Assembly (NCBI GenBank): GCA_014323785.1
Contig: JACONJ010000020.1
Location: forward strand, 62,391 to 126,390
Source of the DNA: Paracoccaceae bacterium
GTDB lineage: Bacteria > Pseudomonadota > Alphaproteobacteria > Rhodobacterales > Rhodobacteraceae
Length of the DNA: 64,000 nucleotides
Reading direction: 5' to 3'
The position numbers were made by a program, and so were the translations under genes. Under the pieces are notes generated by a model. That model was given only the letters and a program-made list of their open reading frames with translations. It did not search any database and had not been told where the DNA came from. Positions 1 to 64,000 of the stretch are shown here, piece by piece (within the stretch, counting starts at the first letter, position 1; every line of letters starts with the position of its first letter).

Positions 1-111
1 TTGGACGTTCACCAGCCGCGCATTCGTTAGCACCAGGTTTGCAGAGGCACGGCCTGCGGCCACCGCGATCAGATCAGCGGCGCACTCGGCCCAGGTTGTC
101 AACTTTTCCAT
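1..111 (-). CDS. ade: Adenine deaminase, N-terminal 37 codons (runs off window)
   Basis: Manual translation from ATG at 111: MEKLTTWAECAADLIAVAAGRASANLVLTNARLVNVQ, matching the typical LxxVAxGRxxADLVxxNxxLVNV start of adenine deaminases. Confidence 0.7.
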   Translation of the reverse strand, partial: MEKLTTWAECAADLIAVAAGRASANLVLTNARLVNVQ

Positions 112-395
112 GGCGCAATGTCTCACCCGATACGTTGGGTTTCAAGCGGCATTTTTCCGCTCCGCAATAACGTGAAAACAATGATGCTGGGCATGGCAGT
201 GACGATTGAATCTCTCTACATCCAGAAGCAGCATCAGGATTTGAAAAAGCGAAGTCATGGAATATCCGTTCTGTTGGTGCGGTTTTGATGTTTCCCAATC
301 TTGGCCAGTCGCGGTCCCTGCCGCGCCCCTGACACTGTTCACAATATCCCCCTCTGTACGGTGACGATTCTGGTTTTATTTTGGGACGCTAAATT

Positions 396-1355
396 TTAGC
401 GTCCGCGAATGCGGGGATCCATGGCATCGCGCAAGCCATCGCCGATATAGTTCACCGACAGCACCGTCAGCGAAATCGCCAGGCCCGGCCAGATCACCCG
501 TTCGGGGTTTTGTTGCAGCCAGTCGGTCGCGTCAAACAGAAGCCGCCCCCAAGTTGGAAAATCGCTCGGGAAACCCAGGCCCAGGAAACTAAGTGCCGAC
601 TCGGTGATGATCGCGTTGGCGATGCCAAGCGTGGCCGAAACCATGATGGGCGACATCACATTGGGCAGGATATGCCGCAGGATCATCAAATGCGGTGGTG
701 TGCCGATGGACCGGGCGGCGAGCACGAACTCGCGCTCTTTCAATGCCAGTAAGTCGCCCCGCACAACCCGGGCGGTTTGCATCCAGCTTGTGACCCCAAT
801 CACAAAGACGATCAGGATGAATATGCCTCCCTCGGGGCCAAAAGTAATGCGCAGATGATCCCGGAACAGCATGATGATAACCAAAAGAAGTGGCAGAAGC
901 GGCATGGCCAGGAACAGGTCAGTCATCCGCATCAGGATGCCGTCCAGTCGCCTGAAATAGCCCGCGACCAGCCCGATGAGTGTGCCGAGCACCAGGGCAA
1001 GTGCCATCGCGGTCAGCCCCACGGCGATGGAGGTCTGACCACCCGCCATCATTCGCGCCAGCGTATCGCGCCCTAATTGGTCAGTCCCCATGGGATGCGC
1101 CAGGGTTGGGCCAGAGTTCCGTGCGCGGATGTCAATAAATTGCGGATCGATCATCCAGACCAGCGGCCCGATATAGACGAAAAGCAGCGCGAAGACGAAA
1201 AAGCCAAGGCCCAGAAGTGCACCCCGATGGGTCTTGAACTGATCCCAGACACTCCACCACTGGTTTCGAGGCGGGGCACCCGGAACCGGTTCAACCATCG
1301 GTGCTGCGCCTGCAGATGCGGCCAGCGGCTGTTTCGGGCCTTGTGCGTCAGTCAT
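396..1355 (-). CDS. Peptide/nickel ABC transporter permease (OppC/DppC-like)
   Basis: HPMGTDQLGRD, EAA-like loop (AARSIG...ILRHILPN), ends DAMDPR; start placed at MTDAQ. Confidence 0.92.
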   Translation of the reverse strand: MTDAQGPKQPLAASAGAAPMVEPVPGAPPRNQWWSVWDQFKTHRGALLGLGFFVFALLFVYIGPLVWMIDPQFIDIRARNSGPTLAHPMGTDQLGRDTLARMMAGGQTSIAVGLTAMALALVLGTLIGLVAGYFRRLDGILMRMTDLFLAMPLLPLLLVIIMLFRDHLRITFGPEGGIFILIVFVIGVTSWMQTARVVRGDLLALKEREFVLAARSIGTPPHLMILRHILPNVMSPIMVSATLGIANAIITESALSFLGLGFPSDFPTWGRLLFDATDWLQQNPERVIWPGLAISLTVLSVNYIGDGLRDAMDPRIRGR

Positions 1356-2358
1356 AGCGAATCCTCGGGTCAAGAACGCCGTAGAGCACATCGGCAGCCA
1401 GGTTGAAGAGCACGATCAAGACCGCGAAGATGAAGCTGACGGTTTGCACCGTCGGGATATCACCGGATTGAATCGCGATAATCAGAAGCTGGCCGATGCC
1501 ATTCACCTTGAACACCTGTTCGGTGATGATCGCGCCGCCAAAGATCGCAGGAACGTTCAGCGCGATGACAGTCACCACCGGAATCAGCGAGTTTCGCAGA
1601 ACGTGAACCAGCACCACGGTACGTTCGCCAAGGCCCTTGGCGCGTGCGGTGCGCACATAATCCTGGTTCAGGTTATCGAGCATCGAGGCGCGCATGAAAC
1701 GGCTCATCTGGCTGGCATTGAACAAGCCCAGCACCATGACCGGCATGATGCTTTGCTTCAGTTGCACGATGAAACTGTCCCAATCCGTTACCTTATGGGT
1801 GGTGTCATATACGCTTGGGAACCAGCCCAGGTTCACGGCGAAGATCACGATAAGCAGAACGCCTGTGAAGAAGGTTGGAACCGAAAACCCCAGCATCGAG
1901 ATAAAGGTGCCAATCTGATCGAACCAGGAGTACTGGCGATAGGCCGAGATGATGCCTATGGGCAGTGCGATCAGCACCCCGACGATGTAACTGACACCGA
2001 CCACCCACAGGGTTTGCGGCATGCGCTGCGCGATCAATTCCGTCACTGGTGAGCGGGTCTGGTAAGAGATGATGCGCGCGCCATCATCGGGGGCCGCATT
2101 CCAGCCAGTCCACCCCTCAAACAGGTGCAAGGGTTCATCCCACACCATCAGTTTCAGCCATTTGAAATACTGCACGAAAAGCGGGTCATTGACCCCAAGG
2201 CTTTCGCGAATCTGTGCCCGCACTTCCGGCGGGATGGTTAGGGGCAGGCCCGCTGTCGGGTCCGAGGGGCTCAGTTTCACGATCAGGAAGATGATGAAAC
2301 TGATGAACAGAAGCGTCGGAATCGCAAGGATCAGGCGCCGGATCGTGAACGTCAGCAT
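1348..2358 (-). CDS. Peptide/nickel ABC transporter permease (OppB/DppB-like)
   Basis: MLTFTIRRL start, DYVRTARAKGL EAA motif, ends LDPRIRYD; overlaps next permease. Confidence 0.92.
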   Translation of the reverse strand: MLTFTIRRLILAIPTLLFISFIIFLIVKLSPSDPTAGLPLTIPPEVRAQIRESLGVNDPLFVQYFKWLKLMVWDEPLHLFEGWTGWNAAPDDGARIISYQTRSPVTELIAQRMPQTLWVVGVSYIVGVLIALPIGIISAYRQYSWFDQIGTFISMLGFSVPTFFTGVLLIVIFAVNLGWFPSVYDTTHKVTDWDSFIVQLKQSIMPVMVLGLFNASQMSRFMRASMLDNLNQDYVRTARAKGLGERTVVLVHVLRNSLIPVVTVIALNVPAIFGGAIITEQVFKVNGIGQLLIIAIQSGDIPTVQTVSFIFAVLIVLFNLAADVLYGVLDPRIRYD

Positions 2359-2613
2359 GACGGCATTCCCTTCAACGGGCCTGTGCATCGTGCTGGGTTG
2401 GACGCCGCACGACACTGATCATCAGGCTGCCGGAAACACGGTTGAGATGGCCTCCGCGCATCGCTAACCGGGCAAAAAGGCAGGCGGTGGCCGCGCGATG
2501 GAAAGATCATCAAAATCCGACCGCAAACCGGTAACAATGTAAGGAAAACCACCACGGGTACCAGACAGGCAAGACAAAACTCCGGGGTCATGGAAAGGGT
2601 GCATCCCATAGCG

Positions 2614-2641
2614 GTGCCGCCCCGGCCAGGCAGGGCGGCAC
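2614..2641. terminator. GC-rich hairpin just downstream of the substrate-binding protein gene
   Basis: GTGCCGCCC (2614-2622) pairs with GGGCGGCAC (2633-2641); no clear U-tract. Confidence 0.4.
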
Positions 2642-2655
2642 CAGGTTTCAGTGCC

Positions 2656-4362
2656 TCACTCGGCGCGACGCCAGTCCATGATGTTCCACAGTTCGGTGTC
2701 CCAATCCGACATGGCGATCCCTTCCAGGCTGTTGGCATGGGCCGAGGGGTTGCCACGGTGGACCAGCGGGATGATCGAGTAACTTTGCACCAGCATATCG
2801 TTCATCTCCCGCGCCAGGCGGCCACGCTCTGCAATATCCGCGGTCTGTGCCATTTCGTCAACCAGCGCGTCATAGGCGGGATTGCAGAAGCGTTGGATGT
2901 TGGCCCCCTGCCATTGCGTATCCGGGCGTGGCCATTCATCGTAAATCCAGTTTGCCATGTAAGCCTGCGGATCCACACCAGGGAAATTGTTGGTGTACAT
3001 TTCGATATCGGCATAGAATTTCTGGAATGTGTCCGGGCTGGCCGGATCACCGCCAAAGAAGACCGAAGCGTCGATGTTGCGGAGCTCGGTGTCGATGCCG
3101 ATTTCGGACCACCACTGCTTCACCAGTGCCTGGGTATCCTGCCGGACGGCATTGGTGGAGGTCTGATACAGCACCGAGATCGGAACACCCCCGGCCTCGC
3201 GGATACCGTCGCCGTCGGTATCAAGATACCCGGCTTTATCCAGCAGCGCATTGGCACCGGCAATATCCTGTACCAAACACGCATCATTGGCAGTAGAGGC
3301 GTAAAGTTCCGGTGCCGGCAACACATTACAGGTCGGCTGCCCGCCCGCACCATAGCCGATCTCCACCAGAAGTGCCCTGTCAATGGCCATCGACATGGCC
3401 TTGCCGACCACCGGATCGGTCAGGAACGGGTGCGGCCCGGCCTCGGCGGTTGAGCGGATGTCACCTAAGGCGGCATCGGGATTGGTCTGGTTCAGGTGCA
3501 AACGCTCTACCGAGGTGCCGAAGGCACTCACGACTGTGCCGTTCCCCTGCGCTTCCATCTCGGCCAGGATCGTCGGGTCGATTTGCAGGTTCCAAGCATA
3601 ATCGAACTCACCCGTTTCCAGAACCGCCCGTGCCGCCGCTGCCGCATCACCGCCACCCTTGAAGGTCACGGTGCCAAAATACGGCCGGTCGGGAAAGCGG
3701 AAGTTTTCATTGGCCGAGAACGCTATCACGTCATTGGGACGGAATTCATCCACCACAAAGGGGCCGGTGCCAATCGGGCCAAAGTTGGCTTCGGTGCATT
3801 CCGGGGCCCGCGTGCCAAGGCACCCGGCGAATTGCGCAGCCTGGATCACCGGGCTTTCGGACCCGACGAAAGCGGTGTAGGGGAAGGGCGTTGGCGTGTT
3901 GAAATTCACCACAACGGTCCGCGCATCCGGTGTCTCGACGCTGCTAACACCGTCGAAAAAACTTGCTTGCGCACAGCCGCCTTCGGGGTGGGTGCAGTAT
4001 TCCCAAGTAAAGCGAAAGTCTTCTGAGGTGAGCGGGGTGCCGTCTGATCAGGTGATTCCGTCGCCGATGGTCCAGGTGATCGAGGTCAAATCCCCGGCCA
4101 CGCCGCCGTTTTCCACGGTCGGAATTTCGGTGGCAAGCCAAGGCACCATCGTGCCAGTATTATCGAACCGCGCCATGGACTCAAGCACGAGGGAGGCTGA
4201 TTCAACCTCTTTCGTGCCGCCCGACAGATACGGGTTCAGCGTCGATGGTGCTTGCCAGTAGATGATGTTGAGATGACCCGATGAACCGCGCTCGGCCAGG
4301 GCCGCTGCCGGGGCCATGGCCATTACGGCGACCGTTCCCAGTAAAAACGCTCCGATTTTCAT
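2656..4362 (-). pseudogene. Family 5 peptide ABC substrate-binding protein interrupted by an in-frame TGA
   Basis: ORFs 4048..4500 and 2656..3912 are one frame: ...ITWTIGDGIT*SDGTPLTSEDFRFTWEYCTHPEGGCAQ...; TGA at 4048-4050 replaces the Trp of the conserved WSDG motif; signal peptide from ATG 4362. Confidence 0.85.
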
Positions 4363-4493
4363 GGTGAATTTCCTTGTCCCAAGTGATGTCCGCGGGGCCG
4401 TATGCCCCGCCTGGGAATCATCGAACTTATTTTGCCCCGCAATTGTCAAGCCCAATGCTGCCACAGAGGCAAATGCTGCTTTGCCCGGTATGT

Positions 4494-4522
4494 TTGACAC
4501 TGGTTTGCCCCTGCCCTAGCAT
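4494..4522 (+). promoter_or_regulatory. Sigma70-like promoter for the ABC ATPase gene
   Basis: TTGACA (4494-4499), 17 nt, TAGCAT (4517-4522), 32 nt before ATG 4555. Confidence 0.6.
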
Positions 4523-4554
4523 CATAGGGCCACATCCCGGGAACAGGGAAACAC

Positions 4555-6375
4555 ATGCCTGACCAGCCGATTGTGCAGGTGCGCCAACTGCGCGTCGAAT
4601 TTCAGACCAGGGGCGGCACTGTGGTGGGGGTTGCGGATGCCTCCTTTGACGTGGGTTTGGGTGAGACTGTCTGTATCGTAGGTGAATCCGGATCGGGCAA
4701 ATCGGTGTCATCACTGTCGATGATGCGGTTGGTGGAATTCGGCGGCGGCATGATCGCGGGCGGAGAGATTCTGTTCAACCGCAAGGATGGCGATATCATC
4801 GACCTGGCCAGAACCAGCGGCAAAGAGATGCGCAAGATTCGCGGTAATGAGATCAGCATGATCTTCCAGGAGCCGATGACCGCGCTGAACCCCGTCTTTA
4901 CGATTGAACGGCAATTGGCCGAGGGTTTGCGGCAGCACAAGACTATGAACCGGGCCGAGGCACGGGACCGCGCATTGCAACTGCTCCGCCAGGTTCGTAT
5001 CCCCGAACCTGAGCGTCGGCTGCGGCAATATCCGCATGAACTCTCTGGCGGCATGCGGCAGCGCGTGGTGATTGCCATTGCGCTTGCTTGCGAACCGCGC
5101 ATTTTGATTGCCGATGAACCGACCACCGCGCTTGATGTAACGACCCAGGCCGAGATTCTGGCACTGATCGACCGGCTGAAGCGGGAAACCGGCACATCGG
5201 TCATGTTCATCACCCATGACATGGCGGTTGTGGCCCGCATGGCCGACCGCGTGGTGGTGATGTATCGCGGCAGCAAGGTAGAGGAGGGGCCGGTTGAACA
5301 AATCTTTGCCAGGCCCCGGCACCCCTATACGCAATCACTGCTGGCAGCGGTGCCGAAACTGGGCGAAATGCGGGGCAAGGCACTGCCCGAACCGATGAAG
5401 CTGATGGGGGCGGAAGCCGCCGCGGCGCGGCCGATCAAAGGTACCAATGAACGGCTGCTGAAGGTCGAGAACCTTGTAACGCGCTTTCCGGTCAGGGGCG
5501 GTTTGTTGCGCCGCACCATTGCTAATGTACACGCGGTCGAGGATGTCTCTCTGACACTGAACCGGGGTCAGACGCTTAGCTTGGTGGGTGAATCCGGCTG
5601 CGGTAAATCCACGGCGGGCCGGTCCATCCTGCGGCTGGTTGAGCCGATATCGGGCAGGATCGAGCTGGACGGCAGGGATATCATGGCACTTGGCCCCGCC
5701 GAACTGCGCAAGGTGCGCCAGGACATGCAGATGGTGTTTCAGGATCCCTTCGCGTCCCTTAACCCGCAGATGCAACTGGCCGCCCAGGTGGCCGAACCCA
5801 TGCAGAACTATCACACTGCCAGCTGGTCCCAGATTGCCGACCGGGTAGCGATGCTGTTCGACCGCGTCCGCCTGCCGCGGGATTTCATGTCCCGCTACCC
5901 GCATGAATTATCGGGTGGCCAGCGGCAGCGTGTGGCCATCGCCCGCGCCCTGGCATTGAACCCGAAAATGATCATCGCTGATGAGGCCGTCTCGGCCCTT
6001 GATGTGTCTGTACAGGCCGAGATTCTGAACCTGATGCTGGAATTGCAGGCCGAGCTGGGCCTTAGCTACCTGTTCATCAGCCACGATATGGCCGTGGTTG
6101 AGCGGGTCAGCCATAATGTGGGCGTGATGTTTCTGGGCCGGATCGTGGAAATGGGGCCGCGCCCGTGCATCTTTGAAAACCCGCAGCATCCCTATACCAG
6201 GGCTTTGCTTAGTGCGGTGCCGATTGCCGAACCGATGCAAGGAAAATACGAACAGAACTTGACCTTCAGGCCAATCCCCTCACCTGTTTATTCCCTGGAT
6301 CATAATCCTGCGCCGTCCGCGTATGCAGAGATTGCGCCGGGGCATTTCGTCCTGACAACGGATAGCGGATATTGA
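4555..6375 (+). CDS. Peptide ABC transporter ATP-binding protein with two fused NBDs (OppD-OppF fusion type)
   Basis: Two Walker A motifs (GESGSGKS, GESGCGKS), two LSGG signatures, HPYT C-terminal motifs. Confidence 0.95.
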   Translation: MPDQPIVQVRQLRVEFQTRGGTVVGVADASFDVGLGETVCIVGESGSGKSVSSLSMMRLVEFGGGMIAGGEILFNRKDGDIIDLARTSGKEMRKIRGNEISMIFQEPMTALNPVFTIERQLAEGLRQHKTMNRAEARDRALQLLRQVRIPEPERRLRQYPHELSGGMRQRVVIAIALACEPRILIADEPTTALDVTTQAEILALIDRLKRETGTSVMFITHDMAVVARMADRVVVMYRGSKVEEGPVEQIFARPRHPYTQSLLAAVPKLGEMRGKALPEPMKLMGAEAAAARPIKGTNERLLKVENLVTRFPVRGGLLRRTIANVHAVEDVSLTLNRGQTLSLVGESGCGKSTAGRSILRLVEPISGRIELDGRDIMALGPAELRKVRQDMQMVFQDPFASLNPQMQLAAQVAEPMQNYHTASWSQIADRVAMLFDRVRLPRDFMSRYPHELSGGQRQRVAIARALALNPKMIIADEAVSALDVSVQAEILNLMLELQAELGLSYLFISHDMAVVERVSHNVGVMFLGRIVEMGPRPCIFENPQHPYTRALLSAVPIAEPMQGKYEQNLTFRPIPSPVYSLDHNPAPSAYAEIAPGHFVLTTDSGY

Positions 6376-6530
6376 ACAAAGGCTTACATGAATAGAAACT
6401 GCCCTTATCACCTGCGCGACAGCCGCACCTTTAACTTGGTGATAATGCATTCATAACACCCCTCGACCAGTTCCAGAAGGGCACTTTGTGGCATACCTTC
6501 TGGACGTTCTGACAAAGGAGTAAACTGAAG

Positions 6531-7694
6531 ATGCCAGTCAAGAGCCGATTTGCTGAATTGCTGCCCGAGATCACCGCCTGGCGGCGCGACCTACATAAAC
6601 ACCCGGAGCTTCTGTTCGACACCCATCGTACCTCGGCCATTGTGGCCAGGAAGCTGAAGGAGTTCGGCTGTGATGAGATCGCCACCGGCATCGGGCGGAC
6701 GGGTGTTGTTGGTCTTATCAAGGGCAAATCAAACACTTCCGGCACGGTGATTGGCCTGCGCGCGGATATGGACGCACTGCCAATAACCGAGGAGACAGGG
6801 CTTGATTACGCCTCTGGCACGCCGGGCGCGATGCATGCCTGTGGCCACGACGGACACACCGCCATGCTGCTGGGGGCTGCGAAATATCTGGCCGAAACGC
6901 GGAATTTCGACGGCACGGTCGCGGTGATCTTCCAGCCAGCCGAAGAAGGCGGCGGGGGCGGCAAGGAGATGGTCGATGATGGAATGGTCGAGCGATTCGG
7001 GATCGATGAAGTCTATGGCATGCACAATTGGCCGGGTCGCCCGGTCGGGTCTTTCGCAATCCGGCCCGGTGTGTTCTTTGCCGCAGCTGATCAGTTCGAC
7101 ATCCACATCACTGGCAAGGGCGGGCATGCCGCCAAACCGCAGAACACCGTGGATCCCACTGTTGTGGCGGCCCATATGGTTCTGGCACTGCAAACCATCG
7201 CCAGCCGCAATACTGACCCGGTGAAGCAGATCGTCGTCTCTGTTACCTCGTTCGAGACCGGATCAAAGGCGCATAACGTCATCCCCGAAACCGTGCATTT
7301 GCGCGGCACCGTGCGGACGATGGAACCGGCTGTTCAGGATCTGGCGGAAAAACGCCTGAACGAGATTGCCGAGGGTACAGCCGCCACCTTTGGTGCGACA
7401 GTCCGGGTCTTATATCACCGGGGCTATCCCGTAATGGTCAATTCCGCGGAGCAGACAGAGTTCGCAAGACAGGTCGCCTCGGCCGTCTCGGGCAGTTGCG
7501 ATGATGCGCCCCTAGTGATGGGGGGGGAGGATTTTGCCTTCATGCTCAATGCCCGGTCTGGTGCCTATATCCTGGTGGGCAATGGCGATACGGCCCATGT
7601 TCATCACCCGAAATACAATTTCAACGATGAGGCGATTCCGGCAGGCTGTTCCTGGTGGGCCGGGATTGTCGAGCACCGGATGCCCGCCACCTGA
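6531..7694 (+). CDS. M20D family amidohydrolase (hippurate hydrolase-like)
   Basis: HKHPEL, RADMDAL, MHACGHDGH, FQPAEE, GGEDF motifs. Confidence 0.93.
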   Translation: MPVKSRFAELLPEITAWRRDLHKHPELLFDTHRTSAIVARKLKEFGCDEIATGIGRTGVVGLIKGKSNTSGTVIGLRADMDALPITEETGLDYASGTPGAMHACGHDGHTAMLLGAAKYLAETRNFDGTVAVIFQPAEEGGGGGKEMVDDGMVERFGIDEVYGMHNWPGRPVGSFAIRPGVFFAAADQFDIHITGKGGHAAKPQNTVDPTVVAAHMVLALQTIASRNTDPVKQIVVSVTSFETGSKAHNVIPETVHLRGTVRTMEPAVQDLAEKRLNEIAEGTAATFGATVRVLYHRGYPVMVNSAEQTEFARQVASAVSGSCDDAPLVMGGEDFAFMLNARSGAYILVGNGDTAHVHHPKYNFNDEAIPAGCSWWAGIVEHRMPAT

Positions 7695-7719
7695 ACGTCT
7701 GGCCAGAAGGGAATGTTCA

Positions 7720-8058
7720 ATGACGCACCGGGCCTTCAAGACGGTGATCATCACCGAGAAAGTCCTGGCTGATCGTGTGGCACAAGCCATAGAAGAAGCT
7801 GGCGGCACCGGCTACACGATCGTGGCCGCTGGTGGCAAGGGCAGCCGCGGCATGCGCCGAATGGATCGGGCGGCGGTGGTTGAGGCGTTCAGTAACATCA
7901 AGATCGAGGTCATCACCGCCGACCACAAGACCGCCGAACGCATCGCCGACCATGTGGCCGGTGCGTATTTCACCCATTACTCTGGCATCGCCTATATTGA
8001 AGAGGTAGAGGTGCTGCGCCAGCACAAGTTCGTTCAGCCCGGTGAGGTCGCCCGCTAG
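7720..8058 (+). CDS. sbtB: PII-like regulator SbtB
   Basis: VIITEKVL...GYT...GGKGSR...NIKIEV...AERIAD.VA..YF..YSGI.YI..EVL pattern of SbtB; RBS-like AGAAGGG; abuts sbtA. Confidence 0.85.
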   Translation: MTHRAFKTVIITEKVLADRVAQAIEEAGGTGYTIVAAGGKGSRGMRRMDRAAVVEAFSNIKIEVITADHKTAERIADHVAGAYFTHYSGIAYIEEVEVLRQHKFVQPGEVAR

Positions 8059-9056
8059 AACATGACCCCGGCCATGGCCACAAACAGCGGGATGCAGACG
8101 GCAATTGCAACCGGCGTTCCGATGCTGGTGGATGCGCCCAGATAGCTCGAGGGATTCGCTGTCGGGATCGCCGCGCGCAGGGTCGGGGGGCCCGATATGT
8201 CAGAGCTCGAGGCAGCCAGAACCGCCAGGATCACGGTACCGCCCGCGCTGAATCCGACCGTCAAATGCGCAAGATAGCCAAGACCAAAGCCCAGAACCCC
8301 ATGCGTGATCGGCGCGACAAAGGCATAAACCGCATACCAATGCGCCACGCGGCGCAATTCGCCAAGCCGCTGGTAAGCCTCCATTCCCATGATCAGCATC
8401 AGGACCGACAGAAGCCCCCGGAACAGCGGGTCATAGAAACTTTCAAAAACCCGCTCAGGCCGGGTCAAAAGCCCAAGGGCAAGACCAAGCAGAAGGGCCG
8501 AGAGTGCCGCACCCTGCAGGCTGTCCCTGATGATAGGCCAAAGCTTCACTTTGGTCGCGGTCCCGTCGCTTTGCCGTGCCTGGTGCAGATTGGCCAGGAT
8601 GATGGCCAGAAGCAGGGCGGGAATGTCCATGAAGGGGTAAAGTGCGGGGGCCCATGCCTCATAACTCAGCCCCTCTTCATCCATCACCACCATGGCGGCG
8701 GCTAGGGTAGAGGCACTGACCGCCCCAAACAGACCCGCCGTGGCGATGGCGTCATCGCTCCTCACACCGGGCAGCACGGCCAGCACAGTCCGCCCCGCGG
8801 CAACGATGATCAGGCCCAGCAGGATCGACATCAGCGCGGGTATCAGCAGTGCCGACAATTCCGCCTGGCGAATCTCTATCCCGCCACTGATCCCGATCCG
8901 CAAAAGCAGCATGAAGACCGCGAATTGATAGATCGCATTCGGGATTTGCAATTTGCTTCCAAAGGCGGCCAGCAGCATGCCACCGATCAGAAAGGCCAAG
9001 GTCGGGCTTTGAAACTGCGTTGCAAACCGCGTCAGAAAATCCAGAAACAGGTCCAT
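8055..9056 (-). CDS. sbtA: Sodium-dependent bicarbonate transporter SbtA
   Basis: QSPTLAFLIGGM, LFGAVS, YEAWAPALYPFMDIPAL, FYDPLFRGLL, AASSSDISGPPTLRA motifs; about 10 TM segments. Confidence 0.9.
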   Translation of the reverse strand: MDLFLDFLTRFATQFQSPTLAFLIGGMLLAAFGSKLQIPNAIYQFAVFMLLLRIGISGGIEIRQAELSALLIPALMSILLGLIIVAAGRTVLAVLPGVRSDDAIATAGLFGAVSASTLAAAMVVMDEEGLSYEAWAPALYPFMDIPALLLAIILANLHQARQSDGTATKVKLWPIIRDSLQGAALSALLLGLALGLLTRPERVFESFYDPLFRGLLSVLMLIMGMEAYQRLGELRRVAHWYAVYAFVAPITHGVLGFGLGYLAHLTVGFSAGGTVILAVLAASSSDISGPPTLRAAIPTANPSSYLGASTSIGTPVAIAVCIPLFVAMAGVMF

Positions 9057-9093
9057 GACCGCGCCTCCGCTTCGGGTTAAGTAAGAGGCGGGG

Positions 9094-10104
9094 TCAGCCC
9101 CCGGTATGGCTCATATGACGCGAAATCTGCCCCCCCGCCTTCTGCCGCGAATAGTCGAAATCATGGCCCTTGGGCTTGCGCGCGATGGCGGCACGAATGG
9201 CACCTTCCAGTACGGAATCATCCGCCGAGGCCCGCAACGGTGTACGCAGATCGGCCATATCTTCTTGACCCAGGCACATGTAAAGATTTCCGGTACAGGT
9301 CAGACGCACGCGATTACAGCTTTCACAGAAATTGTGGGTCAGGGGGGTGATGAAACCGATCTTCTGTCCGGTTTCCCGCAGCTGCACATAGCGGGCGGGC
9401 CCACCGGTATGCGCGGCCATATCGATCAGGGTGAATCGCCCGGCCAAACGCGTGCGCAGGTCTTTGAGTGACCAGTATTGATTCAACCGGTCCTCACGGC
9501 CCAAATCGCCCATGGGCATGACCTCGATAAAGGTCAGATCCATGTCGCGGGCAGCACACCAGGCCTGCAGATCGAACACCTCATCCTCGTTGATCCCTTT
9601 CAGTGCGACGGTGTTGATCTTGACGCGCAACCCGGCATCTTGTGCCGCATCGATCCCGCGCAGCACCTGCGGCAGGCGACCCCGACGGGTGATTCTGGCA
9701 AATTTTGCCTCATCAAGCGTATCGAGCGAGACGTTCACACGCCGTACACCAGCAGCGGCAAGATCGCCTGCGAAGCGTTCCAACTGGCTGCCATTGGTGG
9801 TCAGCGTCAGTTCTTTCAGCGCACCGGAGTCCAGATGCCGGGTCATCGCCCGGAACAGGGTCATAATATCCCGCCGCACCAAGGGCTCGCCCCCGGTAAC
9901 CCGCAGTTTGCTGACCCCAAGCCGCACAAAGGCGGAACACATGCGATCCAGTTCTTCCAGCGTCAGAAGTGCCTTCCTGGGCAGAAAAGTCATGGTCTCT
10001 GACATGCAGTAGACGCAGCGAAAATCGCAGCGATCCGTTACCGAGACGCGCAAATAGCTGATGGTGCGAAAAAAGGGGTCTATCAAGGGTGCGGGCGTGT
10101 CCAT
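9094..10104 (-). CDS. moaA: GTP 3',8-cyclase (molybdenum cofactor biosynthesis)
   Basis: CDFRCVYC radical SAM motif, TGGEP, CESCNR..C, terminal GG; start placed at [11 protein letters not shown]. Confidence 0.95.
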
Positions 10105-10653
10105 GGGGCAAAACATAGGGGGCAATCGGGGCCGGGGCAAGGGCCGACGCGCCCGTTGATAAGCCGTGTGGATGCATCCGGTATGGCAATCCTTGTGTGA
10201 TGTGCGCGGGGTGTATACCTTCATCGAAACAGCACCAGCGGGGGCGAATTGCGAAAAATTTACGGACCGTCAAAAAACTGTTGCAAACTGCCGGGCGGAT
10301 ATGGTCAAGTGTGGAAAGGTCCGTGCGAATCGGGTTAACTTCCCGAGGTTCAGTGCCAAAATAACAAGGTAACGTAGCAAGGCGGCACGCACGAAACAAG
10401 GGAGAGGACGAAGAGGAGTCAAACCCGAAGACTCGCATGAAGGGTGTGTATGGTTGATACCCCACTTGCAGTGCCGTGTTGACTTAAGGCCCCGAACCCC
10501 TCCCAACATGCGCCTCCTTATTTCCCCACTCTTATTTCGCACGATCCTGCCAGGTTCCGTAAATCTTCTGTTGTGTTACAACTTGCCCCCCTTCGTAAAT
10601 CCCTGGATTTATGCAGCGGGAGACAGAAACCTTTTGAAAGCACGGCCAAGCCC

Positions 10654-10893
10654 ATGTCCCAACGCCTGCACCTTGTCTTTGGCGGAGAGTTGACGGATCC
10701 TTCCGGGAATACCTTCCGCGATGTTGATGATATTGACATCATCGGCATGTTCCCGGACTATGCCAGTGCCTATAACGCTTGGAAATCCGCCTCACAGCGG
10801 ACCGTGGACGATGCGCATATGCGTTATTTCATTGCCCACATTCACCCCCTGCGGGAGGATGAGACCGAAGCCACCGCCGAAAAGCCGGGCTAA
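10654..10893 (+). CDS. DUF4170 family protein
   Basis: MSQRLHLVFGGEL...G.FPDY..A..AW...SQRTVDDAHMRYFIAH; directly upstream of waaA. Confidence 0.85.
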   Translation: MSQRLHLVFGGELTDPSGNTFRDVDDIDIIGMFPDYASAYNAWKSASQRTVDDAHMRYFIAHIHPLREDETEATAEKPG

Positions 10894-12216
10894 ATGCTCT
10901 TTCGCCCGCCGATGTCTCTGGCCCTGGCCGGATATCTTCTGTTCGCCGGGCGGGCAAAGCGTTTCGCCGAGCGCAAACTGGCCGGGCGGCTGGAACTTGG
11001 CAAAGAGGACGCCACCCGCCTTGATGAGCGTCGGGGCATCGCCTCTCGCCCCCGGCCGGATGGACGGCTTTTGTGGTTTCATGCTGCCAGCGTGGGCGAG
11101 TCACTTGCGCTTCTGGAACTGATCCGGCGCGTGATCGAGGATGATTCGGAGCTGTCAGTTCTGGTCACAACCAGCACTGTCACCTCGGCCGCGGTGATGG
11201 AAAGCCGCCTGCCTGATGGTGCGTTTCATCAATATATCCCGTTGGATGCCACGGTTTTTGTTCGGCGATTCCTGGACCATTGGCACCCGGCTTTGGCTGT
11301 CTGGACCGAGAGTGAGCTCTGGCCCGCGCTGATGACCGAAACCCACGCCCGCAACATCCCGATGCTTCTGATTAACGCACGGATGTCCAAGGCAAGCTAC
11401 GATAAATGGTGCTGGCTCCGGGGGATGGCACGCAGCCTTTTGCAACGCTTCGACTTTGCCCACGTGCAGGACGATATCACCGCGGGATATCTTCGGCGAC
11501 TTGGCCTGCCCGAAGAGCGGATGCAGGTAACCGGCACGCTGAAGGAAGGCGCGGCGGCACTGCCTTATGACGAAGGCGAGCGGGCGCAACTGGCTTCGGA
11601 CCTGTCGGGTCGCCCGGTCTGGCTTGCGGCCTCTACCCATGAGGGAGAGGAGGAAAAGGTGCTAGAAGCCCATCGCCTGGCACTAAGGGGCAATCCAAGG
11701 CTCCTGTTGATCCTGGTGCCGCGCCACCCTCAGCGCGGCGATGCCCTGGCCGAGTGGCTGGAAGGGGATGGCTGGGTTATCGCGCGCCGCAGCCGGGATG
11801 CGCGTTTTGGCCCCGATTGCCAGGTTTATCTGGCCGATACGATGGGAGAGATGGGGCTGTGGTATCGCCTGTCCCCAATCAGCTTCGTCGGGGGTTCCCT
11901 GACCAGGACCGGCGGGCATAACCCGTTTGAACCAGCGGCTCTCGGCTCGGCCATTCTGCACGGGCCTTATGTGACGAATTTCGCCGATATCTATCAGCGC
12001 CTGACCGAAGCCGGGGCGGTGCGGCTTGTCTTGGGGGCTGATACGCTGGCCCGTGCGGTCAATGATCTGATGAACCCCGGCACGGCGGCAGCGATGGCCA
12101 GTGCGGCTTGGGACGTGTCCTCTGCCGGGGCGAATGTCACCGACATGGCGGCGGGGCTGCTTCTTGACTGGCTTGACCAGGTTGAACGGGGGGGGGCTGC
12201 CCCAAGGGCCGGGTGA
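10894..12216 (+). CDS. waaA: 3-deoxy-D-manno-octulosonic acid transferase
   Basis: WFHAASVGE, ESELWP, ASTHEGEE, LVPRHPQR, GGHNPFEPA. Confidence 0.93.
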   Translation: MLFRPPMSLALAGYLLFAGRAKRFAERKLAGRLELGKEDATRLDERRGIASRPRPDGRLLWFHAASVGESLALLELIRRVIEDDSELSVLVTTSTVTSAAVMESRLPDGAFHQYIPLDATVFVRRFLDHWHPALAVWTESELWPALMTETHARNIPMLLINARMSKASYDKWCWLRGMARSLLQRFDFAHVQDDITAGYLRRLGLPEERMQVTGTLKEGAAALPYDEGERAQLASDLSGRPVWLAASTHEGEEEKVLEAHRLALRGNPRLLLILVPRHPQRGDALAEWLEGDGWVIARRSRDARFGPDCQVYLADTMGEMGLWYRLSPISFVGGSLTRTGGHNPFEPAALGSAILHGPYVTNFADIYQRLTEAGAVRLVLGADTLARAVNDLMNPGTAAAMASAAWDVSSAGANVTDMAAGLLLDWLDQVERGGAAPRAG

Positions 12217-13202
12217 TGCAGGCCCCAGAGTTCTGGTACCAGCCGCCGGGCCTGTGCGCCGCGCTTTTGTCGCCTTTGGGTGCGCTTTATGCCGCGGGGA
12301 CGGCGCGGCGGCTGCGGGGCGGGCCGCGTGCGCGTATCGGGGCACCGGTGATCTGCGTTGGTAACATTAATGTTGGCGGCACCGGTAAAACACCGACAGT
12401 CATCGCACTTGCCAAACGGCTGGCCAGGCGAGGGGGGCATGCACATGCCGTCACCCGCGGGTTTGGCGGTTCTTTGCAAGGGCCAGTGCAGGTTGATCCG
12501 ATGCGCCACAAGGCGACTGAAACCGGGGATGAACCCCTGCTTCTGGCGGCGGTTCTACCGACCTGGGTTGCCAGGGATCGTGCCGCAGGCGCGGCAGCAG
12601 CAGTCAGGGCCGGGGCACGGGTAATTCTGCTTGATGACGGCTTTCAGAATCCCGCCCTGGCCCACGACCTGTCGCTGGTGGTGGTGGATGCCGTGCGCGG
12701 CTTCGGCAATGGCAGGGTGATACCCGCCGGGCCCTTGCGCGAACCAGTGGCCATGGGGCTGGCACGGGCCGACCTGCTGCTGAGCATTGGCCCGGATGCG
12801 GCGCAGGAGGCGTTTGAACAAACCTGGGGGGCGCAGGTGACAGTGCCGCGATTGAAAGGCAACCTGGTTCCCCTGCCCACGGGGCTTCCGCCGGCGGGCG
12901 CACCAGTTCTGGCCTTTGCCGGGATCGGCCACCCTGGGAAATTCTTTGCCATGTTGAAAGAACTTGGGGTCAATCTGGTGTGGGCGGAGGCACTGTCGGA
13001 TCATCAGCCCCTGACCGAGCCGCTGATGACCCGGCTGAGGGCGCGGGCCCGCGCCCTGGGTGCGCAGCTTGTCACAACCCAGAAGGATGCGGTGCGGTTG
13101 CCGCCGCGCTTTCGTGCGCTGGTTGTCACAATTCCGGTCCGGCTGCGGCTGGACGATATCGCACCGCTGGACGCCGCGCTTGATGGGGTGCTGTCGGCTT
13201 AG
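12213..13202 (+). CDS. lpxK: Tetraacyldisaccharide 4'-kinase
   Basis: VGNINVGGTGKTP, GDEP, LDDGFQ, AGIGHP, DH motifs; overlaps waaA stop. Confidence 0.92.
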   Translation: MMQAPEFWYQPPGLCAALLSPLGALYAAGTARRLRGGPRARIGAPVICVGNINVGGTGKTPTVIALAKRLARRGGHAHAVTRGFGGSLQGPVQVDPMRHKATETGDEPLLLAAVLPTWVARDRAAGAAAAVRAGARVILLDDGFQNPALAHDLSLVVVDAVRGFGNGRVIPAGPLREPVAMGLARADLLLSIGPDAAQEAFEQTWGAQVTVPRLKGNLVPLPTGLPPAGAPVLAFAGIGHPGKFFAMLKELGVNLVWAEALSDHQPLTEPLMTRLRARARALGAQLVTTQKDAVRLPPRFRALVVTIPVRLRLDDIAPLDAALDGVLSA

Positions 13203-13663
13203 AGCGTCTTCACCTGTGTATCGCAAAAGGAAATTATTTTCCAAAGCAACATGAGCAGCGGACTTTGGACAGGAATTTAGCGAGGTGGCTGGCTTGACCA
13301 ACCGGCAGACGTCATCTTCGGATTCAAAAAACGGAAGCTGGCTTATGTATAAAATTCATACCGTCAGCTTTTCCGATTGGATTTGACGTGGCTGAAAACA
13401 AACCGCTAACAATAGGTTACACGTCACAAAAACTTTATTCCGAATAAGCTTGTATCATCATTCCAGCCGCAAAGATGAAAGGTTTCTGGGATTCCATCTT
13501 CAACCTGCCTTTCGCAGGCAGGCCAAAACCGTATCGTACGAGAACGCGAAGGCTGCGTATAACACCGCCCTGCACCCCTTGTTCACGCCGTTTTACCCCC
13601 CCCCAACCGGTCCTTCCATGCGTTGATGAAAGGCTTTTCGCTGCCGTGAAAATCGGTAACGCA

Positions 13664-14782
13664 TTAGCCCGCGTCGTCCTCACCCAGTTTCGGTGCAGGG
13701 CGATGCAACGCGACGGAAGCATCGGAGAACCGAAACGGGGACCGCACACCTGGTACGCCATCAAGTTCAATCCGAAGGCCGCGCGCCTGCACATGAGGAT
13801 CGGCGAAAACATCGGCTAAATCATTGATTGGCCCGGCGGGTATGCCTTCAGTCTCACAGGCTGCCAGAAGATCGGCCTTGCGGCGGGTCAGTGTGGCCTT
13901 GGTTAGCCGTTGCGTCATCTTATCCCGGTTGGCGATGCGATCAGCATTGGTACGGAACTCGGGTGCGCAGGCCATCGCGTACAGACCCAACAGGCGGCAC
14001 AGCCGCTGGTACTGGCTGTCATTTCCGGTGGCGATGATTACCCAGCCATCGGCACAATCAAACACCTGATAGGGCGTCAGATTCTGATGCACGTTCCCGA
14101 TCCGCCCGGGCGCAGTGCCAGTCACAAGATAATTCATTGCCTGGTTCGCCATGAAGGCCGTGGCGACATCCATCAGTGCCATGTCGATATGCTGTCCGCG
14201 CCCCGTTTGTGTTCGCAGATGCACGGCGGCCAGAATTGCATTCGTGGCATAAAGACCGGTCAGAATGTCGGTCACAGCAACGCCGACCTTTTGTGGCTGG
14301 TCAGCGGGATCACCGGTGACAGACATAATCCCGGACATGCCCTGGATGATGTAATCATACCCCGCACGATGGGCATAGGGGCCCGTTTGCCCAAACCCGG
14401 TGATCGAGCAGTAGATCAGCCCGGGATTCAACGCCCTCAGGCTGTCGTAATCGAATCCATATTTCTTCAGCCCGCCCGGTTTGAAATTTTCTATAAGAAT
14501 ATCTGCCCCGACGGCCAGGGCGCGGACCTTCTCTTGCCCCTCTTCGGTTTTGAAATCCGCGATAACCGAATGCTTGCCGCGATTGCAGCCATGAAAATAC
14601 GCCGCCGAAACATCGCCGTCACGCTCCACAAAGGGCGGCCCCCATCGGCGGGTATCATCACCTCCGGGGCTTTCGACCTTGGTGACTTGCGCCCCCAAAT
14701 CCGCGAGCGTCTGCCCCGCCCAGGGGCCCGCCAGAATCCGTGCCAATTCCAGCACCTTCAGACCCGCAAGGGGAAACATCAT
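13664..14782 (-). CDS. CaiB/BaiF family (class III) CoA-transferase
   Basis: LAGLKVLELARILAGP, VESPGGDDTR, ADILIENFKPG, SITGFGQTGP, GYD motifs. Confidence 0.92.
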   Translation of the reverse strand: MMFPLAGLKVLELARILAGPWAGQTLADLGAQVTKVESPGGDDTRRWGPPFVERDGDVSAAYFHGCNRGKHSVIADFKTEEGQEKVRALAVGADILIENFKPGGLKKYGFDYDSLRALNPGLIYCSITGFGQTGPYAHRAGYDYIIQGMSGIMSVTGDPADQPQKVGVAVTDILTGLYATNAILAAVHLRTQTGRGQHIDMALMDVATAFMANQAMNYLVTGTAPGRIGNVHQNLTPYQVFDCADGWVIIATGNDSQYQRLCRLLGLYAMACAPEFRTNADRIANRDKMTQRLTKATLTRRKADLLAACETEGIPAGPINDLADVFADPHVQARGLRIELDGVPGVRSPFRFSDASVALHRPAPKLGEDDAG

Positions 14783-15453
14783 TTCTGCGTGGCCAGGTGC
14801 TCATCCAGGATGCTGGCAAGGCTTGCGTATCTCATATTGCTGTAAAGTTCTCCGCCGATCACGAAGGAAGGGGTGGCCGTGATATTGTGTTCGGCCACTT
14901 GTGCTTCATAGGTGTTAAACATCGCCTCGGCCATCGCACCATCGGTCAGGCACCGGTCCAACTCCTCATCGCTCATCCCCACGGACCGGCCGATGCGGAG
15001 CAGGTTTTCGGCAATCGCCGCGGGTTCGCCCTGTGTCCAGTCGTGCTGCGTTTCATAGATGCGGTCAACCACCGCGAAATAGCGATCCCTCCCCGAACAG
15101 CGCGCCACCATCGCCGCCCAAAGGCCGGGGCGGTCAAAATATACCTCTCGATAAACAAAACGGACATGGCCTGGCCTGATGTAATTCTCCTCGATCAGCG
15201 GAAACACATCGGCGTGGAAGCGTGCACAATGCGGGCAAGTGAAAGAGGCATATTCGATCACCGTGACGGGCGCGTCATCGCTGCCCTTTACCATCTCTTC
15301 GATCACCGGGGCCGCCGCGATTCCCTGGGCCCCCGCGGCCCTGGCGGGAACGATAAGGGGCGTCAACCGGTCTTTCCATGGCCGCATCAGTGCTGCACCG
15401 CCCAGGACAACACCCGAGGTACCAAGCCCTGCAAGCATCGTGCGGCGTTTCAT
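14779..15453 (-). CDS. DsbA family thiol-disulfide oxidoreductase
   Basis: EYASFTCPHC CxxC motif, TPSF cis-Pro motif, Tat-like MKRR leader. Confidence 0.88.
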   Translation of the reverse strand: MKRRTMLAGLGTSGVVLGGAALMRPWKDRLTPLIVPARAAGAQGIAAAPVIEEMVKGSDDAPVTVIEYASFTCPHCARFHADVFPLIEENYIRPGHVRFVYREVYFDRPGLWAAMVARCSGRDRYFAVVDRIYETQHDWTQGEPAAIAENLLRIGRSVGMSDEELDRCLTDGAMAEAMFNTYEAQVAEHNITATPSFVIGGELYSNMRYASLASILDEHLATQK

Positions 15454-15965
15454 CAAACTTTCCCCCCGCCCCAAATCGCGCCTTGGTGAGCTGTGACCAT
15501 ATGCTTCAATGCCTCGGCCAATGCACTATCCCGCATCCCCGCGACCATGGCTTCGGCTTTGGCCATCGCTTCGGGGGTTAGCGGCGGGCGCGAAGGGCGT
15601 GTGGCGCGGCCCCTCCGATCATCGGTGAACCCGTGCGGCGCGGTTTGTGTGATGCGCACGTCCGTGATCGCCCGGTACCCAAAGGCGGCATTTGCGCGGG
15701 ATATGATCTGCTCTTTTTGCATATCCACAATCGGGGCATTGGCCCCGGTGCAAAGCAGCACAAGTGTGGCGGATCGTGTGGCGTGATGTCCGTAGCTGAT
15801 TTTCACCGGGCGGGCGATCCGGGCAATCTCAGGGCCCATGAATTCAGCCCAACGGGTCAGCAGCCGCGCACAGACGACGCCGCGCTTCTCAAAAACTTTG
15901 CCCAGGCTGCTGCGCAGCTGCTGATTCGCCCGGCGAAAGCCCCGGGTGGTGCCGGTCTGTGTCAT
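15453..15965 (-). CDS. DUF721 (DciA-like) family protein
   Basis: LLTRWAEFMG...ARP.KISY...ATL...GA.AP...MQ...II.R.N..FGY pattern; position between mutY and dsbA. Confidence 0.75.
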   Translation of the reverse strand: MTQTGTTRGFRRANQQLRSSLGKVFEKRGVVCARLLTRWAEFMGPEIARIARPVKISYGHHATRSATLVLLCTGANAPIVDMQKEQIISRANAAFGYRAITDVRITQTAPHGFTDDRRGRATRPSRPPLTPEAMAKAEAMVAGMRDSALAEALKHMVTAHQGAIWGGGKV

Positions 15966-16065
15966 TTGGGTAGCGTTTCCTGGGACTGGCCGTAGGTTTA
16001 GATCAATATATTACCAAGGCGCGAATGGGGCAAGGGTGCCGCACCACAGAACAGGCAAAGAACAA

Positions 16066-17133
16066 ATGCGTGAAGGTCAGATCAGCGCCAGCCTGCTGGA
16101 ATGGTATGATCGCCATGCCCGCGTTCTACCCTGGCGTGTGGGACCGCAAGATCGGCGGGCAGGGCAGTTGCCCGCCCCCTACGCTGTCTGGCTGTCAGAG
16201 ATCATGCTGCAGCAAACCACCGTCGCGTCGGTGAAGAACTATTTTCACCGTTTCACCACGCGCTGGCCGACAGTCACCGCGCTGGCCGCCGCCGGAAATG
16301 CCGAGGTGATGGGGGAATGGGCCGGGCTTGGCTATTACGCCCGGGCGCGAAACCTGTTAAAATGCGGACGCGTCGTGGCCGATGAGCTGGGCGGCACCTT
16401 CCCCGATACCGAACAGGCACTGTTGGCCCTGCCCGGTATCGGCCCCTATACTGCCGCTGCCATTGCCGCGATTGCTTTCGATCAGCCCGCCGTGGTGATG
16501 GACGGCAATGTGGAGCGTGTGACGGCACGGCTGTTCGCAGTGGACACGCCCCTGCCCACCGCCAGGCCCGAGTTAAAGGCCCATGCAACCCGGCTGACCC
16601 CGGCCGGGCGACCGGGCGACTATGCGCAAGCGGTGATGGATTTGGGTGCCACGCTTTGCACACCTCGCAACCCCGCCTGTGGCCTCTGCCCCTTGCGTAC
16701 GGCGTGCGCCGCCCGGGCCCGGGGCATCGCTGCCGAACTGCCACACAAAACACCGAAAAAACCGAACCCCACGCGATTCGGCATCGCCTATCTTGCCCGG
16801 CGGAAGGATGGTGCCTGGCTTCTGGAAACCCGCCCCGAACGGGGGCTTCTGGGTGGGATGCGCGGCTGGCCGGGTAGCGACTGGACCGAAACCGCCCCGG
16901 CAGAGGTGCCGCCGCTGCCCGCGAATTGGCGCGATCCGGGGGCCGAGGTGTGCCATACCTTTACGCATTTTCACCTGCGCCTGGCCCTTCGCGTGGCTGA
17001 TGTTCCTGTATCGGCCCAGCCCGACCGGGGCGAATTCCTTATCCCCGCCCAATTCCGGCCCTCGGCCCTGCCGACTGTCATGCGAAAAGCCTTTGATCTT
17101 GCGCAAAACGCCATGGTAAAAAATTTGAGGTAG
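16066..17133 (+). CDS. mutY: A/G-specific adenine glycosylase
   Basis: WLSEIMLQQT, GLGYYARARNL, LPGIGPYTA, DGNV, C-x6-C-x2-C-x5-C Fe-S motif. Confidence 0.95.
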   Translation: MREGQISASLLEWYDRHARVLPWRVGPQDRRAGQLPAPYAVWLSEIMLQQTTVASVKNYFHRFTTRWPTVTALAAAGNAEVMGEWAGLGYYARARNLLKCGRVVADELGGTFPDTEQALLALPGIGPYTAAAIAAIAFDQPAVVMDGNVERVTARLFAVDTPLPTARPELKAHATRLTPAGRPGDYAQAVMDLGATLCTPRNPACGLCPLRTACAARARGIAAELPHKTPKKPNPTRFGIAYLARRKDGAWLLETRPERGLLGGMRGWPGSDWTETAPAEVPPLPANWRDPGAEVCHTFTHFHLRLALRVADVPVSAQPDRGEFLIPAQFRPSALPTVMRKAFDLAQNAMVKNLR

Positions 17134-17176
17134 CTCGTCGCTTGTGCCGCACTGTACCCGCCCAGGAGACTGAAAG

Positions 17177-18313
17177 ATGACAATCTCTGCTACTCAAGTC
17201 ACCCGATTTCGGAACGTCCTGCCGTTCTGGATGCCGCTTGGGCTGATCCCGCTGATCGTGTTCGTGGCTATGCAGGGCGGCTGGTGGCTGATCCTGGTGC
17301 CGCTTTCCAGCTGGTGGCTTTTCTCAGTTCTTGATCGGTTGACAGGCCTCAACCTGGAAAACCCCGATCCGGACACGCCCGAGGAACAGCTCTTTTGGTA
17401 CCGGCTTATCCTGCTCATATGGTTTCCGATGCAGTTCTGCGTGATCTTTGGCCTGATTATCTATGTCGGCCAGACGGATCACCTAAGCGTTCTGGAACAG
17501 GTCGTCCTCTTCCTCTTTGTCGGCATCATCTCGGGCGCAATCGGGATCAATTATGGCCATGAGTTGATGCACCAGAAAAGTTTGGTGGAACGCTGGCTGG
17601 CCGATCTGCTCTTGGCGACTGTGATGTATTCGCATTTCCGCTCAGAACATCTGCTTGTCCATCACCGCTACGTTGGCACCAAACGCGACCCGGTGACCGC
17701 GCGCTATGATGAAGGTTTCTGGTACTTTTTCCCGCGCGTGCTGCGCGAAAGCCTGATCTCCGCCTTTCGGGCCGAGGCCGCGATGCTGGCACGCAAGGGC
17801 CTTCCTTGGCACCACCGCAGCAACCCGTTCTGGTTCTACGCCGCACTGCAGGGGGCATTCCTGGTGCTTGCCTTCGTCCTTGGCGGTATCGCGGGTTTGG
17901 TACTTTTCCTCTGCCAGGCATTAAGCGCAATTTGGAAGCTGGAACTGGCCAATTATATAGAGCATTACGGCCTGACGCGAAAGCACCTGGGTGCTGGCAA
18001 ATACGAACATGTCAAACCGCACCATAGCTGGAACGCGGCGCATAAGGCCACTAACTGGCTTTTGATCAACCTTCAGCGCCATTCGGACCACCATTACAAA
18101 CCGAATCGGCGATTCCCGCTGTTGCAGAACTACACCGAGGCCGACGCCCCGCAGCTGCCCCATGGCTATCCCGTGATGGCGGCGGCGGCCATGGCGCCCC
18201 CCCTCTGGCGGCGCGTGATGAACCCGCGCGTGCGCAAATGGCGGCAGCTGTATTATCCCGAGATCACCGATTGGCAGCCCTATAACAAGGTAATGCACCC
18301 CGCCCCGCGCTGA
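17177..18313 (+). CDS. alkB: Alkane 1-monooxygenase (membrane non-heme di-iron)
   Basis: His boxes HELMH, EHLLVHH, NYIEHYG, LQRHSDHH. Confidence 0.92.
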   Translation: MTISATQVTRFRNVLPFWMPLGLIPLIVFVAMQGGWWLILVPLSSWWLFSVLDRLTGLNLENPDPDTPEEQLFWYRLILLIWFPMQFCVIFGLIIYVGQTDHLSVLEQVVLFLFVGIISGAIGINYGHELMHQKSLVERWLADLLLATVMYSHFRSEHLLVHHRYVGTKRDPVTARYDEGFWYFFPRVLRESLISAFRAEAAMLARKGLPWHHRSNPFWFYAALQGAFLVLAFVLGGIAGLVLFLCQALSAIWKLELANYIEHYGLTRKHLGAGKYEHVKPHHSWNAAHKATNWLLINLQRHSDHHYKPNRRFPLLQNYTEADAPQLPHGYPVMAAAAMAPPLWRRVMNPRVRKWRQLYYPEITDWQPYNKVMHPAPR

Positions 18314-18795
18314 TCCAACCTCCCTCTTCATTCCAGGGAACAGTTCCGAATTGTACGGAAATTAAAAGGCCATGCCCTTCCCTGGGATCGGACGGGATTT
18401 TCGATGCATGCGATTTCCCCCACAAATTCGGGTAGCGGCGCCTGTATCCTTGGTCAAAGTGTAGCGGCACGGCAAGGAACGTCTTGGTGTCTGGCGGGAT
18501 AAGAATGGGAAATTCAGTTAAGCACGGGGGTAGACCCTCGGCGATTATGCGGGATCGCCCAAGGTGACGCGGGATTGGTGGCTGTTGCCGTGATGCAAAA
18601 GCCCGATTCCGCCCGGTTGCATTCCGCCGATTCTGCGCTTGCTACCCTGGTTCATGCCGTCAAAGCACGAATCGCTGCCGTCGCATCGGTGGGCAGTGGG
18701 TAGGGCGGCATCCAAAGCCGTGGTTCCGCTGTAGCGGCCAGTGGCACTAAATTTCTGCGTCCAAAACGCTGGAAGTTGCACGGGCTGTTGACACG

Positions 18796-18811
18796 TTAAT
18801 ACCTTCTTAAC
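18796..18811 (+). promoter_or_regulatory. Full CtrA-type box upstream of recA
   Basis: TTAA-taccttc-TTAAC equals the TTAA-N7-TTAAC consensus, directly 3' of TTGACA (18788-18793). Confidence 0.5.
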
Positions 18812-18947
18812 CTTCCCCGACAAAATTTTTGCCCGGGAGATTCTCCTTAAAAGGTTGCCTTTTTGTCGCGCACATAGAAAGCAGCGACGGGCAAACACCA
18901 AACGCCATTGCAGCCCCTTGCGCGGTATGAAACAAGGAACGCACGAT

Positions 18948-20036
18948 ATGGCAACTGCGAAAGCCCCGGACATGGCCGACAAAACATCTGCTGACAAACA
19001 AAAAGCACTCGACAGCGCACTGGCCCAGATTGAACGGCAGTTCGGCAAGGGGTCGATCATGAAGCTCGGCGGCGAAAACGCCGTGCAGGAGATCGAGGCG
19101 ACCTCGACCGGCTCTCTGGGTCTTGACATCGCGCTTGGGATCGGCGGTTTGCCGAAGGGGCGGATCGTGGAAATTTACGGGCCGGAAAGTTCGGGCAAGA
19201 CCACGCTGACCCTGCACGTTGTGGCCGAGGAACAGAAGCAAGGCGGCGTCTGTGCTTTTGTTGATGCCGAACACGCGCTGGATCCACAATATGCCAGGAA
19301 GCTCGGCGTCGATCTGGATGAGCTGCTAATCAGCCAGCCCGATACCGGTGAACAAGCACTGGAGATTGTCGATACGCTGGTCCGCTCTGGTGCCGTCAAT
19401 CTGGTGGTTGTCGACTCGGTTGCCGCCCTGACACCCAAATCTGAATTAGAAGGGGATATGGGCGACAGTGCCGTCGGCGTACAGGCCCGGCTGATGAGCC
19501 AGGCGATGCGGAAACTGACAGGTTCCATCAGTCGCTCAAACTGCATGGTGATCTTTATCAACCAGATACGGATGAAGATCGGCGTGATGTTTGGCTCGCC
19601 CGAGACCACAACGGGTGGCAACGCGCTGAAATTCTACTCTTCCGTGCGTCTGGACATTCGCCGCATCGGGGCACTGAAAGACCGTGATGAGGTGGTCGGC
19701 AACGCGACCCGCGTGAAGGTTGTGAAGAACAAGGTCGCCCCGCCCTTCAAGCAGGTTGAGTTTGACATCATGTACGGTGAAGGCATCTCCAAAATGGGTG
19801 AGTTGCTGGACTTGGGCGGCAAGTGCGGAGTGGTGGCGAAATCGGGTTCCTGGTTCTCCTACGGTGATGAACGGATTGGCCAGGGGCGCGAGAACGCCAA
19901 GCAGTTCCTGAAGAATAATCCGGCAGTCGCGCTGGAAATAGAGGGTAAGATCCGCGCCGCCCATGGGCTTGACTCTGATATGCCCTCGGGTAAAGCCCAC
20001 AGGGACGGGGCCGATGACGGGATGACCAAAGGGTGA
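18948..20036 (+). CDS. recA: Recombinase A
   Basis: [35 protein letters not shown]; start placed at MATAKAP. Confidence 0.98.
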
Positions 20037-20284
20037 CAGCCCCCGTCGGATCAGGCGTGGCATGACCCGTTCTGTTGGGCGGTCTTGCACCCGCAAGATA
20101 TTCCCTGTGTCGCCTGCCGCTTGTGCTGCGCTCTTGTAGCCTGCGCTCTGGGTCTTGTACTGGCTCTGTTGTTCGCCTATGCGTCATTTGCCTGCCGGGC
20201 AGGTGCTGGTCTGTGTCCTGTGGACAGCAGAAAGCCGCGCTTCTACACTCATCAAAATAACCAGTTGGAAGAAGACCGCGTGCC

Positions 20285-22978
20285 ATGGCCAGCCTGAACG
20301 ACATTCGCGCCGCATTTCTGAGCTATTTCGGCCGCAACGGGCATGAAATCGTTGGCAGCTCGCCCTTGGTGCCGCGCAATGACCCGACGCTGATGTTCAC
20401 AAACTCCGGCATGGTGCAGTTCAAGAACGTCTTCACTGGCCTGGAACATCGTGACTACAAGCGGGCCGCCACCAGCCAGAAATGTGTGCGGGCGGGTGGC
20501 AAGCATAACGATCTGGACAATGTTGGCTATACCGCGCGACACCATACCTTTTTTGAAATGCTGGGGAATTTCAGCTTCGGCGATTATTTCAAGGAAGAGG
20601 CGATCCCCTTTGCCTGGGAGTTGATCACCAAGGATTTCGGGATCCACAAGGATCGTCTTTACACCACAATCTACCACACCGATGACGACGCCTTTGATAT
20701 TTGGAAAAAGGTTGGTGTCCCGGAAGACAGGATCATCCGCATCGCGACCTCGGACAATTTCTGGCAGATGGGACCAACTGGTCCCTGCGGCCCCTGCACC
20801 GAGATTTTCTATGACCATGGCGATCATATATGGGGTGGTGCGCCCGGCAGCCCCGGAGAAGACGGTGACCGGTTCATTGAGATATGGAACATCGTCTTTA
20901 TGCAGAATGAACAATTTGCCGATGGTTCTACGGTGCCTCTGGACATGCAGTCAATTGACACTGGCATGGGGCTGGAGCGGATCGGTGCGTTATTGCAGGG
21001 CAAGCATGACAATTACGACACCGATCTGATGCGCTGCCTGATCGAGGCCTCGGCCCATGCCACCAGTGTGGAACCCGACGGCCCGAAAAACGTTCATCAT
21101 CGGGTGATCGCTGACCATCTGCGCTCTACCGCCTTTCTGATTGCCGATGGCGTCATGCCGTCGAATGAGGGGCGCGGCTATGTTCTGCGCCGGATCATGC
21201 GGCGGGCCATGCGCCATGCGCATTTGTTGGGCGCGGCTGATCCCCTGATGCACCGGCTGGTGCCAGCGTTGGTGGGCCAGATGGGCCAAACGTATCCCGA
21301 ATTGGGCCGGGCGCAGGCCCTGATAACTGAAACGCTGAAGCAAGAGGAAGACCGTTTTCGCACCACACTTGATCGGGGCCTGCGTCTTCTGGGCGAGGAA
21401 CTGGCCGCATTGCCGCCCAAGGCGCATCTGCCCGGTAAGACGGCCTTCAGGCTCTACGATACCTATGGCTTTCCCCTGGATTTAACCCGGGACGCCCTGC
21501 GCGAGACGGGCCGGGATGTTGATACAGAGGGGTTCGACAACGCGATGGCCAGGCAGAAGGCCAGGGCGCGTGCGGCCTGGGCCGGATCGGGTGAGGCCGC
21601 GGATGCCGGGATGTGGTTTGAACTGGCCGAACGCCATGGCGTGACGGATTTCCTGGGCTACGACACCAACACCGCCGAGGGCGTGGTGCTGGCCCTGGTC
21701 CTGGACGGGCAAGAGGTGCAGAGCATTGGTGCCGAGGGCAGCACCGCCTGGGTCATCTTTAACCAAACCCCTTTCTACGCCGAATCCGGTGGTCAGGTTG
21801 GCGATCACGGTTATGTCCAGAGTGTCGAAGTTTCCCATGAACACCGGGAAACCCGTTTCATGGGCCATGTAAGTGACGTGCAGAAGCGCGGCGACGGGGT
21901 GTTTACCCATTTCGTGACGGTCAATGCCGGAACCCTGAAGGTGGGGGAGGCAGTCCGGCTGGAGGTGGACCATCCCCGCCGCTCAATGATCCGGGCCAAT
22001 CACTCCGCCACACACCTGCTGCACGAGGCACTCCGCCGGGTACTTGGCGACCACGTCGCGCAGCGCGGCTCGCGGAATGCGCCCGACCGTCTGCGGTTCG
22101 ATTTCAGCCACACCAAGGCACTCAGCCCTGACGAGGTGACGCAGGTCGAGGCAGAGGTGAACGCCCTCATCCGCCAAAATGCTCCGGTCAAGACCCGGAT
22201 AATGACACCCGATGCCGCGCGGGTGCTGGGCGCACAGGCATTGTTCGGAGAGAAATACGGCGATGAGGTGCGTGTCGTCTCGATGGGTACACGTGATGGT
22301 TCGGGCAAGGGCAATGACGGGTGCACCTATTCGATCGAACTGTGTGGCGGCACCCATGTGCGCCGGACTGGCGAAATCGGCGTTTTTATCACGCTTGGTG
22401 ACAGTGCCTCCAGTGCCGGAGTGCGCCGGATTGAGGCCTTGACAGGCGCGGCGGCCTTCGATTACCTTAGTGCGCAGAATCATCGCTTGGCCCAGGTTGC
22501 CCTGGCACTGAAGGTACAGCCCGGTGATGTGGTGGAACGTGTGGCTGCCTTGCAAGAGGATCGCAGGCAGCGGGTCAGTGAAGTGGCGCAGCTGCGCAAG
22601 CAGCTGGCCATGACAGACGGTGCGGGGGCCACCCGGCCCGAGGTGCGTGATGTCAACGGCATCCACTTTCACGCCCGGATATTGCAGGGCGTGACGGGCA
22701 GGGAACTGCCGGGGCTGATCGATGCGCATAAGGACCGGCTTGGAACCGGCGCGGTGCTGTTGATCGCGGATGCGGGCGGCAAAGCGGCGGTGGCGGCTGG
22801 CGTGACCCGGGATTTGACCGACCGTCTGAACGCGGTTGATTTGGTTAAGGCGGCGGTGGCCGAACTTGGCGGGAAGGGCGGCGGCGGTCGCCCCGACCTG
22901 GCACAGGGTGGCGGACCCGACCCCGCCAAGGCCAGGGCCGCGATCACGGCCGCCGAAGCGGTCCTGCGGCGAGGATAG
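20285..22978 (+). CDS. alaS: Alanine--tRNA ligase
   Basis: [46 protein letters not shown]. Confidence 0.98.
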
Positions 22979-22982
22979 ACCA

Positions 22983-23309
22983 ATGCCATGTGCCTACTGG
23001 ATTGCCCATGTGACCGTCACGGATGAGGCGGCCTATATGAAATATGCGGCACTCGCCACCAGGGCAATTATCGCCCATGGCGGTACCTTCCTGGTGCGCG
23101 GCGGGCAGGCGATCCAAAAGGAAGGCCGCGCCCATCCCCGCAATGTCGTGGCCCGCTTCCCCAGCCTGGCCGCGGCGAATGCCTGCTATGAAAGCACCGC
23201 CTATCAGGAGGCGTTAAGCCATGCGCGCGGTGCGTCCCAGCGGGATTTGGTTCTGGTGGAAGCGATGGACGAAGCGTCAGTGGCAGGCCGGGCCGCGACA
23301 CCGGATTGA
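22983..23309 (+). CDS. DUF1330 family protein
   Basis: AYWIAHVTVTD...Y..Y.......HGG.FLVRGG....EG...RNVVARFPS...A..CY.S..YQ. Confidence 0.85.
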   Translation: MPCAYWIAHVTVTDEAAYMKYAALATRAIIAHGGTFLVRGGQAIQKEGRAHPRNVVARFPSLAAANACYESTAYQEALSHARGASQRDLVLVEAMDEASVAGRAATPD

Positions 23310-23665
23310 CGACCACTGCCCCGGCACCGATCCGGACCGCAAAGGGGTGCACAATTGCGGTGGATTTGCGACGGCAACATGCATTTGGCCCCAGTGTAGC
23401 CGGGATGGGGGATAATCTGTGGGGAGATGCCTCTTGCCGTGGTGTCCAGTCAAACCAGCCGCTGCGGACCGTCCCTCTGGTGACGTGTGCCGTTGAGCTT
23501 AACGGTTGGCCAAACAGGGGAGTTATGCAGTTTCCAGCTTCTGGCACACGATTTGACGCAAAATTTTACGGGAACGGGCTGAAAACATCCGTTATGGACC
23601 GACGGCGTTTACCTGTTCTATCAACATCGGTCTTCCCTCTCTAGTCATGGGCAGACTATACCTCC

Positions 23666-23694
23666 TACATAACACACTTTTTCAGGAATGTCAA
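23666..23694 (-). promoter_or_regulatory. Near-consensus sigma70 promoter (islet promoter 2)
   Basis: Minus strand TTGACA, 17 nt, TATGTA with a TG extension; the -35 overlaps the TGA stop of the small ORF. Confidence 0.55.
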
Positions 23695-23942
23695 GCATAT
23701 TTCCGATGAAACTGCCTCCAAGTGCCCCTTTCCCTATGCACGCTGTAACGCTCCACAGGCGGCTTCGGTTCAACCTCAACCTCCTTAACACCCACGAACT
23801 TTCTGTTCATTTGCGTCTCCAAACTATGCGCAAATTTCCGAGCCTCTTCCTCGGTGTCAAATTCCAGCTGCCCAGGGATACCACCGCAACCCCAATCGCC
23901 CTCAATATCCACCTTCATCCAGCCTACTACCCACTTCTTCAT
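23691..23942 (-). CDS. Small hypothetical protein (83 aa), phage/MGE-like
   Basis: AAGGAGG-ccagag-ATG; MKKWVVGWMKVDIEGDWGCGGIPGQLEFDTEEEARKFAHSLETQ...; lower GC than flanks; promoter upstream. Confidence 0.65.
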   Translation of the reverse strand: MKKWVVGWMKVDIEGDWGCGGIPGQLEFDTEEEARKFAHSLETQMNRKFVGVKEVEVEPKPPVERYSVHRERGTWRQFHRKYA

Positions 23943-24019
23943 CTCTGGCCTCCTTCGTCCTGTAAGTGACCGCAGGGGCATGTGTGCCTCAGCTCGGACT
24001 GATCCCTGCGAACACGACC

Positions 24020-24048
24020 CTTCTAGCACAATACGCGCCAGTTGTCAA
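24020..24048 (-). promoter_or_regulatory. Near-consensus sigma70 promoter (islet promoter 1)
   Basis: Minus strand TTGACA, 17 nt, TAGAAG with TGn extension, about 80 nt upstream of ATG 23942. Confidence 0.6.
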
Positions 24049-24384
24049 GTCCACTGTGGCCGAAAGCGGTGATGGACCAGCCTGGAATCTGCCGTGCCAG
24101 AGCGGCACTGCGCCACTTCAACTAAGGCTGGCGTCGGCTTTATGCCCAGAACCTTGGGCCCCAACTTCCCTAAACGCGTCCACGACCGGTAACTGGTTTT
24201 TGTGTGTCCCGGCCTTTGGCCGTGCCAATCACCTTACCTTTGCCATTGCTGTGGGGCGGGCAATAAGCCAGGCCGCGCACCGTAGTTTTGGCCGAATCCT
24301 TGCCAATATCGCCCTACTTCCGCAACTCCCGCCTGCCAACCAGCATGCGAACGCTGTTCAATGCTTGTATCGCTGAATCGTCGC

Positions 24385-24413
24385 TTGACGCTGAACGGCG
24401 ACGAACTTAAAAC
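24385..24413 (+). promoter_or_regulatory. Probable tRNA promoter
   Basis: TTGACG, 17 nt, TAAAAC, 12 nt before tRNA-Gly. Confidence 0.5.
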
Positions 24414-24425
24414 CATACTTGCCCG

Positions 24426-24500
<75 letters not shown>

Positions 24501-24605
24501 CCACTTGTTCTGCTGGCTTGTGCGTCTTCGATCATCCTGGGGGTTGTGCGGGCGTGTCCGGACAATTATTCTGTTTCAAACGCCCGAACAGCGACCAGGA
24601 CACTC

Positions 24606-26408
24606 ATGGCCGGGCAGCAACATGTCCCCCCACAATCAGCGCATGACCGGGAAAGGTCAAAACGGATCGGGAGCTTGCGGGCTCTCGGGCCGTTTCTTGC
24701 ACCCTATGGCGCGATGCTGTCGGCGGCCATTGGTGCGCTGGTTCTAACCGCGCTTGTATCCTTGACGCTGCCGCTGGCCGTGCGCCGCGTGGTGGACGGG
24801 TTCGAGACCGAAAGTGCCGCGCTTCTTGATACGTATTTCCTGGCCGCCCTTGGCATCGCGGTGCTTTTGGCACTTGGAACGGGCCTGCGCTACTATCTGG
24901 TGACCCGGCTTGGCGAACGGGTTGTGGCCGATATTCGCAAGGCGGTGTTCAATAAGATGATCGGGATGAGCCCGGCCTTCTACGAGAAGATCGTGACGGG
25001 TGAGGTTTTAAGCCGGATCACCACTGATACAACCCTTCTGCTCAGCGTAATATCCTCTTCTGTCTCGGTTGCCTTGCGCAATCTTCTGATTCTGATCGGC
25101 GGGCTGATTCTGATGACGGCCACCTCGCCCAAACTGGCCGGGGCGGTGTTGCTAATCGTGCCGGTCATCATCGTGCCGATCCTTGTTCTGGGCCGCCGGT
25201 TGCGGGTGCTGAGCCGTGAGAACCAGGACTGGATCGCGGAAAGCTCCGGCAATGCGTCCGAGGCTTTGTTGTCGGTGCAAATTGTGCAGGCTTTCACCCA
25301 CGAGCGTACCTCAGCCTCGGATTTTGACCGGATAACCGAGCGCAGTTTCGACAGTGCAAAAAAGCGGATCGCAACGCGGGCGGCAATGACGGTGATTGTC
25401 ATATCCCTCGTTTTTGCCGGGGTCGTCGGGGTGCTGTGGATTGGTGCCCGCGATGTTCGTGCTGATATGATGTCCATCGGGGAGCTGATCCAGTTTCTGA
25501 TCTACGCGATCATGGTTGCGGGTTCGGTTGGCGCACTCAGCGAGATTTGGGGTGAGTTGCAACGCGCCTCTGGCGCAACGGAACGGCTGGTAGAATTGCT
25601 GAACACCGATGATACAGTTGCCGATCCGCCTGCGGGCGTTGCACTGCCCATGGCGGGGCGCGGGTCGCTCCGGTTTAAGGATGTTCGGTTTCACTATCCT
25701 GCCCGGCCTGAAACGGCCGCCCTGGATGGTGTCAGCCTGACGGTGGAACCGGGGGAAACTGTGGCACTGGTCGGTCCGTCAGGGGCGGGCAAATCGACCG
25801 TCTTCCAGCTGCTCCTGCGCTTTTACGATCCTCAAAGCGGGCGCATTACCCTGGATGGCATTGATCTGCGCAAGATGGACCGCACCACATTTCGCACGGC
25901 CATGGCACTGGTGCCGCAAGATCCGGTGATCTTCGCCGCCACAGCGCGGGAGAATATCCGCTTCGGTCGTCCCGAAGCCCCGGATGCCCAAGTTGAGGTC
26001 GCCGCCAGGGCCGCCGCCGCGCATGGCTTCTTAAGTGCCTTGCCGGATGGCTATGACACCTATGTTGGTGAGCGCGGCGTCATGCTGTCCGGCGGGCAAA
26101 AGCAACGGATTGCCATCGCCCGCGCCATTCTGCGCGACGCGCCGGTCCTGCTGCTGGATGAAGCGACCAGCGCACTTGACGCCGAAAACGAACACGCCGT
26201 GCAGGATGCCGTGGCCGGGCTCAGTGCGGGCCGCACCACGCTGATCGTGGCGCACCGCCTGGCCACCGTCAAACAGGCCGACCGGATCCTGGTGTTTGAT
26301 CACGGTCAGATCGTGGCCGAAGGCACCCATGACAGCCTGGTTGCGCAGGGCGGGCTTTATGCCCGGCTGGCGCGCCTGCAATTCACCGAAGGCCGCACCG
26401 CCAAATAG
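24606..26408 (+). CDS. ABC transporter, fused permease/ATP-binding (MsbA/ABCB-like exporter)
   Basis: Six TM segments, GPSGAGKS, LSGGQKQR, LLLDEATSALD; longer ORF-track start overlaps the tRNA and is rejected. Confidence 0.92.
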   Translation: MAGQQHVPPQSAHDRERSKRIGSLRALGPFLAPYGAMLSAAIGALVLTALVSLTLPLAVRRVVDGFETESAALLDTYFLAALGIAVLLALGTGLRYYLVTRLGERVVADIRKAVFNKMIGMSPAFYEKIVTGEVLSRITTDTTLLLSVISSSVSVALRNLLILIGGLILMTATSPKLAGAVLLIVPVIIVPILVLGRRLRVLSRENQDWIAESSGNASEALLSVQIVQAFTHERTSASDFDRITERSFDSAKKRIATRAAMTVIVISLVFAGVVGVLWIGARDVRADMMSIGELIQFLIYAIMVAGSVGALSEIWGELQRASGATERLVELLNTDDTVADPPAGVALPMAGRGSLRFKDVRFHYPARPETAALDGVSLTVEPGETVALVGPSGAGKSTVFQLLLRFYDPQSGRITLDGIDLRKMDRTTFRTAMALVPQDPVIFAATARENIRFGRPEAPDAQVEVAARAAAAHGFLSALPDGYDTYVGERGVMLSGGQKQRIAIARAILRDAPVLLLDEATSALDAENEHAVQDAVAGLSAGRTTLIVAHRLATVKQADRILVFDHGQIVAEGTHDSLVAQGGLYARLARLQFTEGRTAK

Positions 26409-26535
26409 GCCCCGATTCCCGGGCGTGCAGGGTTACGCTTGCCAGCCGCCCCCGCCTTGGTCCATTCTGGCATTACGGATGGCGGAGCCCTAAACACAAC
26501 GCCGCCAGACAACCATAAAAAGGGAAGGGCGGCAG

Positions 26536-28446
26536 ATGGTTCAGTTTGCCAGTGTGGATGATATCAAGGCGGTGGAACAGGAGTGTCCATGGCCGGAAAG
26601 TCAGCCGGCCGGGACAATTTATCAACTGCTCAGCCGGACCAAAGACAGGTTCCCCAACCTCAATGCGATTTCCTTTCAGTTCTTCTCCGGCCCCCGGGAC
26701 AAGGCAGAGACCCTGACTTGGGCGGGGTTCCACGGGCGCGTCACGCAGGCTGCGAACCTGTTTCGCAGTTTGGGGATCGGCGAGAACGATACAGTTGCCT
26801 ATATCCTGCCGAACTGTAATCAGACGGCCGTAACCCTGCTCGGCGGGGCGGTGGCGGGCATTGCCAACCCGATCAACCCGCTTCTGGACGCCGAACAGAT
26901 CGGCGCGATCCTAAGGGAAACGAACGCCAGGGTTGTTGTTACGCTGAAGGCGTTTCCGAAAACCGATGTGGCGCAGAAAGTCTCGGAAGCCGTGGAACGG
27001 GCTCCGAACGTTACGACAGTGCTACAGGTTGACCTCTTGCCCTACATGACCGGCATCAAGAAGCTCATCGTCCCCTTCATCCGCCCGAAATTTGAAATGC
27101 GGCACAAGGCACGCGTTCTGGATTTCAACGCCGAGCTGGACCGCCAGCGTGCCGACGGTCTGGAGTTCAAGGATAGCGCGGGTGATCGCGTCGCGGCCTA
27201 TTTCCACACAGGCGGCACAACAGGCATGCCCAAGGTTGCGCAGCACACGTACTCTGGCATGATCTACAATGGCTGGGTCGCGCGCACGCTTCTGTTCGCG
27301 GAAACAGACAACATCATGTGCCCGCTGCCGCTGTTCCACGTGTTTGCCTGTCATGTGATCCTGATGGCGGCCCTGGCCTCGGGTGCGCATGTGGTTTTCC
27401 CCACGCCGCAAGGCTACCGTGGGGATGGGGTGTTCGACAATTTCTGGAAACTGGTCGAACGCTGGCAGATCACCTTTATCATCACCGTGCCCACGGCGAT
27501 TGCCGCGATGATGCAACGCCCGGTCGATGCGGATGTTTCCACTGTGAAAACCGCTTTCTCCGGATCCGCCCCCCTGCCGGTGGAATTGTTCAGGCGGTTT
27601 GAAAAGACCACCGGGGTAACCCTGATCGAGGGCTACGGGTTGACCGAGGCGACATGCCTGGTCAGTTGCAACCCGGTTGACGGGCCAAGAAAGATCGGCT
27701 CGGTCGGAATACCCTTCCCCCACACCAAACTGCGCATTCTGAAACTTGGGAAGGATGGGGCCAGTGTTTGTAAACCCGATGAGATCGGCGAGATTTGCGT
27801 TGACAATCCCGGCGTTTTCCAGGGGGCCACCTATACCGAGGATGACAAGAATGTCGACCTCTTCGCCTGTGATGTCTATCTGCGCACGGGCGATCTGGGG
27901 CGGGTGGATGCCGATGGCTATCTGTGGATCACTGGCCGTGCAAAGGATCTGATCATCCGCGGTGGCCACAATATCGACCCCGCCGTGATTGAAGAGGCCA
28001 TGGCAAGCCACCCCGCCGTCGCCTTCGCCGGTGCCATCGGCCAGCCCGATGCCATGGCGGGAGAGGTTCCCTGCGTCTATGTGGAACTGGTCAAGGAGGC
28101 CGACATCACGGCTGATTCGCTTATGGACCATTGCAAGGCGCATATCCACGAACGCGCGGCAATCCCGAAACATCTGGAAATTCTGGATGAGCTCCCCAAA
28201 ACCGCCGTCGGCAAGGTGTTCAAACCAGCCCTGCGCGGGCGGGCCATCACCCGGGTGTATAACGCCACGCTGGAAGGGGCGGGGCTGGCCGCCGGGGTCG
28301 TCGCGGTGCGCGAGGATAAAAAACGGGGGCTGGTTGCACATCTGGAGTGCCGCGGTGATGTGGATGAGGCAAAACTGGCCCAGGTGCTGGGGGAATTCAC
28401 GCACCCATGGACTTGGCATGATGACCAGGCCAGCACGGCCACCTGA
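26536..28446 (+). CDS. Acyl-CoA synthetase (AMP-forming)
   Basis: YFHTGGTTGMPK, EGYGLTE, RTGD, GRAKD, KTAVGK motifs. Confidence 0.93.
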   Translation: MVQFASVDDIKAVEQECPWPESQPAGTIYQLLSRTKDRFPNLNAISFQFFSGPRDKAETLTWAGFHGRVTQAANLFRSLGIGENDTVAYILPNCNQTAVTLLGGAVAGIANPINPLLDAEQIGAILRETNARVVVTLKAFPKTDVAQKVSEAVERAPNVTTVLQVDLLPYMTGIKKLIVPFIRPKFEMRHKARVLDFNAELDRQRADGLEFKDSAGDRVAAYFHTGGTTGMPKVAQHTYSGMIYNGWVARTLLFAETDNIMCPLPLFHVFACHVILMAALASGAHVVFPTPQGYRGDGVFDNFWKLVERWQITFIITVPTAIAAMMQRPVDADVSTVKTAFSGSAPLPVELFRRFEKTTGVTLIEGYGLTEATCLVSCNPVDGPRKIGSVGIPFPHTKLRILKLGKDGASVCKPDEIGEICVDNPGVFQGATYTEDDKNVDLFACDVYLRTGDLGRVDADGYLWITGRAKDLIIRGGHNIDPAVIEEAMASHPAVAFAGAIGQPDAMAGEVPCVYVELVKEADITADSLMDHCKAHIHERAAIPKHLEILDELPKTAVGKVFKPALRGRAITRVYNATLEGAGLAAGVVAVREDKKRGLVAHLECRGDVDEAKLAQVLGEFTHPWTWHDDQASTAT

Positions 28447-28529
28447 CCCAGCCTGCCAGTGCCCGGGGCGGTTGAACTGTAGCGGGCCACAAGCAAGCCC
28501 CCGCCACCCCTCTGCACGAAAATCTGCCC

Positions 28530-29546
28530 CTACCGGCCCCACATCCCGTTGGGGTAGAGCTCTTCATAGATTGGCACCAGCGCACCGGTGTTGAAAAGCG
28601 ACGATACGCTGGTGCCACTCCAGATGTTCAGAACCGCTTGCGCGAACATCGGGGCGGTCGGGATCACCCGAATTTTCCTGCAGGCTTCGGCCGCTCTGGT
28701 CACTTTGATCGTGTCGGTGATTATCAACCGTTTCATCGCTGATGTGGAAATCCGCGTTACTGCCGGGCCGCTGAGCACGCCATGGGTGATGTAGGAATGA
28801 ACCTCGGTTGCGCCATGGTCCATCAGAATTTCCGCAGCCTTGCAGAGTGTTCCGGCCGTGTCGCAGATATCATCCACGATCAGGCATATCTTGCCCGTCA
28901 CATCGCCGATCACGGTCATTTCGGCCACATCGCCCGGCCGTTCGCGGCGCTTGTCCACGATGGACAGGGGCGCACCGATTCGCTGCGCCAGGTCACGCGC
29001 CCGCGCCACCCCGCCGACATCGGGGCTGACAACCATCACGTCCCCTGCCGTGCCGTTGAACTGATGCAGGATATCAAGCGCAAAGATTGGGCTGGCATAA
29101 AGATTGTCAACGGGGATATCGAAGAACCCTTGAATCTGGGCGGTGTGCAAATCCATGGTCAAAACCCGCTCGATCCCGCCGGTGGTGACCATGTTCGCGA
29201 CCAGTTTGGCCGAGATCGGGGTGCGGGCCTTGGTGCGGCGGTCCTGGCGGGCATAGCCGAAATAGGGGATTACGGCGGTGATCCGGCTGGCCGAGGATCG
29301 GCGCAGCGCATCAGCCATGACAAGCAATTCCATCAGATTGTCATTGGCCGGCTTTGATGTCGATTGAATGATGAACATGTCCTCACCCCGGACGTTCTCA
29401 AAAACCTCGACAAAAATTTCCTGGTCGCTGAATCGCTCAACCCGCGCATCGACCAGCCCGATCTGCATGGGCATGCGCCCGGCGATGGCCTGGGCCAGGG
29501 GGCGATTGGCGTTCCCGGATATCAGTTTCGGGGCGGTGGCGGGCAT
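28530..29546 (-). CDS. prs: Ribose-phosphate pyrophosphokinase
   Basis: [38 protein letters not shown]. Confidence 0.96.
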
Positions 29547-29643
29547 GGCGGCTGCGCCTTTTGGTCCTGGCCTCTGACGGGGTGTTGACACTTCCCTAGC
29601 ATTTGAACAGAGTATCCGCAAAGCTGGAACCCGGGGGAATCAG

Positions 29644-30240
29644 ATGGCCCATATCGATTACTATTTTACGGTACTTTCGCCCTTTACCTATTTGGCCGGG
29701 CACCGGCTCGAGGACAGCGCGGCCCGCCATGGCGCAAGCGTGACGTATAAACCGTTGGACATCATGGCATTGTTCGCGCGCACCGGTGGCCTTCCCCCGA
29801 AAGAAAGGCACCCCGCGCGACAGGCCTATCGGCTGCAGGATCTGGCTCGCACGGCCAGGAAGCGGGGGGTTCCGCTGAACCCGCAACCGGCATTCTGGCC
29901 CACGAACCCGGTGCCGGCCTCCTGTGCCATTATCGCCGCGCAGAAGGCGGGCGGTGATCTGGGCGCGCTGGTTCACGCTGTGACGCGCCGGGTCTGGGCC
30001 GAGGAACAGAACATCGCCGAAGACAAGGTGGTGCGCGACGCACTGGAAGAGGCCGGATTCGCCCCCGCGCTCGCCGAAAGCGGGATGGTGACAGGGGCCG
30101 GGGAATACGCCGCCAATCTCGAGGACGCGGTCGCTGGCAATGTTTTCGGTGCGCCCTTCTATGTGGTGGACGGGACCGAACACTTCTGGGGCCAGGACCG
30201 GCTGGAGGATCTGGACCTGTACCTTTCCGGCGCAATGTGA
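29644..30240 (+). CDS. 2-hydroxychromene-2-carboxylate isomerase / DsbA-like GST-kappa family
   Basis: IDYYFTVLSPFTYL, VFGAPFY, FWGQDRL motifs. Confidence 0.88.
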   Translation: MAHIDYYFTVLSPFTYLAGHRLEDSAARHGASVTYKPLDIMALFARTGGLPPKERHPARQAYRLQDLARTARKRGVPLNPQPAFWPTNPVPASCAIIAAQKAGGDLGALVHAVTRRVWAEEQNIAEDKVVRDALEEAGFAPALAESGMVTGAGEYAANLEDAVAGNVFGAPFYVVDGTEHFWGQDRLEDLDLYLSGAM

Positions 30241-30246
30241 CGAGGT

Positions 30247-30274
30247 CGCCCCGGCCTGAAACCAGACCGGGGCG
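30247..30274. terminator. Hairpin terminator shared by both OMP cassettes (second copy 35366-35393)
   Basis: CGCCCCGG...CCGGGGCG stem (12 bp with one G-U on the minus strand); ATTTTGT follows on the plus strand. Confidence 0.65.
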
Positions 30275-30311
30275 ATTTTGTGCGCTTTTGGTTCAGATGC
30301 GCACCGCCGGA

Positions 30312-30971
30312 TCAGAACGCAAAGAGCAGACCGACACCGAACTTGGTTTGATCGAGTTCAATCGGCTCATTAACCTGGACCCCAAGCATCTCATTGTGAT
30401 AGTCCTCATCTCCGTACCGGGCGTGTTCCACCTGTGCGAACACCTTGTGCCCTTCCGACACTTGATAGTTCAACCCCAGCACCACTTTGGGACCGAAGTG
30501 GATGTTGCTGTCGGAAGTGGAGACGGTGGATCCCAAGGCTGAGATAGAGTACGAAATCTCACCCTTAACCGCAGAGATACCGATGCCTCCGTAGAACGAA
30601 AGGGCATCGGTTGCGTTGACCCCGGCCAGGAACAGGGCATCCGCACTGAAGTCAGTACTGATCTCACCTGTACCGCTAACCTCAATCGCTGAAATAACCT
30701 CACTCTCGGTTACTTCACGTGACGTGTTTTCCAGGGCGAGAACCCCTTGAAACCCGATGAAGCCACTGGCCGTTGGGCTGGTACGGCGAAACACAACCCC
30801 CACAGCCTGCCCGTTTTCGTCACCGCTTAGGTTGGTTATGGTGTCGGTAGCCTCATACTCCGCGCCTTGCAGGATGATGCCAAACTCGGTTTCCTGCGCC
30901 AGGGCAGGGCCGCACAGCAGTACCAGGCTGGCCCCGGTTGCCGCGCAAAATTTTGATACGTTCATGTTCAT
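30312..30971 (-). CDS. Outer-membrane beta-barrel protein (about 8 strands, OmpA-TM/Omp25-like fold)
   Basis: Signal peptide ending ALA|Q, alternating amphipathic strands, terminal Phe (KFGVGLLFAF), GGGAG RBS before ATG 30971. Confidence 0.8.
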   Translation of the reverse strand: MNMNVSKFCAATGASLVLLCGPALAQETEFGIILQGAEYEATDTITNLSGDENGQAVGVVFRRTSPTASGFIGFQGVLALENTSREVTESEVISAIEVSGTGEISTDFSADALFLAGVNATDALSFYGGIGISAVKGEISYSISALGSTVSTSDSNIHFGPKVVLGLNYQVSEGHKVFAQVEHARYGDEDYHNEMLGVQVNEPIELDQTKFGVGLLFAF

Positions 30972-31039
30972 GCTTTGAACTCCCGTTACACATGTTGCCA
31001 AGGGTCATGTTGTTCTTGACCCCGAATCCTGCCTAACGT

Positions 31040-31052
31040 ATTGTACCCCCCC
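31040..31052 (-). promoter_or_regulatory. -10 box with adjacent poly-G7, OMP copy 1
   Basis: Minus strand GGGGTTGC-G7-TACAAT. Confidence 0.55.
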
Positions 31053-31116
31053 GCAACCCCTCACAATCAAAAATCTGGTCTTGTCTAAAAATCCGTTTCC
31101 GCCCCGCAAATGCGGG

Positions 31117-31563
31117 TCATGTCCCGGGTTCCCTGATGATGTACGCCTCCCAGTCCTCTTCAGGTACTTCGACCTCGGGTATGGTGAGGCCCCGGGCCGA
31201 AACCCCGGCCTGATGCACGGTGCGCCGATCGCCCGAGATCAGGGGGTGCCACCAGTGCAGCGGTTTGCCCTGATGAATCAGGCGATAGGCGCAGGTTGCG
31301 GGCATAAAATAGGCGACCTTATCCATGGTCCCGGGCGTCAGCCGGATACACTCAGGGACCAGGGCCTTGCGCGTGGGGTAGCTGGTGCATTGGCAGGTTG
31401 TGTCGTCCAGCAGGCGGCAGGCGATGCGGGTCAGCGCGACCTCTCCCGTTGCGTCGTCCTGCAGTTTGTTCAGGCAGCATTTGCCGCAGCCGTCGCACAG
31501 TGCCTCCCACTCCTTTGGCGTCATTTGCGCCATCGGAACGTGCTCCCAGAATCGCCCCCTCAT
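31117..31563 (-). CDS. YcgN (UPF0260) cysteine-cluster protein
   Basis: EWEALCDGCGKCC, ACRLLD, C..YPTR, PECI, MPATCAYR. Confidence 0.9.
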   Translation of the reverse strand: MRGRFWEHVPMAQMTPKEWEALCDGCGKCCLNKLQDDATGEVALTRIACRLLDDTTCQCTSYPTRKALVPECIRLTPGTMDKVAYFMPATCAYRLIHQGKPLHWWHPLISGDRRTVHQAGVSARGLTIPEVEVPEEDWEAYIIREPGT

Positions 31564-32486
31564 AGCGTGCCGAGCACGTCGCGCGCGGCGGCACTGTCGG
31601 CATCCATTTGCGCAATCAGCGCATCGACACTGTCAAAACGGGCCTCAGGGCGCAGGAAATCGACCAGTGCCACTGAGAGGTGCGCACCGTAAAGATCACC
31701 GCTGAAATCAAAAAGGAAGGTTTCCAAATTCGGCACCTGCCCGCCAAACATCGGGCGGACGCCAAGTGAGGCAACGCCGCGATAGCTGCCCTGATGCGCA
31801 CCATCCAGGACGTCGACCAGCACGGCATAGACGCCGTGCCTGGGAACATGCAGACCGGCCAGGGACATATTCGCGGTTGGATACCCCAATTGCCGCCCGC
31901 GCTTTTCGCCATGCAGCACGGGGCCTTCGATCCGGTGCCAATCGCCCAGCATCGCCGCGGCGTCCCGCACCCGGCCCGCGCCAAGCGCGGTGCGGATACT
32001 GGTTGAGGAAACAGCACCAGAATCGCCTTTGATGACCTTGGCCACTGTCACGTCGAAGCCATGGCGTGCGCCGAACACCTGCAGCAGGGACACCGTACCG
32101 CCCCGGCCCCGGCCAAAGCGGAAATCGGCACCGATAACGACATGCCGGACCCCCAGCCCCTTGACCAGAACATCCCGGGCAAAATCTTCGGCCTCCAGCC
32201 CCGCCAGCGCAGGGCCAAAGGGCAATTCATAAAGCCGTTCCACCCCCAACTGTTCCAGCCGGCGAGCCCGCGCCCGCGCATTCATCAACCGAAAGGGCAA
32301 GGCGTCGGGAACAAAGAATTCCCTGGGATGGGGTTCAAAGGTCAGAATACCCAAGGGCGCGTCATGAGCGCGGGCGATGTCGATCACGCGCTGATGGCCC
32401 AGGTGCAGACCATCAAAATTGCCGATGGCGACCGAGGCCCCCCGATCCTTCGGCGTGGCATATTGATAGTTGCGCACAATCCGCAT
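31560..32486 (-). CDS. ribF: Bifunctional riboflavin kinase/FAD synthetase
   Basis: GNFDGLHLGH, TFEPHP, SSTSIR, GYPTAN, GVRPMF, LRPE; start placed at MRIVRNY. Confidence 0.95.
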   Translation of the reverse strand: MRIVRNYQYATPKDRGASVAIGNFDGLHLGHQRVIDIARAHDAPLGILTFEPHPREFFVPDALPFRLMNARARARRLEQLGVERLYELPFGPALAGLEAEDFARDVLVKGLGVRHVVIGADFRFGRGRGGTVSLLQVFGARHGFDVTVAKVIKGDSGAVSSTSIRTALGAGRVRDAAAMLGDWHRIEGPVLHGEKRGRQLGYPTANMSLAGLHVPRHGVYAVLVDVLDGAHQGSYRGVASLGVRPMFGGQVPNLETFLFDFSGDLYGAHLSVALVDFLRPEARFDSVDALIAQMDADSAAARDVLGTL

Positions 32487-32721
32487 GGCCCCCCGCTTAA
32501 CCGTGCAAGCGGTTAAGGGCAAGACGGCGGCCCGAATCACGCCGGGCGATGCAGGGAACGACGACATACCCCCCCTCTTTGAAGCCCGACACCCACATTC
32601 CCCCTTTTGAAACAGCCGCCAATCCCCGCCCTGCACCCAGGCGGGTACTTGCCCCCGCCTGTCCCTTTGCCTATTGGTGCCCCGTGAAACAGCACGCCCG
32701 GAGGGAGGCACCGAACCCTGG

Positions 32722-33483
32722 ATGTGGCCCGCTTTTGTCATCAATATGGCCCAGGATACCGCACGGCTGGCCCGGGCCGGGGCCGAGCTGGACCGGGCGG
32801 GGGTGCCTTGGGTGCGGCTGGAGGCGGTGGATGGCCGCGCGCTAAGTTGGGAAGAGGTCGCCCAAGTCTACGATATCGGGGCCAACCGGCGGCGTGCCAG
32901 ACATCCCCTGACCCGCCCCGAGATCGGCTGCTACCTCAGCCATATTAAGGCGTGGAAGGCGATTGTGGCAGGTGACCACCAGGGCGGCTTTGTGTTTGAA
33001 GATGATTTGCTCGTCACCGGCGATTTGGCGGGCGTGTCAGAGGCATTGGCGCGGGATTATGGTGGCTGGGATATTGCCAAATTGTTTTCCCTAAAACCGA
33101 TAGCCTTGCGCGGTTTGCCGCGTGATCTTGTCGCGGGCTACCGGATCGGCTGGCCCGTGCGTGTGCCCGCTACTACCCTTGGCTACGCAATCACGCGGGC
33201 GGGTGCAGAGCAGTTGCTGGCATGCGTGCCGCCGTTCTTTCGGCCCATTGATGAGGATCACAAGTTTTTCTGGGATTTTGATTTGTCCGTCACGCTCGTC
33301 ACCCCGTACCCGATCAAGGTCGGCATGCAGGAGGCGGCAAGCGGCACGGTGGGTGCGGCGCGCCGCTGCGCCATGCAGGTGGACCCGCGCAGTGCCATCA
33401 CCCGGGGCTGGCGCGGGATCACCTATCGTGCGGGCTATATGGCCGGGCTGCTGCGTTACCGTCCGGGCGGGTCGCCGAAATGA
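32722..33483 (+). CDS. Glycosyltransferase family 25
   Basis: FVINM...R, AVDG, EIGCYLSH, FEDD, GY.ITR.GA, PID motifs. Confidence 0.88.
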   Translation: MWPAFVINMAQDTARLARAGAELDRAGVPWVRLEAVDGRALSWEEVAQVYDIGANRRRARHPLTRPEIGCYLSHIKAWKAIVAGDHQGGFVFEDDLLVTGDLAGVSEALARDYGGWDIAKLFSLKPIALRGLPRDLVAGYRIGWPVRVPATTLGYAITRAGAEQLLACVPPFFRPIDEDHKFFWDFDLSVTLVTPYPIKVGMQEAASGTVGAARRCAMQVDPRSAITRGWRGITYRAGYMAGLLRYRPGGSPK

Positions 33484-34514
33484 CCGATGGCCCCTTGTTT
33501 CATCTGCAATTCGGCCGGGACGGCGGGACTGAGCGGTCCTTCCTGCGTTTGGCCGAGGCGTTTGCCGCACGCGGTGTGGTGCAGGAATTCGCGATCCGGC
33601 CCGGCAATTCCTGGCGCAGCACCTTGGACCAGCTCGGCCCGGTGCATGAGGGCTGGTTCCTGCGCCGGACCCCCTTGGGCCTGTGGCAGGCGGCCCGGTT
33701 GCGCCGCCGGATCATGGCGTCGGGTGCACAGGCGGTGATGGCTTGGCGCGCCCCTGCGGCCCGGCTGATCCCTGCACTGCCAACCGCCGCCAAGATCACG
33801 ATCCTAGGCGATTACCCAAGGCATCTGCGGCATTTCGGGTATCTGGATTGTTTGGTGGGCGTCTCACCCCCGGTGCTGGAACATTGCCGTTGCTTGGGGT
33901 GGGAAGGCCCCATGCGCCTGATCCCCAACTTCCTCCCGGAAACCTTCGCGCCCATTCCCGTGAACCGTGCGGCGTTTGACACGCCCCGGAATGCGTTCCT
34001 GATCATCGGGGTAGGGCGGTTTGTTCGAATCAAGGGGTTTGACACCCTGATTCATGCCGCTGCCGCCTGCCCCGATGCCTGGCTCTGGCTGGTGGGTGAC
34101 GGGGAAGAGCGTGCCGCACTGGAACGACTGGTGGCCGCGCTGGGCATGGCGGCGCGCACCCGCTTTGTCGGCTGGGTTAACCGCCCACAGGATTACATCG
34201 CTGCGGCAGATGTCTTTGCCATGCCAAGCCGACAGGAGCCCCTGGGCAATGTTGTTCTTGAGGCTTGGGCCGCTGGTGTGCCGGTCATCTCTACCCGATC
34301 AGAGGGGCCAGACTGGTTTGCAACGGATGGCGTGGATTGCCTGCTGGTCGATATCGATGACAGCACCGCCATGGCAGCGGCAATCACCCGGCTGCGCACG
34401 GCCCCGGACATGGCCGCGCAACTGGTCAAAGGTGGCCGCGCCACGATGGCCGCCCGCTTTACGCAAGACGCCGTGGTCAACCGCTATCTTGAGATTTTTG
34501 ACCGACAGTTCTAG
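33480..34514 (+). CDS. Glycosyltransferase family 4 (GT-B)
   Basis: VGRFVRIKGFD, LVGDG, PSRQEPLGNVVLEAW. Confidence 0.88.
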   Translation: MTDGPLFHLQFGRDGGTERSFLRLAEAFAARGVVQEFAIRPGNSWRSTLDQLGPVHEGWFLRRTPLGLWQAARLRRRIMASGAQAVMAWRAPAARLIPALPTAAKITILGDYPRHLRHFGYLDCLVGVSPPVLEHCRCLGWEGPMRLIPNFLPETFAPIPVNRAAFDTPRNAFLIIGVGRFVRIKGFDTLIHAAAACPDAWLWLVGDGEERAALERLVAALGMAARTRFVGWVNRPQDYIAAADVFAMPSRQEPLGNVVLEAWAAGVPVISTRSEGPDWFATDGVDCLLVDIDDSTAMAAAITRLRTAPDMAAQLVKGGRATMAARFTQDAVVNRYLEIFDRQF

Positions 34515-34520
34515 GGCCGG

Positions 34521-35357
34521 ATGCTGCGCACGATCATCATCAATATGGCCACCGCCACGGATCGAATGGGGTTCATGGCCGCCCAGATGGCGCACTTCAA
34601 CCTGTCCTGGGAACGGTTAGAGGCCGTTACCCCCGCCACGCTGACCCCGCCCGCCGATGATCCGGTCTGGCGCCGCTGGCAGCGGCCCTTGCGGCAAACG
34701 GAAATGGCACTTTGTGCCTCTCATATGCGGGTCTGGGAGCAGGTGCTGAAACACGACGCGCCCTGTCTGATATTAGAGGATGACGCTGTCCTTGCCGCTG
34801 ATCTTCCCGATTTTCTGGCGCGGGTGACGGGGCTGCCCAACATCGACCATCTAAGCCTGGAGACGCGGGGGCGCAGGAAATTCGTGAGTATTCACATGCA
34901 TCCGGCCGCGCCTGTCCGGCGGCTGTGGCAGGATCGCACCGGGGCTGCCGCCTATATCGCCTGGCCCAGGGGGGCGCGTCAGATGCTGGCCAGGGCGCAC
35001 GCGGCAGGGGGGGGCCCTGCGGACGCGGTGATCAGCGGAACCTGGGGCATGAAGAGTTTTCAGGCCGATCCGGCCCTGAGCGTACAACTGGATATGTGTG
35101 ACCGCTACGGCATTCCGCAGGCGATCCCGGTGCGGTCCCTGGTTGATGTGGAAGATAAGCCGACCGACTGGAGCGGCTATTCCGCCGCAGCACGGCGCGG
35201 GTTCCGCAGGCGGCGGGTTTGGGCGCAAATCTCTATGGGGGTGCGGCAGGCGGTGCGCATGCCAAAGGGGCGGCGGATGCATATCCGCCCCGCGTTCGAT
35301 TGGCCCGGGCTTTCGGTCACCGCGGATACGGGCGCACCCGGTTCCAAAAGGGACTGA
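34521..35357 (+). CDS. Glycosyltransferase family 25
   Basis: IINM...DR..FM, EMALCASH, ILEDDA, GAAAY, PAD motifs. Confidence 0.85.
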   Translation: MLRTIIINMATATDRMGFMAAQMAHFNLSWERLEAVTPATLTPPADDPVWRRWQRPLRQTEMALCASHMRVWEQVLKHDAPCLILEDDAVLAADLPDFLARVTGLPNIDHLSLETRGRRKFVSIHMHPAAPVRRLWQDRTGAAAYIAWPRGARQMLARAHAAGGGPADAVISGTWGMKSFQADPALSVQLDMCDRYGIPQAIPVRSLVDVEDKPTDWSGYSAAARRGFRRRRVWAQISMGVRQAVRMPKGRRMHIRPAFDWPGLSVTADTGAPGSKRD

Positions 35358-35430
35358 TACAGGACCGCCCCGGCCTGAAACCAGACCGGGGCGATGTCGT
35401 GCGCTTGCGGTTCAGATGCGCACCGCCGGG

Positions 35431-36135
35431 TCAGAACGCGAAGAGCATCCCGACGCCAAACTTGGTTTGATCGAACTCAAGCGGCACGATAAAAAAGTAG
35501 TCCTCCTCCCGATAGCGGGCGTGTTCCAACTGTGCAAACACTTTGCGCCCTTCCGACAGTTGATAGTTCACCCCCAGCACCGCTTTGGGACCGAAATGGA
35601 AGTTGCTGTCAGAACCGGAATCGAGGGTGTCACCCTCAACATCCGATAAAGAAATCTCGGCACTGATCGCGGACAGGCCGATGCCTCCGTAGAACGAAAG
35701 AGCATCGGTTGTGTTGACCCCGGCCAGAAACAGAATGTCAGCACTGAAGTCTGTACTGATTTCTATCTCCCCGTTCAGAGTGTTATTTCCTACCTCTACA
35801 TTATTGAAGGATGCTTCATAGGACGTGTTTTCAAGGGTGAGAGCCCCTTGAAACCCGATGAAGCCTCCATTGGCCGTTGGGCTGGTGCGGCGCAACACAG
35901 CACCCACAGCCGTTGGGCTGGTGCGGCGAAAAGCACCCAGGACTTCCCCGGCTTCCTCACCACCTGCGGCTTCCCCGGTTTCGTCACCGATGTCACCTAT
36001 CCCCGGAACGGTAGCCCCATACTCCGCCCTTTGGAAGATGATGCCAAACTCGGTTTCCTAGGCCACAGCAGGGCCACACAGCAGCACCAGGCCGGCCCCC
36101 GTTGCTGCGCAAAATTTTGATACGTTCATGTTCAT
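35431..36135 (-). pseudogene. Outer-membrane beta-barrel paralog with an amber stop at the first mature codon and an internal 36-bp duplication
   Basis: MNMNVSKFCAATGAGLVLLCGPAVA*ETEFGII...; TAG at 36058-36060 where copy 1 has CAG; frame otherwise open to ...KFGVGMLFAF. Confidence 0.88.
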
Positions 36136-36203
36136 GCGTTGAACTCCCGTTATGCATGTTGCCAAGGGTCAGGTTATCCTTGACCCCGAATCCTGCCTAA
36201 CGT

Positions 36204-36222
36204 ATTGTACCCCCCCCCCCCC
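36204..36222 (-). promoter_or_regulatory. -10 box with adjacent poly-G13, OMP copy 2
   Basis: Minus strand GGGGTTGC-G13-TACAAT (C run 36210-36222 on plus). Confidence 0.55.
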
Positions 36223-36268
36223 GCAACCCCTCAGCATTTGAAAATGGGGTGTGCGGCTACCCCGGGCA

Positions 36269-37180
36269 TCACCTCTGGTGCGAAACGAACCGGGCCTGCC
36301 GCCACGGTTTCCAGCGCCGATGCACCCAGAACCATTGTTCCGGCCGCGTGCGCACCCTGTGGGCCAGACTGTCATTCAGGGCCTGGGTCATCGTTTCGGC
36401 ATCGCTTGCCGGGATCGGGGCCTCAAGCGTGACGTTGAAATCCAGGCCGTTTGCCATGCGTTCGGCATAGAACGGGATCAGCACAGCATCGTATTTCAGG
36501 GCCATTGCGGCGACGGCCAGCCCGGTGGGGGCAGGTTGCCCCAGGAAATCCAGTTGCACCCCGCCAGCGGTGTATTGGTCAATCAATACCACGCCATGGC
36601 CACCGGATTTCAGATACCGCACAAATTGAACCATGCCACGGGTGCCGCGCGGAAAGACCGGCCCCCCAAGGCGTTCCATGGCTGCCACGTAGTGGCGGTT
36701 GAAATAGCCGTTATTCATGGGCCGGTAAAGGCCGCCGATGGTGTATCCCCGCACGGTCAGCGCGGCACGGGCGGCCTCATAATTCCCGAAATGTCCCGAT
36801 ATCAGCAGAACCGGCCGTCCTGCGGCTTTGGCCCTGGCCAGGGCAGGCACACCGGGGCCCAAAGGCACCCACCCCTTCGCACGGGCCAGCAGTTCCGCCG
36901 TGGAGTAATTCTCGATCAGCATACGCCCGAAATTGTCAATTGCGGCATCGGCAATCCGCCCGGCCCGACCAGGGGGCAGATCCGGCCAGACATGGGCCAG
37001 ATTGGCCAGGGCGCGGGATTTGGCACCGCTTATGGGGCCGGCCACACGACGCATGAACCAGCCCGTTATCGGGACGCGGCGGTCATAGGGCAGGGCGCAG
37101 GCCAGTCCGATCACTCCGCGTGCGATGCTGTCGCTGATCCAGTTTTGCCAGGTGAAGCTTTGCGTGTTGGATACACCCAT
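36269..37180 (-). CDS. Lysophospholipid/lipid A acyltransferase (LpxL/HtrB-like)
   Basis: SGHFGNYE HxxxxE motif, LIDQ, FLG, PEQWFWVHRRWK. Confidence 0.88.
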   Translation of the reverse strand: MGVSNTQSFTWQNWISDSIARGVIGLACALPYDRRVPITGWFMRRVAGPISGAKSRALANLAHVWPDLPPGRAGRIADAAIDNFGRMLIENYSTAELLARAKGWVPLGPGVPALARAKAAGRPVLLISGHFGNYEAARAALTVRGYTIGGLYRPMNNGYFNRHYVAAMERLGGPVFPRGTRGMVQFVRYLKSGGHGVVLIDQYTAGGVQLDFLGQPAPTGLAVAAMALKYDAVLIPFYAERMANGLDFNVTLEAPIPASDAETMTQALNDSLAHRVRTRPEQWFWVHRRWKPWRQARFVSHQR

Positions 37181-37489
37181 CGGGTCAGTGTCCCTGGCTG
37201 CCGTGCCTGCCCTGGGGACCGCCGGGGCCGGAGGGGCCATACCATGGGCGTGGGTGCCTGGGGCTCGCGATGTTCAGCGTAGCCTCCGGCCGCGATGTTG
37301 ACAAGTGCCCTTGGACGTGTCAGCACATCCGACCCCTTGCCAAGGGCCACCACCCACCAACAGGCCACAAGGATCGCACCAGCAGAGCCCAAAGGACGCG
37401 ACCGGGTCATGGGGCCACACGTGCCATCCAGGCCCACGCTATACAGGGCTGATTGTGCGGGCAGGGCCGATTGCGGTAAGCTCGCCGCC

Positions 37490-38269
37490 ATGCCCCGTTA
37501 CGCCCTCAAGCTGGAATATGATGGCGCACCTTTTGCCGGGTGGCAACGGCAGGCCGGGGTTCCAAGCGTGCAAGCCCGGCTTGAGGCCGCGCTGGCGATG
37601 CTGGAACCGGACATTCCTTCGATCATCGCCGCGGGGCGCACCGATGCGGGCGTCCACGCGACCGGCCAGGTGGCCCATTGCGACATGGCACGGGACTGGG
37701 CCCCGTTTCGCCTGTCCGAGGCCCTGAATCATCACCTGAAGCCAGACCCAATCGCGGTGATCGCCTGTGTGCGGGTTAACGACGATTGGCATGCCCGCTT
37801 TTCCGCCATCGAACGATGCTATCTTTACCGGGTCATTTGTCGCCGTGCCCCTTTGGCACTGGAGGCGGGCAAGGTTTGGCAGGTCAAGACCCGGCTTGAT
37901 CCACAGGCGATGCAGAAGGCCAGCCGGCATCTGATCGGGCGGCATGATTTTACCACCTTCCGCGCCTCAATCTGCCAGGCGGCAAGCCCGGTAAAGACCC
38001 TTGATGAGCTGCGGGTCGAGGCCTGTCCCGGCCCCGACCAAACGGAAATCCGCTTTCACCTGCGCGCCCGTTCGTTCCTGCACAATCAGGTTCGCTCGAT
38101 CATCGGCAGCCTGGCGCGGGTCGGCAGCGGGGCATGGCCACCCGGAGAGATCGCTGAGGCACTCACCGCCAAAGATCGCGCCCGATGCGGCCCCGTGGCC
38201 CCGCCCGATGGTCTCTACCTGACCAGGGTGCGGTATTCGGGCAATCCTTTCGCCCCGGGGGCCGGGTGA
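37490..38269 (+). CDS. truA: tRNA pseudouridine(38-40) synthase
   Basis: [42 protein letters not shown]. Confidence 0.96.
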
Positions 38270-39420
38270 GCGCGGCACCCGCTTACGCGCCACGGGTGAT
38301 TCTGCTGGGCGGCGGGCATGCGCACGCGCTTGTCTTGCGCTACTGGCATGCGCACGCACCGGGGCTCAGGGTACCGGGGCCCAGGGTCCGGCTGACCGTG
38401 ATCAATCCGAAATCCACGGCCCCCTATTCCGGGATGCTGCCCGGCTATGTTGCCGGCCATTACCAGAAGCCGGATTTGGATATAGACCTTCCCGCCCTGG
38501 CGCATTTCGCCGGGGCAGAGTTCATTATGGGCACCGCGACGGGAATCGACACGGCCGCGAAAACAGTAGCCATTGCCGGCCATCCCGATCCCCTCCCCTA
38601 CGATCTGCTTTCGATCAATATCGGCGTGACCTCGATCCTGGCGGATTTGCCAGGTTTCATTGCGCATGCGATCCCGGCCAGGCCGCTGGATCGCTTTGCC
38701 GCGCGATGGGCTGCGTTCTGTGCCGCGCCGCCTGCCGCACCCGCGATCACGGTTCTTGGCGGCGGCGTTGCGGGGGTGGAACTTGCCATGGCCACCCGGT
38801 ACAGGCTGATTCGGCAGGGGGCAAAGCCCATCGTTACAATCCTGGAGCGCGGCGCAGCCCTGACAACCGCGCCAGGGGCCACCCGCCGCCGCCTGTGCCA
38901 CGCTTTGGACGCAGCGGGCGTGAAACTGGCGGAACACACAATGCCAAAGCGTATCTCGGCGGATGCTGTTCACCTGGCGTCAGGAAAGAACCTGGCCAGC
39001 GACCTGACCATCGGTGCAGCAGGGGCGCGGCCGCATCCCTGGCTTTCAGAGACTGGGCTAGAGACCAAGACTGGCTTCCTGAGCGTGACAGAGACGCTGC
39101 AAACCACCCGCGATCCGGCGATCTATGCCGTGGGGGATTGCGCCTGCCTGTCCCACGCGCCGCGCCCAAAGGCAGGCGTTTTCGCCGTGCGCGCGGCACC
39201 GATCCTTATGGCTAACCTGAAAGCTGCTGTGACTGGCGACCCGCAACGGCCTTTCCACCCGCAGCGTGATTACCTGAAGCTGATCTCTCTCGGCAGCAAG
39301 TCCGCCTTGGGGGAAAAACGCGGGATCGCCGTTTGTGGCAGATGGGTATGGTACTGGAAAGACCGGATCGACCGCCGCTTCATGAACCAGTTTCACAATC
39401 TGCCCGGCGCACGGCTTTAG
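38266..39420 (+). CDS. FAD-dependent pyridine nucleotide-disulfide oxidoreductase resembling the N-terminal domain of fused SelD, without a SelD domain
   Basis: [47 protein letters not shown] then stop. Confidence 0.8.
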
Positions 39421-39792
39421 CCTAGGATACGCCTGGATTGGACTCAGGCAAACCCGTAGTGTGGCACGGGGAATTCACAGGACCGGCGTTGGTGTTCCAA
39501 CATGAACCCGCTACGGGGGGGGGCCGCCAGACTGGCACGACCACGCACAGAACCCCGCCCCGGCACGGCCCCACGGGGGATGATGCTGAAGGACGGGGTG
39601 CCGCTGGCGCGTGCCGGTCCGTCATGTCGCGTGGTGCCCCCATTTGCCACCACTCAAACAACCGCCGCCTTGTCGATTGACAGGTGGCAGCCGCCGTCAA
39701 ACGCCCCGGTGGGGGCGGACTGGGTTCAATGGTGACGTGTGGCCGCACGTCAATTTTGTAGCGGGCCGGAGGTGCCTTAAAATCCCGCCTTA

Positions 39793-40512
39793 TTAGACCC
39801 GCACGAAGCGCAGATAATGCGGCACCCGGCCCGCCCGCAGTGCCTTTTGTTCATAGCGGGTAGACAGCCAGTTTTGCCATGGTGTGCGCCAGTCGCCGGG
39901 CCGTTCCGCCAGCCAGTGAAAGCCATGCCGGGGCACCTGTTGCAAGGTCTGGCACACATAATTGGGGATGTCAGTTACCACCCGCAGCTCTGCCCCAAGG
40001 TGCATCACCCGGGCCAAAGGCACAAGATGCTCCGGCGTAACAAAGCGCCGCCGATGGTGGCGGACCTTTGGCCATGGATCAGGGTACAGCAGGAAGGCCC
40101 TGGAGATTGAAGCCCTTGGCAGCAGATCAAACAGGTCACGGACATCGCCGGGATGAACGCGCAGGTTTGTGACCCCGGTCTTGCGGATGTTCCCTAACAG
40201 CATGGCGACCCCATTGATGTAGGGGTCACACCCGATGATCCCCACATCGGGGTTAAGACCCGCCTGATGTACCATATGCTCACCGCCACCAAAGCCGATC
40301 TCCAGCCAGACCTCGCGCCCGTCAAAGAGCGCGTCCATATCCAGCGGTGCGCGGGACGGGTTTTCCGTCCACCCCACGGGCCCAGGGGAGAGTGCGACCA
40401 GATCCTCTGCCAGATAGCGTTCCTGACTGTCCTTGAGATGATGCCCCCTGCGCCGGCCATAGAAGTTGCGCACGGGGCGCACCGTAGCAGTGTGCGCGTG
40501 TTTTTCCATCAT
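39793..40512 (-). CDS. trmB: tRNA (guanine-N7)-methyltransferase
   Basis: RNFYGR, LEIGFGGGEH, LYPDPWPK.RHHRRR, TRYEQKA; exact start uncertain. Confidence 0.92.
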   Translation of the reverse strand: MMEKHAHTATVRPVRNFYGRRRGHHLKDSQERYLAEDLVALSPGPVGWTENPSRAPLDMDALFDGREVWLEIGFGGGEHMVHQAGLNPDVGIIGCDPYINGVAMLLGNIRKTGVTNLRVHPGDVRDLFDLLPRASISRAFLLYPDPWPKVRHHRRRFVTPEHLVPLARVMHLGAELRVVTDIPNYVCQTLQQVPRHGFHWLAERPGDWRTPWQNWLSTRYEQKALRAGRVPHYLRFVRV

Positions 40513-40862
40513 AGCCACCGGAATCGACAGGCCCCCCGAGGCTGTCATGGAACCTGGGGCGGACCACCCGATACCCCATCCTGCGTCATGCGACCTTTTC
40601 CGCCGGGCTGACCTTTGCCGTAATCTGGTCTGTGCCCTGATTGAACAGGCGGCGTTCCGCCTTGGCCGCCAAGGCCCGCGCAACGCCCCGACGCTGATAA
40701 GCGGGATCCACATAAAGCCCAATGATCTCGGTCCCTGGCACAACTGGTGCAGATGTTCGGCGGCATGACCGCATCGGGCATGGCTGCAATCACCCAGACA
40801 CGAAGCCGGGCCAGCGTGGGTGCATTGCCCGCCCGAAACCCTTTGACCTCAATGGCCATCAT
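40513..40862 (-). pseudogene. Fragmented GNAT acetyltransferase
   Basis: Pieces in different frames: IEVKGFRAGNAPTLARL, GHAAEHLHQ, EIIGLYVDPAYQRRGVARAL (acetyl-CoA motif A). Confidence 0.6.
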
Positions 40863-40881
40863 GCGCAGGACGGCGCGACTG

Positions 40882-42063
40882 TCACGCCTTCGCCTTCAGC
40901 GTATCCACCAGGTCTGTCCGCTCCCACGAGAAGCCGCCATCAGCCTCGGGTGCGCGCCCGAAATGGCCATAGGCTGCCGTGCGCTGATAAATCGGCCTGT
41001 TCAGGCCCAGATGGGTGCGAATCCCGCGCGGGGTCAGGTCCATTACATCTACATCGCGAATCGCCGCCTCGATCCTGCTTTCAGGTACCGCGCCGGTGCC
41101 ATGGGTGTCGGCATAGATCGAAAGCGGACACGCCACGCCGATGACATAGCTGAGCTGAATGGTGCAGCAGTGGGCAAGCCCCGCGGCCACGACATTCTTT
41201 GCCAGATAACGCGCGGCATAGGCCGCCGAACGGTCCACCTTGGTCGGATCCTTGCCGGAAAACGCACCGCCACCATGGGGGGCCGCACCGCCATAGGTAT
41301 CGACGATGATCTTGCGTCCGGTCAGGCCCGCATCCCCATCGGGCCCGCCAATGACAAATTTGCCGGTTGGGTTTACATGCCATTTGGTGTCAGTGCTGAT
41401 CCAACCGTCGGGCAAGGTGTTGCGGATATAGGGTTCCACAACCGCACGAACGTCGTGAGCACTCATCAAGGCATCAAGGTGCTGGGTCGATAGAACGATA
41501 GACGTCACACCGACCGGCTTTCCGTCAACGTATTTCACGGTCAACTGGGACTTCGCATCCGGGCCAAGCTGTGGAGTATCCCCTGCATGGCGGGCTTCTG
41601 CAAGATTGCGCAGGATAGCGTGGGAATACTGGATGGGGGCCGGCATCAGTTCCGGCGTCTCGTTCACGGCATAGCCAAACATGATCCCCTGGTCGCCCGC
41701 ACCCTCATCCTTGTCGCCCAAGGCATCGACGCCCTGGGCGATATCTTCGGATTGCTTATGAATAAGGTTTGTCACTTCCACCGTCTCGTGATGGAAATTG
41801 TCCTGCTCATAGCCGATGTCCTTGATGCATGTCCGCGCGATCTGATCGATCCGGTCCATCATATAGTCACGCAGTCTGTTCGGTCCCACTTCCCCGCCAA
41901 TGATAACACGGTTTGTTGTGGCAAAACTCTCACAGGCCACGCGCGCTTCGGGTTCTTCGGCGATCAGCGCATCCAGGATGGCGTCAGAGATACGATCGCA
42001 TAGTTTGTCGGGATGTCCCTCCGATACGGATTCAGAGGTGAAGGTAAAATTCTGTCGTGGCAT
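40882..42063 (-). CDS. metK: Methionine adenosyltransferase
   Basis: [43 protein letters not shown]. Confidence 0.98.
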
Positions 42064-42067
42064 GAAA

Positions 42068-42115
42068 GTGCTCCGTTAAGTACTCCAAACCCCACGCCAG
42101 GAAGCCGTTGTGGGG
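42068..42115 (-). promoter_or_regulatory. SAM/SAH riboswitch (Rhodobacterales class) in the metK leader
   Basis: Minus strand CCCCACAACGGCTTCCTGGCGTGGGG...GGAGCA before ATG; the CACAACGGCUUCCUGGCGUG core and SD-pairing GGAGCA match the SAM-SAH motif. Confidence 0.85.
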
Positions 42116-42153
42116 CCTTGAGCACGAACATCTACGCCCAACCGTACCGGGGG

Positions 42154-43683
42154 TCAACGCCCCTTTGCGCGGCGCATAGCAGCAACCAGCAAGAGTAGCG
42201 CAAGAATGGCCAGCCACACAGGCCCGTCGCCCATCCGCGCATAGACTGTTGGCGGCAGTGCCGGGGGCAAGGATACGTCAAGTGCGCCAGCTTGGCCAAG
42301 CGGCAGGCTGGCCAAAAGCTGGCCGCGCGCGTCAATCACGCCGGAAATGCCGGTATTGGCGGCGCGCAAGACCGGCAGCCCCTGTTCAGCGGCCCGCAGC
42401 CGCGCCATGGCCAGATGTTGATAGGGGCCCGAGAACCGGCCGAACCAGGCATCATTGGTTATATGCACCATCCAATCGGGCCGCTCAACCCGGCCGATAT
42501 AGCCGGGAAAGATCGCCTCATAGCAGATCATCGCAAAGGCGTGGCCAAGTGGACCCAAATCCAGCACCCCGGGCCCCGGGCCCGGACGATACCCCATCTG
42601 CAAGACAGCGGCGAGGCCGCGGACGCCAAGCCCCGAGAGCAGATCAGCAAAGGGTATATACTCACCAAAAGGCACCAGATGATGCTTGTCCTGGATCGCC
42701 TGAATCTCTCCATCCGGGGTCAGCACGACCAGCGCGTTGCGCGCCCCCTCCCCTTCCAGCCGCTGCGCACCCAGAATCACCGGGACTGGTCCTGCCGCCT
42801 GCGAGATTTGCGTCCGCCATTCTTCCGAGTGATTCAGAAGCACCGCCAGAGAGGTCTCGGGCCAGATGACCAACCGAGGAGGCTGTGCCGGATCCTCCGG
42901 TGGCGCGGCGGTCAGGGACAGGTTGCGCCGGAAGAAGACCGGGATCATCTTCGCCTGCCATTTCAGGTGCTGCGGCGCATTGGGCTGAATCAGGCGAATG
43001 ACGGCCGCATCCGGCCCTGGTGCCGGTGCGGGCGGCAGGCTAAAGGCAAGGCCCAGGACGGCTGCGTGCAGAAGCGGTAAGCCCAAGGCCAGCCAGGGCC
43101 GGACCAGCACCGCGCAAGCCAGCCCGGCAGCAAGCGCAAGCGTATAAAGCGTGAAGCCATGGGGGCCGGCCCAGGCGGCCAGGGGCAACAGCGGCGTATT
43201 GATCCAGATATGGCCTGGATGTGCCCAGGGAAAGCCGGTCAGGATGGTGGCTCGCAGCCACTCACCTGCGGTCAGCAGTGCCACCCAGACCAGGGCCCGC
43301 GCCAGAACCGCAGGGGCCAGCCGTGCCGCAAGCCAGGCCGCCGCAGCCCAGAACAGTGCCATGCCGAAGGATATCAGCACGATGGCAAAGGGGGCCATCC
43401 AGCCATGGCGCGGTGCATCCACGAAGAACGGCTCGACAATCCAGTGCAGGCTGACGGCGAAATGGCCCGCGCCCGCGAACAGCCCGTGCCAAAGTGCGGT
43501 GCGCGGGCCTGGTGCCAGGATTACCAAAGCACAAAGGCAGGACAGACCCGGGACCGCCAGCCATGGCAAATCGAACGGGGCTTGACCTAGGGCTGCCAGC
43601 ACCCCGACCGCAGCGACCAGAACCCTTTGCGTGATGGTGTGCCGGGTGGCCAGCCAGGCCTTTGCCCGGGCGGTGCCGTTCAC
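42154..43683 (-). CDS. lnt: Apolipoprotein N-acyltransferase
   Basis: TGFPW, IWPE, KHHLVPFGEY, ICYE, TNDAWFG, RAANTGIS. Confidence 0.94.
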   Translation of the reverse strand: MNGTARAKAWLATRHTITQRVLVAAVGVLAALGQAPFDLPWLAVPGLSCLCALVILAPGPRTALWHGLFAGAGHFAVSLHWIVEPFFVDAPRHGWMAPFAIVLISFGMALFWAAAAWLAARLAPAVLARALVWVALLTAGEWLRATILTGFPWAHPGHIWINTPLLPLAAWAGPHGFTLYTLALAAGLACAVLVRPWLALGLPLLHAAVLGLAFSLPPAPAPGPDAAVIRLIQPNAPQHLKWQAKMIPVFFRRNLSLTAAPPEDPAQPPRLVIWPETSLAVLLNHSEEWRTQISQAAGPVPVILGAQRLEGEGARNALVVLTPDGEIQAIQDKHHLVPFGEYIPFADLLSGLGVRGLAAVLQMGYRPGPGPGVLDLGPLGHAFAMICYEAIFPGYIGRVERPDWMVHITNDAWFGRFSGPYQHLAMARLRAAEQGLPVLRAANTGISGVIDARGQLLASLPLGQAGALDVSLPPALPPTVYARMGDGPVWLAILALLLLVAAMRRAKGR

Positions 43684-44696
43684 CCGGGTTCCTGCCCCGG
43701 GTCGGGCAGACGTACGCGCAGCCGCTTGATACGGCGCGGGTCGGCGTCAACCACCTCAAATTCCGCACCTGAAGGGTGCGGAATTACTTCTCCCCTTGCG
43801 GGCACCCGGCCGGTTAGCATAAAGACAACACCGCCAAGTGTGTCGATCTCATCCTCATCGCCATCCTCAACCAGCTTCACGCCGGTTTCCGCCTCAAACT
43901 CCTCCAGCGGGGCGCGGGCGCGCACCAGATAGGTGCGGTCCCCCTCTGGTATCCAGGGGCGATCCTCCTCCACATCGTGCTCATCCTCGATCTCGCCAAT
44001 GACCTGTTCGATCAGGTCTTCGATTGTCACCAACCCATCGACCCCGCCATATTCGTCGATCACCAGTGCCATATGGGTCCGGTCGGTCTGCATTTTTTGC
44101 AGAAGCACCCCGATGGGCATCGACGGCGGCACATAGAGCAGCGGGCGCAGCAGCGAGCGTAAAGAGAAACCTTTGTCGCCGCCATTGCGGTGCGACTGGT
44201 GGCCGTCCGGGTCCGTCTCTGCGGATACAGCGGGGGCAGGTTCGGGCGATGATACGGGGCGGGCAAGGCCGAAATTCGTGGCAGGCTCGTGGCAAGGGTC
44301 GGCGAGGGGGCTGAACCCATAGCGCAGCGCGACGTCCTTGAGATGCACCATGCCGATGGGCGTATCCAACGTGCCGTCATAAACCGGTAGCCGCGTCAGG
44401 CCGCTTTCGCGGAACACGGCCACCAGATTCTCCAGCCCCGCATCGCAAGAGACCGAGATGATCTCTACCCGCGGGATCAAGACATCTTCAACCCGAAGTC
44501 GCCGCAGATTCGATATGCCGGTGCCCGGCGTGTAACCGCCGCCTGTGTTTGCAGGCAGCACACCGGTGTCATTCATTGGCCCATCCGGGGCCGTGCCAAA
44601 GAGCCGGGCAAACAGACCGGGCCGCCTGGGTGGGGTGTCTTCCGTACGGGGCGTGCTCTGTGCTGCGCCGGATGGCGGGTCAGTGGGTGAGATCAT
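43680..44696 (-). CDS. corC: CBS/CorC-HlyC domain protein (CorC/YbeX-like)
   Basis: SGLTRLPVY, ALVIDEYGGVDGLVTIEDLIEQVIGEIEDEHD, C-terminal RRIKRL. Confidence 0.88.
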   Translation of the reverse strand: MISPTDPPSGAAQSTPRTEDTPPRRPGLFARLFGTAPDGPMNDTGVLPANTGGGYTPGTGISNLRRLRVEDVLIPRVEIISVSCDAGLENLVAVFRESGLTRLPVYDGTLDTPIGMVHLKDVALRYGFSPLADPCHEPATNFGLARPVSSPEPAPAVSAETDPDGHQSHRNGGDKGFSLRSLLRPLLYVPPSMPIGVLLQKMQTDRTHMALVIDEYGGVDGLVTIEDLIEQVIGEIEDEHDVEEDRPWIPEGDRTYLVRARAPLEEFEAETGVKLVEDGDEDEIDTLGGVVFMLTGRVPARGEVIPHPSGAEFEVVDADPRRIKRLRVRLPDPGQEPG

Positions 44697-44741
44697 AACT
44701 CCTTTCCGAACGCAAACCGGACGAAACCGGGGCCCGTTCCT

Positions 44742-45239
44742 TCAATATGGGTCAGCGACTCCTAATCCGGCAAGGATTCGGGTTTCTAATCCTTCCATGA
44801 GCGCGGCATCAGGGTCGGTCATGTGGTCGAAACCCAACAGATGCAGCAGCCCGTGAATGATTAGATGGGTCAGGTGATCATCAAGGTCGAGGCACCTTTC
44901 CTTTGCCTCGCGCGTCACAACCCCGTGGGCAATCGCGATATCGCCCAGTTCCAGGGGCGGACCAGTGGAACGGGGGGGCGGCAAATGCGGCAGTTTCCCC
45001 GGCGCGGCCGCGGTGCGTACCCCGGCGGGCCATGCGAGTACATTGGTCGGCGCAGGCTGGCCACGAAACGCATCATTCAACGCGGCAATGCGGGCATCAT
45101 CACAGGCCAAAAGGCTAATGCCGAACTGCGCCGGATTCAACCCAAGCTCCGCCAGTGCCACCGCCCCGGCCGCTTTGGCCAACCGCCCCAGCCGTGGTTC
45201 GTCCCATGCCGAATCCTCGATAAGAAGGTCAATCTTCAT
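44742..45239 (-). CDS. ybeY: rRNA maturation endoribonuclease
   Basis: LN..FRG...PTNVL, LGDI, HGLLHLLGFDH. Confidence 0.93.
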   Translation of the reverse strand: MKIDLLIEDSAWDEPRLGRLAKAAGAVALAELGLNPAQFGISLLACDDARIAALNDAFRGQPAPTNVLAWPAGVRTAAAPGKLPHLPPPRSTGPPLELGDIAIAHGVVTREAKERCLDLDDHLTHLIIHGLLHLLGFDHMTDPDAALMEGLETRILAGLGVADPY

Positions 45240-45433
45240 CCGCGTGCGCCATACCTGTGGGGTGAGTCCCTCACAACAGGGTGGTAAGAAGCGTGGCCGC
45301 GGTGGTTATACTGGTTCGGTATTGTGGCCATCTTTATTCCGCCGCGCGAAACCCAAGCCGTGCATTGCCCTGATCCCGTAAGGGCAGGCTGGTTCACATG
45401 TGTAGCGGAACCGGTGCGCGTACAACGATACCC

Positions 45434-46450
45434 CTACCCCGGCGGTGCATCCTTGTTATAGGCTTCGATGATCCTGGCGACCATCGGGTGCCGCACCACA
45501 TCCTTTGATGAAAAACAGGTGAAGCTGATCCCGCTGACCCCCCCTAAAATCCGCTCGGCTTCAACTAGGCCGCTGGTCACGCCGCGCGGCAGGTCGATCT
45601 GGGAGCGGTCACCGGTGATCACCATCCGGCTGCCCTGGCCCAGCCGGGTCAGGAACATTTTCATCTGCATCGATGTGGTATTCTGTGCCTCATCCAGCAC
45701 CACACAGGCGTTGGACAATGTCCGCCCCCGCATGAAGGCCAAAGGGGCGATCTCGATCTGCTGTTCCCCGAGCAGCCTGGCCAATTGCTTGTCCGGCAAA
45801 AAATCGCTCAGCGCATCGTAAAGCGGTTGCATATAGGGATCAACCTTGTGCTTCATATCGCCGGGCAGAAAGCCCAGTCGCTCACCCGCTTCCACCGCCG
45901 GGCGGCTCAGGACAATCTTGTCCACATGGCCACTACACATGCGGTTCACCGCCACGGCAACGGCCAGATAGGTCTTGCCCGTACCCGCCGGCCCGATACC
46001 AAAGGTCAATTCGTGGCCGTAAAGTGCGCGGACATAAGCTTGCTGCGTCTGCGTGCGCGGCTCCACCGTTTTCTTGCGGGTGCGAATTTCGGTATGCCCA
46101 ACGGCAGTGCCCCTGAACATCCCGATCTGGCCCGCGTTCCATGCGCCGGTATCCCCGGCGGAATTGCCAAGCCGCACCGCCGCATCGATATCGCCGGGTT
46201 CAAGGCCTTTACCCGCCCTGACCCTTGCATACAGCATGCGCAGAACCTCGGCGGCAGCAGCCCGCCCCTTGCCCAGCACTGCCAACTGGTTCCCGCGCCG
46301 CAGGATTTGGACCGCCATCAGGTGCTCAACCCGGGCAAGGTTGCGGTCAACCTCACCACAAAGGTCGCGCAGCAGGCGGTTATCCGGGAATTCGATCAGC
46401 AGTTCCAAGGGCGCATCAGCAGGGGGTGCAGGCAACGGCGACAGATGCAA
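45434..46450 (-). CDS. phoH: PhoH-like ATPase (YbeZ)
   Basis: GPAGTGKT, RPAVEAGE, PLAFMRGRT, DEAQN, VRHP. Confidence 0.93.
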   Translation of the reverse strand: MHLSPLPAPPADAPLELLIEFPDNRLLRDLCGEVDRNLARVEHLMAVQILRRGNQLAVLGKGRAAAAEVLRMLYARVRAGKGLEPGDIDAAVRLGNSAGDTGAWNAGQIGMFRGTAVGHTEIRTRKKTVEPRTQTQQAYVRALYGHELTFGIGPAGTGKTYLAVAVAVNRMCSGHVDKIVLSRPAVEAGERLGFLPGDMKHKVDPYMQPLYDALSDFLPDKQLARLLGEQQIEIAPLAFMRGRTLSNACVVLDEAQNTTSMQMKMFLTRLGQGSRMVITGDRSQIDLPRGVTSGLVEAERILGGVSGISFTCFSSKDVVRHPMVARIIEAYNKDAPPG

Positions 46451-46514
46451 AAAGGCCTCCTTAGCTCACAAAGCCCTAGGATAATGGGGTAACCCTGATC
46501 CCTCAAGGCAACGA

Positions 46515-46542
46515 ATTGTATCCAGTTTATCAAGAACGTCAA
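46515..46542 (-). promoter_or_regulatory. Sigma70-like promoter for the phoH-ybeY-corC-lnt operon
   Basis: Minus strand TTGACG, 16 nt, TACAAT. Confidence 0.5.
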
Positions 46543-46593
46543 GCCATTCCCGGAACTTGCGCGGATGTCATGCCGCAATCGCCGCATGCCGTG

Positions 46594-47706
46594 CTATTCT
46601 TGATACTGATAGTACGAGGGGCTATTAGGCTGGATATGGTTGCTACCCTTCTGCTGGTCTAGTTCTCGGTCGTCATCATGGTTGAACATCGAAACAACAA
46701 GCCACATGACAACTGCCGTTGTGACAAAAGCACCAACAATGGCAAGGGCAAAAGGCCATTGGGGAAAGTGCCGTTCGATCACCTCGGGCAGCCCTTTCAT
46801 CCCCTGGGCAGGGGCAAAACGCCGCTGGTTAAGGTGCCGTTCCGGTGCGGGGGGCTCGTGCCGCTTACACAGAAAATCAACCTTGCGCTCTAATATCGCA
46901 ATGTCTGTCCGTAATGTCGTCTCAATGTCTGTCACTATCTCCTTAACGGCAGCCAGAAGTTCCCCATTCCCGGACCCTTGCACTGGTTCCCCGGATTCAT
47001 GCACCGGCTCCTCCGGGGCAAGGGCGTTCCCGGGGCTTTGTGCAGAGTGTAACGCCTGTGCCGCATCCTTTGCGGCATGGAATTCGGTGCGCACCCCAAG
47101 GAGCGCCTCATCATCAAAAGGTATGGAAGACGGCGTTGGAGTTTCAAAAACCAGAAGTGCGGTGTGATGCGCCCCATACCGAAAGTTGAGGGCCTGAAGC
47201 GTAGTCAGATTTTCCCATTCAGTTTGGGACAGATGAAGCGCAAGAATCTCTCCCCCGACCACCTGCCATTCCATCGCCCGGTCCGACCGGCTTTGCCCGA
47301 CGATTCTGTGCCATTGAAGGGTTTCACCGGCACCAAGAAGTGTGCGGGCCTGCGCCATCAATTGGGCGATGGGATCACCCAATTCGGACCAGTCGCCGAA
47401 CTCGGAATGCGCATCAATCGGCACCGCAACCGCCGCACCGTAAAAGCCCCGCCGGTTCTGGGCATCGCGGCACGGGGAAAGGGTACCGACAAGGGTAATC
47501 CCTTGGACGGTCCGGGCGTCCTGAAGCCTGCGGGTGAATAAGGCGGTCTGTCCTGCAGCAAGGTGGTCAAGTACCCCGCCGCGCCGACGATCAAACTCAT
47601 AACAGGCGACGGGGGCTTTGGCAAAAACGCCGTTGCCCTGTGCGACCAGCCCCCGTTCCGTCCCAAAGATCGCATGGCCCAGGATCGGTGTTTTGGCGTC
47701 TGTCAT
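46594..47706 (-). CDS. Hypothetical protein with globular N-terminal domain, coiled segment and C-terminal TM anchor (putative GTPase partner)
   Basis: ATG overlaps the GTPase stop (ATGA); N-term GHAIFGT...RDAQNRRGFYGAAVAV; helix LLAAVKEIVTDIETTLRTDIAILERKV; TM WPFALAIVGAFVTTAVVMWLVVSMF. Confidence 0.75.
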   Translation of the reverse strand: MTDAKTPILGHAIFGTERGLVAQGNGVFAKAPVACYEFDRRRGGVLDHLAAGQTALFTRRLQDARTVQGITLVGTLSPCRDAQNRRGFYGAAVAVPIDAHSEFGDWSELGDPIAQLMAQARTLLGAGETLQWHRIVGQSRSDRAMEWQVVGGEILALHLSQTEWENLTTLQALNFRYGAHHTALLVFETPTPSSIPFDDEALLGVRTEFHAAKDAAQALHSAQSPGNALAPEEPVHESGEPVQGSGNGELLAAVKEIVTDIETTLRTDIAILERKVDFLCKRHEPPAPERHLNQRRFAPAQGMKGLPEVIERHFPQWPFALAIVGAFVTTAVVMWLVVSMFNHDDDRELDQQKGSNHIQPNSPSYYQYQE

Positions 47707-48885
47707 TTCCAGTTGACCCCGCCCTTAAGCCGCTGAAAAAAGGTTGGCCCCGGTGATTTGCCCTCAAACTGCTCGATCAGCCAGAACATGATTCCCTCAA
47801 TATGGGTAAAATCCGGTTGAATCAGCCGCGGTTCCCCGCCGTCCACCTCAATCCTGCCAAGATGAAGCGGTGAAAGGAGTGTCCTTTGCGGATGCGGCCA
47901 ATGCTGCCAGAGCTGATAGGTCTCTCCACAGAAGCGGTTAAGGTAGTCACGCTGCGCAGCTTCGGTAAAGCTGGCATAACCTGTCTGGCCGTCGCTGGAC
48001 CCGAATTCCTGAAGACGCACAAGGGACTCCTCGGGTTTAGAGATGATCACCGCAAGCGACATGCGATCTGTCAGGCCCGGAAAGGTCTTTTTCAGGTACG
48101 CCACCAGGGACGCGAAGAGCTGGTCGTTTTCCTCAATATCCGGGCTCAGCATCAGAACAAAGCAGAACCTGAGGTTACGATTGCTCAGATAGGCGTGCAA
48201 AACAGGGGCCATTTTGGGTGCGGCATCGGGCTTTGGCAGAACCTCTTGCAAAAGCTCGCCCGACATTTCAAGAAAGCTGAAGTTTGATCGGATTTTCCTC
48301 CCGGACGTGGTGCGCGTCTCAATCACGACCTCACGAATGTCGCTTTCGCCGGCAGGGGGTTGGATCCGGAAAGCGGCCTTCGATCCATTGGCCTTTCCAT
48401 GCATTGATGATGGTTCTGCCCACCCAATCCGCGCCTCCGGGGCGGTCGGGAACGGATATTTCCGTCCGAAAGGGGCCTTCGTTCATAAGGTAGTTCATCA
48501 ACATCCACTGAAACGTGGTTTTCCCGCTTCCGGGAAACCCGAAGGAAAAGATGTAATTGCCGGATACCCTCGCCTTAATCTCGTCAACTGCCAGGCCATC
48601 CTTCGCAACTTGCCGCACACGCCGAAGATACCCGGGGCGCCCATCGAAAGCAGTATCTTGCGGAGGGTCTCGCCGCAAACTCGCCCCACTATTTTGCCCG
48701 GGGCGTCCATCGACAGCAGTATCTTGCGAAGGGCCTCGCCGCAAACTCGCTCCACTATTTTGCCCGGGGTGCCCATCGGAAGCAGTATCTTGCAAAGGTA
48801 TCAGGCCAAGTGCCTCGGCTTCCGCGCGTCCGGGGCGACCATCGAAAGCGGTGTCGCGCAAAGGGGGGTTGTTCTTCTCATCCAT
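47703..48885 (-). pseudogene. TRAFAC-class GTPase gene split by a +1 frameshift
   Basis: G1 GFPGSGKT, G2 region FPDPT, G3-like EMSGE, G4-like SKPE; removing one G from G5 at 48355-48359 joins ORFs 48331..48885 and 47703..48404 into 393 aa; AAGGAGG RBS. Confidence 0.8.
48631..48860. repeat. 66-bp coding tandem repeat (about 3.5 units, 22-aa period)
   Basis: Units start at 48631, 48697, 48763, 48829; protein xxDTA(F/S/V)DG(R/H)PG four times. Confidence 0.9.
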
Positions 48886-48897
48886 TGTTCGCCCTCC

Positions 48898-49971
48898 TTA
48901 GCCGCCGATGACGCGCCGCTTGCCAGCCCCGCGCACGGTGGCGGGTTTCACGGCACGTTCAAGTCGACCGCGACCAAACAGGGCAAAGGACAGAAGCAAA
49001 GGCAGGACATCCACAACAGAGGCAAGAATCAAAGATACCCCGGTTGCCAACGGGTTCGGCATCTCGCCAAAACCATTCTGGAAGGCGTAGACGATCTCTC
49101 CAAGGCGACCCAGGGTTGGATCTATATTCTGATGGGACACGCTGTCATCCTCGGGAAGCAGGGCGTTTGCCGCACGCTCAATATCAGAAGAGATGGCGGA
49201 CATAACACCAAGGGCATCCAGCCCGCCTTTCGTCAGAAGAATCCGCTCCGTGTTGTCGTATTCAAGAAGGGCCGAATCAATGCGTCGAATAAGGGCTTCA
49301 ACCGCCGGGGTTTCGGTGGTCTCAAGCGTCAGCCTCAGGATGTCATTGGCGGCGTCCTTGTAGCGGGTATACCAATTGTTGACGGTGTCTGCGTCTGCAC
49401 CGGGCGCAGGAAGGGCCAGGTTGGTGATCGAACTCCCAAGGAGGCGCTCGATCTCCTCCATATGCCCACGACATCGCTGGCCGCAGCCGGGGCGCAGCGG
49501 GTCGCTGATTTGCTCGTAAAGGTTCTTAAGTTCAACCTGGAGATCCGCCTCTAGCTTCCGGGCCCACTCCATGGTCTCCATGCCATCAAGGGCTGTCCGT
49601 GTGGCAACAAGATTGTCCCGAAAGACCCCGATCTGCTCGGTGACAGTACTCTCTGTCACGTCGTCACGCATAAAGTTGGAATAGAGGAAGTTGAAATTGG
49701 ACGCGATTGAAAAGAACGCGGCCACCACCCAGATGAACAAGGGCAGGTAGAAACGCCGCTCCTGAGCCCGAAAGTAACTGATCGTGGCGTCCATTACAAG
49801 GACGAACGCCATCAGCAGAACCACCAGGGGCAGGGTGACCTCCTCTGCGGTGCGCAACAGGCCCCCATAAGACAGATACCCCGAGATGCTCACCCCAAGA
49901 CAAAGGATGAGCGCATAAGCAAAAATGATGAAAACAGGTATGTGTTCCTCAAACAGAAAAGACCGGTTTAT
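48898..49971 (-). CDS. Membrane protein: three N-terminal TMs, long helical domain, C-terminal TM (DUF4407-like topology); canonical start missing
   Basis: Frame is open 26 codons upstream of GTG 49893 and encodes a further TM (IPVFIIFAYALILCLGV); CGQRC cysteine pair; C-terminal TM LATGVSLILASVVDVLPLLLSFALF. Confidence 0.7.
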   Translation of the reverse strand: MNRSFLFEEHIPVFIIFAYALILCLGVSISGYLSYGGLLRTAEEVTLPLVVLLMAFVLVMDATISYFRAQERRFYLPLFIWVVAAFFSIASNFNFLYSNFMRDDVTESTVTEQIGVFRDNLVATRTALDGMETMEWARKLEADLQVELKNLYEQISDPLRPGCGQRCRGHMEEIERLLGSSITNLALPAPGADADTVNNWYTRYKDAANDILRLTLETTETPAVEALIRRIDSALLEYDNTERILLTKGGLDALGVMSAISSDIERAANALLPEDDSVSHQNIDPTLGRLGEIVYAFQNGFGEMPNPLATGVSLILASVVDVLPLLLSFALFGRGRLERAVKPATVRGAGKRRVIGG

Positions 49972-50071
49972 TCAGACCATTCACAGCACAGGGGCCTTGG
50001 CTCCTTGCAACATCAGTCAGCATGATGGGGTTTCCCATTTTTGTGGTGCGCCCGAATCGAAACGTCAAGAC

Positions 50072-50100
50072 CTTCTAAATGTCCTGGGCAGGGGCGTCAA
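50072..50100 (-). promoter_or_regulatory. Sigma70-like promoter for the inserted three-gene operon
   Basis: Minus strand TTGACG, 17 nt, TAGAAG. Confidence 0.5.
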
Positions 50101-50239
50101 TATCCAGGCGGCACCGCGTGATGAAACATTTTGTGCTGCCAGCGTCAATGGCCAAGGCATCATATTGCGCGGTGGCCCCCGCAAAGGCTGGTTTGTATAC
50201 CCAAGGGCTACTGGCTGCCCCATCATATCCGGTGTGCAT

Positions 50240-51574
50240 TTACGGTGCAGTCTGGATCAATTCACCCGCCAGAGAATTGGCGGAACTGCCGGTGAGCCTG
50301 ACCGGGGCGATTTGCCCGCGAATTGCCTTGGGTGCCGCGGCGTGGACAGCATGCAGATATTCCGACTTGCCAACCTGTTGCCCCTCCAGCCGCCCCGGCT
50401 TCTCAAACAGAACCCGGACCACGCGGCCCACCATCGCCTCTTGCGTGGTGCGCTGCTGTGCGCCCAGCAGTGCCTGCAGCCGCCGCAGCCGGTCATCGGC
50501 CTGTTCCGGTGGAACCGGGGTGCGCTCTGCCGCCGGGGTGCCGGGGCGGGCAGAGTATTTGAAGGAATAGGCCTGTCCGTAACCCACCGTCTTCACCAAA
50601 TCGAGCGTAGCCTGGAAATCCGCCTCGGTCTCTCCGGGGAAGCCAACGATGAAATCCCCCGACAGCAGCAGATCAGGGCGGGCAGCGCGGATGCGCTCAA
50701 TCAAACGGATATATGCCTCGGCAGTATACTTGCGGTTCATTGCCTTCAGGATGCGGTTGCTGCCAGCCTGCACCGGCAGATGCAGATAAGGCATCAATTT
50801 GTCGCAATCGCCATGGGCGGCGATCAAATCCTCATCCATGTCATCGGGATGCGAGGTGGTGAAGCGAATACGGTCCAGCCCATCGATCCCGGCCAGGGTT
50901 CGGATCAGCCGCGCCAAGCCCCACTCCTGACCTTCTGGCCCCTCTCCGTGATAGGCGTTCACATTTTGGCCCAGAAGCGTGATTTCCCGCACACCCCGCG
51001 CGACCAGCTCGCGCGCTTCGTGCAAGAGCTGCCGCACCGGGCGGGAAACCTCGGCCCCGCGGGTGTAGGGTACCACGCAGAAGGCACAGAACTTGTTGCA
51101 GCCTTCCTGCACGGTCAGAAACGCCGCGGGCCCGCGCGGGTGTTTGCGCACCTTCGGCAGGTGCTGGAATTTGTCCTCTTCCGGGAAAGCCGTGTCACGT
51201 GCAGTGCCGCCCGCCTGCACCGCTTCCACCATCGCGGGTAGCCGGTGATAGGTCTGCGGCCCCACCACCAGGTCCACCATCGGCTGGCGGCGCATGATCT
51301 CCTCCCCCTCGGCCTGGGCCACGCAACCTGCCACGCCGATTTTCAGATCGGGCTTTGTGTGCCGCAGGGGGCGGAAACGGCCCAGCTCGGAATAAACCTT
51401 TTCCACCGCCTTCTCGCGGATATGGCAGGTGTTAAGCAGAATCATATCCGCGTCATCCGGGCGGTCTGTTTGCACATATCCCTTCGCGCCCAGGGCTTCG
51501 GCCATGCGCTCACTGTCGTAAACGTTCATCTGACAGCCATAGGTCTTGATGTAAAGTTTCCTGGTCTCGGACAT
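50240..51574 (-). CDS. miaB: tRNA-2-methylthio-N6-dimethylallyladenosine synthase
   Basis: [31 protein letters not shown] domain; start placed at MSETRKLY. Confidence 0.96.
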
Positions 51575-51890
51575 TTTGTACTCCGGTTCTTGCTCCGGCA
51601 CGAGTGCTGGCCCTGGCCCATAGCGCATGGAGGCGCAGCCTTCAACGGACGGGGCCACCCGGTGTTAATTATCCTGCGGCAGATCGCGCATGACAAAGTT
51701 GTAATGGCCCTTGGGCAGCAGCCCCTGGCAAAAGCCTCATCGCACTGGTCAAGACGTTTCCCAGGGACTGGCGGCAATGAGGGCGACAACGGCGCATTCT
51801 TGTTCTTCCCTTTTTGCAATGTCCGCCCCATCAAGGAGGCTGCTGCCTTCGCCACTCAGAAAATCTGCGAGGGCCATAGGGAGTGACAAA

Positions 51891-52829
51891 ATGACCGAGA
51901 CGCTTGTGATCGGCGACTATAGCGACACAGATAAAGCAGTGTTGAGCGAGACATTCGCCCCCCTGTTTATCGCCAGCCCGAGGACACTTGGCACACTGGA
52001 TAAGGGTACCCGTGCGGCAGTCACGGTGGTGGCCCTAAAGGGACATGCGCCCTTCGGTGCGGATGAGATGGATTTGTTGCCAGCGCTCAGATTGGTGGCC
52101 AACTATGGTGTCGGCTATGACGCCATCGACATCGCCGCTGCGGATGCGCACGGTGTCAAGGTAACCAATACCCCCGATGTGCTTAACGACGATGTCGCCG
52201 ATATCGCGGTTGGTATGCTGCTCTGCCAAAGCCGCGAGATGATGCAGGCCAGCACCTGGGCGCGGACAGGAGAATGGGCCGCGAAGGGTGAATACCCATT
52301 GAACCGCAAAGTCTCGGGCCGCACCGCGGGCATTCTTGGGCTGGGCCGTATCGGGCGCGAGATCGCCAATCGGCTGGCATCTTTCAAGATGGACATCCAT
52401 TATTTTGCCCGTTCCGAAAAGGACACACCCGGCTGGACCTATCACACAGATCCGGTATCCTTGGCGCACACGGTGGATTTTCTTGTGGTCGCACTCGTCG
52501 GTGGTAAGGACACTGAAAATTTCGTCTCGGCACAGGTCATCGAGGCCCTGGGTTCGCGCGGCGTACTCATCAATATCTCGCGCGGCACCACGGTGGATGA
52601 GGCGGCACTGTTGGATGCGCTGGAGGCCGGAAGGATCGCTGGTGCAGGGCTGGACGTGTTCCTGAACGAGCCGAATATTGACCCGCGGTTCTATGACCTT
52701 AACAACGTGGTCATTCAACCGCATCAGGGGTCGGGCACAGTGGAAACCCGCGCCGCGATGGGACAGATTCAACGCGATAACATGGGGGCGTTCCACCGCG
52801 GCAAGCAATTGCTGACCCCCGTCAACTGA
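51891..52829 (+). CDS. D-isomer-specific 2-hydroxyacid dehydrogenase
   Basis: GVGYDAID, NTPDVL, GLGRIG, NISRG, LDVF..EP, PH.GS. Confidence 0.92.
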   Translation: MTETLVIGDYSDTDKAVLSETFAPLFIASPRTLGTLDKGTRAAVTVVALKGHAPFGADEMDLLPALRLVANYGVGYDAIDIAAADAHGVKVTNTPDVLNDDVADIAVGMLLCQSREMMQASTWARTGEWAAKGEYPLNRKVSGRTAGILGLGRIGREIANRLASFKMDIHYFARSEKDTPGWTYHTDPVSLAHTVDFLVVALVGGKDTENFVSAQVIEALGSRGVLINISRGTTVDEAALLDALEAGRIAGAGLDVFLNEPNIDPRFYDLNNVVIQPHQGSGTVETRAAMGQIQRDNMGAFHRGKQLLTPVN

Positions 52830-52995
52830 GAAAGGTTTTAAGCAGTTCGGAATCCGGAACATAACCAGTGCCACCCGGATCATGGGGATTCTTGTCGGTC
52901 TGCTGGCCGGTGACAGACGTCTTGATATGGCAATCGCCTGTAGAATATGTAAGGAACTGCCTTGGGGTGACCACTGACGCTCTGAGGATATGCCT

Positions 52996-53733
52996 ATGAC
53001 CAAGACTGTCGTTATCACCGGTGCCGGGCGCGGGATTGGCAAGGCCTGCGCACAGCTTTTTCTTGAAAACGGCTGGCGTGTCGGCCTTGTGGGTCGTACC
53101 GCTGACACATTGGGGGCCGCTGCGGATGGTCATGAAAACGCATTAATCCTGCCCGCGGATGTATCAAACGAAGCAGAGGTTGCGCAGGTCTTCGACAAAG
53201 CGGTTACAGCGTGGGGCCGGCTCGATTGTCTCTTCAATAATGCGGGCGTCTCGGTCCCGGGATCACCGGTCGATGAAATTGACGTGGGCACGTGGCGCCA
53301 ATGCCTTGAGATAAATGTGACCGGCAGTTTTATCTGTGCCCGCACCGCATTTCGGATCATGCGTCAGCAAGATCCGCAGGGCGGGCGGATCATCAACAAC
53401 GGATCAGTCTCGGCATACGTACCACGCTGGGGCTCTGCGGCCTATACGACCTCCAAGCACGCGATCACGGGGCTGACGCGTTCCATCAGCCTGGACGGAC
53501 GACCATACAGCATTGCCTGCGGACAAATCGATATTGGTAACGCCTTAACGGACATGGCTGAAAAGATGACCGAGGGCGTACCACAAGCCGATGGCTCGAT
53601 GGCGGTGGAACCAGTTATGGATGTCTCCAACGTCGCTGGCTCGTTGCTGCATATGTGCAATCTGCCGCTCGACACCAACGTACAGTTCATGACAGTTATG
53701 GCGACCAACATGCCTTACATTGGAAGGGGATAA
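52996..53733 (+). CDS. Short-chain dehydrogenase/reductase
   Basis: TGAGRGIG, NNAG, NNGS, YTTSK (YxxxK). Confidence 0.92.
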   Translation: MTKTVVITGAGRGIGKACAQLFLENGWRVGLVGRTADTLGAAADGHENALILPADVSNEAEVAQVFDKAVTAWGRLDCLFNNAGVSVPGSPVDEIDVGTWRQCLEINVTGSFICARTAFRIMRQQDPQGGRIINNGSVSAYVPRWGSAAYTTSKHAITGLTRSISLDGRPYSIACGQIDIGNALTDMAEKMTEGVPQADGSMAVEPVMDVSNVAGSLLHMCNLPLDTNVQFMTVMATNMPYIGRG

Positions 53734-53766
53734 GCCCAGCGGCAGTAACGAATGCCGTTTTGCCTG

Positions 53767-54873
53767 TCAGTCTCTTGTCGTTTCGTCCTCATTCTGCACG
53801 TAATATCCTGCGCAAATTCCGTCGAAATCTCCTGGCACATCACCAGCTCGGACCGTACGGCCAGACTGGGCAGATAAGGCGGCAGCAAGTGTCATCTCAA
53901 GTGCCATCACCCCGTCTTTGCCAGTGCAAAGCCCATCCCCTCTGCCCCCGTTCACCACAGCAGCAAATCGCGCGATCTGTACCAAGAGCGGGTCGACACG
54001 CCCAAAGATTGGACCCGGGGTGCGCACCAGTGGCTTGGACCATTCGATTTCCTCTGGACCGGACTGGCCCCACCTGGTCAGAGACGGGAATTCCAACGCC
54101 CCTTTCGTACCGGTGATACGGATGTAGTCCTGATGCGAGGCCGCGATGTTCGGATTTTCATCCGACGCTGCCTCAAATGCCCAAGGGGAAACGCCCGCAT
54201 CCGAGATTAGGAAAGATCCCATTGCACCGTTTGCAAAACGCAGCGCAATTACGGCTGTGTCCTCAATTGCAAAGCCACGGCGTGCGTTTGAGGAAAGCGC
54301 AGTGACCTCGTCTATGTCTCCGACAAGAAAGCGCAGAAGGTCGATCTCGTGGCTTAGATTGATCATCAGCGGCCCGGCACCGGGCGCACGCCGCCAATCC
54401 ACATTGTAGTAGCTGTCATGCTTGCGCAGAGACCAGAAGCCTTGGATCCCCACAATCGCCCCAATATTGGGCAAGACCTTGCGCGCCATCAGTGAAAACG
54501 GGTGGCAACGCCGGTGATGCCCGGTGAAAAGCGGCAGGCTATTTCGTGTCGCACTTTCCAGAACAGCACGGGCATGATCCAGACGATCAGCGATTGGCTT
54601 TTCCACCAGAACCGGCAAACCCCGATCAAGACAGGCATGTACCGAGATATGATGGTCCGGTGTCGGTGTCGCAACCACCGCTGCGCGAGTCTCCCCGGGG
54701 ATTTCATCAAGAGCGGCAACAACATTTAAGCCTTGAGATGTAAACTTCACGCGGCGGGACGCGGATGGCTCCACCACCGCCGCGATGCGGGTTTCAGGGC
54801 AGGCCTGTGCCACCTCGATATGGCGCCTCCCGATGGATCCGGCCCCAATGATCACAAGGGGAAGCTGTGCCAT
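53767..54873 (-). CDS. Gfo/Idh/MocA family oxidoreductase
   Basis: IGAGSIG, ATPTPDH, VEKP, GHHRR, GP..INLSHEID. Confidence 0.9.
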   Translation of the reverse strand: MAQLPLVIIGAGSIGRRHIEVAQACPETRIAAVVEPSASRRVKFTSQGLNVVAALDEIPGETRAAVVATPTPDHHISVHACLDRGLPVLVEKPIADRLDHARAVLESATRNSLPLFTGHHRRCHPFSLMARKVLPNIGAIVGIQGFWSLRKHDSYYNVDWRRAPGAGPLMINLSHEIDLLRFLVGDIDEVTALSSNARRGFAIEDTAVIALRFANGAMGSFLISDAGVSPWAFEAASDENPNIAASHQDYIRITGTKGALEFPSLTRWGQSGPEEIEWSKPLVRTPGPIFGRVDPLLVQIARFAAVVNGGRGDGLCTGKDGVMALEMTLAAALSAQSGRTVRAGDVPGDFDGICAGYYVQNEDETTRD

Positions 54874-55037
54874 CACATTACGACACCGATATTCTGTAGC
54901 ACGAATTCATAGTCTTCAAAGCCATGTTCCGCTGATTTCGCCATATCACCGAAGGCCCCGTGCAGCCGCACCTCATAAATCCTGCGACCTGCCTTCACGA
55001 CACAGGCAGATTTCAACATGTTGGTTCTCAGAAAAAA

Positions 55038-56123
55038 TCAAAGTCGCAGACCTTCCAACCGTTCCCAGTCGAAAACGATGCCATGGCCCAGCGTATCGGG
55101 TGCCCGTACAACCCCCTCCTCGACCCGCAAAGGTGTCTCAATATAATTTTCCAACCCGAAGCCATGAGCCTCCAGATATGACCGGTTGGGGCAAGCCGCC
55201 AGCAGGTGTACCGTTATGTCATGGGCACCATGGCTGGTTACGGGCAAGTGGAATGCCTCTGCCAGACGTGCAATCTTCATAAAAGGCGTGACGCCGCCGC
55301 AGTTGGTCACATCCGGCTCAGGAAAGGTCACGCCACCCTCGATGGCGGTGCGAAATTCCCAAAGCGAGCGCAGATTCTCGCCACTGGCGATGGGGATGCC
55401 GCCTTCTGTCAGGACACGGTAATGTCCGGCCGGATCATCTGGCGGGATGGGTTCCTCGAACCAGGCAAGATCGAAATCGCGGAACGCCCGTGCCGCACGA
55501 ATTGCCCCGTCGACGGTGTATTTCATGTTTGCGTCAGCCATAAGCGTCAGGTCCGCGCCAAAAGCGTCTCGAACCGCACCCATCCTGGCCACATCTTCCG
55601 GCAGCCTGTCGCGCCCGACCTTCATCTTGATGGCGCGGTGGCCCTTGGCTATGTTTTCATGGGTTTGTGCAACAAGATCCTCGGGGCCGAGGTGCAGATC
55701 GATACCCCCAGCATAACATGGCACCCGAGGGTCATATCCGCCCAGGATGTTCCACAGCGGAAGTCCGGAACGTTTCGATTTCAGATCCCACAGTGCCATG
55801 TCAAATGCAGAGAGTGCCAGCACCGTCGGTCCACCTCGCCCGCCATAGTGAAAACCCCACCAAAGGTCTTTCCAAATGGCCTCAATGTGTTCCGCCTCGC
55901 GCCCCTGCACCAGCGGTGCCATCTCGCACGAGAGAATGTAGTGGATCGCGCCGCCATTTACGCCGCAGGTGAAAGTATAGCCCACACCTGTTGCACCATC
56001 GACATCGGTAACGCGGACCGTGATCACCTCAAAGCCGGTCATGGTTCCGTGCATGCTGTCTTCAAGTGCCACGGGAAGCGGGATCAGGTAGTGGTCACTT
56101 TGCAAACGGTCCACAAGGGCCAT
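55038..56123 (-). CDS. Mandelate racemase/muconate lactonizing enzyme (enolase superfamily) protein
   Basis: DMALWDL, KMKVG, DAN, WFEEP, GEN, EPD..NCGG, catalytic His (SHG). Confidence 0.92.
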   Translation of the reverse strand: MALVDRLQSDHYLIPLPVALEDSMHGTMTGFEVITVRVTDVDGATGVGYTFTCGVNGGAIHYILSCEMAPLVQGREAEHIEAIWKDLWWGFHYGGRGGPTVLALSAFDMALWDLKSKRSGLPLWNILGGYDPRVPCYAGGIDLHLGPEDLVAQTHENIAKGHRAIKMKVGRDRLPEDVARMGAVRDAFGADLTLMADANMKYTVDGAIRAARAFRDFDLAWFEEPIPPDDPAGHYRVLTEGGIPIASGENLRSLWEFRTAIEGGVTFPEPDVTNCGGVTPFMKIARLAEAFHLPVTSHGAHDITVHLLAACPNRSYLEAHGFGLENYIETPLRVEEGVVRAPDTLGHGIVFDWERLEGLRL

Positions 56124-56170
56124 TGTCATCTCCTCTGGTGCTGCTCTTGCGGTGCGGGGATAAGGCCATT

Positions 56171-57766
56171 TTACAGGAACAAGGTGATGATCGGTGGCCA
56201 GGCCAGCAGCACCGTCAGTGCCAGAAGCTGCAGACAGATAAAAGGTATGAAACCGCGGAAGATATCTGTCAGAGAGATATGCTGTGGGGCCACCGATTTC
56301 AGATAAAAGGCTGCCGGTCCGAAGGGCGGGCTGAGGAAGCTGACCTGCATGTTCATGCAGAACACCACCCCGAACCAGATCGGGATATAACGCGCATCAA
56401 TACTACCGAACCAGCCGATCTCATCGGCCGGGAGCCGTATGACAATGGGCAAAAAGACTGGCATGATCAAAAGCACAATACCGATCCAGTCCATGAACAT
56501 CCCCATGAGCAGGAAGATCAGCATCATGATCAAAATCACGCCCATGGTCGGCAGGTCTGAGCCCACGATCATGTTGGCGACATAAGTTGGTCCACCCGCG
56601 AGGGTATAAGCCGCCGCCAAAGCCGCGGCCCCTATGGTCACCCAGATAATCGTCCCTGTAGAACGCAGCGTACGGATCAGACTGTCCCGGACAATTTCAA
56701 AGGTCATCTCCCGCCGCAACAGGCCGATCACGAAGACCGCGATCACCCCCATGCCAGCAGCCTCGGTAATGCCGGTGATACCGCCATAGATGGAACCGAG
56801 CACAACACCGATCACGACAATGGGCGCGACCAGACCCTTGCCCATCTCCCAGCCGCGTGCAGAGCATTCGCGGCCTACCATCACGAAGATAATCGCCAGG
56901 AAAACGGTAAAAGCCCCTGCCAGCCACGGAAGATCGGCGACTTGACCAAGGAAGATCGGATCCTTACCCTCTTCAATGAGGTTTTCGCCCGTCACCGTAA
57001 AGAATAGGGCCCGGAAAATCAGTGCGCCAGTGATCCAGAGCCCCATGCGGGACAGGAAACCAAGAAACATCAAGGCCTTTTCCCCGCCTGGCGGACCGTT
57101 AGCATCCACTTCGGGCAGGGGGGCCAGTGAGTGATCCATCCGGGTGCGGATGAATATGTAAAGAATAAAGAACGAGGCCAGCATGAAGCCAGGCAAAAAT
57201 GATGCGGTGAAGAGTGCCTTGATCGAGGTCTCGGTCACCAGGCCGTAGAATATCAATACGATCGAGGGCGGGATCATTGTGCCGAGGCTACCTGAGGCGC
57301 AGATCGTGCCAATGGCCAGGTTCTGGTTATAGCCCAGCCGCAGCATCTGCGGCAGCGCGATCAGGCCTAACAAAACCACCTCGCCGCCAATGATGCCGGA
57401 CATGGCGGCCATGATCACAGCCATGATAGAGGTAACAATGGCAATGCCGCCGCGCGTCCGGCTGAGCCAGGCGTTGAGCGATGAATACATGGCACGTGCT
57501 ATACCGGATCGCTCCAGCAAGGCAGCCATAAGTATGAACAGGGGCACCGATATCAGGACATAATTTGTCATCTGCCGGTAAACTGCCTGCCCCAGAACAG
57601 AAAGCGGCCCCTGTCCGAAACTGCGGAACAGGATATCGACGTCAAACTTTAGAATGAGTGTCACCACCGCTAAAAAGGCAGATGCGAAACCAAGGGGCAT
57701 CCCAATGGCGAGCAGTGCGAACATAGCCAGAAGGATAATCAGGGAGAGGGTGCCGATATCGACCAT
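56171..57766 (-). CDS. TRAP transporter large permease (DctM family)
   Basis: VPLFILM, GSLGTMIPPS, TEAAG, SPPFG. Confidence 0.92.
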   Translation of the reverse strand: MVDIGTLSLIILLAMFALLAIGMPLGFASAFLAVVTLILKFDVDILFRSFGQGPLSVLGQAVYRQMTNYVLISVPLFILMAALLERSGIARAMYSSLNAWLSRTRGGIAIVTSIMAVIMAAMSGIIGGEVVLLGLIALPQMLRLGYNQNLAIGTICASGSLGTMIPPSIVLIFYGLVTETSIKALFTASFLPGFMLASFFILYIFIRTRMDHSLAPLPEVDANGPPGGEKALMFLGFLSRMGLWITGALIFRALFFTVTGENLIEEGKDPIFLGQVADLPWLAGAFTVFLAIIFVMVGRECSARGWEMGKGLVAPIVVIGVVLGSIYGGITGITEAAGMGVIAVFVIGLLRREMTFEIVRDSLIRTLRSTGTIIWVTIGAAALAAAYTLAGGPTYVANMIVGSDLPTMGVILIMMLIFLLMGMFMDWIGIVLLIMPVFLPIVIRLPADEIGWFGSIDARYIPIWFGVVFCMNMQVSFLSPPFGPAAFYLKSVAPQHISLTDIFRGFIPFICLQLLALTVLLAWPPIITLFL

Positions 57767-57768
57767 TA

Positions 57769-58581
57769 TTATTTCCCCTCTTGCAGAGTGCGCCGGATGT
57801 TCTTGCTCTTGGCCTCGTCAAACTCATCGATGGGATTGTGCTGTTCCGGCTCCTTTTTCCAATCTGAAATCAGATTGGAAACTGCCTGAATGGTAACCAG
57901 CAAGGTGATGATTAGAATACCGGGTTTCAGTGTTCCGGGGATTGGTGGATCCCAGGCAGTTCCAAAGGTTTCCATCCGCAGCATCCGGCGCACTGCATCG
58001 TTGTAACCGCCCCAAAGTAACGCCAAGAAGAAAGCACAGATGAGCGAAACGGAAACCACGTCCGACATCTTTTGTATCCAGCGCGGCATCATGTCGTAAA
58101 TCACATAGATTCGGATATGGCTGCGTTGCTGCATGGCGTATTGGCCCGCAAACAAAAACACAAAACCCGCAATCCAAAGTGAGAGTTCATTGGCCCAGAG
58201 CGTCGGGCGCGAAAAGACATAGCGCGACACAACTTCGTAAAACATAATGATTACAATAAGTGCCGTCGCGATCATTGCCAGCCGCGAACAGACCAGAGAC
58301 ACAATGTCAAAAAATCCCGTGGGCGTGATTTCGATTGCCCCCTTATCGTCCGACAGATAGAGTGAAGCAAAAAGCAATACGCCCGTAATGCTAATAAGCA
58401 TGGCCCAAACAATGGGGCGTCCCATGGGCCGGATCATCTCGTGCATTCCAATGCTTTCACTCGAAATGAACTGTCCTCCGACAAAAAACACAAACAAGAT
58501 TGCCGTTGCAGAACCAAAGGCAATCATAGCCTTTTTCACTGGTCTTTTCAGCACACCAAGCCAGAGGCTGTCCTTAGACAT
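57769..58581 (-). CDS. TRAP transporter small permease (DctQ family) with N-terminal extension
   Basis: YEVVSRYVF..PTLWANE, HIRI, WDPP; about 90 extra N-terminal residues with two hydrophobic segments. Confidence 0.85.
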   Translation of the reverse strand: MSKDSLWLGVLKRPVKKAMIAFGSATAILFVFFVGGQFISSESIGMHEMIRPMGRPIVWAMLISITGVLLFASLYLSDDKGAIEITPTGFFDIVSLVCSRLAMIATALIVIIMFYEVVSRYVFSRPTLWANELSLWIAGFVFLFAGQYAMQQRSHIRIYVIYDMMPRWIQKMSDVVSVSLICAFFLALLWGGYNDAVRRMLRMETFGTAWDPPIPGTLKPGILIITLLVTIQAVSNLISDWKKEPEQHNPIDEFDEAKSKNIRRTLQEGK

Positions 58582-58673
58582 TCGTACTTCCTCTGTTTTT
58601 GCCGGCCATCAAGAAAGGCGAGCCTCCAACCAAAGAGGCTCGCCCGATTTCAAGCGTCAGCCCGGAGGAGTGA

Positions 58674-59687
58674 TCAGTCGATCAGACCCAACTGAGTTAG
58701 ATAAGCCCTGTGACTATCAACCAGAGCACGGGTCCGCTCGTTCTTGTCGGCCCAGCGTTCCCAGGCGGTTTGTGCCGCTTTGCGGAAGGTGGCACGATCT
58801 TCAGCAGACCAGTCATGCAGGGTAACACCCTGTTCCCTTAGCATGGCGGCTGCTTCGTCGTTGGCTTTTTCGTTGTAAAGCGCGATCTGAAAGGCCAGTT
58901 TTTGCCAGGCGGTGTCTATGATGCGGCGATGCTTCTCACTAAGCCCATTCCAGATGTCGAGGTTACAGGCCAAGTGGTCCGACGGCATCGAGTGGAAGCC
59001 GGGATAGGTGGCGTGTTTCACGATATCATAAAGACCGAGACCGACGTTGTTTGCCAGACCAGAGGCGTCTGCCCCGTCAATAATGCCGGTTTCCAGCGCG
59101 GTGAAAATCTCGGTAAAGTCCATCACGATGGGCGAGGCACCCAGCTCTTCAAAGATTTCGGTCTCCAGACCCGGCGGGGAGCGGAACTTCCAACCTTCGA
59201 GGTCTTCAAAACCGCGGATGGGAGCAGACGAAGAAAGTGATTCCTGGCCGTAGATTGACCAGCCGATCAGCTGCATGTTATGTTCGTTGTAGAGCTCCTG
59301 TGCGGCAGCATAACCGTCCCCGTGGTAGAGCCAGCTGTATTGCTGCCAGGGCGTCTCATAACCGCCCATGATGTCGCCCACAAACTGGAAGGCAGGGTCT
59401 TTACCGGTCTGGTAGGCACCGCCTGTGGCATCGCAATCCAGAATGCCGTTGATAGCAGCGTCGAAGGTCTCTGTGGATGCAACAACAGACGAGCTGTAAA
59501 ACATCTCAATTTCGATCTCGCCATCCGACATCACCTGCACGTCATCAATGAACTGGGCCAGGTGCCTGCCTGTGGGGTGCTCGGTCGCATAGTGCGTTTG
59601 GATGCGCAGTGTCACCTCTTGTGCCGTCACAGGGACGGCAACCACGGCCGCAACGGCCGCGGATTTCAAGACAGAAGTCAGTTTCAT
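58674..59687 (-). CDS. TRAP transporter substrate-binding protein (DctP family)
   Basis: Signal peptide, GWKFRSPP, LETGIIDG. Confidence 0.9.
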   Translation of the reverse strand: MKLTSVLKSAAVAAVVAVPVTAQEVTLRIQTHYATEHPTGRHLAQFIDDVQVMSDGEIEIEMFYSSSVVASTETFDAAINGILDCDATGGAYQTGKDPAFQFVGDIMGGYETPWQQYSWLYHGDGYAAAQELYNEHNMQLIGWSIYGQESLSSSAPIRGFEDLEGWKFRSPPGLETEIFEELGASPIVMDFTEIFTALETGIIDGADASGLANNVGLGLYDIVKHATYPGFHSMPSDHLACNLDIWNGLSEKHRRIIDTAWQKLAFQIALYNEKANDEAAAMLREQGVTLHDWSAEDRATFRKAAQTAWERWADKNERTRALVDSHRAYLTQLGLID

Positions 59688-60031
59688 TTTTCCTCCCTGG
59701 GGGGCTGTTACCCCGGCTATGGTATAGCTTCAGCATGAAGGCTAATGAATGCCATCTCGACAATCAACAGATTTTTGCATGCTAAACTTCGGAGATTCTC
59801 GGACAATACGCTGACGCGTGGCCAAGACAACATCTTAACGAAATGTTTACTGGGCAGGCTGCATAATATCCTGCCTTTTCGCGGCATGGGCAGGCCGTCG
59901 TCACGCAGGTATGCAGAACCGCGGCCGACAACCTGCCCCGCCAGGAATCTATGCGTTGTCGGACTCGAACAATGCGTAGAGCGCATAGCGATTAAGGCCA
60001 CGCTCAAATCTGGCAGGGATATCCCGTTCAT

Positions 60032-60874
60032 CTATGCAAATTCATCAAAAGTGGCCTTCATACGGTCCGAGTCTGGCTCAATTCCGGTAAACAATTCAAA
60101 AGCACGCACTGCCTGAAAGACCGCCATTCCGGACCCATTCATCACTTGGCACCCGCGCCCACCCGCAGCCTTCAAAAAAGCGGTTTCGGACGGAAAGTAA
60201 ACGATATCCGCAACCCAATGTTCCGTGCTGAGTGCATCAGTGGGGAGCGGGCTGCCCGGGTGAGAGGCCATACCCATGGGGGTTGCATTAACGATGCCCT
60301 GGACCCTGGTTAACACAAGCGTCGGATCGGCCGTGACCTGCGCACGGCCCTCTCCCCTGACCTGCGAGATATGATCGGCAAGCCGCAGTGCTGCTTGAGG
60401 CTTGGCATCAAAGATCCATAGCCGTTCTACGCCACAGTCCAAAAGCCCATGGGCTACGGCACCTCCCGCACCTCCGGCACCCAAGAGAAGCACATCGCAG
60501 CACAGCACACCCGCAAGACTCTGTCGAAATGCCTCTGCAAACCCCCAATAATCCGTATTGTGACCAAAGCGGCACCCTTCCTCAAAGATGACCGTATTGA
60601 CAGCACCCACGGCTTGGGCCGAATTTGAAAGTGTGTCTAAAAAGGGTAGCACAGCCTGCTTATAGGGGTGTGTGATATTTACACCACGAAACCCTTCGGA
60701 TTCGACATGATCCAGCACGGTCTTGAGTGAAACCGCGTTCCGCGTTGTATCGATCAGGTCGTATCTGTAGGACAGCCCATTTGCACGACCTTCTTCAACA
60801 TGCATCCGGGGTGTCCGTGATTGCCCGATTCCACGGCCAATCAGACCAACCCTTAAGGTCATAGGAGATTTCAT
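60032..60874 (-). CDS. Shikimate/quinate 5-dehydrogenase family protein
   Basis: G.GIGQSRTP, NITHPYK, AVNT, NTD, GAGGAG, NATPMG, D.VY, G..M.V.QA; GGAGG RBS. Confidence 0.88.
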   Translation of the reverse strand: MKSPMTLRVGLIGRGIGQSRTPRMHVEEGRANGLSYRYDLIDTTRNAVSLKTVLDHVESEGFRGVNITHPYKQAVLPFLDTLSNSAQAVGAVNTVIFEEGCRFGHNTDYWGFAEAFRQSLAGVLCCDVLLLGAGGAGGAVAHGLLDCGVERLWIFDAKPQAALRLADHISQVRGEGRAQVTADPTLVLTRVQGIVNATPMGMASHPGSPLPTDALSTEHWVADIVYFPSETAFLKAAGGRGCQVMNGSGMAVFQAVRAFELFTGIEPDSDRMKATFDEFA

Positions 60875-61003
60875 CTGATCCTCCAGGCCATTTTATGCCT
60901 CGATACAAACTGATTCTGTCAAAATTATTTCACCCTGAAGGTCTGCTGTGGCTCTCCACTTGACGGCAGAATGCAGGAATTAAACAGCGCGAATCCCAGC
61001 ACT

Positions 61004-61183
61004 GCAAACGTCGGCATCGGCGTGGTGCGCGACATGTGCGGCGTGCTGGAACAGGAAGATGTTCCAATGGCCGGGCTGATTGTGCTTGAGGGATTGGGGG
61101 AACAGAAAGAAAGGAACTTCCGCCGGGAAATGGCGCAGGCGGGCGATTTGCATGCAGGTGGTGTCCCCTATCCGCGCATGCAA
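61004..61183 (+). pseudogene. Probable C-terminal fragment of a DNA methyltransferase/Mrr-like endonuclease protein
   Basis: NVGIGVVRDMCGVLEQEDVPMAGLIVLEGLGEQKERNFRREMAQAGDL...YPRMQ resembles, from recall only, C-termini of MTase-endonuclease fusions. Confidence 0.45.
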
Positions 61184-61376
61184 AGGCAGAATTTTATCAA
61201 GAAATGGCACGGGTGCAGAACCAACTGTGGCCGTCTTTTACCCGCCACGCTGCCCATCCCTTAAAATCCCTGCGTCACATTAGGCCAGAATCCAAAACAA
61301 AGCATGTCAGACGCCCGTAGCCTTCCCGGGTGGTGCTAAAACCCGTCAAGGCGAGTTCCTGGATGTCTCTGCCCGC

Positions 61377-62678
61377 CTACACGAAGCGATTGACGATCTT
61401 CTCTAATCGCTCTTGTCGGCCTGAAACCGGGCTTGGGTTGATACTGTTTGCCTCAGCCCAAGCGGCGATTTTGTCCAGGGGCTGGGTCAATAAAGCCTGG
61501 CGTTCCTTTGTTGTCCATCCCGCATACCGCTTTGTGCGGGCCTCTTCCAGTGTACCATCCTCCAGCATGGCGACCGCTGCTTTCAGACCGCGTGCGCAAA
61601 CATCCATCGCACCCACGTGGGACAGGATCAAATCTTCGGGTTCAAGCGACTGCCGCCGCAGCTTTGCATCAAAATTCGTGCCCCCGGTGGTGAAGCCACC
61701 CGCCTTCAGCACTTCATAATAGGCCAGTGCCACCTCGGGCACCGAATTCGGAAACTGGTCCGTATCCCAGCCTGACTGGTAGTCATTGCGATTCATATCG
61801 ATGGAACCAAAGAGGCCCAAAGCACCCGCCATGGCCAGTTCATGCTCAAACGAATGGCCCGCCAGGATCGCGTGGCCATGTTCAATGTTGACCTTCACAT
61901 CGCCCTCAAGACCGAAATCCTTCAGAAAGCCGTAGACTGTGCAGACGTCGAAATCGTATTGATGCTTTGTTGGTTCCTGCGGCTTCGGCTCGATCAGGAT
62001 GGTGCCATTGAACCCGATCTTCCTGGCATAATCAACGACCGCGCAGAGGAACCGCCCCGCCTGTTCCCGCTCGCGCCTGATATCCGTATTCAGTAGCGTC
62101 TCATACCCCTCGCGCCCGCCCCAAAGCACATAATTTTCACCCCCCAGCCTAAGCGTTGCATCCAGGCAATATTTCACCGTGGCTGCTGAATAGGCATAAA
62201 CATCCGGGTCCGGATTTGTTGCCGCCCCGGACATAAACCGTCGGTTGGAAAAAAGGTTGGCTGTCCCCCAAAGAAGCTTTGTTCCCACTTCTTCCATTTT
62301 CCCGCCCAGGTAGTCGGTCATCTCTTCCATACGGGCGCGGTTTTCCGCAAGACTGTCCCCCTCAGGTCGGACATCCGCATCATGCCAGCAGTAATACGGC
62401 TGTCCCAGGATGCGAAACATCTCAAACGCTACATCCGCCTTCTGCCTGGCATGTTCCATTGTCTCCCCGAACCAGGGCCGCTCAAACGTCTGGCCACCAA
62501 ACGAATCCCCCCCGGGCCAGGCAAAGGAGTGCCAATAGGCCACGGCAAAGCGCAGGTGCTCGGCCATGGTTCTGTCGCCCAGCGTCTCTGCCGGGTTGTA
62601 GTGACGGAAGGCGAATTCGTTTGCCGTATCTGCCCCCTCATATGTGATCTCGGGGATGTCCTTAAAAAAGCTGGTCAT
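61377..62678 (-). CDS. xylA: Xylose isomerase (class II)
   Basis: [35 protein letters not shown]. Confidence 0.96.
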
Positions 62679-64000
62679 AGGAGTTCCATTATGCTTCTGG
62701 TCGCCGCACGGTAGCGGGCATGGGTGTCTTTGAAAGCCTGGGTAAGCCTTGTATCAGGTTCCACCGTTTTCAAGACTGGCGAGCGCGTGAAGACATCGGT
62801 TGTCCCTGTCGCCACCATCATTCCCAATCGCGCCGCGCCAAAGGCCGCGCCCAGCTCGCCCCGGTCTGTCACCTGCAACGGGATATCCAGCGCGGTTGCC
62901 ATTGCCTTCAGCCAGTAGGCCGATTGGCTGCCCCCGCCCAAGGCCACGCAGGTCTTAACAGAGGTGCCAGCCGCCGCCAGCGCATCCCGGCAATCAACAA
63001 GCGCAAAAACCACGCCTTCCAGGACTGCGCGGGTTGCCGCCTCAAGACCAGTCGTGTGGTCCAGCCCAAAGAAACCGGCCCGGACAGAAGCCGAATTAAG
63101 CGGTGTCCGCTCTCCGCCAAGGTAGGGCAGGAACAGCACCCGCCCTGGTGCCTGCAGCTCACCCAGGCTGGCTGTCAACGCCTTCGCATCGCTGCCAACA
63201 ATTCCAGCCCACCAATTGAGGCTGTCCGTAGCTGACAGGGTCACGCCCATCTGGTACCACATCTGTGGCAATGCATGACAGAACGTATGCACCGCCGACG
63301 CCGCATCGGGCGAACATCCGTCGCAGGCAGCGAAGAGCACACCCGACGTCCCCAGCGACACAAAAGCTTGCCCCGGTCTGACAACGCCCATTCCCACAGC
63401 AGATGCAGCATTATCCCCACCCCCACCGGCCACGGGCACAGACGTTGAAAACCCCCATCGGGTTGCGAATTCGGTTCGCAGCCTTCCCGATTCATCGGCC
63501 CCTTCGACAAGCCGTGGCATCATATCACGGCCAAGCCCCGCGCGGCCAAGCAAATCATCGGACCAGTCGCGTGCCCTTATGTCGAGCCAGGACGTCCCCG
63601 CCGCATCCGACATCTCGGCCACCTTTTCACCCGTCAGCCACAGTCGAACATAATCCTTGGGCAACAGAACCGAACGGATTTGATCGAAGAGTGCTGGATG
63701 TTCTTCCCGCATCCACTGCACCTTGGGTGCAGTGAACCCCGGAAAGACGATATTGCCACTGATCTTCCGCCAGTCCGGTTCAGCGTCCATCGCCGATGCT
63801 TGCGCCGCCGCCCGGGTGTCATTCCACAGGATGCAGGGCCAAAGCACCTTGTCCGCGGCCCCTAGAATCGTCGCACCATGCATGTGCCCCGACAACCCAA
63901 TGCCCTTCACTGTGCCCAAGTCCACACGGGCCGACAGCTCATCCAGCACCGCTTCACAGGCGGTGATCCAGTTGGACGGGTGCTGCTCTGACCACCCATC
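62675..64000 (-). CDS. xylB: Xylulokinase (5' end outside window)
   Basis: [42 protein letters not shown]; frame open to window edge. Confidence 0.93.

Follow-up and report, generated by a model that had tools for sequence, protein, structure and literature searches.

Loop variation on a conserved framework and variable expression meet in several bacterial surface protein families. The Opa proteins, which are 8-stranded, are expressed variably through CTCTT repeats in the region encoding the signal peptide and occupy about 4-11 loci. Expression of the surface-exposed Msp2/P44 proteins is also variable, and proceeds from one expression site served by many promoterless donor pseudogenes. Switching of the opc promoter by a poly-C tract was reportedly described by Sarkari and colleagues in 1994.

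Control by a homopolymer within the promoter is best compared with the locus described here. The Treponema pallidum OmpW homologue tp0126 and Neisseria meningitidis porA are controlled by poly-G tracts between the -35 and -10 elements, and the tpr genes and opc by poly-G or poly-C tracts (PMC7864442). Tracts in T. pallidum vary in length both inside an isolate and from one isolate to another, and how strongly the gene is transcribed depends on that length (PMC7864442). For the porA tract, and for the opc poly-C that overlies the -35, slipped-strand mispairing is described as giving graded or on/off expression (PMC7864442; PMC3447861).

Two barrel genes in a 64,000-nucleotide stretch of bacterial DNA (hereafter the window) carry a promoter homopolymer that may belong to the class of porA, opc and tp0126. 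By this analogy, we read them as two outer-membrane protein (OMP) genes private to their lineage, with variable surface loops and an expression that slippage in the poly-G tract probably switches, at a probability of roughly 0.55. Like tp0126 and tprE/G/J/F/I/L, they are small or paralogous outer-membrane barrels with a poly-G tract of apparently variable length in the putative core promoter, and T. pallidum is likewise host-associated with a reduced genome. Unlike tp0126 and the tpr genes, with which they share no sequence homology, they have longer tracts (up to 16-17 G) that abut a -10-like hexamer; the bearer is a mutualist of a marine sponge, and variation is read here from tract lengths. 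As with porA and opc, the putative core promoter of an OMP gene holds a homopolymer, seen here only as consensus tract lengths, but the barrels differ in size, with 16 strands in the porin PorA and 10 in OpcA against a predicted 8 here, and the organisms are unrelated.

Two units with common flanks and divergent loops

The two copies, A1 and A2, are direct repeats 5.1 kb apart with both genes on the minus strand:

30247-31063, minus strand: copy 1 (A1), whole unit of 817 bp from promoter core to 3' hairpins; homology with copy 2 is bounded here
30246-30304, no strand assigned: A1 3' hairpins, a 13-bp GC stem (30246-30275) plus GTGCGC/GCGCAC (30280-30304)
30312-30971, minus strand: A1 coding sequence, intact, 219 aa, predicted 8-stranded barrel with C-terminal Phe (from the translation)
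30972-31039, minus strand: A1 5' UTR, in which a helix CGUUA:UAACG closes around the hairpin GGGUCA/UGACCC (31002-31022)
30980-30984, minus strand: A1 Shine-Dalgarno GGGAG, within the 5' UTR
35366-36233, minus strand: copy 2 (A2), whole unit of 868 bp
35365-35424, no strand assigned: A2 3' hairpins, adjoining the stop codon (35355-35357) of a convergent GT25 glycosyltransferase gene
35431-36135, minus strand: A2 coding region, a pseudogene; frame otherwise intact, 234 aa if read through
35873-35988, minus strand: A2 loop 1 and strand 2, with two tandem duplications (Tandem Repeats Finder, protein alignment)
36058-36060, minus strand: A2 codon 26, a premature TAG where copy 1 reads CAG, located at the site of signal-peptidase cleavage

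The repeat is made up of five collinear repeat families of 82-90% identity, and its 28-nt 3' hairpin has exactly two occurrences in the window where 0 would be expected, so a chance match is not the explanation. An assembly artefact, a doubt attached to the initial annotation of this DNA, is excluded because the independent ENA assembly L001 contains both copies with 0 mismatches to the window over 20.6 kb, and because Logan contig depth is equal inside and around both (~72x in run X1, ~32x in run X2). Beyond the unit ends the flanks are unrelated to each other. That annotation had placed two complete units at these positions, sharing promoter core, 5' UTR hairpin, Shine-Dalgarno, signal peptide, strands and two 3' hairpins and differing in all four surface loops, and in these respects it was right, down to the fourth loop (HNEMLGVQVNEPIE versus FFIVPLE). 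It overlooked, however, that copy 2 is broken by a CAG>TAG change.

Copy 2 is a pseudogene, inactivated by this in-frame nonsense codon, and copy 1 is intact. Every assembly has the TAG: L001 and the window agree with 0 mismatches, and the Logan contigs show no variant. Gene callers recover only a 155-aa fragment of A2 (P0003). Of the A2 duplications, one is a 36-nt unit present 1.9 times, giving FRRTSPTA twice, and the other a 27-nt unit present 2 times. The A1 product has a Sec-type signal peptide, MNMNVSKFCAATGASLVLLCGPALA followed by QETE, so that the protein reads ...PALA, then QETE, and ends ...LLFAF.

A1 and A2 are predicted to encode an outer-membrane beta-barrel, as the initial annotation had proposed, and one of 8 strands. 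A1 matches PF13505 (OMP_b-brl) at 31.1 bits, above the cut-off of 28.7; A2 read through scores 26.7 bits, slightly under it, and P0163 has a precomputed match to the same family. The topology check that had been suggested gave an AF2 model of A1 with 8 strands (pLDDT 90.8, pTM 0.80), for which Foldseek returns OmpA-TM, Ail, OmpX, OmpW and NspA at probability 1.0, with OpcA also among the structural matches; a sequence search of the PDB with the barrel protein found no match. OmpA-TM, OmpX, Ail and OmpW are fold relatives, and the segments that vary are the tips of the four extracellular hairpins. Like alphaproteobacterial Omp25/Omp31, RopB and Bartonella Hbp/Pap31, the protein combines a signal peptide with eight predicted antiparallel strands and an aromatic residue at its C-terminus. 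These OMP_b-brl relatives, often small paralog families, also have long variable extracellular loops, but no heme-binding or adhesin function can be inferred here.

The conserved framework with hypervariable loops recalls Opa and Msp2, and the initial annotation had invoked antigenic variation of the Opa, Msp2/P44 or Hbp type. This comparison does not extend to membership. The barrel has no PF02462 (Opacity) match at E up to 1 and no CTCTT or other coding repeat in its leader, which sets it apart from Opa; it has no PF01617 (Surface_Ag_2) match, and its two loci each carry a full promoter and terminator in place of the Msp2/P44 expression site with promoterless donors.

Divergence between A1 and A2 is strongly mosaic, far from the uniform pattern that the initial annotation had set against its own reading. 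Strands and other conserved blocks differ at synonymous sites by pS 0.295 with dN 0.089 (omega 0.24), and synonymous divergence is uneven along the genes. The four surface loops have diverged to saturation via substitutions, indels and small tandem duplications, and retain 39-51% nucleotide identity. The non-coding flanks differ by 7%; at 11/160 sites against 34/115 synonymous sites, they are less diverged than those synonymous sites (Fisher p = 8e-7).

The bearer is most likely MAG GM7ARB1, a member of the Rhodobacteraceae with a streamlined, compact genome of 2.55 Mb that lives as a symbiont in the sponge Lamellodysidea herbacea, in keeping with the lineage first assigned (PMC7313196). A second pair is found in a co-resident Rhodobacteraceae symbiont of this sponge, MAG GM7ARB2 (L005:9912-10769 versus L009:4397-5258, 75% identity). 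Its 80-nt 5' UTR is identical between copies and its signal peptides differ by pS 0.06; neighboring genes differ between the two loci, so that the bounded homology of A1 and A2 is repeated in unrelated contexts. The two pairs belong to separate organisms, since the window contigs differ in depth from the GM7ARB2 loci (72x/32x versus ~16x/8x in runs X1/X2).

In a profile search of 5.8 billion proteins the only family members are P0001, P0003, P0002 and P0163, two genes per genome in this organism and GM7ARB2, and the next relatives among 1.84 billion representatives lie at E = 1e-17 and about 30% identity. The two subfamilies share only 50-56% protein identity and paralogs group by genome, not across genomes. 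The barrel genes are a lineage-private, very divergent clade within the PF13505 superfamily. The "multicopy repertoire" first envisaged shrinks accordingly to two genes per genome, one of those here being a pseudogene.

A poly-G tract in the predicted promoter core

The promoter core common to A1 and A2 reads GAGGGGTTGC-G(n)-TACAAT, with these elements:

31040-31045, minus strand: A1 -10-like hexamer TACAAT (direct sequence reading)
31046-31052, minus strand: A1 poly-G tract, G7, between TTGC (31053-31056) and the -10-like hexamer
36204-36209, minus strand: A2 -10-like hexamer TACAAT (direct reading), with TTGC at 36223-36226
36210-36222, minus strand: A2 poly-G tract; G13 (window), G12 or more (run X1), G11 (L001 and Logan run X2)

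The "shared promoter" of the initial annotation therefore holds for the core but not for the tract, whose length is G7 for copy 1 and G13 for copy 2. The arrangement TTGC-G(n)-TAnnnT, with n from 7 to 16-17, recurs in 4/4 family genes at 65-77 nt ahead of the start codon; in the sister pair TAAGTT takes the place of TACAAT. In the DNA examined, all G/C tracts of at least 10 lie in OMP promoters, save two more in L009. The tract, overlooked at first, is the most mechanistically informative feature of the locus.

All lengths are taken from assembled consensus contigs, and Illumina assemblies are prone to error in long runs of G. Read with this limit, the A1 tract is G7 in the window, L001 and the Logan contigs, that of P0002 is G11 in L004 and G16 in L005, and that of L009 is G16, but G17 in run X1. 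L004 and L005 have 0 mismatches over 20.7 kb and differ only in homopolymer lengths; L001 and the window likewise differ only in homopolymer lengths, with no base substitution. The two samples compared may be one clonal population sequenced twice.

How might such a tract act? As a slipped-strand "contingency" switch, its length would alter core promoter geometry, most simply the -35/-10 spacing, and this would set each OMP gene on, off or down, heritably and reversibly. With loops that differ between paralogs, the population could present alternative surfaces to phage, predators or sponge phagocytes. The stem-loop conserved in the 5' UTR would begin a few nt past the predicted transcription start, and probably either stabilizes the mRNA or serves as a target for regulation; the A1 UTR folds at -19 kcal/mol, the copy 2 version has z = -2.6, and the nested helix-plus-hairpin is found in both subfamilies with differing helix sequences. 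Both pairs would have arisen by duplication, possibly with later partial gene conversion. The poly-G evidence suggests pathogen-style on/off switching, not a large mobile gene repertoire.

Switching, duplication and recombination

Could the tract be no more than a neutral passenger? Under ordinary paralogy, an old OMP duplication would have kept its strands and regulatory flanks by purifying selection while its loops relaxed or diversified; the tract may simply be inherited baggage, its length noise, and nothing would be switched. We consider this possible but doubtful. Two copies per genome, one of them decaying, and a conserved-block omega well below 1 are what it would produce, yet all four genes retain 7 or more G at one and the same place in the promoter despite the low protein identity between subfamilies. 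Homopolymer calls can wobble, as one inter-assembly difference in a T9/T10 tract shows, and this hints at a technical component; the poly-G differences, however, reach 2-5 nt, and for A2 in sample S2 two independent assemblers agree on G11. A short, easily sequenced tract at 32569 also differs between samples (G7 versus G9) with no base substitution, whereas control tracts of G8 at 35007 and G9 at 39515 have the same length across assemblies. Promoter geometry speaks for the neutral account: if TTGCGG is the -35, spacers are 5-15 nt, all under the 16-18 optimum, and no observed tract length gives a canonical 17-nt spacer. For A1, the one intact gene here, a different -35 would then be needed, TTGATT with a 19-nt spacer, which lies outside the shared unit. 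A sigma-70 consensus scan likewise found no sense-strand promoter, its sole hit being on the antisense strand.

Segmental gene conversion generates antigenic variants in Anaplasma Msp2/P44, Neisseria pilE/pilS and Treponema tprK, and by analogy the pseudogene copy 2 might be a silent loop donor for copy 1. We regard this as improbable. Copy 2 resembles a donor in its otherwise intact frame and in its divergent loops, around which the conserved blocks could steer recombination, and synonymous divergence is unevenly spread over the genes; the near-identical 200-nt 5' segment of the sister-species pair suggests that conversion does occur. There is only one potential donor, though, and since its promoter, signal peptide and terminator are all still complete, it is a gene that was killed recently rather than a cassette lacking a promoter. 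Neither copy shows coding-region differences between samples or assemblies, and the Logan contigs contain no chimeric loop variants, the one apparent "joint" being a bubble-popping artefact.

Movement of the whole promoter-to-hairpin unit by an unrecognized site-specific or hairpin-directed mechanism, integron/attC-like or MITE-like, is very unlikely: homology in both pairs ends sharply, a few nt past the hairpin at one end and 11-25 nt upstream of the poly-G at the other, the units lie in four unrelated contexts, paralogs cluster by genome and four relatives have no OMP gene at the syntenic copy 1 site (ribF-ycgN-aldolase(-hydrolase)-DsbA-prs), but each genome holds two copies only, the 20-kb neighborhoods contain housekeeping and LPS genes with no integrase or transposase, the unit ends lack terminal inverted repeats and target duplications, the hairpin is absent elsewhere in the window, and the two subfamilies have 3' hairpins that share no sequence relationship. 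An integron cassette, IS or MITE is rejected on the same grounds. The initial annotation had already noted that transposase, terminal inverted repeats and target duplication were missing, and the empty site it had asked after exists in these relatives. Its "spread as complete cassettes" rested on the sharp boundaries, with no mobility mechanism visible, and such boundaries are expected anyway because the genome is compact, with minimal intergenic DNA outside functional elements.

The 3' hairpins of A1 adjoin the stop codon (30238-30240) of a convergent DsbA-family gene and fold at -37.6 kcal/mol (z = -4.0), with ATTTTGTGCGCTTTTGG as the plus-strand continuation. A T-run follows the large hairpin on the plus strand only, and judged from this arrangement the hairpin looks at least as likely to be a terminator of the convergent neighbor.

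The paired units and the loss of one copy

The initial annotation had placed two paired outer-membrane beta-barrel protein (OMP) units in the window, hereafter A1 (copy 1) and A2 (copy 2), and both placements proved accurate. Both genes lie on the minus strand.

30247-31063, minus: A1 unit, from the paired alignment with A2
30312-30971, minus: A1 coding sequence, 219 aa, with a Sec signal peptide (…GPALA/QETE) and a C-terminal Phe
35366-36233, minus: A2 unit, from the paired alignment with A1
35431-36135, minus: A2 coding region, in frame throughout save for a TAG at codon 26

Upstream of the gene the alignment starts with GAGGGGTTGC, and downstream it runs as far as the base of a 13-bp GC hairpin; beyond either limit homology is lost abruptly. 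Against an expectation of none, exactly two occurrences of the 28-nt hairpin lie in the 64 kb, and the repeat is therefore not a chance match. L001, an ENA assembly made independently from the same metagenome, agrees with the window over 20.6 kb with 0 mismatches, and Logan contig depth is flat across both copies (~72x in run X1, ~32x in run X2), which confirms the paired units and rules out an assembly artefact, an explanation left with essentially no probability. JGI and Logan contigs end at the 5' ends common to A1 and A2, as expected of a genuine repeat. The UTR alleles of the two copies form a 73-nt bubble flanked by identical stretches of 30 nt and 38 nt, and each Logan assembly retains one branch (the A2 allele in X1, the A1 allele in X2). 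Popping of this bubble explains why the Logan contigs at 30943-31052 and 36107-36222 show chimeric alleles of the 5' UTR and seem to "skip" 5.1 kb. The joint 31045>36212 and the joints that go back, considered as deletion or circularisation between the repeats, were rejected as products of the same artefact; ENA and JGI assemblies back the linkage seen in the window. Such joints should be read as deletions only with caution.

Codon 26 of A2 is TAG (36058-36060) where A1 has CAG, exactly at the signal-peptidase site, and the stop codon is present in all assemblies. A2 is therefore a pseudogene, which the initial annotation overlooked. Loop 1 and strand 2 of A2 also contain two tandem duplications, one of 36 nt and one of 27 nt. 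Divergence between the copies is uneven. Conserved blocks show a pS of 0.295 (dS 0.375) and a dN of 0.089, whereas the four loop blocks, with 39-51% nucleotide identity and indels, are effectively saturated. The non-coding flanks differ at 11 of ~160 sites and synonymous sites at 34 of 115, so that the flanks are significantly more conserved (Fisher p = 8e-7) and must be either constrained or recently homogenised. This pattern rules out a simple old duplication with uniform divergence of loops and strands, the outcome that the initial annotation had named as contrary to its reading.

A private subfamily in two co-resident symbionts

AlphaFold, run with an alignment of 35 distant relatives, predicts with confidence an 8-stranded barrel (pLDDT 90.8, pTM 0.80) with strands at residues 27-43, 49-66, 70-93, 96-119, 124-145, 148-172, 175-195 and 198-218. 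In this model the paralog-variable segments form the tips of four long extracellular hairpins, and the membrane strands and periplasmic turns are kept between paralogs. Foldseek against the PDB matched OmpA-TM, Ail, OmpX, OmpW, NspA and OprG; a sequence search of the PDB returned no match. Pfam assigned OMP_b-brl (PF13505) and no other match of note, with neither Opacity nor Surface_Ag_2 among its results, and PADLOC gave no defence-system match.

With a 31-mer index the locus was traced to sponge metagenomes; no RNA-seq run was found to carry it. Among 5.8 billion protein clusters, a profile search recovered four proteins only, the A pair and a second pair, B1 and B2; HMMER, run in full over 1.84 billion representatives, added nothing better than E = 1e-17, and JGI metagenome scans by peptide pattern and by DNA pattern found no further relatives. 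The family thus amounts to two genes per genome, in two genomes, from one sponge clade. Variable-loop OMP paralogs, as proposed in the initial annotation, are upheld; the multicopy Opa/Msp2-like repertoire that it also proposed, spread by a cassette mechanism, was not supported.

L005:10001-10678: B1 (P0002), GM7ARB2
L009:4486-5169: B2 (P0163), GM7ARB2

P0002 is 51% identical to the window gene and lies in the MAG GM7ARB2 (GCA_014323795.1). Both GM7ARB1 and GM7ARB2 are reported as streamlined Rhodobacteraceae MAGs of 2.55 Mb, recovered from a single clade III Lamellodysidea herbacea sponge (PMC7313196). Loci of GM7ARB2 have a depth ~4.5-fold below that of the window in both runs, and the two sets therefore belong to two organisms, which rules out P0002 as a third paralog of the window genome. 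The window organism is most likely GM7ARB1. B1 and B2 repeat the pattern of the window pair: they lie on separate contigs among unrelated neighbours, and their homology is limited to ~860 bp at 75% identity. Within it the 80-nt 5' UTR is identical, the signal-peptide region near-identical (pS 0.06) and the 3' hairpins 93% identical, while the loops diverge. Paralogs group by genome (A1/A2 77%, B1/B2 76%, A versus B 63-65%), and in loop windows the within-genome identity drops to the between-species level. Independent duplications would account for this clustering, as would concerted evolution of the framework.

Poly-G tracts in the OMP promoters

All four genes carry the motif TTGC-G(n)-TAnnnT 65-77 nt upstream of the start codon, ending in TACAAT in A and TAAGTT in B. 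At A2 and B1 the length of the G run varies between the two samples, S1 (window, X1) and S2 (ENA, X2).

Tract lengths as read from assembled contigs, where long runs of G are prone to error; one clonal population may underlie both samples
A1 promoter: G7 in the window and S1-type contigs; G7 in ENA and S2-type contigs
A2 promoter: G13 in the window, at least G12 in Logan X1; G11 in ENA (L001) and Logan X2
B1 promoter: G16 in the NCBI MAG (L005); G11 in ENA (L004)
B2 promoter: G16 in the NCBI MAG (L009), G17 in Logan X1; S2-type contigs break within the tract
ribF/GT25 intergenic region, 32569-32575, minus: G7 in the window and X1; G9 in ENA (L001) and Logan X2

For S2, two independent assemblers concur on G11 at A2 and G9 at ribF/GT25. 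Comparison of L001 with the window and of L004 with L005 (~20 kb each) reveals no base substitutions; the sole differences are homopolymer lengths at the A2, ribF/GT25 and B1 tracts and one T9/T10. Control tracts of G8 (35007) and G9 (39515) are unchanged. All G/C tracts of at least 10 in the scanned DNA lie in OMP promoters, except two in L009. The distant homologue L019 has an AT-rich region without poly-G in the upstream DNA that was read, and the scan of fetched DNA gave no tract of at least 10 at a second one (L020); the tract thus appears to be restricted to the clade. That a long homopolymer has been kept at one promoter position in genes 50-56% identical in protein argues for selection, as does its change in length without any substitution, and the combination is, at the level of sequence, the signature of contingency loci. 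Among the closest precedents is the OmpW homologue of Treponema pallidum, tp0126, whose poly-G lies between -35 and -10; the T. pallidum tpr genes and Neisseria meningitidis porA and opc are likewise close (PMC7864442; PMC3447861).

How would such a tract act? With TTGCGG as the -35, the observed spacers are 5-15 nt, under the optimum of 16-18, and A1 (G7) would have to use TTGATT, beyond the limits of the shared unit, as its -35, with a 19-nt spacer. A consensus promoter scan found no sense-strand promoter at the units and one antisense match only. The plus-strand sigma-70 match TTGACC-17-TATTGT, present in both copies, was taken as coincidental because it is antisense, consists of a UTR hairpin arm and the reverse complement of TACAAT, and is not conserved in the sister-species UTR. 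Candidate -35/-10 pairs beside the start codon were rejected, as transcription would start inside the coding region and the conserved Shine-Dalgarno would be ignored.

In both subfamilies the predicted 5' UTR is closed by a helix that starts a few nt past the presumed start and ends beside the Shine-Dalgarno. This helix (CGUUA:UAACG in A, GGUUCC:GGAACC in B) encloses an internal hairpin, and both subfamilies have an unpaired CCCUUG(U)GGCAA between the two. With two sequence types only, this is suggestive of covariation rather than proof of it. The 5' UTR could plausibly act as a stabilising stem-loop or be bound by a small RNA or a protein; no known RNA family was matched by Rfam at or around the units. 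A T-run follows the 13-bp 3' hairpin on the plus strand only, and this hairpin probably also terminates the convergent neighbour gene.

We favour, at a probability of about 0.55, a lineage-private pair of paralogous OMPs with diversified surface loops, in which poly-G slippage would modulate their promoters and A2 was recently lost by nonsense mutation. Plain paralogy, with the tract irrelevant, is possible, if distinctly less probable; if the tracts do not switch, the locus is merely a decaying duplicate of an orphan OMP gene. Conversion of A1 from A2 as a silent donor is improbable, as the only donor has a complete promoter of its own and no variants were observed.

If the tracts do switch genes as we favour, a sponge symbiont streamlined to 2.55 Mb would be investing in stochastic variation of its surface, phage or host-phagocyte pressure would be pointed to as a main selective force inside the sponge, and TTGC-G(n)-TAnnnT would provide a simple signature for metagenome searches. 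Phase-variable surface proteins are textbook features of pathogens but, to our knowledge, are hardly documented in marine mutualists, and our literature search found no paper tying homopolymer phase variation to Roseobacter-group bacteria or sponge symbionts. The fold and the proposed switch are of kinds already known; the private subfamily, the matched pairs in two co-resident streamlined symbionts and the marine-mutualist setting are new. A broader reading, which we hold only tentatively, is that two co-resident streamlined mutualists share pathogen-style contingency loci, with hypermutable poly-G promoter switches on private loop-diversified OMPs and a variable ribF/GT25 tract, with an independent unit duplication in each species. 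Clonal symbiont populations would then hedge their surface against phage or sponge phagocytosis, and independent duplication from promoter to terminator would imply a recurrent way to copy whole expression units.

The ribF/GT25 tract lies in the divergent intergenic region between ribF, whose true start is ~85 nt downstream, and a GT25-GT1-GT25 LPS-core glycosyltransferase operon. In Haemophilus and Neisseria, GT25 genes are classic examples of phase variation, and by analogy this tract may be a second contingency locus. Another G9 tract (12188-12196), covered by the window assembly alone, occupies the last codons of kdtA (waaA), at the overlapping lpxK start, where a length change would alter the KdtA C-terminus. 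L009 has two more long homopolymers less than 5 kb from B2, at 19-33 (C15) and 781-792 (G12). Just downstream of the G12, next to an AT-rich stretch, lies a small ORF (569-766, minus) in which an EF-Tu-like N-terminus (MAKARFERLKPH) is fused with a C-terminus like that of EF-G; the ORF may be a recombination remnant of the fusA-tuf junction.

Genomic setting of the units

In minus-strand sense the window reads truA; lpxL-like acyltransferase > A2; GT25 < GT1 < GT25; ribF > ycgN > A1; DsbA-family < prs …. Empty sites were sought in four relatives (the MAG GCA_028279315.1, Fontisubflavum oceani, Rhodophyticola and GCA_965656935.1) with RibF 74-78% identical. All four have MaoC-ribF-ycgN-threonine aldolase(-hydrolase)-DsbA-prs without an OMP gene, and A1 thus takes the place of one or two genes present in them. 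Upstream of ribF, the stretch that holds three LPS-core glycosyltransferases, A2 and lpxL is rearranged too. On this comparison the units are lineage-specific insertions or replacements.

Synteny with these relatives (L015, L017, L018, L021) breaks across 31064-36269. Between ycgN and DsbA, A1 stands in place of the genes for the aldolase and the hydrolase, and three glycosyltransferase genes, A2, lpxL and truA replace the MaoC side of ribF. Both copies sit at rearrangement junctions in a neighbourhood rich in LPS/lipid-A genes: kdtA-lpxK lies at 10.9-13.2 kb, and an MsbA-like ABC transporter is also close. The DsbA terminator of the relatives is a different hairpin and was uninformative as a pointer to the parental copy.

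Spread as complete cassettes had been suggested for these units. No transposase or integrase was found near the A or B units, nor any terminal inverted repeats or target duplications, and the hairpin, with two occurrences in the window, is not a dispersed repeat. The neighbour's stop codon follows 6-8 nt past the hairpin; with so little intergenic DNA, the sharp homology boundaries are weak evidence for precise mobility. With no machinery, ends or extra copies found, a mobile cassette is very unlikely.

The gene neighbouring B1 (L005 10778-11470, minus; L006 819-1439) encodes a C-terminally membrane-anchored protein with 24-aa repeats (…LEERVTAIQQNM…). Two assemblies give it 230 aa and another gives 206 aa, a difference of one 72-nt repeat unit. 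A 302-nt Logan contig at window-organism depth (84x, 36x) is 91% identical to the GM7ARB2 N4/N6 DNA methyltransferase gene (L005 8923-9224), and related restriction-modification genes are therefore common to both symbionts. Elsewhere in the window, a SAM/SAH riboswitch (RF01727, 51 bits; 42069-42119, minus) lies directly upstream of metK, a known element in its usual position, and a 66-nt tandem repeat (48631-48798; 2.5 copies, 90% identity) overlaps several long ORFs.

Follow-up and report, generated by a model that had tools for sequence, protein, structure and literature searches.

The window analyzed here, a 64,000-nucleotide stretch of Paracoccaceae DNA, raises the question of what kind of genetic system lies between miaB and phoH and how it came to be there. 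A preliminary description had placed a three-gene set at this site, and we indeed found three co-directional minus-strand ORFs (46594-49941; hereafter the cassette, with genes 1, 2, and 3 in order of transcription) flanked by miaB (50240-51658; TIGR01574, 1.6e-147) and phoH (45434-46450). The GC content of the cassette is 57.0%, compared to 61-66% in the adjoining genes, and GC3 is 58-66% compared to 70-74%. The visibly lower GC reported earlier thus holds relative to the neighbors but is weaker than claimed, as the cassette falls at the 12th percentile among same-sized windows. The assertion that miaB and phoH are normally contiguous is likewise true of distant relatives, in which the two genes are adjacent with a gap of 15-100 bp, whereas the closest relatives (66-80% MiaB identity) carry two intervening lipoprotein genes. 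No remnants of the relatives' OmpA-like genes were found in the window, and the intergenic DNA downstream of miaB and upstream of phoH is too diverged from the closest relatives (80% MiaB identity) for the insertion boundaries to be aligned. The miaB-phoH interval is a variable spot, and the cassette within it is decaying, horizontally acquired DNA.

A 15-nt imperfect direct repeat (repeat family D19) brackets the cassette, with copies at 50061-50075 and 46535-46549 that are identical at 13 of 15 positions; by our own estimate, chance alone would place about 0.04 such pairs in the two intergenic regions. The phoH-proximal copy overlaps the -35 box of a promoter-like site upstream of phoH (TTGACG-16-TACAAT, 46515-46542). 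The sequence previously proposed as the cassette's own promoter, TTGACG-17-TAGAAG, is present on the minus strand at 50100-50072, but its status as a promoter is unsupported: the -10 match is weak and lacks the final T, it was not among the sites called by our promoter scan, and the region holds no more promoter-like sites than chance predicts (1 found versus 1.7 expected).

Gene 2 (47703-48885, minus strand) is split by a frameshift into two ORFs, 48331-48885 and 47703-48404. When one C is deleted from a run of five, a 393-aa protein is restored whose alignment with intact homologs of about 320 aa covers the full length; this bears out the earlier repair to a GTPase of 393 aa. The repaired protein carries GFPGSGKT, LEMSGE, and SKPE, with GFPGSGKTT as Walker A and FLEMSGE as Walker B/G3. 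The Walker B glutamate is invariant, both as E206 of the repaired protein (hhhhE-x-S-G-E; 17 of 17) and as the equivalent E137 (49 of 49). All three motifs had been recognized in the preliminary description. Within the family, neither the Glu that ends SKPE nor the Thr of FP..T is conserved, and the Asp-to-Glu change noted in G4 is not a family feature. An AF2 model of the gene 2 homolog P0001 (pLDDT 92) was compared with the PDB using Foldseek. YcjX was the best match (E 3.6e-5, TM 0.41), and the further top matches were Nog1-type, MglA, atlastin, G-alpha, and dynein LIC structures, all of them TRAFAC GTPases. Judged by this modeled fold, gene 2 is a TRAFAC-class GTPase, in agreement with its original assignment. 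It is of the DO-GTPase type, though only as a sub-threshold relative of the families first suggested: 15 of 17 family members match DO-GTPase1 (PF19975) at E < 0.1 (best 8.4e-7) and 6 of 17 match DO-GTPase2 (PF19993), while the window GTPase scores 17.2 bits (E 0.0033), below the Pfam gathering score of 27, and only two gene 2 clusters have a precomputed PF19975 match. Sequence-profile searches of the PDB with all three cassette families returned only P-loop or coiled-coil noise.

Gene 3 (46594-47706, minus strand) encodes a 370-aa partner protein; its start and the stop codon of gene 2 share an ATGA. An N-terminal alpha+beta domain (residues ~8-215; invariant G26, D81, R85, G87, and G90) is accompanied by a coiled coil and a single C-terminal transmembrane (TM) helix at 320-338, consistent with the coupled, C-terminally anchored protein described earlier. 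The anchor is present in most lineages and absent in the Halorhodospira/Ectothiorhodospiraceae branch. The gene 3 model exceeds pLDDT 90 over residues 10-220, and its six best Foldseek matches in the PDB are all TagF (E 3.8e-4 to 1e-2, probability 0.75-1.0), as had been anticipated. These matches are weak, however, with TM-scores of 0.18-0.31 and rmsd of 6-8 A, and they have no counterpart at the sequence level: the matches listed in Pfam scans of the gene 2 and gene 3 families include no TagF or IcmF, and the gene 3 profile found no TagF among the best 60 of 174 PDB sequences (E up to 10). Two gene 3 relatives weakly match DotU in the Pfam scan. A proposed relationship to GAP1-N1/N2 was not supported, as 0 of 46 relatives match any GAP1 Pfam model (E < 0.1), and a Foldseek comparison of the gene 3 model with viral structures returned no match.

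Gene 1 (48898-49941, minus strand) encodes a predicted inner-membrane protein, 347 aa in its ancestral form, for which the window ORF opens only at GTG 49893 (48898-49893, 331 aa). Its four TM helices (1-19, 36-54, 64-82, and 304-322) and its CGQRC pair are as previously described. A conserved, acidic helical domain of about 220 residues lies between TM3 and TM4 and contains the invariant motif DPLRPGCGxxCRxH (CGxxC...H); hydropathy and charge bias (positive-inside rule) predict that this domain is periplasmic. Gene 1 is an orphan protein. It has no Pfam, PHROG, or PDB relative; among 14 homologs, none matches GASH or FNIII, and no Pfam family is hit consistently. The DUF4407 lead found no support, as neither those 14 relatives (E < 0.1) nor the window protein (E < 1) match it.

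The three families are small and matched in size, with 51 clusters of gene 1 homologs (about 346 aa), 51 clusters of gene 2 homologs, and 49 representatives of gene 3. The latter were recovered by an exhaustive representative search among 1.84 billion proteins, while a word-index search gave the query alone. Of about 22 loci in the Alpha- and Gammaproteobacteria, all that are informative keep the gene 1-gene 2-gene 3 order. The three genes are tightly coupled, and their neighbors differ in every locus. The earlier expectation that the genes co-occur in other genomes is thus confirmed, and across the loci examined they map to neither a housekeeping nor a secretion operon. None of the about 22 other loci is located between miaB and phoH, which indicates a self-contained mobile cassette. 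The 81 flanking ORFs include no fourth conserved gene. Many of the hosts are purple phototrophic bacteria that form intracytoplasmic membranes, among them Cereibacter, Rhodobacter, Rhodopseudomonas, Halorhodospira, Thiohalocapsa, and Ectothiorhodospiraceae, and orthologs are present in the cultivable strains Cereibacter sphaeroides (LAZ40_02130-02135; one named record, a single-sequence cluster), Thiohalocapsa marina DSM 19078, and Halorhodospira abdelmalekii DSM 2110.

About half of the ~10 annotated contexts consist of plain metabolic genes. Neighbors of a defense or mobile type, restriction and integrase genes among them, also occur, with single contexts that contain Z1, HATPase_c_3, Dcm, and Vsr; GmrSD, HNH, and DUF932; integrase, AlpA, DUF3631, and GmrSD_C; Dcm and a transposase; or RES. 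The compact three-gene form has no effector gene in the annotated contexts or among the flanking ORFs. A distant locus from a MAG (L017) carries the triad followed directly downstream by HSP70-like, DUF1353, and caspase plus FGE-sulfatase (caspase-FGS) genes, and a 750-aa protein from this locus matches the gene 3 profile (hhalign 95%, 3e-8); the caspase/HSP70 link is confined to this one locus. The four window ORFs have no match at E < 1 in PADLOC-DB v2, and scans with Pfam, NCBIfam, PADLOC, and PHROGs gave P-loop-level matches only. Among 49 relatives of the GTPase, PADLOC returned only weak mad8 matches (10 of 49, best 6e-4). No copy of the cassette was found on plasmids or phages by tblastn of the GTPase or in a scan of viral contigs.

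What might such a cassette do? DO-GTPase/GAP1 "GTPase-centric" systems were predicted in 2020 to be NTP-dependent conflict systems, and a conserved Walker B glutamate is a hallmark of the DO-GTPase family (Kaur, Burroughs, Iyer and Aravind 2020, eLife; PMC7159879). Our best reading is that the cassette is a compact, previously undescribed variant of these systems, with a probable role in bacterial conflict as a membrane-bound switch; the genomic context suggests an anti-phage or anti-competitor role. We give this reading about an even chance. On this view, the cassette is a three-gene module that was acquired horizontally, stands on its own, and centers on a GTPase switch tethered to the membrane. 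In such a module, gene 1 would expose its helical domain with the Cys pair to the periplasm and serve as a sensor, a membrane effector, or both. Gene 3 would lie at the cytoplasmic side of the membrane, where its TagF-like/profilin-like domain would control the GTPase's nucleotide state, much as MglB does for MglA and as proposed for GAP1 with DO-GTPases, with the invariant Arg85 and Asp81 as candidate contact residues. GTP binding or hydrolysis may then set the threshold at which a signal from the envelope elicits a response at the membrane; the most plausible such signal would be phage attack or some other invasive insult. In the compact form, the output would come from the membrane proteins themselves, while the genes downstream of the triad in L017 would supply effectors of the kinds found in the conflict systems of PMC7159879. 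We only tentatively advance the more specific proposal that the triad is an unrecognized envelope-surveillance immune system, in which a periplasm-facing sensor/effector is gated by a DO-type GTPase under a membrane-anchored TagF-like (profilin/longin-like) regulator. If true, it would represent a minimal prokaryotic counterpart of the eukaryotic longin/roadblock-small GTPase membrane switches, and a TagF-type fold would for the first time have a functional context other than type VI secretion.

The strongest competing explanation is that the cassette serves not in defense but as an accessory envelope- or membrane-stress module, similar to YcjX-YcjF or the psp-linked DO-GTPases, in the upkeep or remodeling of the inner membrane, for example in bacteria with elaborate intracytoplasmic membranes. 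YcjX is cited as a member of the DO-GTPase family linked to membrane stress, and psp-linked proteins of the family are predicted to act in membrane-related stress (PMC11237479). The best structural match of our GTPase is this same stress protein, the purple phototrophs so common among the hosts have intracytoplasmic membranes, and several contexts are unrelated to defense. Against this, profile similarity to YcjX does not extend beyond the P-loop, genes 1 and 3 have none to YcjF, and no locus has psp genes nearby. The cassette is also sporadic, differently placed in every genome, and frequently decayed, and L017 ties the triad to caspase-FGS genes. We consider a stress module rather unlikely, and the conflict-system reading remains our preference.

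The copy in the window is itself damaged. The codon at 49939-49941 (minus strand), 4 nt after a GAGGA Shine-Dalgarno sequence, is ATA, while homologs have ATG (TTG in one locus, L018) at the aligned position (ATG CCx xTT TTC ATC in homologs versus ATA CCT GTT TTC ATC in the window); by this alignment, gene 1 has lost its start codon. In gene 2, a 1-nt insertion in a C5 homopolymer (48355-48359, minus strand) causes the +1 frameshift, and the upstream frame stops at 48331-48333. Gene 2 also contains an in-frame 66-bp tandem repeat (48631-48864, minus strand; TRF period 66, 90% matches; repeat family D1, 4 copies), which encodes a 22-aa unit (QDTAxDGxPGQNSGASLRRxP) repeated about 3.5 times in the N-terminal disordered region. 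Alignment shows that it represents an expansion by an extra 3 x 66 bp, as homologs lack the repeat. Both the ATA codon and the repeat had been overlooked in the initial reading of the sequence. Decay is also evident in two other cassette loci (L002 and L006). The window copy is very likely non-functional; it is a decaying remnant, probably silent or strongly attenuated.

Could these lesions instead be unreal, arising from sequencing or assembly errors, or not disabling, with translation initiating at ATA or GTG and a +1 shift occurring at CCC-U? The sequence derives from a metagenome, the Shine-Dalgarno sequence before ATA and the whole of gene 3 are intact, and CCC-N is a +1-prone proline site. 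In opposition, ATA initiates translation very poorly, no homolog has a frameshift at the gene 2 site, and two independent lesions coincide with a repeat expansion. The window DNA is also 100% identical over 4.1 kb in three assemblies (JGI, ENA, and Logan), lesions included; because these assemblies come from related samples and may share reads, sequencing error retains a slight residual chance. Taken together, a functional cassette in the window appears quite improbable. Membership in a type VI or other secretion apparatus in an accessory or regulatory capacity, with gene 3 as a TagF-like brake and the GTPase replacing the NTPase domain of TssM, is extremely improbable: the TagF structural matches, the two DotU matches, and the adjacency of tagF to tssM and tssL in Pseudomonas aeruginosa are countered by the low TM-scores, by the lack of any Pfam TagF or IcmF match, and by the absence of type VI or other secretion genes from the ~10 annotated contexts and 81 flanking ORFs.

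Our literature search found no report of any DO-GTPase system being put to the test. No smaller version has been seen to date: the cassette comprises a single GTPase, a regulator-like partner, and a membrane protein, and it lacks accessory enzymes. Since orthologs exist in cultivable strains, it offers a tractable entry point to how DO-GTPases switch and what a TagF-type domain does beside a GTPase.

Several known systems bear comparison with the cassette. MglA-MglB of Myxococcus, in which the GAP has a roadblock fold, similarly pairs a small TRAFAC GTPase with an adjacent small alpha+beta regulator, with MglA (6izw and 6h17) ranking near the top of the gene 2 structural comparison. Gene 3, however, has no homology to MglB, and MglAB lacks membrane components, so the resemblance is one of analogy only. 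TagF (DUF2094; PDB 9t0n, 6iz8, and 2qnu), the post-translational brake of type VI secretion, supplies all six top PDB matches of the gene 3 N-terminal domain, but at TM-scores of only 0.2-0.3 and with neither a sequence-level match nor a type VI context, and gene 3 has a coiled coil and a membrane anchor in addition. YcjX (DUF463)/YcjF of E. coli and Shewanella (PDB 6nz5) shares with the cassette the pairing of a GTPase gene with an inner-membrane protein gene, and YcjX gives the best structural match to the gene 2 model; in contrast to the rare and mobile cassette, YcjXF is widespread and fixed in position. As candidates for homology, both YcjX for gene 2 (hhalign against E. coli YcjX, probability 9%, P-loop only) and YcjF (DUF697) for genes 1 and 3 (hhalign probability 0.4%) were rejected. 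The DO-GTPase/GAP1 systems (PMC7159879) differ from the cassette in several respects: the cassette has a single GTPase that falls short of the Pfam cut-off (17 bits versus 27) and no zinc ribbons, gene 3 has a TagF-like domain, coiled coil, and TM anchor in place of detectable GAP1-N/M/C, the four-helix gene 1 protein matches neither GASH (N1 type) nor FNIII (N2 type), and the compact form lacks an enzymatic effector. Yet both combine a TRAFAC GTPase bearing the Walker B glutamate with a partner encoded immediately downstream and a separate all-helical or transmembrane component, both occupy mobile gene neighborhoods, many of them membrane-acting, and the HSP70-like and caspase-FGS genes of L017 are of the kinds typical of those systems.

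The three genes that lie between miaB and phoH in the window belong to a rare, mobile and strictly co-inherited triad centered on a DO-type TRAFAC GTPase. Among 5.8 billion proteins, relatives of gene 1 (a four-TM membrane protein) and of gene 2 (the GTPase) form 51 clusters each at 90% identity, and when 1.84 billion representatives were searched exhaustively, only 49 relatives of gene 3, the membrane-anchored partner, were recovered. The proposal that the three genes travel together is borne out: in 17 genome loci and in seven further loci reached via individual proteins, genes 1, 2 and 3 follow one another in this order on the same strand as far as the contigs show. The hosts are Paracoccaceae and other Rhodobacterales, Rhodospirillales, Hyphomicrobiales, Chromatiaceae and Ectothiorhodospiraceae, together with a few metagenome-assembled genomes (MAGs) binned elsewhere. 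Purple phototrophs make up a large share of the hosts of the 17 loci (Cereibacter, Rhodobacter, Rhodopseudomonas, Halorhodospira, Thiohalocapsa and Ectothiorhodospiraceae); others are MAGs whose isolate names suggest sponge and soda-lake or hypersaline samples.

The surroundings of the cassette vary. None of its relatives adjoins miaB or phoH among the loci compared, and the 81 flanking ORFs include no recurring fourth gene. Some loci have plain metabolic genes as neighbors. Others have neighbors of the restriction or mobile type: Z1, HATPase_c_3, Dcm and Vsr; GmrSD, HNH and DUF932; an integrase with AlpA, DUF3631 and GmrSD_C; Dcm with a transposase; or SbcCD, ImuB-DnaE2 and RES. No copy turned up in the plasmid, phage and viral-contig collections.

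In the window, the minus-strand order is miaB (50240-51658), gene 1, gene 2, gene 3, phoH (45434-46450), ybeY, corC and lnt. Gene 1 is listed at 48898-49893 (331 aa, starting at GTG), gene 2 falls into an upstream ORF at 48331-48885 (184 aa) and a downstream ORF at 47703-48404, and gene 3 occupies 46594-47706 (370 aa), all on the minus strand. The 12-nt gap between genes 1 and 2 contains GGAGG, and the TGA of gene 2 overlaps the ATG of gene 3 as ATGA. The motifs reported in the preliminary description (GFPGSGKT, WIEGRFPDPT, LEMSGE, SKPE and CGQRC) were all found in the window ORFs. A SAM/SAH riboswitch (RF01727, 51 bits), of a family mostly restricted to Rhodobacterales, lies on the minus strand at 42069-42119, just past lnt and ahead of metK, and hints at where the window belongs taxonomically.

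The cassette was said to split a normally contiguous miaB-phoH block, which is only broadly correct: across 80 metagenomic miaB loci, the spacing between the two genes is 15 to 100 bp among the more distant relatives (58-63% identity). The gap of the closest relatives (66-80% identity), however, mostly measures 1.1 to 2.1 kb and holds an OmpA-C-like lipoprotein gene and a small lipoprotein gene. These lipoprotein genes, for example at two miaB loci of close relatives (L029, 7262-8250; L032, 6508-7410), share the motif IW(I/V)DPDGC.HW..DDG.EGY. No cassette was found in the gaps of the closest relatives and no remnant of their two lipoprotein genes in the window. With differing gap content and no cassette in the closest relatives, this is a variable site within the lineage, where the cassette is a foreign element. 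The cassette is flanked at 46535-46549 and 50061-50075 by an imperfect direct repeat of 15 nt (13/15); by our own estimate, about 0.04 such pairs are expected by chance in the two intergenic regions. The copy at 46535-46549 overlaps the -35 box of a promoter-like site of phoH, TTGACG-16-TACAAT (46515-46542). The lower GC noted earlier holds against the flanking genes (57.0% versus 61-66%; GC3 of 58-66% versus 70-74%) but corresponds to only the 12th percentile among same-sized windows of the 64-kb stretch. Likewise, the promoter motif ascribed to the cassette, TTGACG-17-TAGAAG, is present at 50100-50072, but the conserved final T is missing from its -10 box, the motif went uncalled in the promoter scan, and the number of promoter-like sites in the region is what chance would give. 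No minus-strand terminator was found downstream of miaB, so read-through into the cassette is possible.

The window gene 2 scores below threshold against Pfam DO-GTPase1 (17.2 bits; cut-off, 27), but 15 of 17 relatives match this family (best E value, 8.4e-7) and 6 of 17 match DO-GTPase2. DO-GTPases were defined as a family within TRAFAC whose Walker B motif carries a conserved Glu (Kaur et al. 2020, PMC7159879), and gene 2 has this feature in common with them, the Glu (FLEMSGE) being invariant across the family alignment. The closest intact homolog was modeled with AlphaFold (pLDDT 92, pTM 0.87), and the best PDB matches of the model are all TRAFAC GTPases, which agrees with the class initially assigned: YcjX comes first (E value 3.6e-5, TM 0.41), ahead of a ribosome-biogenesis GTPase, dynein light intermediate chain, MglA, atlastin and G-alpha. 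A later paper (PMC11237479) cites the YcjX structure together with Kaur et al. when it refers to psp-linked DO-GTPase family proteins. The main rival reading is that the cassette has an accessory role in membrane stress, as YcjX does. Gene 2 resembles YcjX in structure but not in sequence profile, and identity of the two families at the profile level was rejected (hhalign probability 9%). Weak matches to mad8, a PADLOC model from the MADS defense system, occur in 10 of 49 GTPase relatives (best E value, 6e-4) and may reflect no more than P-loop similarity. In SKPE, the Lys-Pro pair is conserved and the final position is variable (E, Q, K, R, G, Y or V), and the Thr of FP..T is replaced by Asn in about one-third of sequences; base specificity is thus not readable from the gene 2 sequence.

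Both partners of the GTPase are orphans, and they place the triad at the inner membrane. In its 347-aa form, gene 1 has four hydrophobic helices (1-19, 36-54, 64-82 and 304-322) and a 220-residue acidic helical domain with an invariant DPLRPGCGxxCRxH. Since basic residues prevail in the TM2-TM3 loop (+3/-1) and in the C-terminal tail (+8/-1), this domain is predicted by the positive-inside rule to face the periplasm. Gene 1 has no relatives in Pfam, PHROG or PDB, and the suggested link to DUF4407 found no Pfam match, nor did GASH. Conservation in gene 3 is confined to the first ~215 residues (invariant G26, D81, R85, G87 and G90), and its model is confident over residues 10-220 (pLDDT > 90). 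This alpha+beta domain leads into a long coiled coil and a predicted TM helix at 320-338, in keeping with the C-terminal anchor originally proposed; gene 3 of the Halorhodospira/Ectothiorhodospiraceae branch (L012, L013, L015 and L016) is 272 to 330 aa long and lacks the anchor. A GAP1 relationship found no support, as none of 46 gene 3 relatives matched a GAP1 model or a consistent Pfam family. The TagF lead fared better in part: the six best PDB matches of the model are all TagF (9t0n, 6iz8 and 2qnu; E values, 3.8e-4 to 1e-2), ahead of PAS/LOV and Cache sensor domains, but TM-scores are 0.2 to 0.3, no sequence-level TagF signal appeared in a Pfam scan of relatives or in the best 60 of 174 PDB matches of a profile search, and the cassette contexts contain no T6SS genes. 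We read the similarity as a hint at the fold rather than as a sign of family membership.

The window copy itself is most likely a pseudogenized remnant. The two gene 2 ORFs fuse into a 393-aa protein once one C is deleted from the C5 run at 48355-48359, and the repaired protein matches intact homologs of ~320 aa residue for residue over the junction (GRFPDPTPAGESDIREV versus GRFPDPTATGENAVREV). Its N terminus contains about three additional in-frame copies of a 66-bp unit, absent from homologs. Gene 1 homologs are ~346 aa long and begin MPxFII..., and the window frame upstream of the listed GTG reads IPVFIIFAYALILCLG. The aligned start codon is ATA (49939-49941), with GAGGA 4 nt before, where homolog loci have ATG and one TTG; most of the first TM helix is therefore missing from the listed ORF. 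Three assemblies (JGI 3300017830, ENA ERZ23486280 and Logan SRR3667357) are 100% identical across 4.1 kb including the lesions, although the reads are possibly common to all three. The frameshift site reads CCC-U on the minus strand, a context that favors +1 slippage of tRNA-Pro, and low-level read-through there may yield some full-length GTPase. Gene 1 is also broken in two other cassette loci, by a frameshift in L002 (~7049-7058) and an in-frame stop in L006 (6995-7963). A gene 1 lesion in all three damaged cassettes would fit a costly or toxic component.

We propose that the intact cassette would work in biological conflict as a switch with a threshold, the probable target being phage. On the cytoplasmic face, gene 3 would regulate the GTPase; gene 1 would sense or act on the envelope, and in the compact form the membrane proteins themselves may be the output. 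A distant locus in a Hyphomicrobiaceae MAG (L017, 3978-10457) encodes a gene 1-like protein (E value 2e-16), a GTPase (5e-20; 7.7e-4 against DO-GTPase1) and a 750-aa protein whose N terminus aligns with the gene 3 profile (hhalign 95%, E value 3e-8), followed by a long coiled coil, a TM helix and an extracytoplasmic C-terminal region. Downstream, on the same strand and overlapping or close, lie an HSP70-like gene, a DUF1353 gene and a caspase + FGE-sulfatase gene, in one operon with the triad. Kaur et al. (PMC7159879) list HSP70, caspase and FGS components among the partners or effectors of GTPase-centric and related systems; the link is suggestive only, coming from a single locus. The cassette differs from the published DO-GTPase/GAP1 systems: it has just one GTPase, its Pfam score falls below the threshold, and GAP1 is missing, as are GASH and FNIII. 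We therefore class it as a variant of the DO-GTPase/GAP1 kind rather than as a member.
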